From the NCBI GenBank assembly GCA_963826115.1, contig CAWGVS010000006.1:960001-1024000 (forward strand): a stretch of DNA of 64,000 nt, read 5' to 3'. Under the pieces are notes generated by a model. That model had not been told where the DNA came from. It did no database searches and worked only from the letters and a program-made list of their open reading frames with translations. Within the stretch, counting starts at the first letter, position 1. Each line of letters opens with the position of its first letter. This DNA comes from an uncultured Candidatus Rokubacteria bacterium. Lineage in GTDB: Bacteria > Methylomirabilota > Methylomirabilia > Rokubacteriales > DASRDR01. The translations under genes were made by a program, and so were the position numbers. Shown piece by piece: positions 1 through 64,000 of this stretch.

Positions 1-1069
1 CGCCCAGACGGAGCCCTTCGTCGGCCGGTTCGTGTCGCGAGAGGAGGTGGACGCCGTGCACCGCTGGCAGCTCGGGTTCCTCGAGCGATGGCCCGATCGG
101 TTCCGGGAGCGCGTCGCGGCGGGGCGGGTTCGCGACGGACACGGAGACCTTCGGCTGGAGCATGTTTACTTCGAGACCGAGGAGCCGATCGCCATCGACT
201 GCGTGGAGTTCAGCGAGCGGCTTCGCGCCGGCGATGCGGCGAGCGACGTCGCCTTCCTGGCCATGGAGCTGGCCGCGCGCGCGCGCCGCGACCTCGCCGA
301 GGGCTTCCTGGCGGCATACGCCAGCGCCTCCGACGACCACGACCTCTACAGCGTGGTCGACTTCTACGCGGGGTACCGCGCCTGGGTGCGCGGAAAGGTC
401 GCGGCGTTCCTGGCTGTCGACCCGTCCACGCCGCCGGAGAAGACGGCGCGGAAGGCCAGGGAGGCGCGGTCCCTGTTCACACTCGCCGGCGCGTACGCGA
501 CGGACCGGGCCGGCGGTCCGCCGGTCGTCGCGACCGGTGGGCTGATCGGCAGCGGGAAGAGCACGCTGGCCGAGGCACTCGGCCGCGCGACGGGCTGGCC
601 CGTCGTGTCGTCGGACCGGGTGCGGAAGGCCCTCGCGGGAGTCCGGCCAATCGAGCGCGCCCCGGATGAGGCCTACTCCACGGCGTTCTCGTCGCGGACC
701 TTCGACGAGGTGTTCCGCCGGGCCGGTGTCGTGCTGGGCTCGGGGCGCGGGGTCGTGCTCGATGCGACGTTCCGCGACCGAGCGCTCCGGATTCGAGCGC
801 GGGAACTCGCGCGCCAGCACGGGCGGCGGTTCCTGTTCGCCGAGACCGTGTGCGACGACGCCACGCTTCGGGAGCGCCTACGTCGCCGGGCGGGCCGTCC
901 CTCCGTCTCCGACGCGGGCGAGGACCTGCTCGACCGCGTACGCGCGGAGTGGGAGCCCGTCGTCGAGCTCGAGGCCGGCGAGCATGTCCGCGTCGACACC
1001 ACCGGCCCGGCGGAGGTGGCGGTGCGCGCCATCATGCGCGCGCTACCAGCCCACTCGCTGCTATCGTAG
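1..1069 (+). CDS. Bifunctional aminoglycoside-phosphotransferase-like / AAA_33 P-loop kinase (COG2187+COG0645), 5'-truncated by window edge
   Basis: RDGHGDLRLEH and IDCVEF (APH-like) then GLIGSGKST Walker A, SSDRVRK, VVLDATF, SDA motifs. Confidence 0.85.
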   Translation, partial: AQTEPFVGRFVSREEVDAVHRWQLGFLERWPDRFRERVAAGRVRDGHGDLRLEHVYFETEEPIAIDCVEFSERLRAGDAASDVAFLAMELAARARRDLAEGFLAAYASASDDHDLYSVVDFYAGYRAWVRGKVAAFLAVDPSTPPEKTARKAREARSLFTLAGAYATDRAGGPPVVATGGLIGSGKSTLAEALGRATGWPVVSSDRVRKALAGVRPIERAPDEAYSTAFSSRTFDEVFRRAGVVLGSGRGVVLDATFRDRALRIRARELARQHGRRFLFAETVCDDATLRERLRRRAGRPSVSDAGEDLLDRVRAEWEPVVELEAGEHVRVDTTGPAEVAVRAIMRALPAHSLLS

Positions 1070-1176
1070 CGACCGGCGAGGATTCACGTCGCGGCACAGG
1101 ACCCGCCGGGCGCGTCCGGCGGGAGGGATCCGGCGCTCCGGGCGCGATCGCCGCGGCTCACACGCGTGAGGGGACG

Positions 1177-2106
1177 ATGACCGACCGACGGCTGCCGACC
1201 GAGGCCGAGGTGCAGAGCTGGATCCGGGACCGGAGCAACTGGGGCCGCTGGGGCGCGGACGACCAGCGGGGGACGATCAACCTGATCACGCCGGCCAAGC
1301 GGGTCGAGGCGGCCCGCCTCTGCCGGACCGGGCGCACCGTGTCCCTGTCGCGGCCGTTCCCCAAGGAGCCGGGGATCAACAACGCCATCCCGGCGCAGCA
1401 CTTCATGCGGACGATGCCCCGGGGCCGGGGCGGTGCCGCGATGGACTTCTACGGAATCTTCTACCACGGGGTGGCGTCGACGCACATCGACGCGCTGTGC
1501 CACACGTGGGACGAGCGGGCGATGTGGAACGGCCGCGATCCGAAGCGCGAGATCACGTTCGACGGCGCGACGTTCGGGTCCGTCGAGCACTGGCGCGACG
1601 GGATCGTGACCCGTTGCGTCCTTCTCGACGTGCCACGGCACCGCGGCGTGCCGTCCGTCACCCACGACCGCCCGGTTCACGGCTGGGAGCTGGAGGAGAT
1701 CCTGCAGGCGAGGGGGCTTCGCGTCTCGCCCGGCGACGCGGTGGCCGTCTACAGCGGTCGCGAGGCGTGGCAGGCGGCGAACCCCGACACGCCGTACGGC
1801 CGGCCGTTCGGCCCGCCCCTCCAGCGGCCGGGCCTCCACGTGTCGTGCCTGCCGTTCCTGCGGGACCACGACGTGTCGCTCCTGGTCTGGGACATGCTGG
1901 ACCACCTGCCCATCGGCTACGACGTCGCGTGGGCGGTGCACGCGGCGCTCTTCGCCTACGGCATGCCGCTCCTCGACAACGCGCTGCTGGAGCCCCTGGC
2001 GAAGGCCTGCGCCGAGGAGGGGCGCGACGATTTCATGCTGGTGATCGCGCCGCTGCCGGTGATTGGGGGCACCGGGTCTCCCGCGAACCCGCTCGCCATC
2101 TTCTGA
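1177..2106 (+). CDS. Cyclase family (kynurenine formamidase-like) metal-dependent hydrolase
   Basis: NWGRWGxDDQRGT N-terminus, HGVASTHIDALCH metal motif, GGTGSPANPLAIF end; ATG 1177 after GAGGGG. Confidence 0.9.
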   Translation: MTDRRLPTEAEVQSWIRDRSNWGRWGADDQRGTINLITPAKRVEAARLCRTGRTVSLSRPFPKEPGINNAIPAQHFMRTMPRGRGGAAMDFYGIFYHGVASTHIDALCHTWDERAMWNGRDPKREITFDGATFGSVEHWRDGIVTRCVLLDVPRHRGVPSVTHDRPVHGWELEEILQARGLRVSPGDAVAVYSGREAWQAANPDTPYGRPFGPPLQRPGLHVSCLPFLRDHDVSLLVWDMLDHLPIGYDVAWAVHAALFAYGMPLLDNALLEPLAKACAEEGRDDFMLVIAPLPVIGGTGSPANPLAIF

Positions 2107-2211
2107 TGGCGCCGGCCGGGCCCGAAGTGGCTGTATCGGCCGGGGCCGAACTGGATCTCCCTTCTCGCGCCGACCGGCCGGACGATGGCGGGCGGAGAGA
2201 GGAGGTCCCGC

Positions 2212-2724
2212 ATGAGCACCGTTCGCCCCCTCACGAACCCCGCCCCCGCGGTGGAGGTCCCTCGCCTGGGGAGCCCCTATCGGCCGCGGCCGGTCGGGTT
2301 CATCCGGCTGGAGCAGCGCGGCGACTGGCGCCTCAAGGTCTACGGCATCGCCACGCCCGGCCGGGCCCCGCGCCCGGAGTTCGTCGACGCCGCCGTCGAT
2401 CTCGCCGGGCGCATTCTGCCCCGGCCGGCGGTCGGTGACGAGCGCTACGGCGTCGGTATCGTGGTCGCGCACGACTCGGCGACGCACTGCTTCGCGCTCT
2501 GCTACTGGTGGCAGTCGGCCAACGAGCTGCACCAGCGGGTCTATGCCGCCCCGCGCGAGGACCCCCGCGCGCTGACCAAGCTCGCGGATCCCGGCGCCGG
2601 GTGCGTCTGGGAGCTGAGCGTCGTCGACTTCGAGCGGCGCGCCTGGTTGGAGGACGTGCTGACGAACCCGGGCGGCCCGGACCTCGACCGCTACCTGACG
2701 CGGCGGTTCGGCGCGGAGGTCTGA
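2212..2724 (+). CDS. Conserved hypothetical protein
   Basis: GGAGG RBS before ATG 2212; W-x-L-K-V-Y-G-I, ANELHQ and CVWEL-x-V-x-x-FER-x-AW motifs look like a conserved globular family. Confidence 0.7.
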   Translation: MSTVRPLTNPAPAVEVPRLGSPYRPRPVGFIRLEQRGDWRLKVYGIATPGRAPRPEFVDAAVDLAGRILPRPAVGDERYGVGIVVAHDSATHCFALCYWWQSANELHQRVYAAPREDPRALTKLADPGAGCVWELSVVDFERRAWLEDVLTNPGGPDLDRYLTRRFGAEV

Positions 2725-2755
2725 GCGCGCCCGCCGCGGGCGGCGAGGGCGAAGC

Positions 2756-3640
2756 TTAGCGGTTGGCGGCGCCGGACGGTAGGCGCTCGGACTCGCGCCC
2801 GTTCCGGGTCCCCGTCATCGCGTCCGCCGCCCCGCGGTCCGATCCTCCGAAGAACAGCCAGCCCGCGAGGAGGAGGTACGCCACGTACGCCACGGCTTCC
2901 CACGTGGACGGCCGCGCGCGGTAGCCGAGGAGGCCGGCGAGGAGCGATCCGAGGACCCCCCGGTCGTCGAGCCAGGCCGACGTGTCCCACAGGGTGTCCG
3001 GCGGGGGCAGGATGCCCAGCCCCTGGAGACGGCCGACCCCCGTGCTGAAGAGGCCCGCGGCCAGGAGGAGCAGGAAGGCTGACGTCCACGCGAAGAAGCG
3101 CCTGAGGCTCAGCTGGCGCGCGCCCTGGAAGACGAGGACGCCGAGCACGATCGCCCCGAGGACCCCGAGGGCCCCGCCGAGCGCGAGGAGCGAGCTCCCC
3201 GCGCCCGTGCCCACCTGGGTCAGGAGTCCCCAGAGGAAGAGGACGGTCTCGGCGCCCTCGCGGAAGACCCCCGTGAAGGCGATGGCCCCGACGACCCAGA
3301 ACTGGCGCCGGGCCTGGGCGGCGTCGATCCGCCGCTCCAGCTCGCCGCGGACGGCGCGCGCGTGACGCCGCATCCACCAGCCGTGCCACGTCAGCATCCC
3401 GCTCGCCGAGAAGAGGACGGCGGCGCCGATGAGGTCCGGTCCGAGGTCGACCAGCGGGCCGGAGAGGACCGTCACGACGACGCCGAGGAGCACACTGGCC
3501 GCCACGCCGAGGAGGGCGCCCATCGTCACGTAGCGAAACTCCCGCCGCGCGCCGATCTTGTCGAGGTAGGTGTAGATGAGCCCGAGGATCAGCGCGGCCT
3601 CGAACCCCTCGCGCAGCGTGATGACGAAGGTGCCGCCCAC
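2756..3640 (-). CDS. FTR1/EfeU-family iron permease (FtrC-like)
   Basis: Two REGxE motifs (LREGFEA, FREGAET), about 7 TM segments. Confidence 0.92.
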   Translation of the reverse strand: MGGTFVITLREGFEAALILGLIYTYLDKIGARREFRYVTMGALLGVAASVLLGVVVTVLSGPLVDLGPDLIGAAVLFSASGMLTWHGWWMRRHARAVRGELERRIDAAQARRQFWVVGAIAFTGVFREGAETVLFLWGLLTQVGTGAGSSLLALGGALGVLGAIVLGVLVFQGARQLSLRRFFAWTSAFLLLLAAGLFSTGVGRLQGLGILPPPDTLWDTSAWLDDRGVLGSLLAGLLGYRARPSTWEAVAYVAYLLLAGWLFFGGSDRGAADAMTGTRNGRESERLPSGAANR

Positions 3641-3648
3641 GGCGTCGT

Positions 3649-4002
3649 CTACTCCGTGACGATGCGGCCCTTGGCGGTCGCTTCGTGGTACTCGCCGAAG
3701 AACTTGTAGGTGCCGGGCTTTAGCGGCGCCATCCGGACCTTCAGGGTCTTGTTGCCCGGGATGATCTTCTCGACCTTGAGCTCCTTGCTCTCGAACTCCT
3801 CGGGCGTGGCGTCCTTGTTGGTGATGACCAGCACGAACGGCTGTCCCGCCTTGACCTTGATCTCCTCGGGCGTGAACTTGTGCTGTTCGATGGCGAGCGC
3901 GATCTCGGGGGCCGCCGTTGTCGCCGCCGGCGCCTGCGCGCGTGCGGGCGCCGCGCCCGCGACGAGAGCCAACGCCACCCCCAGTCCCACGATGTGCCGC
4001 AT
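3649..4002 (-). CDS. Periplasmic cupredoxin-domain protein (FtrB/EfeO-cupredoxin-like)
   Basis: Signal peptide, EEFES, LKPGTYKFFGEYH; AAAGGAG RBS; adjacent to FTR1. Confidence 0.88.
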   Translation of the reverse strand: MRHIVGLGVALALVAGAAPARAQAPAATTAAPEIALAIEQHKFTPEEIKVKAGQPFVLVITNKDATPEEFESKELKVEKIIPGNKTLKVRMAPLKPGTYKFFGEYHEATAKGRIVTE

Positions 4003-4071
4003 CGGAGTCGCTCCTTTGGGATCCGGCCGGCCCGGACGCGGCACCGGCCGTCTCATCGTCGGTAGGCTACA

Positions 4072-4111
4072 TGACAATCATTAGGTAACCCTAATCATGT
4101 GGCCGTGTCAA
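4072..4111 (-). promoter_or_regulatory. Promoter with metal-regulator operator: TTAGGTAACCCTAA palindrome (4081-4094) downstream of a TTGACA -35 (4111-4106)
   Basis: AT-rich island in GC-rich DNA; resembles DtxR/MntR/SirR boxes (TTAGG-N4-CCTAA); upstream of iron uptake genes. Confidence 0.7.
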
Positions 4112-4191
4112 GCCGGAGGCGGTGGGGCGGGATGGCAGCGGGAGCCGGCGCCCGGTGCCGCCGGCGGGCGCCCCCGCGGGCGCCGGACAGT

Positions 4192-4221
4192 CGAGAGGGG
4201 AGCCGCGGGGCTCCCCTCTCG
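4192..4221 (-). terminator. 13-bp stem hairpin after the sugar ABC operon (terminator or stabiliser, no U-tract)
   Basis: CGAGAGGGGAGCC-gcgg-GGCTCCCCTCTCG perfect inverted repeat about 30 nt after the SBP stop. Confidence 0.55.
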
Positions 4222-4248
4222 TGGGTCGGGACTCGGAAGGCGGGCGGT

Positions 4249-5577
4249 CTAGCCCTTGGCGTGCCGGGCGTAGATCTCCGCGATCGCCTTGTGGGCTTCC
4301 TCGACGGCCTTCTCGGCGGGCCAGTTCTCGACGAGCACGCGCTGGGTCATCTTCCCGATCACGTGCGTGTTGAGGACCTCGCCGGCCGCCGGATTCGGCG
4401 AACCGGCGTAGCTGACCGGGACTCCGGTCTCCGCCAGTGTGATGAAGTGCTTGAAGACCGGCTTCTCCCGCCAGAAGGGGCTGTCGAAGAGCCGCTTGTA
4501 GACCGGCACCCAGCGCCCGCCGGTCGACTGGACGATCTTGTCGTAGTTCGAGGGCTGGAGCATGTACTCGATCAGCCCCTTGCCGAGCTCCGGGTACGGG
4601 CTCTTCTTGAAGAGGCCCAGGGACCAGGTGTCGATCTGGCTGATGCTGCCGGCGGGACCGGCCGGGACCGGGAAGATGCCCGTCACCTTCTGGAGGTCCT
4701 TGTCGTTCCCGTCGAGGTAGGCGTAGACGCTCGTCGGGTTCATGACGAACGCCGCCTGCTTCGACTGGTAGGCCTTGTTGTTCCCGGAGTCGTCCCACGA
4801 GATCGCACCCGGGGGGATGATCTTGTGGGTCTTGAACATGGCCTCCAGCACCTTGAGACCGGCGATGTTCCCGGGGGAATTCATCGCGATCGTCTTGTTG
4901 TCCTTCTCGACCATCTTCCCGCCGTAGCACCAGAGCAGGTTCATCACGTTGTCGGTCGTGTCGAACGTGAGGCCGAGACAGATGCCGAACGCAAAGAGGC
5001 GCGGCGGCTCCTGGATCTTCTTGCTGGTCTCGATGAACTCGTCCCACGTCTTCGGATAGTCGACCTTGGCCTTCTCCAGGAGATCGAGCCGCGCGTGGAC
5101 GGGCCACGGGTTCACGGCCAGGGGGACGCCGAGGTAGCGGCCATTGACGCGGACGGCCTCCAGGGTGGCCTCGAAGATCCCCTTGGGCTCCTTCCGCATC
5201 TTCTCGACCGTGTCGGTCATGTCGACCAGGTGCCCCTGGCTACCGAAGAACTGGACGTTCGACTCGTACAGCCGCATGACGTCGGGAGGGTTCCCGGCCT
5301 CGAGACCGGCCGACAGCTTCTGGATGAAGACGTCGTTCCCGACGACCGAGAACTCGACCTCCTCGTCCTTCAGCCCGGCCGACTTCGCGAACTCGTAGAC
5401 CTGGTCCTTCTGCAGCTGGTCCGCGATCGGGGTGAAGTTCGGGAGCTGCCAGAAGATGAGCTTCTTGGCCCGCTGGGCGTGACTCTTGTTGACCAGCCAC
5501 CACGGGCTCGTCGTGGCGATGCCGGTCGCGGCCGCCACCTTCAGGACCTGTCGTCGCGATACGCGCACTTCTGTCAT
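4249..5577 (-). CDS. Carbohydrate ABC transporter substrate-binding protein, Tat-exported
   Basis: SRRQVLK twin-arginine signal; GNPPDV, PKTWDEF, PVPAGPAG motifs. Confidence 0.9.
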   Translation of the reverse strand: MTEVRVSRRQVLKVAAATGIATTSPWWLVNKSHAQRAKKLIFWQLPNFTPIADQLQKDQVYEFAKSAGLKDEEVEFSVVGNDVFIQKLSAGLEAGNPPDVMRLYESNVQFFGSQGHLVDMTDTVEKMRKEPKGIFEATLEAVRVNGRYLGVPLAVNPWPVHARLDLLEKAKVDYPKTWDEFIETSKKIQEPPRLFAFGICLGLTFDTTDNVMNLLWCYGGKMVEKDNKTIAMNSPGNIAGLKVLEAMFKTHKIIPPGAISWDDSGNNKAYQSKQAAFVMNPTSVYAYLDGNDKDLQKVTGIFPVPAGPAGSISQIDTWSLGLFKKSPYPELGKGLIEYMLQPSNYDKIVQSTGGRWVPVYKRLFDSPFWREKPVFKHFITLAETGVPVSYAGSPNPAAGEVLNTHVIGKMTQRVLVENWPAEKAVEEAHKAIAEIYARHAKG

Positions 5578-5628
5578 CGTGCTGTTCTCCTCTGCTGTAC
5601 CGGCTTGTAGTGGTGTGTCCGCTCTCCG

Positions 5629-6471
5629 CTAGCCCTTCACCCCGCCCAGCGTGAGCCCCTTCACGACCCATCGCTGGAAGACGAGGTACAGGATCACGGG
5701 GGGGAGAGCGCTCAGGACCGCCGAGCCCATCATCGGTCCCCAAAAGAACACGTCTTCTACGATGAAATTGGAGATGCCGGCCGTGACGGTCCGGACCTCG
5801 TTGCTGCTGACGAAGACCTGCGCGTACAGGAACTCGCCCCAGGCCTGGGTGAACGAGAAGAACGCCACCACCGCGAGCGCGGGGAGCGACATCGGGAGGA
5901 TGATGCGCACGAGGGTGCCCATCCGGGAACAGCCGTCGACCAGCGCCGCCTCCTCGAGCTCGAGGGGCACCGAGCGGAAATACCCCATCAGGAGCCAGGT
6001 GCAGAACGGCACCGTGAAGCCGAGATAGGCCAGTACGAGCCCATGATAGGTGTCGACGAGCCGAAACGCCGACATCACGGCGAACAGCGGGATGAAGAGG
6101 AGCGACTGCGGCACCAGGTAGGTGAACACCAGGCCACTGGCGATGGTCTTCCGCCCACGGAAGCGGAGCCGGGCAAGCGCGTACGCCCCCAGGCAGCCGA
6201 ACACGAGCGAGGCGGCAGTCGTTGCCCCCGCGACGATGATCGAGTTCTTGACGTACTTCACGAAGGGCGTCTTCGCGAACAGGAGGCGGTAGGCGTCCAG
6301 CGTCGGGTGACGCGGCACGAGCGTCGCCTCGAAGCCGTAGATCTCCTTGTCCGTCTTGAGCGAGGTGGCGATCATCCAATAGAAGGGCACGAGCGTCCAG
6401 ATCAGCATGACGACGAGGAGGCCATTGCCGATCCAGCGGAGCAGCTGCTGTGTACCGGACTTGGTCCGCAT
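5629..6471 (-). CDS. Carbohydrate ABC transporter permease (MalG-like)
   Basis: ELEEAALVDGCS EAA loop, 6 TM. Confidence 0.93.
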   Translation of the reverse strand: MRTKSGTQQLLRWIGNGLLVVMLIWTLVPFYWMIATSLKTDKEIYGFEATLVPRHPTLDAYRLLFAKTPFVKYVKNSIIVAGATTAASLVFGCLGAYALARLRFRGRKTIASGLVFTYLVPQSLLFIPLFAVMSAFRLVDTYHGLVLAYLGFTVPFCTWLLMGYFRSVPLELEEAALVDGCSRMGTLVRIILPMSLPALAVVAFFSFTQAWGEFLYAQVFVSSNEVRTVTAGISNFIVEDVFFWGPMMGSAVLSALPPVILYLVFQRWVVKGLTLGGVKG

Positions 6472-6477
6472 TTGAGC

Positions 6478-7470
6478 CTACTCGTCGGTTGGCCGAAGCA
6501 TGCGGCGCGTGAGGAAGATGATGAGCAGGACCAGGACGGGGAAGAAGACAAGGGAGACGGCGGCGCCCATCCCCAGGCGGAAGGCCCCGAGCGCCATCGT
6601 GTACGACAAGTGCGGGAAAATCTCGGTCCGCCCCGCCGGGCCGCCCTTCGTGAGGATGTAGACGAACTGTAGGTTCGTTGCGGTCCAGATCGTGGAGAGC
6701 ATCACCGTCGTCAGGAAGATCGTGCGAAGCCGCGGGATGGTGACGTAGAAGAACTGCTGGACGATCGAGGCGCCGTCGATCTCGGCCGCCTCGTAGAGCT
6801 CCTTGGGTATCGCCTGGAGCCCCGCCAGGAACGTCATGGTGTAGAAGGGCGTGCCCGCCCAGACCACGACCGCGATGACACAGCCCATGGCGAGGTTCGG
6901 ATCGGAGAGCCAGGAGATGATGTTCTTCGTGATGTGGAAAGTGATCAGGAAGTTGTTGAGGAAGCCGGAGAGATCATCGAAGATCCACCGCCAGTTCAGG
7001 GACACGATGACGATGGGTATCGCCCAGGGAACGAAGAGGAGCGTCCGGAAGATGTTGTTGAAGCGCCGCTCCTGGTCGAGGACCAGGGCCATGGTCAGGC
7101 CGAGCACGAACTTGAGGGCGACCGCCACCAGCGTGTAGACGACGCTGTTGTACATCGTTCGGACGAAGAGGTCGCTCCGGAACAGATCGACGTAGTTCTG
7201 GAGCCCGACGAACCGCCCCGGCGCACCGACCATCTTGTTCTGGAGCGACAGGTAGATGCCGATGAAGAACGGGTAGGCGACCATCCCCAGGATGATCAGG
7301 AACGTCGGCGTCAGGATGGCGTAGGCGAGCGTGTTCTCGCTTCGACGGCGGCGCCGGACGCGCCCCGCGGCCTGCGTCGGCGCGGCGACGAGGATCGACT
7401 CCTGATAGGCCTCGGTCGGGTCGGCTCGAACCGCCACCGGCGTCCCTCCAGGGTCGTCGCCCGGGTCCAC
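6478..7470 (-). CDS. Carbohydrate ABC transporter permease (MalF-like); start uncertain
   Basis: FVGLQNY, LAGLQAIPKELYEAAEIDGA, LTKGGP. Confidence 0.92.
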   Translation of the reverse strand: MDPGDDPGGTPVAVRADPTEAYQESILVAAPTQAAGRVRRRRRSENTLAYAILTPTFLIILGMVAYPFFIGIYLSLQNKMVGAPGRFVGLQNYVDLFRSDLFVRTMYNSVVYTLVAVALKFVLGLTMALVLDQERRFNNIFRTLLFVPWAIPIVIVSLNWRWIFDDLSGFLNNFLITFHITKNIISWLSDPNLAMGCVIAVVVWAGTPFYTMTFLAGLQAIPKELYEAAEIDGASIVQQFFYVTIPRLRTIFLTTVMLSTIWTATNLQFVYILTKGGPAGRTEIFPHLSYTMALGAFRLGMGAAVSLVFFPVLVLLIIFLTRRMLRPTDE

Positions 7471-7690
7471 GAGGACAGGTGTCCCCGCGTGCCGGCCAAA
7501 GGTGTGAACCTGCGCGATTATTCGTCGCCGGGCCGCGCGCTGTCAAGGTCCGCCTCCGATCGCGGTCTGGCGAGGCCCCCGCGGTCCGTGCGACAATCGG
7601 CCGCTGACGTCCGCCGGGGCCTACCGGCAGCGACGCATCACCCATGACCAGCGGCTCGACGACGAGCGAGGGCAGCGCGTGCCCGCCGGG

Positions 7691-8194
7691 GTGAACCGGC
7701 GTGACGTCGCCGTCGCGGTGGCCGTCGTGCTCCTTGGGGTCGTCGTGATCGGCCTCGGGCTCGGGGTGGAGCCCGGCGTCCAGACCGACCCGCTCGGCCC
7801 GCGGGCGTTCCCGCTCACGCTCGGCGGCGCGATCGTGCTCTGCGGGCTCCTGCTCGGCGTCGCGGCCGTCACCGGCGACCGGTGGACGGTCTCGACCGCG
7901 ATGTTCGTGGAGTCGGCCGACGACGACGCCAGCGAGGCGGCGGTCCACTCTCCATGGCGGCTCGTCCTGGCCGTGGCCGCCACCGCGGCCTACCTCTTCC
8001 TGTTCGAGCGCCTGGGGTACCTTCTCGCCACGCCCCTCTACATCGCGGCCATCATGCTCCTCCATCCGGGGGTGCGGGCTCGCGCGTTCGTGAGCGCCCC
8101 CGTGCTCGTGACGCTCGGCCTCTACGCCGCCTTCCGGTTCGGCCTGCTCATCCCGATCCCGGACGGGATCCTCGAATCGTGGCTCCCGTGGTGA
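7691..8194 (+). CDS. tctB: Tripartite tricarboxylate transporter small subunit
   Basis: DPLGPRAFP motif, 4-5 TM, precedes tctA; start GTG 7691 or 7679. Confidence 0.85.
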   Translation: MNRRDVAVAVAVVLLGVVVIGLGLGVEPGVQTDPLGPRAFPLTLGGAIVLCGLLLGVAAVTGDRWTVSTAMFVESADDDASEAAVHSPWRLVLAVAATAAYLFLFERLGYLLATPLYIAAIMLLHPGVRARAFVSAPVLVTLGLYAAFRFGLLIPIPDGILESWLPW

Positions 8195-8204
8195 GGCGCG
8201 GCCG

Positions 8205-9716
8205 GTGAGCCTGCTCGAGGGGCTGGCCGGCGGCTTCGTCAGCGCGCTCGAGGGGCCGCGCATCGTCGCCATGGTCGGCGGCGTCGCGTGGGGAATCATC
8301 GGCGGCGCCATCCCGGGGATCAGCGGCGCCGTCGCCATGGCGCTCGTCCTCCCGTTCACCTACGCCATGGACGCCACGACCGCCCTCGTGATGCTCGCCG
8401 GCGTGTGGGCCGGCGCGAACTACGGGGGCTCGATCCCGGCCATCCTGATGCGAATTCCCGGCACGCCGGCGTCCGCCGCATGCCTGATGGACGGCTACGA
8501 GCTGACGCGGCAGGGCAAGGCGGCGAAGGCTCTCGGGGTCTCGCTCGTCTGCGGAACCATCGGGGGCCTGATCAGCATCGTCGTGCTGATCGCGATGGTC
8601 CTCCCCCTGGGGGAAGTGGTGCTCCAGTTCGGATCGCCCGAGACGTTCGCTCTCGCGCTGTTTGCTCTCACCCTCCTCGCCGGGTTGGCCGAGGCGAGCT
8701 TCCTGAAGGGTCTCGCGTCGGGCTTCGTCGGCTTGCTCCTCACCACCGTCGGGCTCGACACGCTCACCGGCTCCCTGCGGTTCACGTTCGGCCGGACCGA
8801 GCTGTTGACCGGCGTCGACGTCGTCGCCGCGATGGTCGGCCTCTTCGCGATCACCGAGATGCTCTACCGCATCGCGCATCCGGGCGAGGCTCCCGTGGTC
8901 CTGACGGATCGCGCGCACACCGCCTTCCCGACGCTCCGCGAGCTGCGGGAGCTCTGGCCGGCCACCCTCGTCGGCACCATCGTCGGCCTGATCGTGGGCG
9001 TGATGCCGGGCGCCGGGGCGACCGCGTCCTCCTTCGTCGCGTACAACGAGGCGCGCCGGTGGTCGAAGCGGCCGGAGCTGTTCGGGAAGGGATCGATGGA
9101 GGGCGTGGCCGCGCCCGAGACGGCGAACAACGCGGTGCAGGGGGGCGACCTGGTGCCGACGCTGGCGCTGGGCATCCCGGGCTCCAACTCGGCGGCGATC
9201 ATGCTGGCCGCGCTCATCCTGCACGGCATCCAGCCCGGCCCGTTCCTCCTGTCCAAGCACCCGCAGCTCGTCTACACGCTGTTCGCCGGGCTCCTCATCG
9301 TGAACCTCCTGATGATCCCGGTGGGTCTCGTGATCCTGCGGCTGTGTCTCCTGGCCCTCCACCTCGCGACGCCGGTCCTCGTCTCGGCCGTGCTCGCGCT
9401 GTGCGTCATCGGCACGTACGCCTCGGAGCTCCACATCGTGAACCCGTGGACCGCGCTGGCCTTCGGGGTCCTGGGCTGCGCGATGCGCGCCTACGGCTTC
9501 TCGCCGGCGGCGATGGTGCTGGGCATGGTGCTGGGCGTGATGGCGGAGAGCGAGCTCCGGCGGTCGCTCATCATCTCCCACGGGAGCTGGACGATCTTCG
9601 CGACGCGGCCGATCACGGCGGCGCTGCTCGCGCTGACCGTGGCCGTGCTGGTCTACCCCCTGGTGTTGGGCGCCTTGCGCCGGTGGCGGACGAGCGGGCT
9701 GCCGGCGGCGACCTGA
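8205..9716 (+). CDS. tctA: Tripartite tricarboxylate transporter large permease
   Basis: GAIPGISG, YGGSIPAILMRIPGTPAS, APETANNA, LALGIPGS. Confidence 0.95.
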   Translation: MSLLEGLAGGFVSALEGPRIVAMVGGVAWGIIGGAIPGISGAVAMALVLPFTYAMDATTALVMLAGVWAGANYGGSIPAILMRIPGTPASAACLMDGYELTRQGKAAKALGVSLVCGTIGGLISIVVLIAMVLPLGEVVLQFGSPETFALALFALTLLAGLAEASFLKGLASGFVGLLLTTVGLDTLTGSLRFTFGRTELLTGVDVVAAMVGLFAITEMLYRIAHPGEAPVVLTDRAHTAFPTLRELRELWPATLVGTIVGLIVGVMPGAGATASSFVAYNEARRWSKRPELFGKGSMEGVAAPETANNAVQGGDLVPTLALGIPGSNSAAIMLAALILHGIQPGPFLLSKHPQLVYTLFAGLLIVNLLMIPVGLVILRLCLLALHLATPVLVSAVLALCVIGTYASELHIVNPWTALAFGVLGCAMRAYGFSPAAMVLGMVLGVMAESELRRSLIISHGSWTIFATRPITAALLALTVAVLVYPLVLGALRRWRTSGLPAAT

Positions 9717-9742
9717 CCCTCGACCACAAGGAGGCGAGTGAC

Positions 9743-10723
9743 ATGAAGATGCGCTGGGCTCTCGCAACCCTGACGGCCGCTGTGCTCGCCCTGACCGTGG
9801 CGGCCGGGCCGGACCCCGCGTCCGCCCAGCCGTTCCCGACGCGTCCGATCACGTTCGTCGTGGGGTTCGCCCCGGGCGGGGGCGCCGACGTCTTCGCGCG
9901 CGCGCTCGCGGACGCGGCCCGCAGCATCCTCCCGCAGGCGATCGCGGTGGAGAACCGGCCGGGCGCCGGCGGGACGGGCGCCGCGGCGTACGCGGCGGGC
10001 CGCCCTGCCGACGGCCACACCATCCTGTTCGCGCACGCCGGGTCGTCGATCATCACGCCGACGATCACCAACCAGCCGCAGCTCAAGTGGGACGCCTTCG
10101 AGCCGGTGGCTCGGATCCACGCGGAGGAGGAGTGGCTGTTCGGGCATCCCGACGCGCCGTGGCAGACCATCGAGCAGGTGGCCGCCCACGCCAAGGCGCA
10201 TCCCAAGCAGCTGCGGGTCGCCGGCTCCGCGATCGGCGGGATCGACAGCTTCGTGGTGCTCTCCTGGGAAAAGGCGGCCGGCATCGACGTCGAGTACATC
10301 CCGCACGAGGGCGGGGGGCCGGCCACGCTCGCCTTCCTCGGCAAGAACGCCGAGCTCCTCATCGGCAACATGTCCGAGGTCAGCCAGCACGTCGAGGCGA
10401 AGAAGATGGTGCCGCTCGCGGTGGCCAGCGAGAAGCGGAGCGGCATCTTCCCGAACGTCCCTACCCTCAAGGAGAAGGGCTGGGACGTGGTGATGGTGCA
10501 GTGGCGGAGCGTGCTCGCGCCCAAGGGGACGCCGGCGCCCCGCGTCGCGGCCCTCGCCGAGGCGTTCCAGAAGGCGATGGGCGCCGAGTCCTGGAAGGCC
10601 TTCAACCAGAACTCCAAGGCGATCGACGCCTTCCTCGGGCCCGCGGACTTCCGGAAGTTCCTCACCGCCGAGGAGGACCGGTTCATCAAGATCATCGACC
10701 AGCTGGGCTTGCGGAAGAAGTAG
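9743..10723 (+). CDS. tctC: Tripartite tricarboxylate transporter substrate-binding protein (Bug family)
   Basis: AAGGAGG RBS, signal peptide, FPTRPITFVVGFAPGGGAD, VENRPGAGG, PNVPTLKE. Confidence 0.95.
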   Translation: MKMRWALATLTAAVLALTVAAGPDPASAQPFPTRPITFVVGFAPGGGADVFARALADAARSILPQAIAVENRPGAGGTGAAAYAAGRPADGHTILFAHAGSSIITPTITNQPQLKWDAFEPVARIHAEEEWLFGHPDAPWQTIEQVAAHAKAHPKQLRVAGSAIGGIDSFVVLSWEKAAGIDVEYIPHEGGGPATLAFLGKNAELLIGNMSEVSQHVEAKKMVPLAVASEKRSGIFPNVPTLKEKGWDVVMVQWRSVLAPKGTPAPRVAALAEAFQKAMGAESWKAFNQNSKAIDAFLGPADFRKFLTAEEDRFIKIIDQLGLRKK

Positions 10724-10732
10724 AGCCGTCGC

Positions 10733-11581
10733 GTGGACGTCTCCCAGATCGGCTACGCCGCGTCGTCGGGCCCGGTGGAGCGCTACTTCCCGCTGGCGCG
10801 GCGGCAGTCGCTCGGCTGGCTCGAGTTCTCGTGCCAGAACCCCGTGAACTTTCCCCAGACGTTCGACCGGGCGCGGACCCGCCGCGTCCGGTCGCTCGTC
10901 GACCGCTCGGGCGTCCGGTGCGGGCTCCACTCGGCCTCCTTCGTCAACACCGCGGAGATCATGCCCACGGTTCGCAAGGCCGTCCTGGCCCATCTGCGGG
11001 AGTACGTCGACCTCACCGCCGCGCTCGGCTGCGAGTACCTCGTGGTCCACTGCGGCTTCCACTTCAGCGCGTATCTCAAGACGGTGCGGGCGGCCCTCTA
11101 CGAGACGATGGCGCGCGCGGTCGAGTACGGCGAGCGCCACCAAGTGCCGCTGGTCATCGAGAACATGAACCCGCTGCCGGGCGACTCGGAGTTCCAGTAT
11201 CTCGGCGTGACGGTCGAGGAGTTCCGAGCGCTCTTCGACCGGATCCGGTCGCCCTACCTCGGCCTCGCCCTCGACGTGGCCCACTGCGAGCTGGTTCCCG
11301 GCGGCACGGTCTCCTTCGTGCGCGCGTTCGGCGGGCGGATCCACTCCGCCCAGATCTCGGACAACCGCGGCCGCATCGACGAGCACCTCACGATCGGGGA
11401 GGGGACGATCGACTTCGGCCGGGTGCTCCGCGCGCTCCGCGGGATCGGCTTCACGGGGCCGCTCATCATCGAGCTCTTCGACGTGCCGAAGAAGCTCCGG
11501 AGTCACCGCCGGCTGCTGGCGCTCCTGGCGGGGCGCCCGCGGGCCGCGCGCCGCTCGCGTCGCCGTCCGGGACGGGCCTAG
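10733..11581 (+). CDS. Sugar-phosphate isomerase/epimerase (xylose-isomerase-like TIM barrel)
   Basis: VVHCG, IENM, LDVAH, SDNRGRIDEHLTIGEGTIDF, IIE motifs. Confidence 0.85.
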   Translation: MDVSQIGYAASSGPVERYFPLARRQSLGWLEFSCQNPVNFPQTFDRARTRRVRSLVDRSGVRCGLHSASFVNTAEIMPTVRKAVLAHLREYVDLTAALGCEYLVVHCGFHFSAYLKTVRAALYETMARAVEYGERHQVPLVIENMNPLPGDSEFQYLGVTVEEFRALFDRIRSPYLGLALDVAHCELVPGGTVSFVRAFGGRIHSAQISDNRGRIDEHLTIGEGTIDFGRVLRALRGIGFTGPLIIELFDVPKKLRSHRRLLALLAGRPRAARRSRRRPGRA

Positions 11582-12771
11582 CCGGCCCGGAGCGCCTCCG
11601 TCACCGGGAGGCGGGCGGCGCGCACCGCCGGCAGGAGCCCGCCGGCGAGGCCGATGGCGAGCGCCCACGCGAGGCCCCGGAAGAGCAAGCCCCACGTCAC
11701 GCGGAAGTCGAACGCCACCTGCGAGAAGGTGCTGAAGTTCAGGGTGGCGAGGGAGACGCCGTCGCAGTAGAGGTAGGCCATCGCCCCGCCGGCCGCGCCG
11801 CCGCCGAGCGCCAGGACGAGCGCCTCGATCATCACCGACACGACGACCGGCAGGCCCCCGAAGCCGATGGCCCGCAGCGTGGCGATCTCCACCTGGCGGC
11901 TCGCGATGGCCGAGTACATGCAGTTGAGCGCGCCGAAGGTCGCGCCGACCGCCATGAACCCGGCGACGGTGTACCCGAGCACGTTGATCAGGTTTGACAG
12001 GATCATCGCCTGCTTCGCGTAGTACTCCGGCTCCCGGAGCACGCTGATCGAGAAGCGCCGATCGGCGCTCACGCGGTCCCGGAACGCCTCGAGGCCCGCC
12101 GCGGAGCCGTCGGCGAGCCGCGCCGTGACCGACTGGTACCCCTGGCGCCGGAACGCCGACATGGTCACGTCCGCGTCGGCCCAGATCTCCGACTCGTGGA
12201 CGTCGCCGCCGGAGGCGAAGTGCCCGACCACGGTCCAGTCGCTGTCGCGGAAGCCGATCCGGGAGCCGACGCCGAGGCCCGCGAACTCCCGCGCGGCCTT
12301 CCGGCCAACCACGACTTCCCGCCGCCCGGGCGTGAAGGGGCGCCCCTCCACGATGGCAACCTCGTCGCGGACCGCGAAGGCCGACGGCCCGACGCCGCGG
12401 AACGGCACGTTGCTCGGCTCGACGTCGCCGTGACGGGGCAGGTCCACCATCACCACGAGCTCCGGCGACGCCAGCGGGCCCCCGTCGCCGTTGCGGGCGA
12501 TGCCCGGCACCGTGCCCAGGAGGGTGGCCACGTCCCGCGCCACGCCGCTCGAGAGCTCGGCGTCGGAGCCCGCGCGCAGCAGGATGACCCGGTCGGGGCG
12601 TCCGGTGCTCGCGAGCGTGTGGCGGAACCCCTCGGACATCGCGAGGACCGAGACCAGCACGCCGACCACGCCGGCGATTCCCACCACCACGACGAGCGAC
12701 GTCCCCGCCCGCTGCGGGAGGGTGCGCAGGTTCATCAGCGCGATCTCGACGACCTGGTGGAGCGCGCGCAC
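11578..12771 (-). CDS. ABC transporter permease, MacB/FtsX family
   Basis: VVVGIAGVVGV TM1, EIATLRAIGF, GGLLPAVRAARL; GTG at 12771. Confidence 0.9.
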   Translation of the reverse strand: MRALHQVVEIALMNLRTLPQRAGTSLVVVVGIAGVVGVLVSVLAMSEGFRHTLASTGRPDRVILLRAGSDAELSSGVARDVATLLGTVPGIARNGDGGPLASPELVVMVDLPRHGDVEPSNVPFRGVGPSAFAVRDEVAIVEGRPFTPGRREVVVGRKAAREFAGLGVGSRIGFRDSDWTVVGHFASGGDVHESEIWADADVTMSAFRRQGYQSVTARLADGSAAGLEAFRDRVSADRRFSISVLREPEYYAKQAMILSNLINVLGYTVAGFMAVGATFGALNCMYSAIASRQVEIATLRAIGFGGLPVVVSVMIEALVLALGGGAAGGAMAYLYCDGVSLATLNFSTFSQVAFDFRVTWGLLFRGLAWALAIGLAGGLLPAVRAARLPVTEALRAG

Positions 12772-12779
12772 CGGCGGTC

Positions 12780-13946
12780 TCAGCGGTGCCCGGCGAGGGC
12801 GTCGACGATCCGGAGCCGCCGGGCGCGCCAGGCCGGCGGCAGTCCGACCGCGAGCGCCAGGCCCACGATGATCGCGGCACCCACCAGCCAGGTCTCGGCC
12901 GTCACGTAGAGTGGCGGGAAGCGAGAGCCGATGGCGCGGTTGAGTCCCGGGAGGACGGTGGCGGCGACCAGCATGCCGAGGCCGCCCGAGAGGGCGAGGA
13001 GCACGAGCGCTTCCGCCAGCACGAGCCCGGTCACCTTGCCGTCGGAGAACCCGAGCGTCTTGAGAATCGCCAGCTCCGGTACGCGTTCGCGGACCGACTG
13101 GGCCATCGTGTTGCCGGTCATGAGCAGGATGGTGAAGAAGACCGCGGCGAGGATGCGGGACACGAGGGCGCCGAGGTCGCCGATCTGCTTCGCGAAGCCG
13201 ACAGCGAACTCCTTCTCGGGCTGGGTCTTCGTCTCGTCGGGGGAGTTCTGGAAGCGCGCGTCGATCGCGGCGGAGATCGCCCGGGCCTGGGTCGAGTCGT
13301 CGATGCGGACGATGTACCAGCCCGTGCGGCCCTTGCCCAGGAGCCGCGCCTCGTCGAAGTGCGCGGCGTTGATCAGGACGACGTCGGTGTTGGCGAGGGC
13401 GGCGGGATCGTCGGCGTCGAGCACGCCGACGAGGTCGAACTCCCAGTCGAGGCCGCCGTCGCTCCTCGGGTGGATCTCGGAGCTGATGGGCAGCTTCTGC
13501 CCCACCTTCCAGCCGTAGCGCTGGACCAGGCGCACCCCCGCCACGGCGCCGGTCCGCGTCCGGGCGAATGCCTCCCGCTGGTCGGCCGGGATCGTGAACT
13601 CCGGGTACATGTCGAGATACCGCGCCGGGTCCACCGCGAACACCGGGAAGGCGTTGCTCTCGTTCTGGTACTTGGCGCCGAACCACTCCGCGTGGGCCAC
13701 CCCGACCACGCCGGGGACCCGCTCGATCTGGCGCAGGTGCGAGATCGGGAGGAGCTCGATGATGGAGTAGCGCGCGGTGGTGAGGAGCCGCTTCGCGTCG
13801 GCGCTGTCGGCGCCCGACTGGAACGCCATGGTGACGGCCTGGAGGAGTCCGAACAGCACGAAGGCCACGAAGACCGAGAGGAGGGTGAGCACGGTGCGGG
13901 TCTTCCGACGGAGCAGCGCGGCCCAGAGGAGAGGAAGGTAGCGCAC
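12780..13946 (-). CDS. ABC transporter permease, MacB/FtsX family
   Basis: RRKTRTVLT, SVRERVPELAILKTLGFS, IVDAL. Confidence 0.92.
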   Translation of the reverse strand: MRYLPLLWAALLRRKTRTVLTLLSVFVAFVLFGLLQAVTMAFQSGADSADAKRLLTTARYSIIELLPISHLRQIERVPGVVGVAHAEWFGAKYQNESNAFPVFAVDPARYLDMYPEFTIPADQREAFARTRTGAVAGVRLVQRYGWKVGQKLPISSEIHPRSDGGLDWEFDLVGVLDADDPAALANTDVVLINAAHFDEARLLGKGRTGWYIVRIDDSTQARAISAAIDARFQNSPDETKTQPEKEFAVGFAKQIGDLGALVSRILAAVFFTILLMTGNTMAQSVRERVPELAILKTLGFSDGKVTGLVLAEALVLLALSGGLGMLVAATVLPGLNRAIGSRFPPLYVTAETWLVGAAIIVGLALAVGLPPAWRARRLRIVDALAGHR

Positions 13947-13949
13947 GGG

Positions 13950-14630
13950 TCAGGCCGAGCTCCCGTTGAGCGTGCCCTTGTCGAGCAGGACCCGGCGCCG
14001 CGCGTACTCGGCCGCCTTCGGGTCGTGGGTCACCATCACCACGGTCTTCCCGTGCTCCTGATTCAGCATCTGGAGGAGCGCGAGGATCTCCGCGGCGGTG
14101 GCCCGGTCGAGGTCGCCGGTCGGCTCGTCGCAGATGAGGAGCGTCGGATCCGACACGATCGCCCGGGCGATGGCGACGCGCTGCTCCTGGCCGCCGGACA
14201 GCTCCCTCGGCTTGTGCCGCGCCCGGTCCGCGAGGCCCACCAGCGTCAGCGCGATGAGCGCGCGCCGGCGCCGCTCCGCCGCCGGAAGGCTGGTCAGGAG
14301 GAGCGGGAGCTCCACGTTCCGCTGGGCCGAGAGCACCGGCATCAGGTTGTAGAACTGGAAGACGAAGCCGACGTTCGCCGCCCGCCAGCGGGTCAGCTCG
14401 CCGCTCGAGAGTGAGTCGATGCGCCGGCCGCCCACGACGATCTGGCCCGCGGTGGGGGTATCCAGCCCGCCGATGAGGTTCAGGAGCGTCGTCTTGCCGG
14501 AGCCCGACGGTCCCATCAGCGCGAGGAAGTCGCCCTCGGGGATGTCGAGGTCGATCCCGTGGAGGACCTCGATGCGCTCGTTCCCGCGCCGGTAGGCCTT
14601 GGTGACGCCGCGGATCTCGACCAGGCTCAT
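13950..14630 (-). CDS. ABC transporter ATP-binding protein (LolD/MacB type)
   Basis: GPSGSGKTT, LSGGQEQRV, ICDEPTGDLD, VTHD. Confidence 0.95.
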   Translation of the reverse strand: MSLVEIRGVTKAYRRGNERIEVLHGIDLDIPEGDFLALMGPSGSGKTTLLNLIGGLDTPTAGQIVVGGRRIDSLSSGELTRWRAANVGFVFQFYNLMPVLSAQRNVELPLLLTSLPAAERRRRALIALTLVGLADRARHKPRELSGGQEQRVAIARAIVSDPTLLICDEPTGDLDRATAAEILALLQMLNQEHGKTVVMVTHDPKAAEYARRRVLLDKGTLNGSSA

Positions 14631-14671
14631 CGCGACGGCGGGGCTCGCGTCGGGTCCGGCGGGCCGGCGGT

Positions 14672-16159
14672 CTAGCCGCCCTCGCCGAGCTTCACCGCGG
14701 CGCCGTCCCGGAGGGAATCCGGCGGGGACAGCACGACCCGCTCGCCGGCCCGGAGCCCGGTCAGCACCTCGCGCTCGCGGCTCTGCGCCTGGCCGACCGT
14801 GACCCGGCGCCGCTCCACCTTGCCGTCCTTGTACACGAACACGACCGCCTGGCTGCGGTCCGCCTGGCCCGTGTCCGGGCGCACCGCGTCGGCGGGCACC
14901 AGGACGCCCGCGCGCGCGGGCGCAGCCCCGCCCGGGGCCGGGGACGCAGGGTCGAGGAAGGCCACGCGCACGCCCATGTCCGGCACCACGCGCGGGTCCT
15001 TCTTCTTGAGCGCGATGCGGACCTTGACCGTCGCCTTGCTGCGGTCGGCCGTCGGGATGATCGCGATCACCTCGGCCGGGATCTTCGAGTCCGGGTACGC
15101 GTTCAGCGTGGCCTCGACCGGCTGGCCGGGCTGGACTCGGTTGATGAACGCCTCGTTGACGTCCACCTGGATCTCGAGCGAGTCCATGTCCACGATGGTG
15201 CCGATACCGGTGCGGGTATAGCCGCCGCCCGCGGAGATGGGCGAGATCATCTCACCGGGCTGGGCGGCCTTGGCGACGACCATCCCGCCGAACGGCGCCC
15301 GGATCACCGTGTTCGCGAGCTGCACCTCGGCGACCGCTACGGCCTGCTGGGCGACGCGGATCTGCTCGCCGGCGGCGATCTCGCGGGCGCGGAGCGCGTC
15401 CCGCTGGGCGCGGGCGGCGTCGAGGGGCTGCTCGTTGGTCACCTCGGCGACCGACACGGCTTCCTGGGCGACCCGCACCTGCTCGCCGATCGCGGCGAGC
15501 CGCGCCTTCAGCGCGTCCCGCTGGGCGCGGGCGGCGTCGAGGGCCTGGGCCGCGATCAGCTGGCGGGCGAAGAGATCCTGCTGGCGCTCGTGGTCCCGCT
15601 CGGCCTGGACGAGCTGGGCGCGGACCTCCGCCTCCTGGGACTGCGCCGCGGCCAGCTGGGCCCGGGCGGTCGCCAGCGGGGACTGGCGCTTGAAGAGCTC
15701 CCGCTGACGCTCGTGATCGCGCTCGGCCTGCTCGAGCTGCGCGCGGATCTCGGCGACCTGGGAGCGCGCGGCGGCCAGCTGGGCCCGAGCCAGGGCGAGC
15801 TGCGCCTGGACCTCGGTGTCGTCGAGCCGGGCGAGCACTGCGCCCTCCTCGACGCGCATGCCCTCCTCGATCAGCACCGCGGTCACCTTCCCGGTGATCT
15901 TGGCGGACACGGTGGCCTGGCGACGCGCGGTGACATAGCCGCTCGCGTCCAGGACCGAGGCGCCGTCCGCCGGCGAGACCGGGCGCGCGGCGGCAGTGCG
16001 GACCGTGGGGGGCGCGGCCCGCGCCACGACCAGCCAGAGCCCGACGGCGGCGAGCGCGACCAGCCCCGCAGCGCCCAGGAGGAGCGGCCCACGGCGGGCG
16101 CGCGGGCCCCGCGCCTCGCGATCGATGCGCAGCTCTTTCAGAAGGTCGGAGGTGTCCAT
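14672..16159 (-). CDS. Periplasmic adaptor / membrane fusion protein with internally duplicated alpha-hairpin
   Basis: LDASGYVTARRQATVSAKITG, lipoyl halves, IRAPFGG, PTADRSKATVKVR. Confidence 0.92.
   Translation of the reverse strand: MDTSDLLKELRIDREARGPRARRGPLLLGAAGLVALAAVGLWLVVARAAPPTVRTAAARPVSPADGASVLDASGYVTARRQATVSAKITGKVTAVLIEEGMRVEEGAVLARLDDTEVQAQLALARAQLAAARSQVAEIRAQLEQAERDHERQRELFKRQSPLATARAQLAAAQSQEAEVRAQLVQAERDHERQQDLFARQLIAAQALDAARAQRDALKARLAAIGEQVRVAQEAVSVAEVTNEQPLDAARAQRDALRAREIAAGEQIRVAQQAVAVAEVQLANTVIRAPFGGMVVAKAAQPGEMISPISAGGGYTRTGIGTIVDMDSLEIQVDVNEAFINRVQPGQPVEATLNAYPDSKIPAEVIAIIPTADRSKATVKVRIALKKKDPRVVPDMGVRVAFLDPASPAPGGAAPARAGVLVPADAVRPDTGQADRSQAVVFVYKDGKVERRRVTVGQAQSREREVLTGLRAGERVVLSPPDSLRDGAAVKLGEGG
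15308..15799 (-). repeat. Two intragenic tandem duplications (123-nt and 117-nt periods) in the adaptor hairpin
   Basis: LALARAQLAAARSQ../LATARAQLAAAQSQ.. 41 aa apart; LDAARAQRDALK../LDAARAQRDALR.. 39 aa apart. Confidence 0.9.
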
Positions 16160-16293
16160 GGAACCGGGAGCGTGGCGGCGCCGGCGGCCGACCTCCCCCA
16201 GTGTGCCACAGGCCCGCGCACGGCCGGCCGGCCTCCGGCCTCGCGGTCCGGCGGCGCGGCCGGCTTGGCGCGGCGAGTCGCGAGGTGCGGGCG

Positions 16294-17157
16294 CTACTCG
16301 GGGAGGCCCTGGAGCGCGTACATCAGGACGAGGGCCGGGGTCGGCTTGCCGAGCGCGCCGAACCACTTCGAGTAGATCGCGCCGATCGCGCCCGACCGGT
16401 AGATGCGAGCCAGCGCGCGGTTGGCGACCAGCCGGAACGCCGAGTCGTCGCGGCGCACCATGAAGCCGTACGGCTCGTAGGACAGGTCGTCGGAGACGAG
16501 CGCGTAGCGCGCGGTCCCCCGGGCCTGGAGCACCAGGCCGATGAGGATGGTGCGGTCCGAGGCGTACGCCTCGATCTTCGACGTCTGCAGCGCCGCGAGG
16601 CCCTCGTCGTGGTCCTTCACCGGCACGATCGTCGCGGAGATCGACGTCCCCCGCAGGAAGTCCGCGACCGCGCGCTCGGTCGTCGTGCCCGGCACGACGC
16701 CCACCCGCTTGCCCGCAAGGTCTCCGACCGTCTTGAGCCCCGACCCCTCGGCGATCAGGAGGCTCGCGCCGTCGACGAACGTCATCAGGGTGAAGTCGAC
16801 CTTCTCCTGGCGCGACAGCGACGCCGTGGTCGAGCCGCACTCCATGTCCACCGTGCCGTTGGCCACCGACTCGATGCGGTTCTCGGGCGTCACCGGGACC
16901 CACTTGACCTGCATGGTGGCGAGCTTCAGCTCCTGCTGGACGGCGATGGCGATCTCCTGGCAGAGGTCGATCGAGTAGCCGGTGGGCTTCCCGTCCGAGC
17001 CCGTGTAGGAAAAGGGCAGGGCGTTCTCCCGGAAGCCCATGGTCAGGGTGCCGCTGTCGCTCACCTTCTTCAGCGTGCCCGTGAGCGTCTGTGCATGACC
17101 GGCCGTGGCCCCGAGGGCCGTCAGGATCGCCAGCATCATCATCGCGCGTCGCCGCAT
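16294..17157 (-). CDS. Amino-acid ABC substrate-binding protein (GltI-like), orphan
   Basis: PFSY, GYSIDLC, DMECGSTT, VDF, SYEPYG motifs; signal peptide. Confidence 0.9.
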   Translation of the reverse strand: MRRRAMMMLAILTALGATAGHAQTLTGTLKKVSDSGTLTMGFRENALPFSYTGSDGKPTGYSIDLCQEIAIAVQQELKLATMQVKWVPVTPENRIESVANGTVDMECGSTTASLSRQEKVDFTLMTFVDGASLLIAEGSGLKTVGDLAGKRVGVVPGTTTERAVADFLRGTSISATIVPVKDHDEGLAALQTSKIEAYASDRTILIGLVLQARGTARYALVSDDLSYEPYGFMVRRDDSAFRLVANRALARIYRSGAIGAIYSKWFGALGKPTPALVLMYALQGLPE

Positions 17158-17267
17158 TGGAGCCTCCCCGGTCGGAACCATCGTCGTTGGCCGTCTCGTC
17201 GCAGCTATGGTGGCGGTAGTCTATCGACCGGCGCGGACACCGTCAAACGGCGCCGCCGCCTGGCGTC

Positions 17268-17630
17268 TCACTCCATGATGCGGACCCCGCTCACGAAGTA
17301 GCTGGTCTCGCCGAAGCAATTCGTCGGCAGCCCGCGATGCTCGCGGTAGTGCAGGACGACGCGCTTCCCCAGCGCCGCGTTCAGTTGGGGCGCAAGGCCC
17401 GCGTCGCGGACGCTGAAGTACCAGACGACCGGCGTCACGCCGGGGACGATGGAGATGGCCAGCTCGCCCTCGTAGGTCTTGCAGACCCAACCCTTGCTCG
17501 AGAACTTCTGGAGGATGCCCGCCCGCTCGCCCTCGGAGTAGGCCCAGTTGAGGACGACCCAGACGTAGAGCCCGCCGACGAGCAGCGCGGCGAGCAGGAC
17601 CACGGCCAGGACCCGGCCCACGCGGCTCAT
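17268..17630 (-). CDS. Conserved hypothetical membrane-anchored protein
   Basis: N-terminal TM, YSEGERAGILQKFSSKGWVCKTYEGEL, GETSYFV. Confidence 0.75.
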   Translation of the reverse strand: MSRVGRVLAVVLLAALLVGGLYVWVVLNWAYSEGERAGILQKFSSKGWVCKTYEGELAISIVPGVTPVVWYFSVRDAGLAPQLNAALGKRVVLHYREHRGLPTNCFGETSYFVSGVRIME

Positions 17631-17714
17631 GAGTGTCGCGCCTCCACGTCCCTACCGTACACCAGAAGCGCCGGCCGGCGCGCCACGCGGTCCCCGGCGG
17701 GCTCGCGGCCTGCT

Positions 17715-18587
17715 ATGATGCGGGACGTGTCCCTTCCGAGCGTCCGCGCCGCCGGTCTCCACGCGCTGGCCGGAGCCGGACTCTGGGTCGCCACCGGGTG
17801 CGGCGTCATCATCGACGAGCCGCAGATCGACACGCGCAACGAGCAGCGCCCCGGCACCTGGGTCAGCCGCCTCGAGACCGAGATCGCGAACTTGCGCGGC
17901 GCGTACGACGACATGATCGTGAAAGCGACGCCGGCCCAACGCCGCCGGCTTCCCAGCATCGGCTCGGAGCTCTCGCGACTGGCCGACGCCGCGGCGTCGA
18001 TGAAGGACGACCTCGACTGGAAGCGCGGCCACTTCGGCGAGCACCTCGCCAAGGCGGAGTCCCTCGCGACCTCGATCGACCAGCAGCTCACGGGGGCGCC
18101 CGTGACGTCGGCCGTCCGGTCCCGCTGGTGGGACACCGCCTACGCCCTCGGGTACGTCCGGGAGTTCTACCGCGCGGTGGGCCCCGAGCGCCTCTACCAG
18201 GTCCAGGACGATCCCCGCGGCGTCGTGAAGCTCCGGACCGGCGCCCCGTCCGGGGACGGCTACGACGCGTCGTTCGAGGTCGGCCAGGTCAAGCGGAGCT
18301 ACGACCAGATGATGAAGGCCTGGCGGGACGCGCCCGTGCGCCGCACGGGGCCACCGTGGGCCGGGCAGCTCGACAAGGAGCTCCTGGGGCTGGCCGATCC
18401 CGTGAGCGCGCTGGCGCGGGTCAACGCCGGCGAGCGGACGGCGGTGACGCCCGCCGCCGAGCGCGTGCGCCAGCAGGTCGAGCGGGTCCGCCCGCTCGTC
18501 GAGGCGCGCGAGGCGGAGCTTCCGCGTCCCTTTCTCGAGGCCTGGGAGCAGATGTCCGGCGGGGTCCGGTCCTTCGGCAAGCCCTGA
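17715..18587 (+). CDS. Hypothetical alpha-helical (lipo)protein; start uncertain
   Basis: Lipobox-like ATGC after a hydrophobic stretch; host-like codon usage. Confidence 0.6.
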
Positions 18588-18658
18588 GCGCCGCCGCGCG
18601 GCGGCTCGATCGTCGCATCGCATGGCATCGTCGGCACCTGACACAGGAGGACGCGTGC

Positions 18659-19417
18659 ATGAGCTCGAATGACAAGGTCGCGATCGTCACCGGCGCGGGC
18701 AGCGGCATCGGCATGGCCGTCGCGGTGACACTGCTGAAGCACGGCTACTCCGTCGCGCTGGCCGGACGGCGCGCGGACGCCCTCGCGCAGGCGGTGCAGG
18801 AGGCCGGCGCCGCGGGCTCGCGGGCGCTCACCGTGGCCACCGACGTCGGCAACCCGACCTCGGTGCGCGCGCTGTTCGAGCGCACCAAGGAGCGCTTTGG
18901 CCGTCTGGACCTCCTGTTCAACAATGCCGGCACCGGGGCGCCGGGGATCCCGATGGAGGACCTCACGTTCGAGCAGTGGCAGAACGTCGTCAACGTCAAC
19001 CTGACGGGCGTCTTCCTGTGCACGCAGGAGGCGATCCGGATCATGAAGGCGCAGACGCCGCGAGGCGGCCGGATCATCAACAACGGGTCGATCTCGGCCC
19101 ACACGCCGCGGCCCAACTCTGCGCCGTACACGTCGACGAAGCACGCGGTCACCGGCCTCACCAAGTCGACGGCGCTCGACTGCCGGAAGTACGACATCGC
19201 CTGCGGGCAGATCGACATCGGGAACGCGCTGACCCCCATGGCCGCGCGCATGGCGAAGGGCGTGCCGCAGGCGAACGGGGAGATCGCCGTGGAGCCGCTG
19301 ATGGACGTCCAGCGGGTGGCCGACACCGTCCTTCACATGGCCAGCCTGCCGCTCGACGCCAACGTGCTGTTCGTGACGATCATGGCGACCAAGATGCCGT
19401 TCGTCGGCCGTGGGTGA
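18659..19417 (+). CDS. Short-chain dehydrogenase/reductase
   Basis: [24 protein letters not shown]; AGGAGG RBS. Confidence 0.93.
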
Positions 19418-19426
19418 GGCGCCCGG

Positions 19427-19897
19427 CTACTTCTTGCTGGGGTCGTCCGCGGGGTTGACGTACGTGAACGCGAGCGGCCCCATCGCCGACACCTCGATCA
19501 CCGTCGGCTGCTTGGTCAGCACGAAGTGGTTCGTCCCGGCGGGCGCCACCACCAGGCTCCCGGCCGGGAACGGCTTCGCGCTCGCCGCCGCGAGCTTGTC
19601 ACCCATGCCCACGAGGAGCGTCCCGCTCAGCACCGTGACCACCTCGTCCGTCGGATGCGAGTGCGCCTGGATCCGGTAGTTGGCGGGGAGCTTCACCCGG
19701 ATGACGAAGAGTCCGTCCTTGCTCGGGTCGCCGTAGAGCACCGCGGCCTTGGCGCCTCTCGGCACCATGGGCGGCGCGTCGCCCCACTTGATGGTGGACG
19801 GGGTGTACATGCCGTGCGGCGCGTCGTCCGCGCGGGCGAGGAGCGCGGCGTTCGCGAGGAGCACGATGGCCAGCACCACGGCGAGTCGGGTCCGCAT
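19427..19897 (-). CDS. Exported cupin-domain protein (DUF4437-like)
   Basis: Signal peptide, GDPSKDG, HSHPTDEVVTVLSG, H in PAGTNHF. Confidence 0.85.
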   Translation of the reverse strand: MRTRLAVVLAIVLLANAALLARADDAPHGMYTPSTIKWGDAPPMVPRGAKAAVLYGDPSKDGLFVIRVKLPANYRIQAHSHPTDEVVTVLSGTLLVGMGDKLAAASAKPFPAGSLVVAPAGTNHFVLTKQPTVIEVSAMGPLAFTYVNPADDPSKK

Positions 19898-20077
19898 GTC
19901 GAGCCTCCTGTGTCGCTCTGCTTTTGGGGGCCGTTCGGCCGTCGACGCGACCCCCGTGAGCGTGTTGAGAGAGTCTCACAGCGATCGCCGCGGCGTCGAT
20001 CCGCGGAATGCTCCGCGGCGTCGGGGCGGGACCGGACAGCCGAGCCCCCGGCGCGGGGGCGCGCGGCGCGACGGAGT

Positions 20078-20290
20078 ATGATGACGACGATGACTCGATC
20101 CCTCCTCGTGCTGCTCCTGGCGGGCGTGGCGGCCGCGGGCTGCTCCACCACGCAGCCGGACTCCCTCCAGCAGGACGCCGACCTGTGTTTCCGGCCCCGC
20201 TCCTTCACGGAGGAGATTCCCAAGATGTACTGGGGTGACCCGGAGCGCGATCCCTGCTGGCGATTCCGGCGCGTCGTGCCGGACCGCTGA
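20078..20290 (+). CDS. Small putative lipoprotein
   Basis: LLVLLLAGVAAAG-C lipobox; two further Cys in a mature part of about 49 aa. Confidence 0.55.
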   Translation: MMTTMTRSLLVLLLAGVAAAGCSTTQPDSLQQDADLCFRPRSFTEEIPKMYWGDPERDPCWRFRRVVPDR

Positions 20291-20367
20291 GGAGCGCCGC
20301 CGCGGGCAGCGGTCGCGCGCAGCGCGACCCATCCGGCATCCCGCCATCGACGGAGGAGGTTGGTCGC

Positions 20368-22023
20368 ATGAATCGGTGGACCCGCGCAATCCTGGTCGTC
20401 CTTTCGATCGCGCTCGCGAGCTGCGCCGGGCAGTCCGGCGAGCACCGGCACCCGACGGCGGCGGCCGCGCCCCCGCCGATGGTCTACGAGGGGCTCGGGA
20501 GCTACCACCAGAGCATCACCGCCTCGGACGCGGCACAGGCGTACTTCGACCAGGGGCTGCGGCTCGTCTATGCCTTCAATCACCTGGAGGCGGAGTCCGC
20601 GTTCCGTGAGGCGACGCGCCTCGACCCGACCTGTGCGATGTGCTACTGGGGTATCGCACTCAGCCAGGGATCGAACTACAACAGCGCGACCGACGCCGAC
20701 AGGGAGCGAACTGCCTTCGCGGCCATCCAGCAGGCCTTGGTATTGGCCGGTCCAGCCACGGACCGCGAGCGGGCGACAATCGAGGCGCTCTCGAAGCGGC
20801 ACGCTCTCACACCCACGACCCAGCGGGCGGAGCTAGACCGCGCGTACGCCGACGCCATGCGCGAGGTGACGCGGCGCTTTCCAGACGACCTCGACGCCGC
20901 CACGCTGTTCGCGGACGCTCTCATGAACCTCCGGCCGTGGAATCTGTGGAAGCCCGACGGTAGCATGCAGCCCGAGACGCCGGAGATCCTCGAGACCCTG
21001 GAACGGGTGCTGCGGACGAACCCGGACCACCCAGGCGCGCTCCATCTTTACATCCACGCCGTCGAGGGCGGTCCCCACCCGGAGCGGGCCGAGGCGGCCG
21101 CCGACCGGCTGGGGCCCCTCATGCCGGGAGCAGGGCACATGGTCCACATGCCCTCCCACATCTACCTACGGATCGGCCGCTATGCCGACGCCGTGGATTC
21201 GAACGTCGCGGCGGTGAAAGCCGATCGCGCGTACTTGGCGAAGGGCCGGACGAACCCCATGGTCACCGGGCTCTACTACCCGCACAACCTCGACATGCTC
21301 TGGCAGGCGGCCAGCATGGGGGGGCGGGCGGCCGAAACGACCCGGGCCGCGCGCGAATTCGCCGAGTCCGTGCCGCCCACCATGCTCCGCGAGATGTCGG
21401 ACATGGAGACCGCGCCTGCCGCGCCGTACTTCGCGCTGGCGCGCTTCGGCCGCTGGGAGGAGATCCTGCGGCAGCCGGCGCCGCCGGCCGAGTTCCCGTA
21501 CGTCACGGGCGCCTGGCGCTACGCGCGCGGCCTGGCGTTCATCGCCACCGGGCGCCGGGCCGAGGCCGAGGCGGAGCTCGCCGCGATCCGGCAGCTCTCC
21601 GCGGCGGTGCCGGCGGAGCGGACGCTCGCCGGCTTCTTCAAGACGCGGACGATCCTCGATCTTGCCGCCACCGTGCTGGCGGGGGAGATCGCGGCGCGCA
21701 CGGGTCAGACCGACGTGGCCGTCCGGCACCTTCTCGCGGCCGTCGCGGAGCAGGACGGCCACTGGTTCACGGAGCCGCCCGTGTGGTACTACCCGGTGCG
21801 CCAGTCGCTCGGCGCGGCGCTGCTCGCGGGCGGCCGGCCGCTCGAGGCCGAGGCCGTCTACCGCGACGACCTCAAGCGCAACCCCGACAACGGGTGGTCC
21901 CTCTTCGGGCTCGCGCGGAGCCTCGAGGCGCAGGGCAAGAGCGCCGAGGCCGCCACCGTGCAGACCCGTTTCCAAAAGGCCTGGGCCCTGGCCGACGTGA
22001 CGCTCTCCGCGTCGAGGTTCTGA
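20368..22023 (+). CDS. TPR-repeat lipoprotein with His-rich motifs
   Basis: LASC lipobox, AQAYFDQGLRLVYAFNH, HPGALHLYIH, GHMVHMPSHIY, NGWSLFGL. Confidence 0.85.
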   Translation: MNRWTRAILVVLSIALASCAGQSGEHRHPTAAAAPPPMVYEGLGSYHQSITASDAAQAYFDQGLRLVYAFNHLEAESAFREATRLDPTCAMCYWGIALSQGSNYNSATDADRERTAFAAIQQALVLAGPATDRERATIEALSKRHALTPTTQRAELDRAYADAMREVTRRFPDDLDAATLFADALMNLRPWNLWKPDGSMQPETPEILETLERVLRTNPDHPGALHLYIHAVEGGPHPERAEAAADRLGPLMPGAGHMVHMPSHIYLRIGRYADAVDSNVAAVKADRAYLAKGRTNPMVTGLYYPHNLDMLWQAASMGGRAAETTRAAREFAESVPPTMLREMSDMETAPAAPYFALARFGRWEEILRQPAPPAEFPYVTGAWRYARGLAFIATGRRAEAEAELAAIRQLSAAVPAERTLAGFFKTRTILDLAATVLAGEIAARTGQTDVAVRHLLAAVAEQDGHWFTEPPVWYYPVRQSLGAALLAGGRPLEAEAVYRDDLKRNPDNGWSLFGLARSLEAQGKSAEAATVQTRFQKAWALADVTLSASRF

Positions 22024-22083
22024 GCGGCCGGCTGGTGTCGGGTGTCGCCCCCGGGCCCTCCGGGCCCTTACCGGAGTGTCTGT

Positions 22084-22174
22084 AGGGGTTTACCCCGTCT
22101 TGCTATCCGCGCCCCGGTGTCCGAATCTGCCTGGCGGGGTAGGGAATAACCGCCCGCCGATTCTGAGGAATCGG
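22084..22174 (+). promoter_or_regulatory. Candidate operator sites upstream of the sugar-nucleotide genes
   Basis: GGGGT-TT-ACCCC (22085-22096), related GTAGGGAATAACC near 22139, CCGATTC-N4-GAATCGG (22157-22174). Confidence 0.35.
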
Positions 22175-22216
22175 GTCGGCTGCCGGTGACAGTGGTAGTC
22201 CAGGACGGAGGGTCGG

Positions 22217-23281
22217 ATGCGGGTGTTGTTGCTGGGGGTGGGGGGGTTCATCGGGTCGCACCTGGTTGACCGGCTGCTGCGGGACCCCAGCTACGAGGTC
22301 GAGGGTCTCGACCTCACCGACGAGAAGCTCGAAGAGGCCCTCCAGGTCCCGAGGTTCAAGTTCGTCCGCGCCGACATCCGCCAGGAGCGGGAGACCACGC
22401 GCGCCATGATCGAACGGGCCGACGTGGTCGTCGATCTGATCGCGCACGCGAACCCGAGCATCTACGTGGCCAAGCCTCTCGAGGTCTTCGAGCTGAACTT
22501 CACGGAAAATCTTCACATCGCCGAGGCGTGCGTCGAGAAGGGGAAGCGCCTCGTGCAGTTCTCCACCTGCGAGGTGTACGGCAAGACGCTGGCCGCCGTG
22601 GCCCCCGACATGCTCCAGGACCCCGACGATCCCCGGCACGCGCTGTTCAGCGAGGACGCGACCGACTTCATCCTCGGCCCCGTGAACAAGCACCGCTGGA
22701 TCTACGCCTGCGCGAAGCAGCTTCTGGAGCGCGTCATCCACGCCTACGGGCTCCGCGAGGGCCTGAACTGGTCGGTGGTGCGGCCCTTCAACTTCATCGG
22801 GCCCAAGATCGACTACCTGACGACCGCGCAGGAGGGCAACCCCCGCGTGTTCTCCCACTTCATGAGCGCGCTGCTCGAGGGCACCCAGATGAAGCTGGTC
22901 AACGGGGGCCACCACAAGCGCTGCTACACCTACATCGACGACGCGGTCGACTGCATCGAGCGGATCATCGCGAACCCCGACGGCGTGTGCGACCGGCAGA
23001 TCTTCAACGTGGGCAGCCCGCAGAACGAGCTGTCGATCCGCGGGCTGGCCGAGCGGATGCGCGACCTCTATGCGCGGAAGTTCCTGCGGCGAGGGCAGCG
23101 GCTGCCGGACCTCGTGGACGTCGACAGCCGGGACTTCTACGGGGAAGGTTACGAGGACTCCGACCGTCGCATCCCCGACATCACCAAGGCCCAGACGCTC
23201 CTCGGCTGGCGGCCGAAGTACGGTCTCGACGAGACCATCGAACGGAGCATGGCGGGCTTCGCGCCCTACGCCACGACCTGA
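22217..23281 (+). CDS. UDP-glucuronate decarboxylase, UDP-apiose/UDP-xylose synthase-like (ArnA-related SDR)
   Basis: GVGGFIGSHL, FSTCEVYGKT, RWIYACAKQL, VRPFNFIGP, FYGEGYEDSDRRIPD. Confidence 0.85.
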   Translation: MRVLLLGVGGFIGSHLVDRLLRDPSYEVEGLDLTDEKLEEALQVPRFKFVRADIRQERETTRAMIERADVVVDLIAHANPSIYVAKPLEVFELNFTENLHIAEACVEKGKRLVQFSTCEVYGKTLAAVAPDMLQDPDDPRHALFSEDATDFILGPVNKHRWIYACAKQLLERVIHAYGLREGLNWSVVRPFNFIGPKIDYLTTAQEGNPRVFSHFMSALLEGTQMKLVNGGHHKRCYTYIDDAVDCIERIIANPDGVCDRQIFNVGSPQNELSIRGLAERMRDLYARKFLRRGQRLPDLVDVDSRDFYGEGYEDSDRRIPDITKAQTLLGWRPKYGLDETIERSMAGFAPYATT

Positions 23282-24054
23282 TGCCCGGGCAGCCGGCGCC
23301 TCCGGGCCGGCTCGCCATCACCATCCCCGCCTACAACGCCGCGAAGACGCTCGAGGGCGTCTTCGACCGCATGCCGCCCGAGATCCTGGCGCGTGATCCC
23401 CGCTACGTCGTCGTCAACGACGGCAGCACCGACGCGACGGCCGCGGTGGCGCGCCGGCTCCAGTCGCGGTTCCCGTCGCTCGAGCTGATCGAGCACCCCC
23501 GGAACCGCGGGTACGGAGGCGCGGCCCAGACCGGCCTCGGCCGGGCCCTCGAGGTCGGCGCGGACGTGGTGGCGTGGGTTCACGGCGACGGCCAGTACGC
23601 GCCGGAGTCCCTCCCGGCCCTTCTCGCGCCGCTCGACGCCGACCGGGCGGACGTCGTCCAGGGTTCGCGCCTCCGGGGCGGGGGCGCCTTGAAGGGCGGC
23701 ATGCCCGTCTACAAGTACGTCGCGAACCGCGGGCTGACCTGGATGGAGAACCGCGTCTTCGGGCTCCGGCTCGCGGAGTACCACAGCGGCTACATGCTCT
23801 ACCGCCGCGCGGCACTCGAGGCGATCCCGTTCCGGCGCTTCACGACGCGGGGCTTCGTCTTCGACCAGGAGATGCTGGTCGCCGCGCGGATCCTCGGCCT
23901 CCGTGTGGTCGACCTGCCGATTCCCACCCGCTACGCGGGGGAGGTCTCGCACCTCCGGCCGATCCCGTACGGGATCGCCGTGCTGCGGCTCATGGGGCGG
24001 TACATCCGGGGCGACTACCACCGCCTCGTGCGGGAGCACGCGCCCTCCCGCTGA
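23281..24054 (+). CDS. GT2 glycosyltransferase, DPM1/ArnC-like (polyprenol-phosphate acceptor predicted)
   Basis: IPAYN, VNDGSTD, NRGYGGA, HGDGQY, GSR, YHSGY; 1-nt overlap with upstream gene. Confidence 0.9.
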   Translation: MPGQPAPPGRLAITIPAYNAAKTLEGVFDRMPPEILARDPRYVVVNDGSTDATAAVARRLQSRFPSLELIEHPRNRGYGGAAQTGLGRALEVGADVVAWVHGDGQYAPESLPALLAPLDADRADVVQGSRLRGGGALKGGMPVYKYVANRGLTWMENRVFGLRLAEYHSGYMLYRRAALEAIPFRRFTTRGFVFDQEMLVAARILGLRVVDLPIPTRYAGEVSHLRPIPYGIAVLRLMGRYIRGDYHRLVREHAPSR

Positions 24055-24075
24055 CCGCGGCGCCGCCGGCGCCCC

Positions 24076-26741
24076 TCAGCGCCGGCGGGGGGCCCGCTCG
24101 AGCGCGAACGACTGGAGCTCGAAGCCGAGCGTCGTCGGCGTCTCGCCGACGTTGACCTCGAGGGCGCGGGGACCGAGCGCCTCCAGGGCGGTTCCGGCCG
24201 CCGCGCCCTTCATCCCGACGAAGGCGTGGGACTCGCGGAAGCGCCCCCGCAGGTCCCCCGACACGCCGAGCGCCCGGAGCGCCGCGACCGCCTCCTCGGT
24301 CAGGCGATTCGACGCCTCGTCACGGACCGCACCGGCGACGAGCGTGCCGTCCGGGAGCCCGCGGATCAGCGCCGCCAGGCGCGCCGCCGCGCCAGCGTCG
24401 TAGAAAGTGTCGAACGCGGCGGCCGCGCGGACCGCTCCGTCGGGGGCGAAAGCCACCAGGTTGTAGCCCCGGTCGTTCGGCGCCAGCTCGAGACCGTCGA
24501 GGACGATCGAGGCCGATTCCCCGTAGGGCTGGCCCGCGCTCCGGACGCGGAGGTCGCCCGGGCTCACGGCGCCGGTGCCGCCGATCCGGTAGCGGCCGTC
24601 GGGTGCCGCTCACCGGGCGCCGGTACCGGTACTCGAGCCTGACGACGTTGAGATCCGCCTGATGGTACGGCGGCGGGAGCGTTGCCGTGACCGCGCCATC
24701 CCCGTCGATCCGTGGCTCGCCGAGGGTGCGGCCGTTCAGCGACACACGCACCGACTGCTCGCGAGCCGGGATCGGCCGCCAGCGGCCGGAGCGTCGCCCG
24801 GAGGACCGGGTGCTCGCGCACGAACCCGTACGAGACCCAGCGCAGCGCCGTCGTTCCGCGCTCGGGCTGGGCGGCCACCTCCCAGAGATCCTCGTCGCCG
24901 TGGCTGTCCCGGAAGCGGAGGAACGGGGGCGGGGACTGCCGGAGCTCCCGCCACCTGTCCCGCCACGGCTTGGGCATCTCCGGGTCGGCGAGCCGCACGA
25001 CGAGGAAGTCGAGGGGATAGATCCGGCGCAGGTACGCCTCGGCCGCCGGAGACGGGAACGGCGGGCCGGGCGCCGACAGGAGCTCTGACACCCGCGCCTG
25101 GAGCTGCGGGACGAAACCGGAGTACCCGTTCACGATGCGCTTGCCGTGGCCGATCGACCGGAGCATCGCGTCGGCGTCGGGCATCGGCGCGTAGAGCGGC
25201 CACTCCATGACCACGGCGTCCGGCGGCGCCCCCCGCAGGACGTGGTCCACGGGGCGGAGGAGTGCCGGCACCCGGCCGTAGGCGAGCGGGAACGTCGCGT
25301 ACTCGAGCGCCAGGAGGACGCCGATGACGCTCACGGCCGGGACGAACGCCCGGCGGGGAAGGCGGGCGCGGAGCCACGTCACGCCGAAGGCCGCGAGGAG
25401 CGAGACGGCGAAGACCACCAGCACGCCGATCCGGTTGGCGGCGCGCAGCGCGCGGAGCGGCATCACGTACGGGTGGAGCCAGGCGTAGAGGCCCGGGCCG
25501 ATGGGCCGGCCCGCGAGGTTGACGACGGGACCCAGCGAGAGCAGGAAGGCGAAGAGCGAGAGCCCGAGCAGGATCCGGACCCAGTCGTCCACGCCGAGCG
25601 CCCGGTCGGTGAGCCCGCGCTGCCGGCGTCGCCACCCCTCCACCGCCTGGCGGGTGACCAGGATCCCGAAGAGCGCCACCCCGGACGCGGTGAAGGAAGG
25701 CAGCCGGCGAAGCGCGCCGGACCGTCCGCCGGTCGCGAGGGCGAGCCCCGCCAGGACGATGGCGCAGACCGTCGCGATCTGGAGCGCCCGCTCCGGCCAG
25801 GCGCCGGCCGCGGAGCGCTCGCGCCGGAGCCAGAGGAGGCCGACCACGGCCAGCCCGAGCGCCACCGCGCCCATGAAGAGCGTTGCCTCGTAGGCGTAGC
25901 CCCGCGGCGGCAGCTGGTAGAGCCAGTTGGGTCGCATCTCCACGTACTGGAGCACCTCGGCCGAGCGCTCCTGCACGTCGGCGAGCCGGCGCTCGAAGCC
26001 GAGCTCGCGCCGGGTCACGAGGAAGGGCCACATCACCGGCGCCATCGCCACCGCGAGCGCCACCCCGCCGATGGCGGCCGTCAGGAGGGTGCGGACGCGC
26101 CAGCCAGACCACCGGAGCGCCAGGTACTGGAGGGCCACGACGCCGAGCGCGCACGCGACGATCACCCCGTAGTAGAGGACCGAGATCGCCTGGAGCCAGA
26201 AGGCGACGCAGAAGAGCGCGAGGTAGCGCGCCTTCTGGGACTCGAGGAAGCGCACCATGGCGTAGATCGCCACGGGGATCCCGAAGGTCATCTCCATGTT
26301 GAACTCGATGTACATGTCGGTGCGGTACGGGCACAGCGTGAACACGGCGGCGGCGATCAGGGCGGCGGCCGGGTCGCGCGTCAGCCGGATGGCCACGGCG
26401 TACATGGCCCAGCCCGACAGCGCCCAGAAGACGAGCAGCGCCACGTTGTAGGCGAGCACGGGATTGCCGGTGGCCGCGTGGAGCGGGCCGGCCAGGAGCG
26501 CCGGCACGAACAGGGGTTCGCTGAAGGTGAGCGCCAGCCCGACGGGATAGAAGGCGTTGCCCTGCATGAGCGCGCCCGGGTCCGTCACGAGGTTCCGGAA
26601 CGCGGTGACCATCGCCCAGGTCAGGACGCGCGCGTCGGGGTTGTCGGGATAGTAGTGCGCGAGGTCGGTGACGAGCGGCCAGGTGTAGAGGACGACCGCG
26701 CCCAGCAGGAGGAGGAAGACGGCGGGGTGGATCCGCCTCAT
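24076..26741 (-). pseudogene. GT-C-like polytopic membrane protein with C-terminal ILEI/PANDER domain, split by two +1 frameshifts (about 24762 and 24601)
   Basis: About 12 TM, NAFYPVGLALTFSE, IVNGYSGF; reading continues in two other frames into RGYNLVA..FDTF..AVRDEAS..FRESHAFVG. Confidence 0.75.
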
Positions 26742-27580
26742 CCGCCGAGCAGCGCCGCGTACCGGTCGAGCAGGGACAGGACCTGGTCCCGCCCCTCCGA
26801 GGGCAGCGGCAGCACGACGCGGTCGATGCCCGCGGTCCGGAACCGGTCGAGCGCGGCCGCGTCGGGCTTGCCGCCGAAGACGGAGATCGAGATGGTCTTC
26901 GGATCGCGGCCCGCGCGCGCCGCCAGGCTCCGGAGCTCCGCGGTCTGCGCCAGGATCGCGTCGGCACCGGCCCGCCCGCGCGGGAACCAGCCGTCGCCGA
27001 ACTCCACGACCCGCCGGAGCGTGTGCGGGCCCTCGCCGCCCAGGAGGACGGGCGGGTGGGGCCGCTGGACGGGCTTCGGCCACGACCAGATCCGGTCGAA
27101 GCGGACGAACTCCCCGTGGAACTCCGCCTCGTCCTTCGTCCAGATCTCCTTCATCGCGAGGACCCGCTCCCGCATGACGCGGAAGCGGGTGGCGAAGGCC
27201 GTCCCGTGGTGCTCCATCTCCTCGACGTTCCATCCGGCCCCGACGCCGAACAGGAAGCGCCCGTTGGACAGGAGGTCGAGACTGGCGATCTCCTTGGCGG
27301 TCACGATCGGGTCGTGCTGAATGATCAGGCAGACGCCGGTGCCGATCCGGAGCCGCGACGTCACGGCGGCCGCCGCCGCGAGCCCGACGAAGGGATCGAG
27401 CGTGTGCGCGTACTCCTTCGGCAGCGTGCCGCCCCCGGGCCAGGGCGTGCGGCGGCTCGTGGGGATGTGCGTGTGCTCGGTCACGAAGAGCGATTCGAAG
27501 CCGCGCGCCTCGAGCGCGCCGGCCAGCTCGTCGATACGGATCGAGTACTCCGTGGGGAAGATGAACGCGCCGATCTGCAT
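26738..27580 (-). CDS. LLM-class F420-dependent oxidoreductase (Rv2161c-like)
   Basis: GFESLFVTEHTHIP, LDLLSNGRFLFGVGAGWN, PKPVQRPHPP. Confidence 0.92.
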   Translation of the reverse strand: MQIGAFIFPTEYSIRIDELAGALEARGFESLFVTEHTHIPTSRRTPWPGGGTLPKEYAHTLDPFVGLAAAAAVTSRLRIGTGVCLIIQHDPIVTAKEIASLDLLSNGRFLFGVGAGWNVEEMEHHGTAFATRFRVMRERVLAMKEIWTKDEAEFHGEFVRFDRIWSWPKPVQRPHPPVLLGGEGPHTLRRVVEFGDGWFPRGRAGADAILAQTAELRSLAARAGRDPKTISISVFGGKPDAAALDRFRTAGIDRVVLPLPSEGRDQVLSLLDRYAALLGG

Positions 27581-27718
27581 CCCTGCCTCCTCGGACCGGG
27601 TGGATGCGGGAGCGCCGATTCCGCCACCGCGGGACGGGCGTCCCGACCGGGCGCCACCCCGCCATACTCTCTCACGGGCGTCGTCCGGCGCGCGCCGGGT
27701 CCCGCGCGCCGCCCTGCC

Positions 27719-27747
27719 TTGACTTGGCGGGAGGCGCTGCCGAGAAT
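27719..27747 (+). promoter_or_regulatory. Sigma70-like promoter for the peptide ABC operon
   Basis: TTGACT-N17-GAGAAT. Confidence 0.45.
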
Positions 27748-27819
27748 GGCGCCGACGCCGTGTCCGAGCTCGAAGATGCCCGAACCCGCCGAGACCCGGC
27801 CGGAAACTGGAGGTCCCTG

Positions 27820-29382
27820 ATGAGCCTGGTTAGCCCACTTCGCGTCATTCTCGCGGTGCTCGCGAGCGCCGTCCTGGCCCTGTCCGGCGCGACGTCCGGA
27901 GAGGCGAAGGTCCTCCGGACCAACCTCCGCTCGGATCCCTCGATGGTCGACCCGATCACGTTCTCGGAGCTGGTGGCCGGGGACGTGATGAAGAACCTCT
28001 ACGAGGGTTTCACGGAGATCGACAAGGATGGGGGCATCGCCCCCGCCCTGGCCCTCAGGTGGGAGGCCAGTCCCGACAACAAGGGCTTCCGTTTCCACCT
28101 GCGGAAGGGCGTGAAGTTCCACAGCGGACGCGAGTTCACGGCGAAGGACGTCAAGTGGACGTTCGAGCAGATTCTCCTGCCGGGCAACAAGGGCGGGCTC
28201 ACCCTGACCTACCTCAAGATCATCGAGGGGGCGCAGGAGATGCAGGAGGGCAAGGCCACCCAGCTGTCGGGGGTGAAGGTCGTCGACCCGTACACCGTAG
28301 AGGTCCACTTCACCCGTCCCGACGTGCTGTTCCCGATCTACCCGTTCCAGTTCATGGACAGCGGGATCGTCGCGCAGCAGGGCGCCGACTGGCACACGAA
28401 GGTGTCGGCCGGCACCGGCCCCTTCAAGTTCGTTTACTGGAAGAAGGGGCAGGAGGTCCGCCTGGCGGCCCACAAGGACTACTGGAAGGGCGCCCCGTCG
28501 GTCGACGAGATCTCGATGCTCATCGTGCCCAGCTTCGACACCGCGGTGTCGATGTACGAGGCCAACGAGCTGGACGTGGTCGACCTGGAGGCGATCCAGG
28601 CGCGGCGCGTGCTGAAGGACCCGAAGTTCAAGGACGAGATCCTGGCGGTGCCGGCCGCGCAGATCCGCTACATGGGTATGAACCAGAATCTCTACGCGCC
28701 CTTCAAGGACAAGCGGGTCCGGGAGGCCATCTGCATCTCGTTCGACCGCGAGGCCCTCGTCAAGGGCCTCTACGGCGGAGCGGCGGCGCCGCTCTACGGC
28801 CAGATCACGCCGGGCATCGCCGGGTACAACCCGAACGTCAAGCCGATCCCGTATGACCCGGCGCGCGCCAAGCAGCTCATGGCCGAGGCCGGCTACCCCG
28901 ATGGCAAGGGGCTGCCCCCGGTCAAGCTCACCTGCGAGCCGAACTTCAAGGACGAGCTCGCCTACTACGCGGACCAGTTCAAGAAGGTGCTCGGGATGCC
29001 GGTCGAGTTGGAGATCCAGGAGCGCGGGACCTTCATCAAGCGGATGAACACCGGCGAGGTCCCGTTCTTCCCCTGGGGGTGGACCGCCGACTACCCGGAC
29101 GCGATGTACTTCCTCTCGCAGGTCTGGTACGGCCCCAGCCCGTACAACCGGTCCCGCTGGAAGAACGCGGAGTTCGACCAGCTGATCGACCGCGCCCAGG
29201 GCACCGCCGACGCCCAGGCGCGGTACAAGCTCTATCACACGGCCGAGCAGGTCCTGCTGGCGGACTGGGGCACGTGCCCGCTCGTCGTGCGGATGCAGAT
29301 CGCGCTCCGCAAGCCGAACGTCCAGGGCGTGTACCTCACGCCATTCCGGTTCCTGCCGTTCAACACCGTGAAGCTCAACTAG
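27820..29382 (+). CDS. Peptide/nickel ABC substrate-binding protein (DppA/OppA family)
   Basis: LYEGF, LRKGVKFHSG, GTGPFK, DKRVREA, YDPARAKQLMAEAGY. Confidence 0.93.
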   Translation: MSLVSPLRVILAVLASAVLALSGATSGEAKVLRTNLRSDPSMVDPITFSELVAGDVMKNLYEGFTEIDKDGGIAPALALRWEASPDNKGFRFHLRKGVKFHSGREFTAKDVKWTFEQILLPGNKGGLTLTYLKIIEGAQEMQEGKATQLSGVKVVDPYTVEVHFTRPDVLFPIYPFQFMDSGIVAQQGADWHTKVSAGTGPFKFVYWKKGQEVRLAAHKDYWKGAPSVDEISMLIVPSFDTAVSMYEANELDVVDLEAIQARRVLKDPKFKDEILAVPAAQIRYMGMNQNLYAPFKDKRVREAICISFDREALVKGLYGGAAAPLYGQITPGIAGYNPNVKPIPYDPARAKQLMAEAGYPDGKGLPPVKLTCEPNFKDELAYYADQFKKVLGMPVELEIQERGTFIKRMNTGEVPFFPWGWTADYPDAMYFLSQVWYGPSPYNRSRWKNAEFDQLIDRAQGTADAQARYKLYHTAEQVLLADWGTCPLVVRMQIALRKPNVQGVYLTPFRFLPFNTVKLN

Positions 29383-29415
29383 CCGCGGGCCGCCGCCCGG
29401 CGTGAGAGCGCGCGG

Positions 29416-30363
29416 GTGAGGTCGTACGCCCTCCGCCGCGCGCTCGGGCTCCTCCCGGTCCTGGTGGCGGCGATCGTGCTGACGTTCGTCGCCAACCAGT
29501 TCGTCCCCGGCGACCCGATCACGACGCTCCTGAGCGACCGGTCGGGGGACACCGCCCTCGAGGCCCGCCTCCGCGCCGAGTACGGCCTGGACCGGCCGCT
29601 GTGGCGGCAGTTCGGCTCCTACGTGGCCGGTATCCTCCGCGGCGACTTCGGCCTGTCGTTCCGGTTCGCGAGCACCCCCGTGATCGACGTGATCGCGCCC
29701 GGCCTCCTGGTGAGCCCGCTCCTGGCCGGAGGCGCCCTCCTCATCTCGGTGCCGCTCGGGGTGGCGCTGGGGACGTTCGTGGCGCTCCGCAGGAACTCGG
29801 TGTGGGACACGCTCGTCGTGCTCGTCCTGGTGGCCGGCACCTCGATCCCGAACTTCGCCCTCGCCGCCTTCCTGGTCTACCTCCTGAGCGTCCGGCTCGG
29901 CTGGTTGCCGGTCGCCGGCTGGGGATCCTTCTCCCAGGCCGTCCTGCCCGTGGTGCTCCTGGCCATCCCGCCGACCGCGTACGTCGCGCGGCTGTCCCGC
30001 ACCTACATGCTGGAGGTCCTGCAGCAGGACTACATCCGGACCGCGCGGGCGAAGGGCCTGAGCCGCCGGCTCGTGGTCTACCGCCACGCCCTCCGGAACA
30101 CGCTGGTGCCGCTCCTCACCACGATCGGCATCATCCTGGGCGGCCTCCTGTCCGGCACGTTCGTCATCGAGACGCTGTTCAACATTCCCGGGCTCGGCCG
30201 CATGGCGATCCAGTCGATCTTTGCCCGCGACTACCCGGTGACGATGGCCATCGTGCTCCTCTTCACGTTCTTCTACGCCGGCATCAACCTCGTGGTCGAC
30301 CTGCTGTACGGCTTCATCGATCCGCGGATCCGCCTGGGCGCCGGCCGGACGGGAGGCGCGTGA
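29416..30363 (+). CDS. Peptide ABC permease (DppB-like)
   Basis: PGDP, GDFGLS, DYIRTARAKGL, HALRN. Confidence 0.93.
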   Translation: MRSYALRRALGLLPVLVAAIVLTFVANQFVPGDPITTLLSDRSGDTALEARLRAEYGLDRPLWRQFGSYVAGILRGDFGLSFRFASTPVIDVIAPGLLVSPLLAGGALLISVPLGVALGTFVALRRNSVWDTLVVLVLVAGTSIPNFALAAFLVYLLSVRLGWLPVAGWGSFSQAVLPVVLLAIPPTAYVARLSRTYMLEVLQQDYIRTARAKGLSRRLVVYRHALRNTLVPLLTTIGIILGGLLSGTFVIETLFNIPGLGRMAIQSIFARDYPVTMAIVLLFTFFYAGINLVVDLLYGFIDPRIRLGAGRTGGA

Positions 30364-31247
30364 GCGTGGCCGCCTCGCCCCTGGCGGTTCTCGAGGCCGT
30401 CGACGAGCGCGCGGGGTCGGACTTCTGGCGACGTTTCCAGCGAAGCCGCAACGCGTGCCTCGGGGGCGCGCTGGTCGCCCTGGTCGTGCTGGTGGCGCTC
30501 GGCGGGCCGTGGCTCGCGCCCTATCGCTACGAGGACACCGACATGCTGGCGGTCTGGGCCGAGCCCTCGCGGGCGCACCTCCTGGGCGGGGACGCCCTGG
30601 GGCGCGACGTGCTGAGCCGGCTGATCGTGGGCGCGCGGATCTCGCTCCTCGTGGCGGTGTCGGTCCTCGCGCTGACGCTGACCGTCGGCACCGTCGCGGG
30701 GATGGTCGCCGGCTACTTCGGCGGCTGGGTCGACGCGCTCCTCATGCGAGGCGCGGACATCGTCTTCGCCTTCCCGGAGCTGATCCTCGCGATCGTGGTG
30801 GCGGCGATGCTCGGGCCTGGCACCCGGACCGTGATCGTGGCGCTCGCGATCGTGTGGTGGCCGGGGATCGCGCGGCTGACCCGGTCGCTCACGCTTTCGC
30901 TCCGAACCGAGCTGTTCGTCGACGCGGCCATCGTGAGCGGGACGCGGCCCTTCACCATCCTGGCGCGCCACGTCCTGCCGAACGTCATGCCGCCGCTGAT
31001 CGTCCGGGCCTCGATCGGCGTCGGGTTCATCGTGATGGCCGAGGCCACGCTGAGCTTCCTCGGCATCGGCGTCCAGGAGCCCCTGCCCACCTGGGGCGGG
31101 ATGATCCGGGATGGGCTGGTCGCGCTCCGCACGGAGCCGTACCTCGCCCTGTCGGCAAGCGCGGCCCTCGGCGTGACGATCGTCGGCTTCAACCTCCTCG
31201 GCGACGGCCTCCGCGACATCCTCGATCCGCGGGTGCGGGACCGGTGA
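30360..31247 (+). CDS. Peptide ABC permease (DppC-like)
   Basis: [36 protein letters not shown]; GTGA overlap. Confidence 0.93.
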
Positions 31248-32230
31248 CCGACCTCCTCGAGGTCCGGGACCTCTCGGTCTCGTTCGCCACGTCGCGGGGA
31301 TCCGTCCCCGTGCTCGACGGCGTCTCGCTGAGCGTGCGCGAGGGCGAGGTCGTCGGGCTCGTGGGCGAGAGCGGGTCGGGCAAGTCGGTCACCGCGCTGT
31401 CCATCCTCGGGCTCCTCGGGGAGCAGGGGCGGGTGGACGGGGGCGAGATCCGTCTCGACGGCCGCGACCTCGTGCCCTTGCCCGAGCGCGAGTGGCTCCG
31501 GGTGCGAGGGCGGCAGGTCGCCATGGTGTTCCAGGAGCCGATGACGAGCCTGAACCCCTTGCTCCCGGTCGGCTTCCAGGTGGCGGAGGTGGTGGAGGAG
31601 CACCTGGGGCTCGGGCGGCGCGAGGCGCTCCTGCGCGCCGTGGAGCTGTTCCGCGACGTGGGCATCCCGGACGCCGAGCGGCGCGCGCGCGACTACCCCC
31701 ACCAGCTGTCGGGCGGGATGCGCCAGCGCGTCATGATCGCGATGGCGATGGCGTGCCGGCCGCGCCTCCTGGTCGGCGACGAGCCCACCACCGCGCTCGA
31801 CGTCACGATCCAGGCGCAGATCCTCGCGCTCCTCCGCGACCTCGGGCGGGCCTCGGGCACCGCCGTGCTCCTCATCAGCCACGACCTCGGCGTGGTGGCC
31901 GCGATGGCGAGCCGGGTGGTCGTCATGTACGCGGGGCAGGTGGTCGAGGAGGCGCCGACCCGCGAGCTCTTCCGGGCACCCCGGCATCCGTACACGCGGC
32001 TCCTCCTGGCGGTCGTGCCCGGCGTGCGCGAGAAGCGCGAGCGGCTGTCGGCGATCCCGGGGAGCATCCCCGCGCCGTCGGCGATGCCCACGGGGTGCCG
32101 CTTCCACCCTCGCTGCCCGGACGCCATCCCGCTCTGCCGCGAGGCGGCGCCCGTTCTCGAGGCCCACGGACCCGACCGGCGGGTCCGCTGCTGGCGCGCC
32201 GCCGAGCTGGCCGGCGAGGCGCGCGCGTGA
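31244..32230 (+). CDS. Peptide ABC ATP-binding protein (DppD-like)
   Basis: [36 protein letters not shown]. Confidence 0.95.
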
Positions 32231-33213
32231 CCGCGCTTCTGTCGGTGGACGGGCTGGTGCGCGACTTCCCGACGCGCGAGGGCGGCTGGGCCGGACGCTC
32301 GGGGAAGGTGCTGCGGGCCGTCGACGGCGTGACGTTTCACGTCGGCCCCGGGGAGACGCTCGGCCTCGTGGGCGAGAGCGGCTGCGGCAAGACCACCGTC
32401 GGGCGCCTGATCCTGCGGCTCCTCCCCGTGACGGCCGGGCGCGTCGTGTTCGACGGCCGGGACGTGACGCACGTGCCCGAGCGGCAACTCCGCGAGTTCC
32501 GCCGGGCGGTCCAGGCGGTCTTCCAGGACCCGTACTCGTCGCTCAACCCGCGCCTGACCGTGCGCGACATCGTGGGCGAGCCCCTCCGCAACTTCGGCGC
32601 CACGCGCCGCGCCGCCGCCGCGCGGGTGGGGGAGCTCCTCGACACGGTGGGGCTGCCGCCCGACTACATGACCCGCTACCCCCACGCCTTCAGCGGCGGC
32701 CAGCGGCAGCGGATCGGGATCGCGCGGGCCCTCGCGCTCGAGCCGCGGCTCCTGGTGTGCGACGAGGCCGTGTCGTCGCTGGACGTCTCCGTCCAGGCGC
32801 AGGTCCTGAACCTCCTGGCGGACCTCCAGCGCCAGCTCGGGCTCGCGCTCCTCTTCATCTCCCACAACCTCGCGGTCGTGCGGCACGTGAGCCACCGCGT
32901 GGCCGTCATGTACCTCGGCCGGCTCGTGGAGATCGCGCCGGAGCCGGCGATCTTCGAGCATCCCCGGCATCCGTACACGCGGGCGCTCCTCGCGGCCGTC
33001 CCCGAGGCGGACGCCGACGCGCCGCCGCCCGCGGTCCTGGCCGGCGAGATCCCGAGCCCGCTCGATCCGCCGTCCGGATGCCGCTTCCAGACGCGATGCC
33101 CCCGGGCCGAGGCGCGCTGCCGCGCGACCGAGCCCGGCTTCACCGAGGCGCAGCCCGGCCACTGGGTGCGCTGCTACTTTCCGGAGCCGGAGCCCCTGCG
33201 GCGAACGGCCTGA
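32227..33213 (+). CDS. Peptide ABC ATP-binding protein (DppF-like)
   Basis: [28 protein letters not shown]. Confidence 0.95.
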
Positions 33214-33222
33214 GGACCCGCG

Positions 33223-34305
33223 ATGCTCGTCGAGCGCACGCACTACTACGCCAAGCCCGGCCACGCGGCCGAGGTGCTGGCCGCCCGCCGCCGCGCGTCG
33301 GAGGTCCGGGTGGCGCTGGGCCTGCCGCACGGCCGGATTCTCGCGAAGGTCGACCGCGCCGGCGACGGTCCCGACGTGACCTGGGAGTGTGACTTCGCGG
33401 ACGCGGCCGCCCATGCTCGCGACCTCGAGGCGCGCGACCGGAGCCCGGAGTTCTCGGCCGTGCGCAAGCGGATGACGGGCCTCATCGACCGCTTCGAGCG
33501 GCTGGTGCTGGAGGGCGACGATGCGGCGGCCGACGGACCGGACCCGACGCGCCCGGTGGTCCCGGCGGAGGTGCATGTCCGGAGCGGCGGCCGCACGCTG
33601 ACCGGCTACTACTACCTCCCGCCGGGCGACGGGCCGTTTCCGGGCCTCGTCCTGAATCACGGGAGCACCGTTCATCCCGGCACGAGCGACTTCTGCCGCC
33701 CGGGCACGGCGGCCGTGCTCACGGCCTGGGGCTACGCGGTGCTGCTCCCCCACCGCCGCGGATACGGGAACTCCGCCGGTCCCACGTGGCGAGAGGACGT
33801 GGCGGCCGAGTTCGGGACACCCGAGTACGACCGGGCGCTGGCGGCGCGCCTCTCGCACGAGGCGGACGACGTCGTCGCGGCCGTCGACTGGCTCGCGGCC
33901 CGCCGCGAGATCCGCGCCGACCGGATCGCGGTGATCGGCAGCTCGTTCGGCGGCACCGTGTCGCTCCTGGCCGCGGCCCGCGCGCGCGGGCTCCGGTGCG
34001 CCGTGGACTTCGCCGGCGCGGCGATGAACTGGGAGCGGACCCCGCGGCTCCGCGAGACCATGCTGGAGGCCGCGCGGCAGCTCGCCGTGCCGCTGTGCCT
34101 CGTCCAGTCGGAGAACGACTACAGCGCGGCGCCGACGCGGGAGCTGGCCGCCGAGCTCGCTCGCCTCGGCAAGCCCCACGCGGCGCGCGTGTACCCCGCC
34201 TTCGGCCTCACCGCCGACGAGGGACACCTCTTCTTCCAGAACGGGGCGCCGATCTGGGGGCCGTGGGTGCGGACGTTCCTCGACCGCTGGCTCAAGGGGG
34301 AGTGA
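33223..34305 (+). CDS. Fusion of a NIPSNAP/dimeric alpha-beta-barrel-like domain and an alpha/beta hydrolase (dienelactone hydrolase/peptidase S9-like)
   Basis: N-terminal about 95 aa ([17 protein letters not shown]); then NHGS, RRGYGNS, GSSFGG nucleophile, D in SENDY, H in DEGH. Confidence 0.8.
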
Positions 34306-34310
34306 CGCTC

Positions 34311-35069
34311 ATGCGCGGCGCGTTCCTCGAGGATCTCAGCTGGCCGGAAGCCGGCGCGCGCATCGCCGCCGGGGCGGTCGTGGTGGTGCCGGTGGGCGCC
34401 GCGGCCAAGGAGCACGGCCCCCACCTGCCGCTCCGGACCGACTATCTGATCGCGCGGGAGCTCGGACGCCGCGTGGCCGAGGCGTTGCCCGTGCTGGTCG
34501 CGCCCGTCGTCTCGTTCGGGTACTATCCCGCGTTCGTCCACTACCCGGGGAGCCAGCACCTCCGCGCCGAGACGTTCATGGCGCTCCTGACCGACGTGCT
34601 GACGGGCTTCGTCGCCCAGGGCGCGCGCCGGCTGGCCGTCGTCAACACCGGCGTCTCGACGGAGGCGCCGCTCCGGATCGTGATCCGCGACTTCTACGCG
34701 ACCCACGGCGTGCGCGTCGCGGTGGCCGACCTCGCCACGCTGGGGCGGGCGGTCCAGCCCCGGCTCCAGCAGAAGCTCGGCGGCCACGCCGACGAGCTCG
34801 AGACCTCGCTCGTCCTGGCGATCGATCCGGGCGCGGTGCGGATGGCGCGCGCCGAGCCCGACTACGGGCACCTGCCGGACCTCCCGCGCACCGTCTTCTA
34901 CCAGCCCGTCGTCTTCGACGCCGACCCCGGCTCCGGCCCCGACTGGAGCCGCACCGGCGCGCGGGGCGACCCGTCGCTCGCGACGCGCGAAGTGGGGGAG
35001 GCGGCGCTCGAGGAGATCACCCGCGAGCTGGTGGACGGCCTGGTCGCGCTCTACCCCGACATCCGGTAG
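34311..35069 (+). CDS. Creatininase/MftE-family amidohydrolase
   Basis: PVGAAAKEHGPHLPLRTD, YPGS, GGHADELETS, GDPSLAT. Confidence 0.92.
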   Translation: MRGAFLEDLSWPEAGARIAAGAVVVVPVGAAAKEHGPHLPLRTDYLIARELGRRVAEALPVLVAPVVSFGYYPAFVHYPGSQHLRAETFMALLTDVLTGFVAQGARRLAVVNTGVSTEAPLRIVIRDFYATHGVRVAVADLATLGRAVQPRLQQKLGGHADELETSLVLAIDPGAVRMARAEPDYGHLPDLPRTVFYQPVVFDADPGSGPDWSRTGARGDPSLATREVGEAALEEITRELVDGLVALYPDIR

Positions 35070-35128
35070 CCGTTGCGCCACCACGAAGAGCCCGAGGCCG
35101 GCCGGGCGGGAGTTCGGGCGCGACCCGC

Positions 35129-36415
35129 TCAGTCGGTGGGAATAGGCGGCGGTCCTTCGCAGAGCGCGGGGAGGAGCCGGCACCGGCCCGGATCGAGGGG
35201 CCGCACGTCGAGCGGCGTCACGGCCTTCCGCCAGATCCGGACTCCCGAGTCGTCGTCGTCCGTCGCGACGAAGAAGTAGGGCCACGATGCCGCCATGTCG
35301 TCGATCGACGTGTTCAGGCCCTCGCCGAAACCAGCGGCATTGACCACACCCCATTCCGCGCCCGTGAGGGTCGCCCACACCGTGGCCTCGTCGCCGCCGA
35401 TACCGCGGCCGAGGAAGAGCCGCGACCGGAAGACGGCCATCGTCTGGAGGCGCACGACGCTGCTGAAGGGATCCTGGAGCTCGGCGGGCGTCACGTCCTC
35501 CCAGTCGAGCCCGTTGAATCGCCAGACCTGCGCTCGGTCCGGGTGATTGACGGTGCTGACGTAGAGCCGACCTCGGAACACGACCAGCGCGGTCGCGGTG
35601 GCGTTGCCCGGGTACCCGAAGCCTCCCGGCAGCAGCGCGCCGGGCAGCGCGTCGCCGTCCTCGTCGCTGGCCACCACCGGCTCCCAGTTGACCCCATCTC
35701 CGGTCCGCCAGATCTCGAGGCCCGTCAGCTCGGGTCCATCGCCCCCCGGCCGTTCCCTCGAGGAACCCACGTAGAGCTGCCCCGCGAACGTCCCGAGCAC
35801 CCCGCTGTGGTTGTTGACGGCGTCTCCGAACCCGTCCGAGACGACCGGCTCCCACGTCGCCCCGTCAGGCGTCCGCCAGATCTCGAGCGGCGCGCTGGTC
35901 GCGAGGTGGAGGCGCCCGTCGAAGGCGGCCAGGGAGGTGATCGCGGCACGGCGCCAGTTCTTGGCGGTCGGCGTGACCTCGCTCCACAGCTCGACGAAGG
36001 CGGTGACCGGGAGGCATACCGAGCGGAAGGGCACGCAGGATCGGAAGGGGACTTGCCCGGCGGTTCTCCAGACGTCCCCGTTGTCGGCGCCGATGTACAG
36101 TCGATTCTCGAAGACCGCGAGCGCCAGCGCACGCGGCGGGGCCGTACCAATCGGTGCCGGGGTCACGCCCCATGACGGGGTGACCTCTCGCCAGCGCCCG
36201 CTACCCAGCCGGGTCTTCCAGACCTCGCTGCCGCTGGCGCGGTTGGTCGTCACGACGTAGAGGTGACCATCGAAGATGGCCATGTTCCCCGTCTTGTTGT
36301 CCGGGTTGCCGAAGCCTGGCGTGTTCGCGAGGATCCACGAGTCGGCGTGGGCCGTCGAGACAAAGAGGGCTAGGACCCCCACGACAACCGCCAGTGTCCC
36401 GATGCGTGCTCGCAT
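35129..36415 (-). CDS. Secreted beta-propeller repeat protein
   Basis: Signal peptide (AHA-D); about 7 repeats of GFG..N..L..F.G.LY....EIWR..DG..WE.V. Confidence 0.75.
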   Translation of the reverse strand: MRARIGTLAVVVGVLALFVSTAHADSWILANTPGFGNPDNKTGNMAIFDGHLYVVTTNRASGSEVWKTRLGSGRWREVTPSWGVTPAPIGTAPPRALALAVFENRLYIGADNGDVWRTAGQVPFRSCVPFRSVCLPVTAFVELWSEVTPTAKNWRRAAITSLAAFDGRLHLATSAPLEIWRTPDGATWEPVVSDGFGDAVNNHSGVLGTFAGQLYVGSSRERPGGDGPELTGLEIWRTGDGVNWEPVVASDEDGDALPGALLPGGFGYPGNATATALVVFRGRLYVSTVNHPDRAQVWRFNGLDWEDVTPAELQDPFSSVVRLQTMAVFRSRLFLGRGIGGDEATVWATLTGAEWGVVNAAGFGEGLNTSIDDMAASWPYFFVATDDDDSGVRIWRKAVTPLDVRPLDPGRCRLLPALCEGPPPIPTD

Positions 36416-36449
36416 GGCGCTTTCCGGGTGCGTTGCGGAACCGGATTCT

Positions 36450-37871
36450 CTACCGCGGTGGTGGGGGCGGCGGGGGCACCGCGCCCAGGCTCGCGTCGAG
36501 GCCGGCATCCGAGCCCGCGCGGCCCGCCGGGCTTCCCGGAGCAGGGCCTCCTGGCCCACCGCGCGCCGGGTCCGGCATCGTCTGCCAGATTGGTGTCCCG
36601 TGCCCGCTGTTGCCGCTGCGCTGGACTCCGAAGCTGCCGTCGCCGGTGTTCGTCACCGCCTCCGGTCCCGTGCTCCCGCCGCGCGACGATCCCGTCCCGC
36701 CCTCCGTGCCCTGACCATCCGGATTGATGCCAGGCTGGGTTGTCTGCTGGCGGATCGTTGTACGGATGTCTTCGCGGGGATTCAGGCAACCGTGGATGGG
36801 CGCCCAGTGGCAACCGTCGTTGCGTCCCGTGCCGGCGGCGGGATCTTCGCGGGGCTGAGAATCCGATCCGCCGGTGTGGCGAGAGTGACGGCCGCCGACG
36901 ATCGAGCCCTTGAGCTCCCTCACGATTCGCCCATCCGAGGCCCTCTCCGCACCGTACCAGCTCCCGTTCCCGGCGCCGTCCACCTCCTCGTGGTAGTGGG
37001 TGGTGCCGTTGGAGTCGGACCCGTCCACGATCACCGTGTGGCCCCCGTCTCTGAAGGAAAACCGTTCACTGACACTCTTCGTGCCGTTCGGCTCCGTCGT
37101 GACGGTAGTGTCGCGACTTCCGTTCTCGTGGGAGCTGGTTTCGTGGGTGGTCGTCTGACCGTCCTCGTTCCTGGACGGAGGGTCCGTCGATTCGCTGGTC
37201 TGCTTGCCGATCCTCGATTCGGCTCGCTGGCGCGGGGTGCTGGACGGGCCGTCTCCGCTTGCCGCTCCTCCGGGATTACCCAAGGCGCCCCCCAGCGTGG
37301 GAGGGCCGCCCATCCGATCGGCGGCATTGCCGGAGCCGAAGCCGCCACCGGCCTCGTCGAGGCAGCCCTGGGGATTGGGGAAGCAGTCACGGCCGACACC
37401 GGTACCCTGGTGGCCGGGCGGCTCGCTGACCCGACCGGTGCCGAGCGTCCGGGGGAGCCCCCCGTCCTCCGTTCCTGCGGGCCGGCCGCGCTGGAGCGGA
37501 TCCCGGTTCAGCTGCTCAAGCTGCTTGAGGTCGCGGATCGCGTCCAGCTGGTTGGCGTCGCGGAGCGTGGGGTCGATCCCGGGGACCGCGGCGGCCGGGA
37601 GTGTCGGGACGGTGGGCCCGGCCGCCGGCGCTCCCGGGCCGGCCTTGGGTCCCGAGACCCCTGGCCCGCTGCCCGGCGGAGCCGGAGGCGGAACCGGCTT
37701 GGCGGTCGGCGGCGTCACGACGTTGGGCTGGGTGAGTGGCTTGACGGCGTCGCTCTGGATCGCCGGCGCCGGAGTCTGTGACTGAATGGTCGACGGAGCC
37801 TTCGGCGGATCGGCGGCGATCGCGGGGGTGACGAGCAGCAGGACAAGGGCCGAGAGGACGAGAGTTGACAT
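36450..37871 (-). CDS. Secreted Pro/Gly-rich protein, paralog B
   Basis: GGAGG RBS, signal peptide, two Cys pairs, poly-Pro C-terminus; paralogous to 37990-39426. Confidence 0.8.
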   Translation of the reverse strand: MSTLVLSALVLLLVTPAIAADPPKAPSTIQSQTPAPAIQSDAVKPLTQPNVVTPPTAKPVPPPAPPGSGPGVSGPKAGPGAPAAGPTVPTLPAAAVPGIDPTLRDANQLDAIRDLKQLEQLNRDPLQRGRPAGTEDGGLPRTLGTGRVSEPPGHQGTGVGRDCFPNPQGCLDEAGGGFGSGNAADRMGGPPTLGGALGNPGGAASGDGPSSTPRQRAESRIGKQTSESTDPPSRNEDGQTTTHETSSHENGSRDTTVTTEPNGTKSVSERFSFRDGGHTVIVDGSDSNGTTHYHEEVDGAGNGSWYGAERASDGRIVRELKGSIVGGRHSRHTGGSDSQPREDPAAGTGRNDGCHWAPIHGCLNPREDIRTTIRQQTTQPGINPDGQGTEGGTGSSRGGSTGPEAVTNTGDGSFGVQRSGNSGHGTPIWQTMPDPARGGPGGPAPGSPAGRAGSDAGLDASLGAVPPPPPPPR

Positions 37872-37989
37872 TTCGACCTCCAGGAAGCCCGTCGTCCCGT
37901 CTTGAGCGGGGCGGGCACCGGTCCGACTCAACCCGCGCATGAATACGTACATCGGCCGATGTGGCATGTGTGCGGCGGAGACCCTCCGT

Positions 37990-39426
37990 TCAGCGCGGCG
38001 GGGGCGGTGGCGGCACCGCGCCCAGGCTCGCGTCGAGGCCGGCGTCCGAGCCCGCGCGGCCCGCCGGGCTTCCCGGAGCGGGGCCTCCCGGCCCGCCGCG
38101 CGCCGGATCCGGCATCGTCTGCCAGATCGGGGTCCCGTGGCCGCTGTTGCCGCTGCGCTGGACCCCGAAGCTGCCGTCGCCGGTGTTCGTCACGGCCTCG
38201 GGCCCCGTGCTCCCGCCGCGCGACGATCCCGTCCCGCCCTCCGTGCCTTGACCGTCCGGGTTGATGCCAGGCTGGGTGGTCTGCTGGCGGATCGTGGTTC
38301 GGATGTCTTCGCGGGGATTCAGGCAACCGTGGATGGGCGCCCAGTTGCAACCGTCGTTGCGTCCCGTGCCCGCGTTCGGGTCCTCGCGTGGCTGGGAGTC
38401 CGGCCCGCCACTAGCGAACACATGTCGCCCCCCGACGATCGAGCCCTTCTGTTCCGTCAAGACCCTTCCATCAGGCTCCCTGATCACCATGTACCAGCCG
38501 CCGTTGCCGTTCCCGTCTGTCTCGGAATGATAGTGGGCAGTCCCCTGGTCGGCGTCGGTTCGGTCATTGATGTGCGTGCGACTGCCGTCCTTGAACGAGA
38601 ACTCCTCGTCGAGCTCGCCGTTCCCGTTTTGGTCCTCCGTGTGGGTTGCCGTGCGGGTTCCGTTCTCGTAGTCTTCTCCCGACTGCGTCGTGGTGGTCTC
38701 ACTGTCGGTGTGGGTGCTTGACACTTGAACGCTCGTGTTCGCTCCCAGCTTCGCGTCGGCTCGCTGACGTACGTTGGGGCCCTCGCCGCCGTCCCCGCTG
38801 GCGGCTGCCCCCGGATTGCCCAGAGCACCACCCAAGGTGGGAGGGCCGCCGAGGCCACCGCCCGGGGCGGACCCGAACCGGTCCCTGGCTCCGCGGCCGA
38901 GGCAGCTCACTGGATTGTTGACGCAGTCGCGACCGAAGCCTGCCGGCCGCTGGTGGTCGGATGGCGCCCCCAGCTGTCCCCGGCCAAGGGTCTGGGGTAG
39001 CCCCTCGCTCTGACCCGCGGGCCGGCCGCGCTGGAGCGGATCCCGGTTCAGCTGCTCGAGCTGCTTGAGGTCGCGGATCGCGTCCATCTGGTTGGCGTCG
39101 CGGATGGTGCTGCCGAGCTTCGGGTCGATCCCGGGCGTGCCAGCGGCCGGGATCGTCGGGACGGTGGGCCCGGCCGCCGGCGCTCCCGGGCCGGCCTTGG
39201 GCCCCGAGACCCCCGGCCCACTGGCTGGCGGAGCCGGAGGCGGGACCGGCTTGGCGGTTGGCGGCGTCACGACGTTGGGCTGCGTGAGTGGCTTGACGGC
39301 GTCGCTCTGGATCGCCGGGCCCGGGCCCTGCGACTGGGTCGCCGTCGGGACCTTCGGCGGATCGGCGGCGTGCGCGGGGGCGGTGACGAGGAGCAGGACG
39401 AGGGCCGAGAGGACGAGCATCATCAT
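37990..39426 (-). CDS. Secreted Pro/Gly-rich protein, paralog A
   Basis: AGGAGG RBS, signal peptide (AHA-A); conservation with paralog B including synonymous third-position differences supports this frame. Confidence 0.8.
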   Translation of the reverse strand: MMMLVLSALVLLLVTAPAHAADPPKVPTATQSQGPGPAIQSDAVKPLTQPNVVTPPTAKPVPPPAPPASGPGVSGPKAGPGAPAAGPTVPTIPAAGTPGIDPKLGSTIRDANQMDAIRDLKQLEQLNRDPLQRGRPAGQSEGLPQTLGRGQLGAPSDHQRPAGFGRDCVNNPVSCLGRGARDRFGSAPGGGLGGPPTLGGALGNPGAAASGDGGEGPNVRQRADAKLGANTSVQVSSTHTDSETTTTQSGEDYENGTRTATHTEDQNGNGELDEEFSFKDGSRTHINDRTDADQGTAHYHSETDGNGNGGWYMVIREPDGRVLTEQKGSIVGGRHVFASGGPDSQPREDPNAGTGRNDGCNWAPIHGCLNPREDIRTTIRQQTTQPGINPDGQGTEGGTGSSRGGSTGPEAVTNTGDGSFGVQRSGNSGHGTPIWQTMPDPARGGPGGPAPGSPAGRAGSDAGLDASLGAVPPPPPPR

Positions 39427-39708
39427 GCCGGCCTCCTGGGAACCCGCCATCCCGTACCGGGACGGTCGGGATTTCCCTGACTACACCCTGTCCGGCGGCC
39501 CAGTGTCAATACGCATGCCTCTCTGGCTTGCGCAGGGCGTCACAAGCGCCCGACGGACCAGGCCGCCCTCGTCTGGGACGCGTGGTCAGGGCCACGCGTC
39601 GCCACTTGACACGACACCGCCGCGAGGGTGAACTGGCGCCGCCGAAGCAGGGCTGCGAGCGCCTCGCCGGTCGAGGGGGCGAGCCACGTCCCTCGCCGGC
39701 CGCGCCGC

Positions 39709-41025
39709 ATGGTGCCGACACGCCTTGTGTTCTTGGTGCTGGTGGCCTGTACGCTCGCGTCGCCGGCGTGGGCGCAGGAGGTCGACTTCGTCGACACGCC
39801 GGCCGGCCGGGCGTTCAAGGCCCAGCAGTACGAGGTGGCGCTCGCGGAGCTCGAGCGCATGCTCGCCGCGAACCCCCGGAACGCGTTGGCGGTCCGTTAT
39901 CTCGGGATCACGCTGGACCGGCTCGGGCGCTATCGCGAGGCGGTGGACATCTACCGGCGCGCGCTCGCGCTCGAGCCCGACAGCGCGGCGACCTACTTCC
40001 ACCTCGGGGTGACCTACTACAAGGCCAGGGAGCCGGAGCTTGCGCGGGCGAGCTTTGACCGGGCCGGCCAGCTCGCGCCGGAGTCGCTCTACGAGCAGAT
40101 GGCGCGTCGCTACCTCGACGCCCTCGCGGAGCAGCAAGTGGAGCTCCAGCGGCCTGGGGCGCCGAGGCTCTTCTCGCTCTTCGCGGACGTCGGCGTGCAG
40201 TACGACTCGAACATCCCGGCGGCTCCGAGCGGCGCCGGCCTGTTCGACGGCAAGCGCGGCGGGGCTCGAGTCGTCGAGTACGTGTCGGCGGAGCTGCGGC
40301 TTCTCAGGAGCCCTGGCTGGCTCGGGCTGGTCGAGGGCTCCACGTACCAGGCCCAGTATCCGGACAGCGCCTTCGACGGGTTCGGCATCGCGACGTATGG
40401 TCTCGGGGCCTTTCTCCAGCGCGACACCACGATCGGGGAACGGGCGCTGATCTTCTCGGCCCGGTACAACTACAACTGGGTCTTTCTCGACGGGGACACG
40501 TACAGCGGCTCCCACGTCGCCACCGCGAGCGCGCAGCTGGACGAGGCGCGGTGGACGGCGACCAACGTCTACTACCGATATACGCGGGACGACTTCGAGG
40601 ACGAGGGATTCGATCCGGCCGTCTCCTCGCGCGACGCGGACAATCACGCGGTCGGTGTGACGCAGATCCTGTACTTCGCCGACCGAAAGGGCCAGTTTCG
40701 CATCGGCTACGAGTACCAGACGAACCAGGCGCGAGGGCAGAACTTCGATTTCGACGGCCACAAGGTCACGGTCTCGGCGAGCGTGCCGCTGCCGGGCGCG
40801 ATCCAGGCGGAGCTGGCCGCCGACTACGGTCGCGAGCGATACGCGAGCTTCCAGGGACCCGCACGGCGCGAGACGGACCGGTGGGGGATTCGGACCAGCC
40901 TGGCTCGCTGGTTTGGCCCGTTTCTCCTCCGGCTGACGGGGGCGTGGACCACCGAACAGTCGAGCTATGATGTCCTCGAGTACGAACGCTGGGTTGTCGG
41001 GGTGAGCGCCAGCTATGCATATTGA
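39709..41025 (+). CDS. TPR plus outer-membrane beta-barrel protein (Slam/DUF560-like architecture)
   Basis: Signal peptide (AWA-Q), about 3 TPRs, then GVQYDSNI first strand, amphipathic strands, C-terminal VGVSASYAY beta-signal. Confidence 0.75.
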   Translation: MVPTRLVFLVLVACTLASPAWAQEVDFVDTPAGRAFKAQQYEVALAELERMLAANPRNALAVRYLGITLDRLGRYREAVDIYRRALALEPDSAATYFHLGVTYYKAREPELARASFDRAGQLAPESLYEQMARRYLDALAEQQVELQRPGAPRLFSLFADVGVQYDSNIPAAPSGAGLFDGKRGGARVVEYVSAELRLLRSPGWLGLVEGSTYQAQYPDSAFDGFGIATYGLGAFLQRDTTIGERALIFSARYNYNWVFLDGDTYSGSHVATASAQLDEARWTATNVYYRYTRDDFEDEGFDPAVSSRDADNHAVGVTQILYFADRKGQFRIGYEYQTNQARGQNFDFDGHKVTVSASVPLPGAIQAELAADYGRERYASFQGPARRETDRWGIRTSLARWFGPFLLRLTGAWTTEQSSYDVLEYERWVVGVSASYAY

Positions 41026-41047
41026 GCTCTGCCGTTCGTGGCGTCCG

Positions 41048-41518
41048 ATGAGGGCCATGGCGTGCGGCGGCGCGTTGGCGATGCTGGTCACGGCGCTGCC
41101 GTCGGAGGTGTCGTGGGCCCAGGGCGCGGTCGGCGGTGTGACGCGGTCCCCGGACGAGGTCATCGACGTCTCCCTCGGCGCGATCGAGGGGCCCGTCCTC
41201 CAGCCCATCTGGGTTCCCCCGGGAACGCCGCGGGGGATACCGGCGTCCCCGCCCTACAAGCAGGAGCCTCCGGCCGCGCAGCGGGATTTCCGAGCCCTGT
41301 CGTCGACGGGGTCGGTGCCGCCGCCGAATCCGGGCAAGGGCGGCGGCCAGCCCGGTGGCGGAACGGGGGGCGGCTCGGCCGGCCCACCGGGGCAATTTCC
41401 CCCCGGGCAGTTTCCACCACCCAACATCGATCCCACGCCGCCGAACGTCGGACTTCCTCCGCCGGGTCCTGGTCTTCCGCCGCCCGGACCCTTCCTGCGC
41501 CCCGCCCGCGTGCGATAG
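41048..41518 (+). CDS. Small secreted Pro/Gly-rich protein; start 41015 or 41048
   Basis: Signal-like SWA-Q, PPGQF x2 and GLPPPGP x2 repeats; directly follows the barrel gene. Confidence 0.5.
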   Translation: MRAMACGGALAMLVTALPSEVSWAQGAVGGVTRSPDEVIDVSLGAIEGPVLQPIWVPPGTPRGIPASPPYKQEPPAAQRDFRALSSTGSVPPPNPGKGGGQPGGGTGGGSAGPPGQFPPGQFPPPNIDPTPPNVGLPPPGPGLPPPGPFLRPARVR

Positions 41519-41600
41519 GGAGCCTCCGCGCACCCACGCCCCGCGGGAGCGCGTGCGCGTGCTGCCGGCGTGGGCAGGCCTCGTTGCTCCTCTAGGAGGG

Positions 41601-42392
41601 ATGCGAATGGACCTCGGTCTCCAGGGCAAGGCTGCGATCATTACCGGCGGCAGTGACGGCCTCGGCCTGGCCACGGCGCGGCGCCTGGCGGCCGAGGGGG
41701 CGGCGGTGGCGATCTGCGGGCGCGACGCGGCGCGCCTCGCGCGCGCCGCGGAGACGCTACGGGCGGACGGCGCGCCCGTGCTCGACGTTCACTGCGACGT
41801 CACGCGTCCCGAAGATCTCGAGCGGCTCGTGGGATCGGCCGTCGAGCGGTTCGGCCGGGTCGACATCCTTATCAACAACGCCGGCACGTCGGCGGCCCGC
41901 GGCTTCGACACCGTGGACGACGCGGCATGGCAGGCCGATCTCGAGCTCAAGCTCTTCGGCGCCGTGCGCTGCGTGCGGCTCTGCGTGCCTCACATGCGCC
42001 GCCACGGCGGCGGCCGCATCGTGAACATCCTGAACACGGGCGCCAAGACGCCCGGCGCGCGCTCGATGCCCACCTCGGTGAGCCGCGCCGCGGGGCTCGC
42101 GCTCACGAAGGCGCTCTCGAAGGAGCTGGCGCCGGACGGCATCCTCGTCAACGCCGTCTGCATCGGGCTGGTCAAGAGCGGCCAGTGGGAGCGGAGCTGG
42201 GCCAAGGAGGGCCGCCCGGGCACGCTCGACGCCTACTACGAGCGCCTGGCCCGGGAGCGCGGGGTCCCCGTCGGCCGTATCGGCGAGGCCGACGAGCTCG
42301 GGGCCCTGGTGGCGTTCCTGGTCTCCGCGCCCGCCGCGTTCATCACGGGCGTCGCCATCAACTTCGACGGCGGCAATTCCGCCGTCGTCTGA
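41601..42392 (+). CDS. Short-chain dehydrogenase/reductase (atypical, lacks YxxxK)
   Basis: MDLGLQGKAAIITGGSDGLG, NNAG, TSVSRAA, FITG..DGG; AGGAGG RBS. Confidence 0.9.
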   Translation: MRMDLGLQGKAAIITGGSDGLGLATARRLAAEGAAVAICGRDAARLARAAETLRADGAPVLDVHCDVTRPEDLERLVGSAVERFGRVDILINNAGTSAARGFDTVDDAAWQADLELKLFGAVRCVRLCVPHMRRHGGGRIVNILNTGAKTPGARSMPTSVSRAAGLALTKALSKELAPDGILVNAVCIGLVKSGQWERSWAKEGRPGTLDAYYERLARERGVPVGRIGEADELGALVAFLVSAPAAFITGVAINFDGGNSAVV

Positions 42393-42404
42393 GGCGGTCG
42401 GGCG

Positions 42405-44219
42405 TCAACGGCGGACGCGGTACACGCGCGCCCCCGTCGACTCGAAGACCAGGTCGAGGCCAGGCGGGGCCGGCGCCGGAACGCGGAAGCCCTCGACGCC
42501 GTCGGTCACGTCCAGGACGTGGGTGAACGCGAGCTGGTCGAGCTGCGCCAGCGCCGCAGGTAGATCGTGCACGCCGTCGACCGGCCGCTCGCCGTATGGC
42601 CCCACGAGCTTCACGTAGTCGTGGTGGAGAAAGTAGGGCGGCGGACTCGGGCCGAGGATCAGAACCCGGCAGGGCGCGGGCATCCGGTTCAGGTATGCGA
42701 ACGCGTCGGCGTAGGGGACTCTCTCTCGCCAGCGGGCCTCGTCGCGGCGGCCATCGAGCACGCTCGCGGCGGCGGGCACATAGGTCCGGGCGAGGACGGC
42801 CGCACCGTAGGCCACGGAGATCGCCAGCGCCAGGACCCACGCGAACCGGGCCCGCCGGCCGTGGCGCCTTGCGAGTGCGCTCGCCCCGGCCACTGCCAGG
42901 GCCGTCGTCAGGATCACCACCGGCGCGAGAAAGCGCGACTCCTGCTGGGCGAAGAACCAAGCCAGAGTGTTGAGGCCGATCCACAGCACGGCATAGCGCA
43001 CCGCCCGGTGACGCCAGCGGACGAGCCCCGCTGGGAAGAAGGCGAGCGGCACCACCCCGATGCCGCCCGCGCCGTGGAAGCGATGCGCGTGGTAGGTGTA
43101 GCGGAAGGGCAGGAGCGCCAGGTCCCACGCGGTCCGGCCGAACCCCCGGCCCCGCACTTCGAGGTAGCGCACCCAGTCGACGCTCGCGTCGGCCGGGAAC
43201 GCTCGGGGCCGGCCCAGCCGCGCGAGTGCGGGCGTGGGTGGATAGATCGGGACGCCGAGGATCAGGTAGTTCCGGAGATAGAAGGGGAGCGCCACCACCG
43301 CGGCCAACGCCGCCGCCTCGGCGGCCAGCCCGATCGCCTCGCGCGCGCCGCTCCGGCGCCAACGATGTACCAGCGCCAGGGCGAGGGTGATCGGCGCCAT
43401 CATCAGGCCGTTGTACTTCGTGCCCATCGCGAGGCCGAGGAACAGGGCGCCGACCCGGAACCACCCGCGAGACGCTCGGTCCTCGAGGAGGAGCCTCACC
43501 GCGGCGAGGACGAAGCCCGCATACTCGAGATCGACGAAGGCGACGGTCACGAGGTCCGTGAGGGCCGGCATCGTGGCGACGAGCAGCGCGGCCGCGGCTG
43601 CCCATGCCGCCCCGGCGCCGAGCCAGCGGACGAGCCCCGCGGCCTGCACGACCACCGCCGAGCCGAGCAGGAGCCCGACGACCCCCGGCGCCCGCTCGTT
43701 GGCGAGCGCCATCCCGGCCCCGAACAGGAGCTCGACGACTGCCGGGAAGGCGGTGTGGGACATGTCGAGAACCGGCTCGATGCGACCGTGGCGCAGCCAC
43801 ATCGCCGGTCCGAGCAGGTGATACGAGATCCCGTCGTGGCCGATGTTGCCGACGGGCCGGGCCAGGGAGGCCAGGACCAGGACGAGGAGCGCCGGGGCCA
43901 GAACGAGCCACACGAGCGAACGGGGCGGCTCGAGGGCGCGGAACGTCGCGGCGAGCGCGGTGCGCTCGGCCCGGGGCAGCATCGGAAGCAGGCCGGCGGC
44001 GGCGCAGACCGCGACGGTGAGGGCCGAGAACCAGAGCTGCCCGACGAGGAACAACCCGACCGCTTCGGCGCCCGCCCCCGCCAGGACGGACAGGGCGAGC
44101 GTCTCCGCGGCGCCGAGCCCGGCGCGGACCGGGCGGAGGAGCCGAAACCCCAGCGTGGTCCAGGTCAGGCCGAGGAACGCGACCGCGCCGAGCGCCCACA
44201 GACTCTCGACGATGATCAT
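42405..44219 (-). CDS. GT-C superfamily membrane glycosyltransferase (ArnT/PMT-like)
   Basis: HDGISYHL, AFVDL, GTKYNG, PFYLRNY..G.PIYP, QESRFL; more than 11 TM. Confidence 0.75.
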   Translation of the reverse strand: MIIVESLWALGAVAFLGLTWTTLGFRLLRPVRAGLGAAETLALSVLAGAGAEAVGLFLVGQLWFSALTVAVCAAAGLLPMLPRAERTALAATFRALEPPRSLVWLVLAPALLVLVLASLARPVGNIGHDGISYHLLGPAMWLRHGRIEPVLDMSHTAFPAVVELLFGAGMALANERAPGVVGLLLGSAVVVQAAGLVRWLGAGAAWAAAAALLVATMPALTDLVTVAFVDLEYAGFVLAAVRLLLEDRASRGWFRVGALFLGLAMGTKYNGLMMAPITLALALVHRWRRSGAREAIGLAAEAAALAAVVALPFYLRNYLILGVPIYPPTPALARLGRPRAFPADASVDWVRYLEVRGRGFGRTAWDLALLPFRYTYHAHRFHGAGGIGVVPLAFFPAGLVRWRHRAVRYAVLWIGLNTLAWFFAQQESRFLAPVVILTTALAVAGASALARRHGRRARFAWVLALAISVAYGAAVLARTYVPAAASVLDGRRDEARWRERVPYADAFAYLNRMPAPCRVLILGPSPPPYFLHHDYVKLVGPYGERPVDGVHDLPAALAQLDQLAFTHVLDVTDGVEGFRVPAPAPPGLDLVFESTGARVYRVRR

Positions 44220-44419
44220 CCGCCGGCGAGAAGACTTCGGAGGTGGGTGAAGGTCTCAGAGCTCGCGACGCGCTCCCAGAGGAAGCCCGCGGCCACGCCG
44301 AGCGCCCACAGGACGAGGATGGGATCGATCCAGCCGTCCAGGCGACGCGGGGTCTCGCCGGAGCCGATGCTCGATCGCACTGCCTCCGGACGACGGGCGG
44401 GGCCGACCGCCTCGCTCAT
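44216..44419 (-). CDS. Small single-TM hypothetical protein coupled to the GT-C gene
   Basis: Hydrophobic ILVLWALGVAAGFLW; stop overlaps next start (ATGA); start uncertain. Confidence 0.35.
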   Translation of the reverse strand: MSEAVGPARRPEAVRSSIGSGETPRRLDGWIDPILVLWALGVAAGFLWERVASSETFTHLRSLLAGG

Positions 44420-44685
44420 CGAGTCAGGAGGCTCTCGCCGGACGAGGCGCGGTCGCGCCCGTCGGTCGGTCCCCGCGAGTGCGTAGCGCATCCCGCGAAC
44501 GCCGAGCAAGAGGAGACGGCGCACTCGGCGGGCGATCGGTCGCCTTGCCCCACGCGTCTGAGGGTGATGTATCGTGGGAGTAGGGATCGAGCCGACACTC
44601 CTCTCGACCCCGGAGCGGCACCGCGACATGATCGCGTCTGTCTGACCGGGGTCACCCACCTCCGAGCGCCGACGGAGCCGGGTGC

Positions 44686-45063
44686 ATGCTGCAGCTTGAC
44701 GAGATGCTGAGGGGCGTGCGGTACCTTGGGCAGATCCCCCGCTTCCTCCGGCAGCCGCTCGGCGCGGACGAGGTCTGGTCCCTCCTCCATCGCCGCTTCG
44801 AGCGCCGGGCGGCCGACTTCCTCAGCTTCCTCCCCGCCGTCAGCTCGGCGGGCCCGCCGACGAATCATCCCTACCGGCGGCTCCTCGCGCTGTCCACGTG
44901 TGAGTACCAAGACGTGGAGAAGTTGGTCGACGGGAAGGGCGCCGAGGGTGCGCTCCAGGCGCCGGCGCCTCGGGCGGATTCGTCGGCCGCATCCCGTCCT
45001 AGCCACCGTCAACGATCCCGGCCGATTCTACCCTGGGCCGGTTTCGTGCGGGAGGAAGGGTGA
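44686..45063 (+). pseudogene. Truncated N-terminal fragment of a larger conserved protein (recalled as phenylacetate-CoA-ligase-like)
   Basis: FLRQPL..RRAADFL..HPYRRLLALSTCEYQDVEKLV..GAEGAL, then composition degenerates. Confidence 0.45.
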
Positions 45064-45367
45064 CAGCCCGTGTCTCGACGCCTTCGTGATCTCCGTGGTG
45101 CGTCTGCCCACGTGCTGTTGCGGCGAAGCCACCGACTTCCAGCTGGTGGCGCGGGACGAGGCCGTCGACTCCCGCCTGGGGCTCAGGCTCGCGTCTGCCC
45201 CGAGGTCAGCACGGTCGGCCCGGCACGGAGCGTGTAATGGGACTCCTGTGGCAGGATACCCGCGTGGTTCGCCTCGAGTGCCGGCCGCCGTTCACGACCG
45301 CGACGGGAGATAGCCTCGACTTCCACGGCGAGAGGCACGGGTCGCGCGCGGCCCAGGTAGGAGCGGG

Positions 45368-48070
45368 ATGACCAAGTACGTCTACTTCTTCGGGGCGGGC
45401 CGCGCCGAGGGCTCCTCGGTGATGCGCAACCTCCTCGGCGGCAAGGGCTGCGAGCTCGCCGAGATGACGAACCTCGGCATCCCGGTGCCGCCCGGCTTCA
45501 CCATCACGACGCAGGCCTGGGTCCACCGCCAGCGTGCCGGGCGGACGTGGCCGGATGGGCTGTGGGAGCAGATCCTGGAGCACCTCCAGCGCCTCGAGCA
45601 GGTGGCCGACGCGCGGTTCGGCGATCCCGAGCGCCCGCTCCTCGTGTCGGTCCGGTCGGGCGCCCGCGTCTCGATGCCCGGGATGATGGAGACCATCCTG
45701 AACCTCGGACTCAACGACGCGAGCGTCGAGGGGCTGGCGGCGCGCACGGGCAACGAGCGCTTCGCCTGGGACTGCTACCGCCGCTTCATCACGATGTTCT
45801 CGAGCGTGGTCCTCGGAGTGAAGCGCGAGATCTTCGCCGAGCACCTCGACGCCATGAAGGCGCGTCTGGGCGTCGCGGACGCCGGCGTCCCCGCCGGAGA
45901 GCTGCGGAAGCTCGTGCAGGCGTATCACGAGGAGATCGTGGCTCGGACCGGGAGCGCGTTCCCCCAGGACGTGCGCGAGCAGCTCCGTCTCGCGGTCGAC
46001 TCCGTCTTCGATTCCTGGCACGCGAAGAAGGCGACGGAGTACCGCCGCATCCACGGCGTGCCCGAGGAGTGGGGCACCGCGGTGACGGTCATGGCCATGG
46101 TGTTCGGGAACCTCGGCGAGACCTCGGGGACCGGGGTCGGCTTCACGCGGGACCCGCGCACCGGAGAGTCGCGCTTCTACGCGGAGTTCCTGCCGAACGC
46201 CCAGGGCGAGGACGTGGTGGCGGGCATCCGGACCCCGCTCCCGATCGAAGCGCTTCGGGACCGGATGCCACCGGTGTACGCCGAGCTCATCGAGATCGCC
46301 ACGCGGCTCGAGCGGCACTACAAGGACATGCAGGACATCGAGTTCACGGTCCAGGAGGGCAAGCTCTACCTCCTGCAGACCCGGGGGGGGAAGCGCTCGG
46401 CGCGCGCAGCGGTGCGAGTGGCGGTCGACCTCGAGAAGGAGCACGTGATCGACCAGCACACCGCAATCCTCCGGGTGAAACCGCACGAGGTGAACGAGGC
46501 CATCCGCCCGGTCTTCGACGACCGGGAGAAGGCGGCCGCCATCGCGGCGGGGCGGCTCCTCGGGCGCGGGCTGGCGGCGGCGCCGGGCGCGGCGGTGGGC
46601 CGGGTGGTGTTCGACGCCGACCGGGCCGTCGAGTGGGTCAAGAACGGGCAGCACGTGATTCTGGTCCGGCCGGAGACGTCGCCCGAGGACGTGACGGGGA
46701 TGTACGCGGCGGAGGGTGTCGTCACCTCGCGCGGCGGCCGCACGTCGCACGCGGCCGTGGTCGCGGTGGGTATGGGCAAGGCATGCGTCGTCGGCGCCGC
46801 GGAGCTGGTGATCGACGAGGCCGCGCGTCGGTTCGACGTGGGCGGTCGCACCGTTCGCGAGGGCGACGTCATCTCGGTGGATGGCGGGACCGGCGAGGTC
46901 ATCGCGGACACGATCCGGACCGTCGAGGGGCGGATTGACGAGCAGATGCGGGAGCTCCTCGGGTGGGCCGACTTCTACCGCAAGGGCGGCCTCGGCGTTC
47001 GGGCCAACGCCGACACGCCGGCCGACGCCGAGCGCGCCCGCGAGTTCGGCGCCGAGGGCATCGGTCTGGTCCGTACCGAGCACATGTTCTTCGCGGCCGA
47101 ACGGCTGCCGATCGTCCGGGAGATGATCATGGCGACGGACCAGGCCGCCCGCCGCGCGGCGCTCGAGCGCCTCCGGCCGGTCCAGCGCCTGGACTTCGCC
47201 GGCATCTTCCGGGCGATGCACGGCCTCCCGGTCACCATCCGTCTCCTCGACCCGCCGCTCCACGAGTTCCTGCCGAACTGGAAGGAATACAAGGAGATGG
47301 TGGCCGAGAAGAGCCGCCTCGAGACCCTCGGCATCGAGCCCGAGGAGCAGCAACGCCTCGAGGCGATGATCGTCGCGGTGGAGCGGCTCCGCGAGGCGAA
47401 CCCGATGCTCGGGCACCGGGGGTGCCGGCTCGGCATCACGCACCCCGAGATCTACGGGATGCAGGTGCGCGCGATCATGGAGGCGGCGTGCGCCGCCGCC
47501 GAGCAGGGCGTCCGCGTGGAGCCCGAGATCATGATCCCGCTCACCGGCACCGTCGGCGAGATGAAGGAGACCTTCGAGCAGACCCGCCGGGTGGCCGACG
47601 GCGTCATCGCCGAGATGGGCGTGCAGGTGCCCTACCTCGTCGGCACCATGATCGAGGTGCCGCGCGCGGCGATCATCGCGCAGAAGATCGCCGAGTACGC
47701 CGAGTTCTTCTCGTTCGGGACCAACGATCTCACGCAGCTCACGTTCGGGTACAGCCGCGACGACGTGGCGAAGTTCCTGCCTCGCTACCTCGACATGGGG
47801 CTCGTGCCCGCCGACCCCTTCGCGGTGCTGGACCAGGAGGGGGTGGGCGAGCTGATCGCCCTGGGGATCGACCGCGGGCGCCGGCGCCGGCCCGACCTGA
47901 AGGTCGGGATCTGCGGAGAGCACGGCGGCGAGGCCTCGTCGGTGGAGTTCTGCCACAAGGTCGGCATGAACTATGTCTCGTGCTCCCCGTACCTCATTCC
48001 CGGCGCGCGGCTGGCCGCCGCGCAGGCCCGGATCCGGGAGCGGCTCGCCGGCGGGGGTGACCATCGCTAG
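45368..48070 (+). CDS. ppdK: Pyruvate, phosphate dikinase
   Basis: LGGKG, PLLVSVRSGARVSMPGMM, GGRTSHAAVVA phospho-His, GIGLVRTEHMF, FSFGTNDLTQ, GICGEHGG. Confidence 0.98.
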   Translation: MTKYVYFFGAGRAEGSSVMRNLLGGKGCELAEMTNLGIPVPPGFTITTQAWVHRQRAGRTWPDGLWEQILEHLQRLEQVADARFGDPERPLLVSVRSGARVSMPGMMETILNLGLNDASVEGLAARTGNERFAWDCYRRFITMFSSVVLGVKREIFAEHLDAMKARLGVADAGVPAGELRKLVQAYHEEIVARTGSAFPQDVREQLRLAVDSVFDSWHAKKATEYRRIHGVPEEWGTAVTVMAMVFGNLGETSGTGVGFTRDPRTGESRFYAEFLPNAQGEDVVAGIRTPLPIEALRDRMPPVYAELIEIATRLERHYKDMQDIEFTVQEGKLYLLQTRGGKRSARAAVRVAVDLEKEHVIDQHTAILRVKPHEVNEAIRPVFDDREKAAAIAAGRLLGRGLAAAPGAAVGRVVFDADRAVEWVKNGQHVILVRPETSPEDVTGMYAAEGVVTSRGGRTSHAAVVAVGMGKACVVGAAELVIDEAARRFDVGGRTVREGDVISVDGGTGEVIADTIRTVEGRIDEQMRELLGWADFYRKGGLGVRANADTPADAERAREFGAEGIGLVRTEHMFFAAERLPIVREMIMATDQAARRAALERLRPVQRLDFAGIFRAMHGLPVTIRLLDPPLHEFLPNWKEYKEMVAEKSRLETLGIEPEEQQRLEAMIVAVERLREANPMLGHRGCRLGITHPEIYGMQVRAIMEAACAAAEQGVRVEPEIMIPLTGTVGEMKETFEQTRRVADGVIAEMGVQVPYLVGTMIEVPRAAIIAQKIAEYAEFFSFGTNDLTQLTFGYSRDDVAKFLPRYLDMGLVPADPFAVLDQEGVGELIALGIDRGRRRRPDLKVGICGEHGGEASSVEFCHKVGMNYVSCSPYLIPGARLAAAQARIRERLAGGGDHR

Positions 48071-48112
48071 GCCGCCGCGCTTCTCGGCGCGGACCACGGG
48101 CGAGCCCGGCCG

Positions 48113-49165
48113 ATGAGCGTGCGCTTCGGCCTCAGCGTGCCGAACCGGGGCCTCGTCATCGGGGCGGGGAACCCGAAGGACCTGGTCGCGATGTGCGAGG
48201 CCGCCGACGCCTCGGAACTCTTCGACGCCGTCTTCACCGGCGACAACCTGGTCTCGAAGCCCCGCCTCGACGCCATCGTCTTCCTCTCGCTGGTCGCCGG
48301 ACGGACCCGCCGCGTCACGCTCGGGACCGCCTGCATGGCGAGCTTCGTCTTCCGTCACCCGATCGTCCTGGCCAACCAGTGGGCCGCCCTCGACTACCTG
48401 AGCGACGGGCGCACGCTCCTCGTGGCGTGCATCGGGGGCGGACCGGACACGCGCCGGGGGCCGCCCTCGCCGAGCGGGGCGAAGTGGGCGACGGAGTTCG
48501 CGGCCATGGGCGTGCCGGTCGCCGAGCGCGTCGGCCGGATGGTCGAGGGGATGGCGATCCTGCGGGCGCTCTGGACCGGGGAGTCGGTCACGCACCACGG
48601 CCGCTTCTACCGGTTCGACGACGTGCGGATCCACGTGACGCCGGTGCAGCACCCCTGTCCGATCGCGATCGCGTCGAATCCGCGGCCGCCCCACGCGGAC
48701 GAGGCCACGATCGACCGGGCGCTCCGGCGCGTGGGCGAGATCGGGGACGGCTGGCAGGTCGAGATGAGCACGCCCGAGGAGTTCGGCGAGCGCTGGACGC
48801 GGATCCGGAGCTACGCGCGCGCCGCCGGGCGGAGCCCGCTGCCGGACGCCTCGATGATCCACTTCTACGTGAACGTCCAGGACCGGAGCCAGGCCGCCTT
48901 CGACGAGGCGCGCCGCTTCTACGAGGCGTACCACCTGGGGACGTTCCCGGAGGACTACCTCCGGTGGCGGCTCGTCACCGGCACGCCGACCGAGGTCACC
49001 GAGCGGCTGGCCGGCTTTCTCGACGCGGGCTGCACCTTGCCCATCCTCCGATTCGCGAGCTGGGACCCGGCGGGCCAGATGCGGCGGGCGATGGCCACCG
49101 TGCTGCCCGCCCTCCGCGACCACGCCGCGCGCCTCGCGGCGCGGCCGATCGAGTCGGGCCGGTAG
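48113..49165 (+). CDS. LLM-class flavin-dependent oxidoreductase
   Basis: RHPIVLANQWAALDYLSDGR, HHGRFY, PVQ.P.PI, GDGW. Confidence 0.88.
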   Translation: MSVRFGLSVPNRGLVIGAGNPKDLVAMCEAADASELFDAVFTGDNLVSKPRLDAIVFLSLVAGRTRRVTLGTACMASFVFRHPIVLANQWAALDYLSDGRTLLVACIGGGPDTRRGPPSPSGAKWATEFAAMGVPVAERVGRMVEGMAILRALWTGESVTHHGRFYRFDDVRIHVTPVQHPCPIAIASNPRPPHADEATIDRALRRVGEIGDGWQVEMSTPEEFGERWTRIRSYARAAGRSPLPDASMIHFYVNVQDRSQAAFDEARRFYEAYHLGTFPEDYLRWRLVTGTPTEVTERLAGFLDAGCTLPILRFASWDPAGQMRRAMATVLPALRDHAARLAARPIESGR

Positions 49166-49187
49166 GCGGGACCCGTCGACGGCGCCG

Positions 49188-49898
49188 ATGGAGGCCGAGC
49201 CGAGCCCCTTCCGGCTGTTCTGCCCCGCGTGCGGCGCCGACTCCGATTCGGCGGACGCCGTGTTCGTCCTGGAGTCGCTCGCCCTCGTGGTGGAGGCCGA
49301 TCTCCCTCTGCTGGCCACGCAGTGCAAGACCTGCGGGACCGCCGCCGACGTCGTCATCTGGCCGAGCGAGCCCGGGCTGGTGGGCCGCGTGCTCGCGGAG
49401 GGCGAGGGACCCGAGCCCGGGGAAGCCACGCTCCTCGGCCGCTACGCGGCGCTCGTCGACGGCTTCGAGCGCCAGGTTCGCGCCCAGCACGCCGCGTGGA
49501 TCGAGACGGACGACCTGGAGCCGTTGATGGCGGCGCTCGACCTCGAGGCCGTCGACCTCCCGCGGCTCCTGGCGCCGCCCCTCGATCGTGCCCTCGCCCT
49601 GCCGGCCGCGGCGCTGGCGGCGGTGCGGGGCGCCCGCCGGGCGGTCGAGGCCGAGGCCGATCTCGGCCTTCACGTGCGCGTCGGGATCGGGCACCTCACG
49701 GTCGTGTTCTCGCTCGAGGCGGGCGGCGTCCGGCACATGAGCGTGAGCGGCGTCGGCGGCACCACCCCGACGACCGTCGAGCAACACCTCGCGCTCGCCC
49801 TCTGCTATGACCCGAGCGAGCGGCTCCGCCTGACGGCGCGACCGGGCGAGGTGGTCCCGGTCGTGCACTTCTACCTGTCGGGGGCGGAGCTCGACTGA
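49188..49898 (+). CDS. Hypothetical protein with N-terminal zinc ribbon
   Basis: CPACG...CKTCG. Confidence 0.6.
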   Translation: MEAEPSPFRLFCPACGADSDSADAVFVLESLALVVEADLPLLATQCKTCGTAADVVIWPSEPGLVGRVLAEGEGPEPGEATLLGRYAALVDGFERQVRAQHAAWIETDDLEPLMAALDLEAVDLPRLLAPPLDRALALPAAALAAVRGARRAVEAEADLGLHVRVGIGHLTVVFSLEAGGVRHMSVSGVGGTTPTTVEQHLALALCYDPSERLRLTARPGEVVPVVHFYLSGAELD

Positions 49899-50488
49899 CT
49901 GCCGTCGCCGGCGAGCCTCGCCTCGAGGCGGGCCTTCGCCGCCGGCCACTCGGTGTCCAGGATCGAGTAGTACACCGTGTCCCGCTGGTAACCTCGCACG
50001 TTCATGTGCTTCCGGAGGACGCCCTCGCGCACGGCCCCGAGCCGCTCGATGGCCGCCTGGGAGCGCGTGTTGCGCCCATCGGTCTTGAGCGCGACCCGAA
50101 TGCAGCCGAGGGACTCGAAGGCGTGGCGGAGGAGGAGGTACTTCGCCTCGGTGTTCGCCGGCGTCCGCCAGAAGGCGCGGGCGAGGAACGTGCTCCCGAT
50201 CTCCACCTGCCGGTCCTTCGGCCGGATGTCGAGGTATCGCGTCGATCCGATCGCCGCGCCGCTCGCGTTCCACACCTGGGCGAAGGCGACCTGCTGGCCG
50301 CGGGCCATCAGATCCTGGGCGTCCCGGATCATGGCGCGGGTCGCGTCGAGGGCCGCCGGCGGGGGCCAGGCAAGGTAGCGGCAGACCTCCTCGTCCTGCG
50401 TGGCCTCGTAGAGGCCCGGGGCGTGGCGCTCGTCCAGTGGCTCGAGCGTGACGTGGCGGCCTCTCAGGGTGACGGGTTCGATCTGCAT
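49871..50488 (-). CDS. GNAT N-acetyltransferase (RimJ/RimL type)
   Basis: IGSTRY, EIGSTF, NTEAKYLLL, NTRSQAAIERLGAVREGVLR, RDTVYYSI. Confidence 0.93.
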   Translation of the reverse strand: MQIEPVTLRGRHVTLEPLDERHAPGLYEATQDEEVCRYLAWPPPAALDATRAMIRDAQDLMARGQQVAFAQVWNASGAAIGSTRYLDIRPKDRQVEIGSTFLARAFWRTPANTEAKYLLLRHAFESLGCIRVALKTDGRNTRSQAAIERLGAVREGVLRKHMNVRGYQRDTVYYSILDTEWPAAKARLEARLAGDGSQSSSAPDR

Positions 50489-50657
50489 CGTCGATCCTCC
50501 CGGTGATCCCGCGCGCGTCACGCTCCGGCGAACGGGCCGAGGCGCCGGCGGATGGTCCGACCCGGTACGCTAGGACGCCGGCGGCGCCGGGACAAGGACC
50601 ACCCTGCGGCGACGGGCAGGGCCATGTGCCGGCCGGCCCGCGCCGTTCCGTCGGGGG

Positions 50658-51350
50658 TCAGGGTTTACGGTCGGGACAGACCTGGAACGGTCCGTACTCG
50701 CCGACGGCTCGGCTCCGCGTCTGGTCGGCGTCCGTCAGGACCGCGATGCCCCGCGCCGGCGCCGGAGCCTCGCCGTAGAGCCGCTCGTAATCCCGCCGGG
50801 GGTTCACCGTCTCGGTGACCCAGCCGTCGTCGGGCGGAGGCCCCGAGCGCAGGACGATCGCGCGCGCCCGGCTGCTTCCGAACGTCGTGCCCACGGGCGC
50901 CACGCGGCTCCAGACGTACTTCACGGCGCGCGTGGCCATGGAGCTCGTGCCGAAGACCGCGTAGACCGACAGCGCGCTGTCGCTGCGGCCCGCGTCGCGC
51001 TCGTCCGAGTTGGCGGGGAAGACGCGGGGCCGCCAGCGCCAGCTCAGCAGCGGATGCGCGGCCGCGTCCCACGGGAACTCCCGGCCCATCTGGGAGCCGG
51101 TCCCCTCGGCCGTCGCCCGGACGAACCGGAGTCCGGCCTCGGCGGCCACCCGGTACGTCGCCCGGGCGGCGTCGTCCCGCGGCTGCCAGCCGGCGGGGAA
51201 CTCGCCGACCACCGAATCCTGATAGTCGGCGCCCACCCGGCAATCCGAGCCCGGGGGCGGCGCGCTCGGGGTCTGGGCGGCGGCGGCCGGCGAGAGCAGC
51301 CCGACCGCCAGGAGGACGATGGCGTGACCCGCCCGAGCCGGGCGGGTCAC
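50658..51350 (-). CDS. DUF3047-like exported protein
   Basis: Signal peptide, LSWRWR, KYVWS, GIAVLTDADQT. Confidence 0.8.
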   Translation of the reverse strand: MTRPARAGHAIVLLAVGLLSPAAAAQTPSAPPPGSDCRVGADYQDSVVGEFPAGWQPRDDAARATYRVAAEAGLRFVRATAEGTGSQMGREFPWDAAAHPLLSWRWRPRVFPANSDERDAGRSDSALSVYAVFGTSSMATRAVKYVWSRVAPVGTTFGSSRARAIVLRSGPPPDDGWVTETVNPRRDYERLYGEAPAPARGIAVLTDADQTRSRAVGEYGPFQVCPDRKP

Positions 51351-51357
51351 GAATCCA

Positions 51358-51792
51358 TCACTCGGACTCGACGGCGGCGGTGACGGCGGCGACTGAGCGC
51401 CGCGCCTCGAAGGACTGAGCCCGTTCCATCCGTTCCTGGCAGGGCCGGCATCGCTGGGCGAACGGCAGGCTGCGCAGCCGGGCCAGCCCGATGAAGTCGC
51501 CGCAGTCCCGGCAGAGCCCGTAGCGGCTGTCTCGGAGGAGATCGAGCGCCGCGTTCACCTGGACCAACTCGCGGCTGGCGCGATCGACGAGTGTGGCCCG
51601 GAGCTCGTCGTCGAGAGTCCGGCTGGCCGAGGCCACCTGATCGCTGTCGTCGGCCGCGTGCTGCTCGTGCCGCTCACCCAGTCCTCGGCGGATCAACCCG
51701 GCCAGGTCGGTCTGGCGGGACCGCAGGAACCGCCCGATCTCCTGGGCGGTCCGGCGGTCGAGGGCGTCGCGGCGCTTCACGGTCGTGCTCAT
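51358..51792 (-). CDS. TraR/DksA C4 zinc-finger protein
   Basis: Coiled coil, AL..L...YGLCRDCG..I...RL..LPFAQRCRPCQ; GAGGTG RBS. Confidence 0.85.
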   Translation of the reverse strand: MSTTVKRRDALDRRTAQEIGRFLRSRQTDLAGLIRRGLGERHEQHAADDSDQVASASRTLDDELRATLVDRASRELVQVNAALDLLRDSRYGLCRDCGDFIGLARLRSLPFAQRCRPCQERMERAQSFEARRSVAAVTAAVESE

Positions 51793-51957
51793 CGGCGTCA
51801 CCTCGATGCGCGGCAGCCTCGTGGGCCGCGGCGTGATTGGGTGACCGATGGCAGCAACGGTCGTGCCCGGACGGGTCCGAGACGTCGAAAGGTCTTTCGC
51901 TGCAAGAGTTTTCACATCGGGGCCGCCTCCGTGTCGGCCCGCCCAGAAGTGCCCGGT

Positions 51958-51974
51958 CGTGTAACCGTTACACG
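51958..51974. promoter_or_regulatory. Perfect 8-1-8 palindrome CGTGTAAC-C-GTTACACG upstream of the TraR/DksA gene
   Basis: Directly visible intergenic inverted repeat. Confidence 0.55.
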
Positions 51975-52016
51975 CGCGAACGTGTAGGCGCTGCCGCGCG
52001 CGTGACGCCGTCGTCG

Positions 52017-53941
52017 TCATGGCCGCCGGACGGGCATGCAGAGGACGCGGTCTCCTGCCTGACCGGCGCTGATCGCCTGGTACTTGTCCCAGAACGCCTG
52101 GTCGACCAGTCGCATCTCCGGCGGAGTGTCGGCCGTCCGGTACCGGCGGTACCTCCGGGGGCCGCCGTGGTAGGCGGAGTACGACGCGCGGGCGGCGTCC
52201 GCGAGGCGCTCTCCCGCCTCGCGGACGCCGTAGCGTCCGAGGAGCTGCCACAGGATCTCCGTGCCGGCCCCGGCATTGTAGCCGGCGTTCCAGCGAAGCT
52301 TGACCGGGTTGAAGAAGCCGCGCCAGACGCGCACGTTGATCTGCATCATCCCGACGTCGCCGGTGGACGACTGGATGGGCTGGACCGTCCCGCGCTCCCG
52401 GACGAACTGGCGCCAGCAGCTCTCCTGCCAGGCCACGGCTTTCACGAGGTCCCGGAACAGGTCCTCGAAGCGATCGCCGATGACCTCCCCGTCGAACGAG
52501 CGCTCCGCGGCGAGGGCCAGCAGGCGCTCGACGATCTCCCGGTACGCGGCGAGCTCGTTCGGGGTCGGGACCCATCGATCCAGGCGCTCCGACAGCTCCC
52601 GCCACTCGTCGGGCTCGTCCGCGTGCGCCGGGCGGGGCGCGAGCCAGGGCGGGAGCCACGACCGCGGGGCGGCCGGGACCGGCTTCCGCCGGAGCCGGCG
52701 CGCCGGCCCGTCCGGATCCCGGAAGCGGAACAGCTCCTGGAGCTTGGGATCCGGCGCGTCGGAGAACTCCAGGGGATCGCCCTGGTATCCCGGGGCCAGG
52801 GTCCGCGCGAGGCGGCGGAGGCCGTCCGCCGAGAAGTCGAGGCCGGCGGCGGGCGCCACCGCCTCGATCGCGGTCAGGGCGTCGCCGGCCGCGACGAACA
52901 CGACGAGTCGGAGCGCGCGCGTGTCGTCGCCGCCCTTGGCGCCGGCGCGGCGCACGATCCCGCGGAGCCGGTCCCAGAACCGGAGGAAGAGGGGCCGTAC
53001 GGGATCCACGCCCACCTCCGGTCCCCGGGCAAGGACTGCCGTCACCTCGCGACGCGCCGTCAGCAGGAGGTCGAGGAGCTCGGTCCGCATCTCGGCGTCC
53101 GCGCCGCCAGCCAGGTCCTTCACCATGAACGCGAGGAACCCGTCCCAGCTGTCGAGGAGCGCCTCCCACGCCTGGATCTCCGCGCGGGTCAGCGCCCGCT
53201 CGGGCGCGGGCGCAACCGGGGGCGCCGGGGGCAGGTCGATGGACACGCGCAAGCGGACCGCGTCTGGCTCGAGCGCGAGCTCCCGCGGCCGGAGCGTCTG
53301 GAGCGCCGTGGCCAGGCTTCCGGTGGGGCTGCTGAACGACCGGAGGAGCCCCCGGACCTCCTCCACCGGCGGCCCGAGGTCGAAGCCGAAGGTCTCGAGC
53401 TCCGCGGCGCTCCAGTCCCGGACGACCGTCCAGAGCCGCGTGGCCACGGTCGCCGGCTGTCGGGCCGTGTCGTAGAGCCGGAAGTCGACGTCCCGGAAGC
53501 GGAGCTGCCAGTCGTGGCCGAGCTCGGGCCGCGCCACGATCTCCGCGTGGCCGGTCCAGCTGACGGACGCGAAGCACCACCCGAGAAGCGGGACCCCCGC
53601 CGTGGCCGAGGCGGGGCCGCTGATCCGGAGCCGTCCGTCGGCAGGCTCGAGGAGGGGATCGCGGACGACGAAGGTGCCGCACCCGTCGGGGGTCCGCCAG
53701 AGCTCGAGCGCGCCGCCGCTCTCCACCCCGATGTGCTTCTTGAGCGCGGTACGGAGGACGTCGTAGTCGATGGTCAACGGGAAGGTGACCTCGACTGCCG
53801 CGGCCGGCCCGGCCGCCAGCAGGGCCGCCAGCAGCCCGACGGCCCCGGCCGCTAGACGGAGCGCCCGCCCCCTGGACTCCGGGGTCTCCCCCGGCGCCGC
53901 TCGGGACGTGACGCCCGGCCGCCGCTCGTCGGTCGCCGCAT
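52017..53941 (-). CDS. Exported protein with C-terminal lytic transglycosylase (SLT) domain; apparent frameshift near the 5' end
   Basis: AWQESCWRQF, GDVGMMQIN, YN..AG, YSAYHGG; signal peptide has no in-frame start unless one G is added to a G5 run (53868-72 or 53888-92). Confidence 0.75.
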
Positions 53942-54167
53942 CACTTCAACTCCAGCATACGCGACGCCCGCGCTTTTGGCCCTCATCACGTTCGGCCGAC
54001 GGGAGGTTTGCGCGCGCCTGTTGTCCGCGGCGGCGGCGCGTCGCGGTGCGGCGATGCCGCAAGCTTCGAGCGCCGCGCTCGCCGAGGTACAGTGGACCGG
54101 CCGTGGCGGGATTCGAGACCCGTGCGAGACCGGCGGCGCTTCCGTCGTCGGTCGGGAAGGACGGTAC

Positions 54168-54923
54168 ATGGCCTGGAAACATGGAGCGGACGAGCAATCG
54201 AGCGTTCGATTCGACGGAAACTTCCTGTGCCCCGGCGACCTCGTGGAATCGCCGAACCCCGACATGTCGCTGCAGGACGCGATCCTCACGCGACGGACGG
54301 TGCGGGCCTACCGGTCGGAGCCGGTGCCGCCGGAGCTGTTCGAGCAACTGGTCGAGGCCTCGATGCACGCGCCCACGGCCTGTGACGAGCAGCGCTGGAA
54401 GATCGTCTACATCGACGACCCGGCCGTGCTCCAGGACCTCTACGAGCGCGGCTCGGCCGCACTCCTGACCAAGGCCAGACAGGCCTTCCTCGTCACCTAC
54501 AACGGCCACACGGACAACGTGCAGTACTTGGACCACGTGCAGTCCGCCGCGGCGTTCATCACGACATTCTGTCTCGTGGCGCACAGCGTCGGAGTCGGCA
54601 CGTGCTGGATCGGTCACCTGCCCAACAAGAGCGAGCTGCGACGGATCTTCGGCATCCACCCGTTTTTCGAGCCGATCGCGCTCGTCACGTTCGGTTTCTA
54701 CCGCGAGAAGGTGAGGATACGGCCACGCAAGCGCTCCGCCCGGCAGGTGATCTTCAACGGCCGCTTCGTGCGCGACGGTCTCCAGTTCGCGACCTCGAAG
54801 AACGTGTCTGCGCGCAGGGTGGTGCGCACCCTGTACTATCTGTTGCCGCCGTTCATCCGGCGCCGGCTGCGCAGGTACAGCCTCAGGTACGAGAAGAAAT
54901 TCTACGATGAGGTCTATGACTGA
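54168..54923 (+). CDS. Nitroreductase family protein; start uncertain
   Basis: ILTRRTVRAY, APTACDEQRW, AHSVGVGTCWIG. Confidence 0.88.
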   Translation: MAWKHGADEQSSVRFDGNFLCPGDLVESPNPDMSLQDAILTRRTVRAYRSEPVPPELFEQLVEASMHAPTACDEQRWKIVYIDDPAVLQDLYERGSAALLTKARQAFLVTYNGHTDNVQYLDHVQSAAAFITTFCLVAHSVGVGTCWIGHLPNKSELRRIFGIHPFFEPIALVTFGFYREKVRIRPRKRSARQVIFNGRFVRDGLQFATSKNVSARRVVRTLYYLLPPFIRRRLRRYSLRYEKKFYDEVYD

Positions 54924-56460
54924 GACGGCCGTCGAACCGCTTCGCGCGTTGCTGGCCCGCGCTCTGCCGCGGCTGCTCACGCAGATGTGCCGGGACCCCG
55001 AGCATCCCCTCTACGGGTGCTTCGATCGGCACCACTGGCACTACAAGATGCGCGACTTCTCGAGCGCCGTGATGGTGCAGGGCGCGCTGGTGCTGGACTC
55101 GATCGCGCGCGGCGAGCTGAATCTTCCCGTGCCCGCGCTCGACCGCGCGATCGCAGCGGAATGGCGCGACGCGGCGCTCCGACACTGGGCCGGGACGCAG
55201 CGCGCGGACGGGAGCTCCGACGAGTACTACCCCAGGGAGGCGGCTTTTCCGGCCGCCGGCTTCAGCCTGTACGCCGCAGCGGTCATTGCCCAGCGTACGC
55301 CCCCGCCGGACGAGGTCGCGCGCGCGATGGAGAAGGCAGCGGCGCGGATCCTGCGCTCGGCCGAGACCGAGGCGGTGAACCAGGAAGTCGTCGCGCTCAC
55401 CGCGTGCTCGCTCGCCGCGCGGGCCGGCGTGCGGGTCGACGCGGCCGCACTCGAGCGGCGTTGGGCGGCCGTGTATGCCGGGCAGTCGCCCGAGGGCTGG
55501 TTCCTGGAGTACGGGGGGGCGGACACCGGATACCTGGCCGTGGCCTGCGACGCCCTGTGGGACTCCTGGGAGGTCACGCGCGACGAGCGAGCGCGTGAGG
55601 CCGGTGTGCGCGCGGGGAGGTACATCCACGCCCTGCTCGGGGCGGCGGGCGACGTGCCCCGCTTCGTGAACTCACGCAGCACGGACTACCTCACGGGCTA
55701 CGGGCTCACGCGGTTCGCCGCGCTGGCGCCCGAGGCCTCCACGGTCGTGCGCGCCACGCTGGCCTCCGTGTCGGAGCCCCGCCACTTCCTGCACCACGTC
55801 GACGACCGCTACGTCACGCACTACCTCCACACGAGCTGGTTCCGGGCGCTGCCCCATCTCGCGGCGATGGGGCCGGCCGCCGAGCCGTCACGGGAGACGC
55901 GGTGGTTCGCCCACGCGCGCGTCCTGGTCTCCCACACGGGCGACGCGAGCCTGTACGTGGCTGCCGGGAAGGGGGGCACGGTGGTTCGCGTGGCGCGCGA
56001 CGGAGCCACCGAGTTCGATCAGGGCTGGCGGGGCGAGGTCGCGGGTCGGATCACGACCACCTGCTGGCAGGAGCCGGAAACGCGCGTCGAGGCGCGGCGG
56101 GACGGCGACGCGTGGGTGATCACCCTCGACATGCCGCTCCGAAGACACGGCTACGTGGTGCCCACCCCGACAAAGCGCCTGGCCCTGCTCGCCGGCGGCT
56201 TCGTGGCCGGCCGGCGACTCGTCCCGCTCCTCAAGCGGCGGCTCATCTTCCGTCGGGCGGCCAACGGCGCGCGCTTCTCGCGCACGGTGCGGGTCGTCGG
56301 TGACGAGACCTGGATCGCCGACGCCTTCCACGGAAGACCGCTCGAGCGGCGCCGTCGCGAGGGCGCTTACTCCCTCCGGCACGTGAGCTCGAGCGGAGGG
56401 TTTGCGTTCGTGGAGCTCTCCCCGAGGCCGACGCGTCCCCACCTGCACTCCTCGGAATGA
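54916..56460 (+). CDS. Hypothetical protein, probable alpha/alpha-toroid plus beta-sandwich (heparinase II/III- or AglQ-like)
   Basis: YGCFDRHHWHYK, QRADGSSDEYYP, QSPEGWFLEYGGADTGY, NSRST. Confidence 0.6.
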   Translation: MTETAVEPLRALLARALPRLLTQMCRDPEHPLYGCFDRHHWHYKMRDFSSAVMVQGALVLDSIARGELNLPVPALDRAIAAEWRDAALRHWAGTQRADGSSDEYYPREAAFPAAGFSLYAAAVIAQRTPPPDEVARAMEKAAARILRSAETEAVNQEVVALTACSLAARAGVRVDAAALERRWAAVYAGQSPEGWFLEYGGADTGYLAVACDALWDSWEVTRDERAREAGVRAGRYIHALLGAAGDVPRFVNSRSTDYLTGYGLTRFAALAPEASTVVRATLASVSEPRHFLHHVDDRYVTHYLHTSWFRALPHLAAMGPAAEPSRETRWFAHARVLVSHTGDASLYVAAGKGGTVVRVARDGATEFDQGWRGEVAGRITTTCWQEPETRVEARRDGDAWVITLDMPLRRHGYVVPTPTKRLALLAGGFVAGRRLVPLLKRRLIFRRAANGARFSRTVRVVGDETWIADAFHGRPLERRRREGAYSLRHVSSSGGFAFVELSPRPTRPHLHSSE

Positions 56461-56623
56461 CGCGAATCGCGGGCGGCCTCGTGCCGTCCCGGCCCTTTCC
56501 GTGCGCGGGCGTCGCCCTAACGGGTGAGCGGCCTGCCCGTCCACGAATAGTGCCGCCGCGTATGCGAACCGATACACTGCGGGCGTGTCGGGCGGCGGAT
56601 GGCCCAGTCGTGTGGGGTGGCCG

Positions 56624-57094
56624 ATGCGCGCGGCGCTGGCCGTCGCGGCGCTCACCTTGGGTGTCTCCTCGGCGTGCGCAGAGGAGTTCAGCGGGCTGGT
56701 CGTCGGCGTCGCGGACGGCGACACGATCTCGGTGCTCCGCGATCACCGGGCGGTGACCGTCCGCCTGGCGGGCATCGACGCCCCCGAGAAGGCCCAGGCG
56801 TTTGGCCAGCGGGCCAAGCAGTTCGCGGCCTCGCTCGCGTTCGGGAAGACGGTCACCGTCCACGTGATCGGGCGGGACCGCTACCTCAGGCTCCTCGGCG
56901 AGGTGGCCCTGCCGGACGGGCGCAGCCTCAACCAGGAGCTGGTGCGCGCCGGCTTCGCGTGGTGGTTCCGGAAATACTCCCACGACCAGTGGCTCGCGCA
57001 CCTGGAGGCGGAGGCGCGGGAGGGGCGGCGCGGCCTCTGGGCGGATCCCGCTCCCGAGCCGCCCTGGGACTACCGCAGCCGCCGCGCGTCCTAG
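56624..57094 (+). CDS. Thermonuclease (SNase) family protein, exported
   Basis: VADGDTI, VRLAGIDAPE, DRY.RLL, NQELVRAGFAW, RGLWAD..PPW. Confidence 0.93.
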   Translation: MRAALAVAALTLGVSSACAEEFSGLVVGVADGDTISVLRDHRAVTVRLAGIDAPEKAQAFGQRAKQFAASLAFGKTVTVHVIGRDRYLRLLGEVALPDGRSLNQELVRAGFAWWFRKYSHDQWLAHLEAEAREGRRGLWADPAPEPPWDYRSRRAS

Positions 57095-57191
57095 GCGATC
57101 CCGCTCGTTCGACTGGATCCGCGCGAGGCCGTCGCGCCTGGCCAACGGTCCCTCGAGGCGTTAGACTCTGCTCGGGAGAGGGTCGAGGAGC

Positions 57192-57866
57192 ATGAGGAGC
57201 CGGACGAGCGTCCTGGCGCGGTGCGTGGCGCTTGCCGTGACGCTGGTGCCCGTGGCGTCTCTCGCGGGCGGGCGACCCGTACCGCCGACGCCCGGCGCCT
57301 TCCGGGCCCACGCCGACTTCCGCCCTAAGCACGCGTTCGGGTCGCCCGGAGGATTCCCGCTCCCCATCGGGGACGACCGACGCGCCCAGGTAACCGCCCC
57401 GCACTGGGGGAAGCTCGCTCATCGCGGCGTCGTCCCCGCGTTCCCCCCCACCTACTTCTACTGGCCGACCGCGCTCTACGGGGCGCCCGCGGAGACGCCC
57501 GCGCCGTCCATGATCGTGGAGCCCGTGGTCTACGTGGCGCCCACCATCTACGTCACGGTGCCGCCCGCGCCCGTACCGGCGCCTCCGGTCGTCTCGGCCC
57601 CGCCGGCCCCCGGGCCCACCGTGGTGGAGTACGCGACGGGTCGCTACGAGCTCAGAGGGGACGGAGCGGCCACTCCGTACACGTGGGTCTGGGTGCCCAA
57701 CCCGCCCGCAGGGCCTCCCGCCGCGCGCGCCGAGTCCCCGGCGTCGCACGCCTCATCGGAAGGTCGCACGCAGATCTACCGGTGGACGGCCGAGGACGGC
57801 GCCGAGGTCTGGACGAATCGCGACGGCCGTGCGGGCCGGCCCGCGGCCCCCGCGCCGCCGAGCTGA
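57192..57866 (+). CDS. Pro-rich exported hypothetical protein with a DUF4124-like C-terminal motif
   Basis: Signal peptide, GRYELRGDG..PYTWVWVPNPP, IYRWTAEDG..VWTN. Confidence 0.6.
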   Translation: MRSRTSVLARCVALAVTLVPVASLAGGRPVPPTPGAFRAHADFRPKHAFGSPGGFPLPIGDDRRAQVTAPHWGKLAHRGVVPAFPPTYFYWPTALYGAPAETPAPSMIVEPVVYVAPTIYVTVPPAPVPAPPVVSAPPAPGPTVVEYATGRYELRGDGAATPYTWVWVPNPPAGPPAARAESPASHASSEGRTQIYRWTAEDGAEVWTNRDGRAGRPAAPAPPS

Positions 57867-57885
57867 CCGAGGCCGCTCGGCGCCT

Positions 57886-59097
57886 TCAGGCCTGGCGGGG
57901 CGCCGGCGAGGTCGTGCGGGCGGCGATCTCCGCGGCGACGATCGCCGCCGTGGCCAGGGCGAGCAGGGGACCCGCCGTCACGAGAATCGCGGTCCACCCG
58001 TGACGGTGCAGGAGTTGCCCCGAGGACAGCGAGGTCACCGCGACCGTCGCCCAGATCATGAAGTCGTTCGCCGCCTGGGCCTTCGTCCGCTCGCTCGACG
58101 TGTAGGTGCGAGTCACGAGCGTGGAGCCGCCGACGAACATCAGGTTCCAGCCCACGCCGACCAGGAGGAGCGACAGCCAGAAGTGCCACACGCTCGTCCC
58201 GGCGAAGCCGGTCGCCAGGCTCGCCACGTTGGCGACGATGCCGATCCCGATCGTCGCGCGCTCGCCGATCCGCTGGATGAGGGAGCCGGTGAAGAACCCC
58301 GGCAGGAACATGCCGACCAGGTGCCACTGGATCACGAACGCGGCGTCCGAGAGGCCGTGGCCGTGGTGGGCGACCATGGCGAGCGGCGTGCCGGTCATGA
58401 GGAGGTTCATCACGCCGTAGCCCACGAGCTCGCTGGCGACGGCCACCAGGAAGAGCGGCTGTCGCACGATCGCGACGACGGGGCGCGCCGCGCCGCCGGC
58501 CCGGGACTCCGCGGCCTCCGGCAAGCGGAGCCCGTACGTGAGGGCGAGGCCGACCAGGCCGAGCAGCGGGATGCAGAGGAACGCTCCGACGAACCGCGTG
58601 CCGAGGAGATCGGCGGTCGATCTGGCGAGCTGCGGTCCCACGAAGCCCGCGAGGAGGCCGCCCGCCAGGACGAGGGAGATGGCGCGCCCCCGCCGATCGG
58701 GCGTCACGGCTTCGGCGGCCGCGAAGCGGTAGAGCTGGGCGAACGCCGACGCGATGCCCATCAGGAGGCCGCCGCCGATCAAGAGCCAGAAGCTCTGGAT
58801 GATGACGGCCCACGCCCCGACCAGGCCACCGGCCATCGTGAAGCCGCTCCCGACCATGAACCCGACCCGGCGTCCCACGCGGCGCATGACGAGCGAGGCC
58901 GGGATCGTGCCGAGCGCGGTCCCGATCGTGAGCGCGGTCGCCGGAAGGGTCGCGAGCGCCTTGTCCGCCGCGAGGGCGTGCCCCGCGAGGGTGCCGATCG
59001 TGGCCATCAACGCCGCGGTGCTGATGAAGGCGGCCTGACACAGCGCGAGCAGGAGGACGTTCCGGTGGCTCCGTTCCACGAGCGTCTCTTGTACCAC
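57886..59097 (-). CDS. MFS transporter
   Basis: 12 TM, RRVGRRVGF, YRFAAAE, IQWHLVGMFLP. Confidence 0.9.
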   Translation of the reverse strand: MVQETLVERSHRNVLLLALCQAAFISTAALMATIGTLAGHALAADKALATLPATALTIGTALGTIPASLVMRRVGRRVGFMVGSGFTMAGGLVGAWAVIIQSFWLLIGGGLLMGIASAFAQLYRFAAAEAVTPDRRGRAISLVLAGGLLAGFVGPQLARSTADLLGTRFVGAFLCIPLLGLVGLALTYGLRLPEAAESRAGGAARPVVAIVRQPLFLVAVASELVGYGVMNLLMTGTPLAMVAHHGHGLSDAAFVIQWHLVGMFLPGFFTGSLIQRIGERATIGIGIVANVASLATGFAGTSVWHFWLSLLLVGVGWNLMFVGGSTLVTRTYTSSERTKAQAANDFMIWATVAVTSLSSGQLLHRHGWTAILVTAGPLLALATAAIVAAEIAARTTSPAPRQA

Positions 59098-59192
59098 AGG
59101 TGGGCGCGCGCCGCCGGGCCGGGCGCTCGCGGTATGATCGGCGTCGGGCGGCGGCGCGCTGGCGCGCCGGCCACGCGGAAGAGGAGGGCAGG

Positions 59193-59981
59193 GTGACGAC
59201 AGGCGTCGCGGGAGAGATCCTGCTGGAGCGCGAGGGGCGCGTGGCGCTCCTCACGGTCAGCCGCGCCGAGGCGCGGAATGCCATGACGTTCGAGATGTAC
59301 GAGGCGCTGCACGACCACATGGAGCGGCTCGACGCCGACGGCGACATCCGGGCCGTCATTCTGCGGGGCGCGGGCGACAAGGCCTTCGTCAGCGGCACCG
59401 ACATCCGGCAGTTCCTCGAGTTCCGGACGCGGGAGCACGCCCTCGCGTACGAGGCGCGGATCGGCCGCGTGCTCCGGCGGATCCACGCGATGACGAAGCC
59501 GACGATCGCGATGGTGCAGGGGGACGCCGTGGGCGGGGGGCTCTTCATGTCGCTCGCGTGCGATCTGCGCCTGGCGGCCGTCCACGCGCGCTTCGGGGCG
59601 CCCGTTGCCCGCACCCTCGGGAACTGCCCGGCGCCGACGAGCGTGGCGCTCCTCGCGGCCACCGTCGGACCCATCCGGGCGCGGGAGCTCATGCTCACCG
59701 CGAGGCTCGTCGACGCGCCGGAGGCGAAGGGCATCGGGCTCGTCGACGAGGTCCACCCCGCCGACGCGCTCGAGCGGCGGGCGCGCGAGCTCGCCGCCCA
59801 GATCGCGACCTACGCCCCGCTCACCCTCGCCGCGGCCAAGGAGGCCACGCGCCGCATCCTCGGGTCGTTCGCCGTGAAGGATGCGGAGGACCTCCTGCTC
59901 TCCTGCTACCTGAGCGAGGACTTCCAGGAGGGCGTCCGGGCCTTTCTCGAGAAGCGGCGCCCGGAGTGGAAGGGCCGCTGA
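59193..59981 (+). CDS. Enoyl-CoA hydratase/isomerase family protein
   Basis: RNAM, AFVSGTDI, AVGGG, CDLR, SEDFQEGVRAFLEKR. Confidence 0.93.
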   Translation: MTTGVAGEILLEREGRVALLTVSRAEARNAMTFEMYEALHDHMERLDADGDIRAVILRGAGDKAFVSGTDIRQFLEFRTREHALAYEARIGRVLRRIHAMTKPTIAMVQGDAVGGGLFMSLACDLRLAAVHARFGAPVARTLGNCPAPTSVALLAATVGPIRARELMLTARLVDAPEAKGIGLVDEVHPADALERRARELAAQIATYAPLTLAAAKEATRRILGSFAVKDAEDLLLSCYLSEDFQEGVRAFLEKRRPEWKGR

Positions 59982-61159
59982 CGGCAACCGGCGCGGCGGT
60001 CGACGTCGCGGTCGTGGGTGCCGGGCCCGCGGGGGCGACGGTGGCGCTCGTCCTTGCCCGGGCGGGCGTGGCGGTCGCGCTCCTCGACCGGGCGCCGCTC
60101 CCGCGGGACAAGACGTGCGGCGGCGGCGTGGTCGCGCGGGCCCTCGACGCGATCCCCGCCGGCGTGGAGCTTCCCGTCGAGCGGCGCCTCGGGCGGGTCG
60201 AGTCACGGTTCCGGGACGCGGGGGTGGCCGTGACCGTCGAGCGGTCGGTGCCGCTCGTCCACATGACGATGCGCGCGCCGCTCGACCTCGCGATCGCCGA
60301 GGCCGCGCGCGCCGCCGGCGCCCGGCTCGAGGCCCCGCGCGCCGTGGAGCGCGTCCGGCTCGAGGCGGATCACGTCGAGCTCGAGACGACGGGCGGGTTT
60401 CTTCGCGCGGGGTTCCTGGTCGCGGCCGACGGCGCCACCGGGTCCACCGCGCGCGCGGCGGGGTGGACGGAGCCGCTCGACTCGGTGCCCGCCCTCGAGG
60501 CCGAGGTCGAGGTGCCGCCCGCGGTCATGGCGCGCTTCGCGGATCGCGCCCGATTCGATCTCGGCGTTCCCGAGGGCGGCTACGGCTGGGTGTTCCCGAA
60601 GGCCGATCACCTCTCGGTCGGTGTCGGCGTCTTCGCGCGCGGCGACGCGCGGCGGCGCCTCCGCGACGAGCTCTCGCGCTACCTCGCCGACGCCGGCCTC
60701 GGCGAGGCGCGGGTGCGGCGTCTTCGCGGCGCCCCGATCCCGGTGCGGGCCCGCCGGGATCCCGCGCGCGGCCGTGTCCTCCTCGTCGGCGACGCCGCGG
60801 GCCTGGCGGATCCGCTCACGGGGGAGGGGATCTCGCTCGCGATGCTGAGCGGGCGCCTCGCCGCGGAGTCGCTCCTCCAGGCAGGTCTGGGCGCCGGTGC
60901 CGCGCGAGTCTACCGCGCGGCTCTCCGGCGGCGCGTCCTCGGCGAGCTCCGCATCGCGCGAGGCCTCGCGTGGGTGCTCTATCGCCGGCCGGGCCTCGCA
61001 CGCCGGCTCCTCCCGAGCCTGGGCCAGCTGGCCGGCGAGGCGCTGACGGAGGTCGTGGCGGGCCATCGCACGTATCGGTCCCTGATCGAGAGCGGCCGCG
61101 CGTGGCGACGGCTCCTGGCCATCCTCCTTCTCCGACCACCGTCCCCTCGGCCGGCATGA
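59966..61159 (+). CDS. Geranylgeranyl reductase family FAD-dependent oxidoreductase
   Basis: VVGAGPAG, PRDKTCGGG, AADGA, YGWVFPK, VGDAAGLADPLTGEGI. Confidence 0.9.
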   Translation: MEGPLTATGAAVDVAVVGAGPAGATVALVLARAGVAVALLDRAPLPRDKTCGGGVVARALDAIPAGVELPVERRLGRVESRFRDAGVAVTVERSVPLVHMTMRAPLDLAIAEAARAAGARLEAPRAVERVRLEADHVELETTGGFLRAGFLVAADGATGSTARAAGWTEPLDSVPALEAEVEVPPAVMARFADRARFDLGVPEGGYGWVFPKADHLSVGVGVFARGDARRRLRDELSRYLADAGLGEARVRRLRGAPIPVRARRDPARGRVLLVGDAAGLADPLTGEGISLAMLSGRLAAESLLQAGLGAGAARVYRAALRRRVLGELRIARGLAWVLYRRPGLARRLLPSLGQLAGEALTEVVAGHRTYRSLIESGRAWRRLLAILLLRPPSPRPA

Positions 61160-61196
61160 GGGGGCACGCGGCACGCGCTCCCACGGAGGTCAGTCG

Positions 61197-61913
61197 ATGA
61201 CAGAGGCTCCGATCCCCGCCGAGAAGCTCGAGCAGCTCGGGCGCATCCCCACCCAGACGCTGATCGACGCCATGTGGGTCAAGCAGTGGCCGCAGTCGAT
61301 GATCCACGGCGCGCGGCCGCTGTTCCCCGGCCGGCGGATGGCCGGACGCGCCGTCACGCTCCGGTTCGTGCCTCACCGGCCGGACGTGGCGGCCGACAAG
61401 CCGAAGGGCGAGGCGTCGCCGGAGTACGTCGCCTTCGAGCTCTGCGGCCCGCACGACGTGCTGGTCGCGTCGTCGATCGGCCCGTGGGAGTCGATCGGCG
61501 GGGACATCAAGTTCTTCCGGCTCCACCAGCGCCAGGCGGCCGGCCTCGTCACCGACGGCGCCGTGCGCGACAGCGAGGCGCTCCGGGGCTACGGCCTGCC
61601 CGTGTACTGCACCTCGACCACGGCCAAGCAGGGACCGGCGGTCCACTGGCCCTGGGGCGTGAACGAGGTCATCGCGTGCGGCGGGGTCGTGGTGCGTCCC
61701 GGGGACGCCGTGGTGGGCGATGACGACGGCGTCGTGGTGGTGCCGGCGCTGCTGGTCGACGAGGTCATCCAGGTGGCGACCGAACGCCAGGCCGTCGAGC
61801 GCGTGGTCAAGCGCGAGCTCGAGCTCCACCCCGGGTCGCCCGGCCGCTACTACCCGTTCAACGAGGCGACCTGGAAACTCTACGAGGACTACAAGCGCCG
61901 CGGCGACGCCTGA
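61197..61913 (+). CDS. RraA-like / HMG-CHA aldolase family protein
   Basis: GRAVTLRFVP, GGDI, VTDGAVRD, CGGVVVRPGDAVVGDDDGVVVVP. Confidence 0.88.
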   Translation: MTEAPIPAEKLEQLGRIPTQTLIDAMWVKQWPQSMIHGARPLFPGRRMAGRAVTLRFVPHRPDVAADKPKGEASPEYVAFELCGPHDVLVASSIGPWESIGGDIKFFRLHQRQAAGLVTDGAVRDSEALRGYGLPVYCTSTTAKQGPAVHWPWGVNEVIACGGVVVRPGDAVVGDDDGVVVVPALLVDEVIQVATERQAVERVVKRELELHPGSPGRYYPFNEATWKLYEDYKRRGDA

Positions 61914-61935
61914 TCTTCCGAGCGAGGCAGGGGCC

Positions 61936-62703
61936 TCAGACCGGTCGGCGCGCGGTCGGCGCAAGGTCCGCGAGTCGCACCACGACGGCGGTCACGTTGT
62001 CGTGGGTGCCGGCGAGGAGCGCCGCGCGGACGAGCGCGTCGGCGGCGGCCAGGGGCGACGGGGCCCGGCGGACGACGGCCCCGGCGTCCTCGACGTCGAG
62101 CACGTCCCAGATTCCGTCGGTCGCGAGCACGAGCGCGACGTCGTCGGCCTCGAGCGCGTGCCGGCGGACCTCGGGCTCCGCGATCACGCCCACCGCCCGG
62201 AACCACCGGTCGCCCAGGCTCCGGGTCATCATGAGCCCGCGGCTGCCCCGGACGACGTAGGGCGGCTCGAGCCCGGCGCCCATCCGGAGGACGCGAGCCC
62301 GCTCGTCATCGGCCTCGATCCGGTGGTCGCGCGTCAGGGCGGTGGCGCCGGCCCGGCCGATGCGGACGACGCGACTGTCACCGACATGGGCCGTGACGAG
62401 CGTGTCGCCGGTCAGGAGGAGTGCCGCGGCCGTCGAGCCGCAGTCGAGGTCGTCCGTCGCCTCCGCCAGCTCCTCGAACCCCTGCCGGAGGGCGTCGGGC
62501 GGCTCGCGCCCGGCCTGGAGCGCCCGGAGGACCGCCAGGTGAAGCCCGGCCGCGGCGCGGTCCGCCGCCTCGGCGCCGCCGTGGCCGTCGTACACGGCGG
62601 CGAAGAGCCCACCGGGCGTGACGTGCGCCGCCCAGCGGTCTTCCATGTGGGAGCGCAGGCCGACGTCGGCGGCGACGCCGACCCCCGCCGGCAGCGCGGT
62701 CAC
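61936..62703 (-). CDS. PP2C/PPM Ser/Thr protein phosphatase
   Basis: MEDR, VYDGHGG, GSTA, HVGDSR, DH, TRSLGD, LATDGIWD, DNVT. Confidence 0.92.
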   Translation of the reverse strand: MTALPAGVGVAADVGLRSHMEDRWAAHVTPGGLFAAVYDGHGGAEAADRAAAGLHLAVLRALQAGREPPDALRQGFEELAEATDDLDCGSTAAALLLTGDTLVTAHVGDSRVVRIGRAGATALTRDHRIEADDERARVLRMGAGLEPPYVVRGSRGLMMTRSLGDRWFRAVGVIAEPEVRRHALEADDVALVLATDGIWDVLDVEDAGAVVRRAPSPLAAADALVRAALLAGTHDNVTAVVVRLADLAPTARRPV

Positions 62704-63137
62704 GGCTTGGGGCGCACGGGGGCGTCGAGGCGCGGGCTGCCCGCCCACTCAACGACGGTGTCGTCGCCCTCGAGGATCACGTAGAAGACCGTCGGCCCGA
62801 AGGAGCTCGCGGCGTCGCCCCACACCCGCGCGATGAGCGCGCGCCGGTCCGACTCCTCGTCCGCGAGGATCAGCACGATGTAGTCCTTCGTGCCGTCCCG
62901 GTCCACGTCGACGATGCCGGGCGGCATCGCCTCCTCCCAGTGCTCGGTGCCCGTCTGGAAGCGGAGCGCCTCGCCGTCGGGCGCGAGCGCGAGCGGGCGC
63001 TCGTTGGCGGACACGAGCTTCGCCTGCATCTCGGGCGGGAGGAGCTGCACTTGAGCGGCAGCGACCGTCGGCCAGGCCACCAGGAGGGCCGCGGCGACGA
63101 GCGCGGCCGCGATCGCCCCGCGCGCGGCGATTGTCAT
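62700..63137 (-). CDS. Exported hypothetical protein with DxDxDG Ca-binding-like loop
   Basis: Signal peptide, DVDRDGTKDY; 4-nt overlaps with both neighbours. Confidence 0.6.
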   Translation of the reverse strand: MTIAARGAIAAALVAAALLVAWPTVAAAQVQLLPPEMQAKLVSANERPLALAPDGEALRFQTGTEHWEEAMPPGIVDVDRDGTKDYIVLILADEESDRRALIARVWGDAASSFGPTVFYVILEGDDTVVEWAGSPRLDAPVRPKP

Positions 63138-63997
63138 CGCCGCGTCGGCGTCTCGCCCGTCTGCCGGATCTCGTCCAGGACCGGCAGGAGGTACGTGCGG
63201 AAGCGCTCCGGGTGCTCGCTCATGGGGAAGTGGCCGAGCTCCTTCATGATCGTGAGCCGGGCACCGGGAATCCGGGCGGCCGTTTCGCGCGTGTCGTCGG
63301 GCGTGCACGAGAAGTCGTACTCCCCGGTCAGGAGGTAGAGCGGGCACCGCGACGTGTCGATCCGGCCGACGCGGTCGCGGAGGTCGCCTTCCGACCGGTA
63401 GAAGTGAAGGTCCCCGCGGAACACTCCCGGCCCGCCCTGCGCGTAGAGCCAGAGCGTCTCCCACCGCGACTCCGCGGGCGCGTGGGGCGCGATGAGACCC
63501 GACATGAGCGCGCTGCACAGCTCGCCGCCGTGGACGTCGGGGCGGTGGAGCCACGAGGTGTCGTCGTACCAGGGCGTCTGGTAGGCGGCGGCCTCGAGAC
63601 CGACCAGCGCGCGGAAGCGCTCGGGAGCGCGGAGGGCAAGCTCGAGCACGATCTTCCCGCCGATCGAGCAGCCGAGGATCACCGGCCGCGCGAGCCCGAG
63701 CGCCTGGCAGAAGGCGAGGATCAGCTCGACGTAGGCGGCGGTCGTGAGCCGGTACTCCTCGTCCTGCCAGCCGGCCGGCGGCAGCGACTTTCCGTGCCGC
63801 GGCATGTCGAAGGCGAGCACCCGCCAGTGCCGGGTCACGGCTTCGTCGGTCATCAGGTGCCGGAACTGCCGACCGTCCGCGCCGGCGGTGTGGAGGCAGA
63901 CGAGCGGCCACCCCTGGCCGGCCTCCTCGAAGTAGACGCGGTGCGTCCGGCCGCCGAGGTCGAGGTGGAGATACCGGCCCACGATCGGCTCGAGCAC
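63134..63997 (-). CDS. Alpha/beta hydrolase; may start beyond the window edge
   Basis: LHTAGADGRQ, DMPRHGKS, GCSIGG, GEYD, LGHFPMSE. Confidence 0.9.
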   Translation of the reverse strand: MLEPIVGRYLHLDLGGRTHRVYFEEAGQGWPLVCLHTAGADGRQFRHLMTDEAVTRHWRVLAFDMPRHGKSLPPAGWQDEEYRLTTAAYVELILAFCQALGLARPVILGCSIGGKIVLELALRAPERFRALVGLEAAAYQTPWYDDTSWLHRPDVHGGELCSALMSGLIAPHAPAESRWETLWLYAQGGPGVFRGDLHFYRSEGDLRDRVGRIDTSRCPLYLLTGEYDFSCTPDDTRETAARIPGARLTIMKELGHFPMSEHPERFRTYLLPVLDEIRQTGETPTRR

Positions 63998-64000
63998 GGC

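Follow-up and report, generated by a model that had tools for sequence, protein, structure and literature searches.

The genome of a Rokubacteria-type soil bacterium (6.24 Mb) contains a five-gene block in which the gene for a TPR and beta-barrel protein lies beside four genes for secreted proteins. This raises the question of whether the block encodes a secretion system of the Slam type and, if so, which proteins are its clients and how they would be recognised. An earlier note on this DNA had proposed a barrel dedicated to the export or anchoring of its four neighbours. Slam proteins are described as having a periplasmic N-terminal TPR domain and a predicted 14-strand barrel (PMC5449769), and the clients of type XI secretion system (T11SS) proteins are reported to be exported through Sec and can be unlipidated (PMC12282271). 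The DUF560 family is presented as proteobacterial in the accounts cited here (PMC12282271, PMC8406197, PMC5449769), and a 2026 review is cited here for treating client choice and pore mechanism of Slam/T11SS barrels as open questions (PMC13721041). The window analysed in this study is the 64,000-nucleotide stretch of DNA that contains the block.

An acquired island of five genes

All five open reading frames of the proposed block are present, with prop, parA and parB on the minus strand and the genes for the barrel protein and its small neighbour, PG, on the plus strand. In blastn comparisons with six same-genus loci, homology ends at 35065-35067 and picks up again at 41603-41607. Two relatives have 83 or 91 nt of spacer where the block would be, the distance between the flanking proteins is 98-119 nt in 6/11 same-genus places, and the barrel gene is found in 0/14 same-genus genomes. 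From the breakpoints, the flank spacing and GC3 we delimit an island of 6.5 kb (35068..41606, no strand assigned), which is an insertion separating two genes that stand side by side in other genomes of the genus. The weaker GC bias that had been judged by eye is also seen in the counts, with GC3 of 0.82-0.89 in four block genes, 0.95-0.98 in six upstream genes and 0.90-0.95 in the larger downstream genes. The block behaves as a single acquired unit. The island ends carry no direct or inverted repeats of 9 nt or more, and no integrase or transposase was noticed on inspection of the list of open reading frames in the block.

The two transcriptional directions share a divergent intergenic region (39427..39708, no strand assigned) with one TTGACA box for each, as the earlier note had described. 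The plus-strand box lies at 39606-39611 and the minus-strand box appears as the reverse complement at 39504-39509; a pattern search found no full sigma-70 pattern. Read by eye, all five proteins carry the Sec-type signal peptides ascribed to them: in each, a basic n-region is followed by hydrophobic residues and an AxA-type site. When four DNA sequencing runs were compared with the block, the listed contigs were 119-374 nt long and none crossed a gene junction. Among the sequencing runs listed as containing the block, none was from RNA.

The outermost gene, prop (35129..36415, minus strand), encodes a secreted 428-aa repeat protein with a Pro-rich end; like parA and parB it has four Cys, arranged as two CX6-7C pairs. 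It is probably a DUF6242_C-like beta-propeller, judging from its 24 homologs, many of which have a precomputed PF25852 match. The ESM Atlas gave leads at the 0.91 level only; in one cluster, 14% carried DUF6242_C. A pattern search found the docking motif described below to be absent from prop, which shares the operon of the paralogs and moves with the island, with no detectable link to the barrel.

A divergent relative of Slam

The gene at 39709..41025 (plus strand) encodes a Slam-like outer-membrane protein of 438 aa, as indicated by its Pfam TPR families, an AF2 model with a pLDDT of 88.9 and its structural matches. A signal peptide (residues 1-22, plus strand, read by eye) is followed by TPR helices spanning approximately residues 31-144 (39799-40140, plus strand) and by a 14-strand barrel at residues 155-437 (40171-41019, plus strand) that ends in the aromatic SYAY. 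The protein therefore has the Slam layout that had been claimed for it, with the strand count expected of a Slam barrel. A lipobox-like LVAC lies within the signal peptide; we dropped the reading as a lipoprotein because its Cys is missing in 25/25 aligned homologs.

The TPR domain is recognised readily in Pfam (TPR_2 at E 7e-14, plus 12 further TPR-type families), and TPR_Slam is matched at only E 1e-3, its 19.9 bits lying below the cut-off of 35.2. For the barrel, the protein falls under the SlipAM (PF04575) cut-off of 22, with 16.9 bits and E 4.8e-3 (16.8 bits in the genome search). A homolog with 41% identity (L054) reaches 32.4 bits in a match that spans profile positions 1-284 of 288, and a further relative (L034) passes the same cut-off with 23.6 bits. 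SlipAM matches were found in 6/26 close homologs (best E 6.3e-9) and in 16 of the best 100 of 150 library relatives. Because its own score lies below 22, yet L054 passes over the full domain, we would file the protein as a divergent relative in the DUF560 superfamily and not as a threshold member of SlipAM. The proposed Slam identity thus stands as remote homology to PF04575 through relatives, and the protein's own score falls short of it. On this assignment the protein would be an occurrence of the DUF560 superfamily outside the Proteobacteria. The comparison with DUF2860 and BBP2 barrels suggested earlier gave nothing for the window barrel itself, with no Pfam match to DUF2860 or BBP2_2 at E<=0.01, while DUF2860 (PF11059) is matched by 3/26 close homologs and 12 of the best 100 of 150 library relatives, and BBP2_2 (PF10082) by 7/26 close homologs.

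By structure, the top superpositions of the barrel are with the channels CymA (Z 21.6, rmsd 3.4, 268 residues aligned) and OmpG (Z 20.3). Their TM-scores are in the range TMt 0.47-0.70, but they have 9-11% sequence identity to the barrel, are without a TPR domain and show no family-level sequence signal. The PDB structure searches with the barrel model listed no Slam chain. Searching the PDB by sequence returned TPR proteins only, which is uninformative on the barrel, and the NCBIfam matches were likewise confined to the TPR region, one of them to BcsC (residues 61-120, E 0.0063).

A small partner predicted to thread the barrel

PG (41015 or 41048..41518, plus strand) is a small secreted Pro/Gly-rich protein whose gene lies downstream of the barrel gene; a start at 41015 would overlap the barrel-gene stop, and 41048 is the alternative. 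The mature protein is 26.7% Pro and 19.1% Gly, and consists of a docking helix, a lumen motif and a Pro/Gly-rich tail, in that order. The docking motif, DEVIDVSLGAI, occupies residues 36-46 counted from 41048 (41153..41185, plus strand). The lumen motif, PPYKQEPPAAQRDF, occupies residues 68-81 (41249..41290, plus strand), and P68, P69, Y70, Q72, P74, P75, A77, Q78 and D80 are invariant in 7/7 sequences. A motif-bearing small gene lies directly 3' of the barrel gene in 8/8 close-clade loci with downstream sequence, and a diverged version does so in a ninth (G247:C37). PG is the sole neighbour conserved with the barrel, and the literature cited here describes no such dedicated partner for DUF560 systems. 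Its tail is very short in two homologs (L011 and L055), and so is not the conserved part of the protein.

Complex prediction for the barrel protein and PG gave a score of 0.76 (three runs, 0.76-0.77), against 0.02 for the best of three controls. A score of 0.76 is attained by 58/80 solved complexes and 2/110 mismatched pairs, counts that are only rough because our own alignments were used for the barrel-PG prediction. The runs had at least 72% of contacts in common and a partner pLDDT of at least 65. Together with the conserved gene order, this multimer model supports the earlier idea of a link to the barrel for one neighbour, PG. The lowest-error contacts join L43, G44, D36 and D40 of PG to TPR residues 33, 36, 37, 64 and 94, and the lumen motif is predicted to contact barrel loops 170-173, 298-308, 381-384 and 420-425. 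The docking helix is thus predicted to lie in the TPR groove and the PPYKQxPPAAQxDF stretch within the barrel lumen.

In the predicted complex, the short acidic helix DxxIDVSLGAI is seated in the TPR domain, on its conserved concave side, the next segment of PG would lie against the wall of the lumen at strands 1, 13 and 14, and the invariant stretch would come to lie beneath loops L1, L4, L6 and L7. By standard barrel topology these loops would be extracellular, from which we infer that the variable Pro-rich tail emerges on the cell surface, in a split, threaded arrangement of anchor plus fibre. The modelled PG stops at residue 95, so PG may instead form a hairpin that returns the tail to the periplasm. 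Autotransporters of type V, including the inverse type, are single polypeptides in which a segment in the lumen of a 12-strand barrel joins periplasmic and surface parts. The island resembles them in the predicted passage of a polypeptide segment through the lumen of a small barrel, but differs in using a pair of polypeptides, a barrel of 14 strands and docking to a TPR domain; the EstA and EspP barrels gave only weak Foldseek matches (TMt 0.22-0.29).

The same complex could be read as a gated channel or porin with PG as its periplasmic plug or regulator, which would reach the lumen from the periplasmic side and keep its tail there; no export would take place, and parA, parB and prop would be independent secreted or periplasmic proteins that happen to lie in the same island. 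CymA is plugged by its own N-terminus. That parallel, together with the position of the 14-strand channels CymA and OmpG as best fold matches, fits a plug; in addition, the contact map fixes PG residues 33-84 only and leaves the side of the tail unfixed, and the tail is in any case not the conserved part. However, the family signal is that of SlipAM and not of porin families, and two large secreted proteins of the island carry the docking motif at their C-terminus as well, which a plug on its own would not require. We regard a plugged channel as unlikely, though it should be kept in mind.

A docking motif shared with two secreted paralogs

On the other side of the divergent region lie the tandem paralogs parA (36450..37871, minus strand, 473 aa) and parB (37990..39426, minus strand, 478 aa), which are 76% identical, with near-identical ends and a diverged centre. 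Alignment and AF2 modelling divide parA into a Pro-rich N-terminus, a Cys pair, a variable beta-meander domain (residues 210-333), a second Cys pair and a strongly conserved Gly/Pro-rich C-terminal region of 128 residues. In the 128 C-terminal codons of the paralogs there are 24 synonymous differences and 1 non-synonymous difference (dS 0.285, dN 0.004), which points to very strong purifying selection on this region.

The AF2 model of parA is confident for residues 210-333 (pLDDT 83-96), a helix with a 9-strand meander, while 316/473 residues score below 50. The confident domain gave no Foldseek match at E<=0.001, and its VIA matches, which were to parts of large barrels, were only middling (best Z 9.9). 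prop, parA, parB and PG match no Pfam family at E<=0.01 and nothing in NCBIfam, and parA has no usable match in the ESM Atlas. Known Slam cargo has in common an 8-strand C-terminal barrel domain, TbpBBD or lipoprotein C-like. The search for such a domain in the four neighbours came up empty in Pfam and in the Foldseek comparison of the confident parA domain.

What the paralogs do share with PG is the docking motif, a point that goes beyond the earlier note. In parA it reads DAGLDASLGAV (36477..36509, minus strand) and has poly-Pro and then the stop codon after it; in parB it lies at 38014..38046 (minus strand), both located by six-frame search. The 11-residue pattern D..[ILVT]D[LVA][SAG][LT][GS][AS][LIV], defined after the motif had been seen, has three matches in the six-frame translation of the genome (12.49 million residues), and these are PG, parA and parB. 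In a set of 265 proteins it occurs only in the 5 full-length members of the par family, always at the extreme C-terminus. Recognition in the island would apparently be by an 11-residue linear motif, unlike the cargo domain of Slam clients.

A more sceptical reading is that the five genes are functionally unlinked, a patchwork of secreted proteins in which the motif is a low-complexity coincidence. The motif was defined post hoc, and a rough estimate from composition gives ~3 chance matches genome-wide for its shortest, 7-residue core. In addition, parA, parB and prop are found beside none of the other barrels (0/62 loci), and each occurs in 1/251 genomes of the phylum; their link to the barrel consequently rests on one island and a post hoc motif. 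Against coincidence, whether the strict motif is taken at 7, 8 or 11 residues, all three genome matches fall inside 6.5 kb of the 6.24 Mb searched. The motif also keeps its terminal place in all full-length members of the par family (5/5) and is conserved in PG genes from 6 different loci, and within PG its predicted contacts are the most confident. We therefore give little credence to a patchwork.

Two further leads bear on the paralogs. An upstream gene at one barrel locus (L002) aligned with par at an hhalign probability of 90.9 (E 1.2e-6), but the alignment reaches no further than the signal peptide and an N-terminus that is Pro-rich and of low complexity. A barrel homolog (P0004) and a par homolog (P0087) are each on a JGI contig of 18482 nt, which suggests that the two share one contig. 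The proposal of four cargo proteins does not apply evenly to the neighbours: PG is a conserved partner, whereas the other three were absent from the 62 other barrel loci. The docking motif shared with PG restores parA and parB as candidate clients.

Relation to other TPR barrels

Distant cousins of the barrel protein, of ~530 aa and ~25% identity, occur in 33/159 genomes of the sister family. A FecR gene adjoins them in 3/6 loci examined and lies less than 4 kb away in a fourth, and one of the loci has a CHASE2-cyclase-PilZ gene, as would be expected if the barrel belonged functionally with FecR/CHASE2-associated TPR barrels in envelope signalling and not in export. The window's own clade differs: there is no FecR or CHASE2 gene in the island, none was seen among the selected neighbours scanned with Pfam at close-clade loci, and this clade has its own conserved partner in PG. 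An association of this kind had been named earlier as grounds for rejecting the export idea, and the outcome is mixed, holding for the cousins but not for the close clade; we give a signalling role very little credence.

The exopolysaccharide TPR-porins BcsC, PgaA and PelB also place a barrel C-terminal to a TPR domain, but theirs has 16 strands against the 14 of our model, and TM-scores are low (TMt 0.32-0.41 to BcsC and PelB, compared with 0.64-0.70 to OmpG). Among the ORFs scanned near nine loci, the one sign of a glycosyltransferase or synthase family was a PMT (mannosyltransferase) match in the window ORF 42405-44219. This ORF lies beyond the island, and the match (E 0.0091), with 16.0 bits, falls below the cut-off of 22.7. 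An exopolysaccharide-export porin with the Pro-rich proteins as matrix components is accordingly hardly credible, even though BcsC has the best Foldseek E-value (6e-10), PelBC and PgaA are listed too, and a sequence network is reported to place PgaA homologs in DUF560 cluster 5 (PMC8406197).

The barrel stands closer to Slam1/Slam2, NilB and HrpB, the DUF560 outer-membrane proteins of type XI secretion, which it resembles in its TPR domain with a 14-strand barrel (here in the model), its adjoining putative client and its remote homology, although it lies under the Pfam cut-off and its host is of Rokubacteria type, not proteobacterial as the cited accounts describe the family. Marine cluster 3 T11SS proteins offer another parallel, being reported to co-occur with DUF1194 and not with barrel-domain cargo (PMC12282271). 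As described there, they too form a group of DUF560 proteins without the usual cargo barrel among their neighbours and with a co-occurrence rule of its own; the partner is DUF1194 in that case and a PPYKQ-motif protein here, both known by co-occurrence.

Discussion

We favour, with modest confidence, a reading of the locus as an acquired accessory island whose core is a DUF560/Slam-like barrel with a threaded PG, and whose likeliest further clients are parA and parB. Horizontal acquisition would have brought in a core two-gene module, the barrel protein and the Sec-exported PG. We infer the client status of parA and parB from the terminal docking motif, which lies inside a tail under very strong purifying selection. 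They would dock in the same TPR groove and be exported or held at the outer membrane, with their variable beta-meander domains as the working, ligand-facing parts. A point against this model is that it puts PG in competition with both paralogs for a single groove, which it leaves unexplained. The module is probably a variant of a type XI-like system that recognises clients through a linear motif, export itself being putative. That it is, in full, a translocon outside the Proteobacteria which reads an 11-residue TPR-docking motif with no 8-strand domain, holds PG as a threaded surface anchor resembling a split autotransporter and exports or displays the hypervariable paralogs is a bolder claim, which we put forward tentatively and regard as doubtful.

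If the prediction is false, the locus is an accessory island of secreted proteins in an uncultured organism. If it is true, this would be a two-gene system small enough to be rebuilt in E. coli, with a peptide-sized recognition motif that could be mutated and transplanted as a minimal T11SS targeting signal. PG in the pore would then resemble a stalled substrate or trapped translocation intermediate, and would suit structural work. The DUF560 superfamily would also be extended to Rokubacteria-type soil bacteria, and in uncharacterised environmental DUF560 clades the cargo rules may differ from those of the animal-associated cluster.

Gene block and insertion site

The five genes that the earlier note had placed in one block are present as open reading frames between 35129 and 41518. 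On the forward strand are the TPR-barrel gene (39709-41025) and PG, which encodes a small protein rich in proline and glycine (26.7% and 19.1% of the mature product). PG ends at 41518 and starts either at 41015, overlapping the barrel stop codon, or at 41048. The reverse strand carries the tandem secreted paralogs parB (37990-39426) and parA (36450-37871), and prop (35129-36415), which encodes a secreted protein, probably a beta-propeller. By eye, the N-terminus of each of the five products consists of a basic n-region, then a hydrophobic segment, then a site of the AxA type. They had been described as Sec substrates free of a lipobox, and the first part of this description stands; the barrel signal peptide, however, contains a lipobox-like LVAC, the cysteine of which is kept in none of the 25 aligned homologs. 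The divergent spacer between parB and the barrel gene measures 282 nt and contains the TTGACA reported for each direction, at 39606-39611 (+) and 39504-39509 (-). A rough composition estimate puts the chance expectation for TTGACA-type hexamers in this spacer at about 0.03, and a scan of it returned no complete sigma-70 pattern.

The block is flanked by two genes conserved in the same genus, one for a 255-residue protein that ends at 35069 and one for a short-chain dehydrogenase (Pfam adh_short) that starts at 41616. We found both flanks on one contig at 11 same-genus places. They are separated by 98-119 nt at six of these (genomes G242, G231, G240, G239, G243:C5 and G236), by 360-799 nt at four and by about 4.5 kb at one (G235), compared with 6549 nt in the window genome. 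In blastn comparisons with six of these loci, homology to the window is lost at 35065-35067 and returns at 41603-41607; no terminal repeats of at least 9 nt were found at the ends of this island. The codon usage is less GC-biased, as had been judged by eye, with GC3 at 0.82-0.89 in prop, parA, parB and the barrel gene versus 0.95-0.98 in the six genes upstream and 0.90-0.95 in the larger genes downstream. None of the 14 same-genus genomes contains the barrel at E<=1e-20, and the par family and prop each occur in one of 251 phylum genomes, the window's own. Taken together, these observations indicate that the five genes arrived, or survive, as one unit. The insert in G235 codes for genes unrelated to those of the island, making the insertion site a variable spot, and this intergenic position looks like a hotspot for accessory DNA.

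In G235 the equivalent of 35068-41606 (L064 850-5378, G235:C29) is a different 4.5-kb insert, whose open reading frames resemble, by eye, acyl-CoA-ligase-like, solute-binding and acyltransferase-like proteins. To the right of the island and outside it, 42405-44219 (-) encodes a 604-residue multi-pass membrane protein with a weak, sub-threshold match to PMT (mannosyltransferase; E 0.0091). We also observed short contigs (151-357 nt) matching 34800-41900 in four DNA runs, X1-X4, from two studies (labelled plant and soil metagenome); one of these runs may derive from the source sample. Those on prop, parA, parB and the barrel gene show zero differing letters, with a 2-letter gap in one prop piece, which suggests that the same or a near-identical strain is present there at low depth; the pieces listed on PG differ from the window at 6-15 positions.

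A divergent relative of the Slam barrels

The barrel protein gave strong TPR matches in Pfam and fell below the cut-offs for TPR_Slam (E 1e-3; 19.9 bits, cut-off 35.2) and SlipAM (PF04575, Slam/DUF560; E 4.8e-3; 16.9 bits, cut-off 22). A word-indexed search returned 82 matches, 32 covering the barrel and 50 the TPR part only. We aligned 26 of the 32, omitting six truncated sequences (P0008, P0009, P0010, P0024, P0025 and P0027). Scanned singly, these homologs matched SlipAM in 6 cases (best E 6.3e-9), BBP2_2 in 7, DUF2860 in 3 and TPR_Slam in 18. Two of 16 scanned proteins pass the SlipAM threshold: L054, the other barrel copy of genome G247 (41% identity with the window barrel, E 9e-98), at 32.4 bits in an alignment spanning positions 1-284 of the 288-position profile, and a distant homolog (L034) at 23.6 bits. 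A barrel-only profile built from 19 sequences gathered 4992 representatives from the library at E<=1e-3, of which 627 reached E<=1e-30. Among the best 100 of 150 listed relatives, SlipAM was found in 16, DUF2860 in 12 and TPR_Slam in 43, and no barrel family was commoner than SlipAM/DUF2860.

The AlphaFold2 model calculated from the 26-row alignment (pLDDT 88.9, pTM 0.77) has its helices at residues 31-144, followed at residues 155-437 by exactly 14 strands, the number expected for Slam. The protein could alternatively be an exopolysaccharide porin. Foldseek placed BcsC first by E-value, but its TM-scores favour the 14-strand barrels OmpG and CymA; VIA likewise ranked CymA top (Z 21.6, rmsd 3.4, 268 residues aligned), with OmpG at Z 20.3, and we consider the porin the weaker explanation. 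A Slam chain was absent from both fold-search lists. For residues 140-438, the VIA matches following CymA and OmpG come from BAM complexes of Bacteroidota, in which they are chain F or B (9hjm_F, Z 17.1; 9n2d_B, Z 16.3; 9hj3_F, Z 16.1); 9hiv_F also appears in Foldseek. We conclude that the barrel protein is a divergent DUF560 relative with the Slam layout. The proposed likeness to Slam and type XI secretion therefore holds for its architecture and for some of its relatives but not for formal membership, which Pfam's own threshold denies it.

The conserved partner PG

At all eight close-clade loci with downstream sequence, the gene directly 3' of the barrel is small and encodes PP[YF]xQxPPxAQ and an acidic-aromatic end; these loci are the window, G247:C20, G185, L002, L011, L012, L013 and L014, of which L011/L014 and L012/L013 are near-identical pairs. 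L015 is uninformative on this point because its sequence ends about 190 nt past the barrel. The gene downstream of the second G247 copy (G247:C37) is a diverged PG, with a signal peptide, VDEAMRVLDLS, QQTDFR and a Pro-rich tail. Only about 45 residues are conserved in an alignment of seven PG sequences, and tail length varies between about 13 and about 90 residues. The four neighbours had been proposed as cargo of the barrel. Our survey finds a conserved association with the barrel gene for PG but not for parA, parB and prop, which tblastn of the five proteins against 62 loci did not find outside the window's own genome.

The genes upstream of the barrel vary among loci: L002 has a Pro-rich secreted protein there, L011 an MFS-spermidine-synthase-like fusion, and G247 and G185 a radical-SAM enzyme with a Cys-rich protein. 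In the latter two, both Rokubacteria-type genomes (L053 9723-12302, G247:C20; L055 5815-8132, G185:C150), the radical-SAM gene precedes the barrel-PG pair on the same strand. The L053 enzyme matches Pfam Radical_SAM at E 4e-19. The Cys-rich protein encoded next has 310-390 residues and a twin-arginine-like N-terminus (TRREVLK, by eye). Enzyme and Cys-rich protein might act as maturase and precursor, with the product passed to this barrel.

ParA, ParB and the probable propeller protein Prop

ParA, ParB and Prop each contain four cysteines arranged as two CX6-7C pairs. Besides the window's two, the par family comprises only five proteins. Its conserved parts are the N-terminal third and the last 128 residues, on either side of a diverged centre. 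Nei-Gojobori estimates for parA against parB gave dS 0.26 and dN 0.09 for codons 1-135, dS 0.87 and dN 0.30 for codons 136-209, dS 1.07 and dN 0.52 for codons 210-335, and dS 0.285 and dN 0.004 for codons 346-473 (24 synonymous versus 1 non-synonymous change). The pair (36450-39426) is thus a mosaic, with dS of 0.26-0.29 at both ends and 0.87-1.07 in the middle, consistent either with gene conversion of the two end regions or with a swapped central cassette.

The products had been described as largely disordered, and 316 of the 473 ParA residues do fall below pLDDT 50 (mean 52.5). However, residues 210-333, the sole confident region (83-96), form a helix and nine antiparallel strands, and the C-terminal tail called disordered is, with its dN of 0.004, the most constrained part of the protein. 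The folded centre had no Foldseek match at E<=0.001, and in VIA its only alignments were with parts of large barrels (Z 9.9 at best, with rmsd 3.4 over 109 residues), a common strand arrangement. The 8-strand cargo barrel carried by clients of type XI secretion is not recognisable in it.

Prop matched no Pfam family at E<=0.01; among its 24 homologs a precomputed match to PF25852 (DUF6242_C in the Atlas) is frequent, and two cysteine pairs and a PPxPxPTD-like end are conserved. No contig with a prop homolog was matched by length to one with a barrel or par homolog, and Prop lacks the putative docking motif described below. Its ties to the system are limited to its location in the island and in the par operon.

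A shared, putative docking motif and a predicted complex

PG contains a helix, DEVIDVSLGAI, which recurs as DAGLDASLGAV at the C-terminal end of both ParA and ParB, with only poly-Pro after it. When the whole genome was translated in six frames (12,489,664 residues), the pattern D..[ILVT]D[LVA][SAG][LT][GS][AS][LIV] matched three times, in PG, parA and parB. Two stricter forms returned the same three, and the 8-residue core gave two further matches elsewhere in the genome. Across about 832,000 ORF residues from the window and the 62 loci, the motif occurs only in the PG genes of six distinct loci, parA and parB; among 265 collected proteins it is confined to five full-length par-family members, where it always sits 8-11 residues before the end of the chain. 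We treat parA and parB as a single event, and these matches carry no formal probability because the pattern was defined after the sequences had been seen. That the neighbours are unrelated to the barrel would agree with the absence of parA, parB and prop from other loci, but given this shared motif we regard it as the weaker view.

We modelled barrel residues 23-438 (26-row alignment) with PG residues 26-95 (7-row alignment). The complex scored 0.77, 0.76 and 0.76 in three runs versus 0.02 for the best of three controls; of 80 solved complexes 58 attain the mark for this score, as do 2 of 110 mismatched pairs, counts that are approximate here as our own alignments were used. The runs had at least 72% of contacts in common, with PG pLDDT at least 65. 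The prediction supports binding of PG to the barrel, in line with the partnership suggested earlier. PG residues 33-50 are predicted to contact TPR residues 27-37, 60-67, 92-107 and 123-138, including the family-invariant A35, F36, K37, Y64, Y104, Y128 and Y135, and the lowest-error pairs lie around PG L43, G44, D36 and D40. PG residues 61-84 would contact lumen-facing residues of strands 1, 13 and 14 from one end to the other, as well as loops 170-173, 298-308, 381-384 and 420-425. If the N-terminal domain is periplasmic, the even strand count would make these loops L1, L4, L6 and L7 on the outer side, and therefore the PG chain would cross the barrel. That PG only plugs the channel is a weaker reading. 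We infer that PG threads the barrel and would leave its tail outside, the model itself ending at PG residue 95.

Host range and distant relatives

The closest genome locus with a barrel homolog is labelled as a Candidatus Rokuibacteriota MAG, and another as uncultured Polaromonas. Barrel matches at E<=1e-20 occur in 39 of 251 phylum genomes, whereas close orthologs (E<=1e-140) are confined to three genomes, with one place each in G000 and G185 and two in G247. The remaining phylum matches are a family of about 530 residues, roughly 25% identical to the window barrel; in the sister family, 33 of 159 genomes have it. Of six loci examined, three have a FecR-domain gene immediately next to it. FecR neighbours are seen at L058 6746-11477, L059 7557-10058 and L061 5939-9400, and at L058 a CHASE2-adenylate-cyclase-PilZ gene adjoins it. 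Such neighbours point to an envelope signalling module that employs a barrel of this superfamily. A FecR- or CHASE2-associated barrel whose homologs do not occur with these genes had been named as refuting the export proposal, and the FecR and CHASE2 association is found among these distant cousins; the close clade, however, pairs with PG, and a FecR-type signalling barrel is thus a weaker account of the window's locus.

In the parts of the literature we consulted, DUF560 and type XI secretion are presented as proteobacterial (PMC8406197, PMC12282271, PMC5449769), and none of the matches listed joined Rokubacteria or Methylomirabilota with DUF560, T11SS or Slam. The locus is best explained as a T11SS-like module that would act through a linear docking motif, with one partner that would be threaded through the barrel and a putative role in export.
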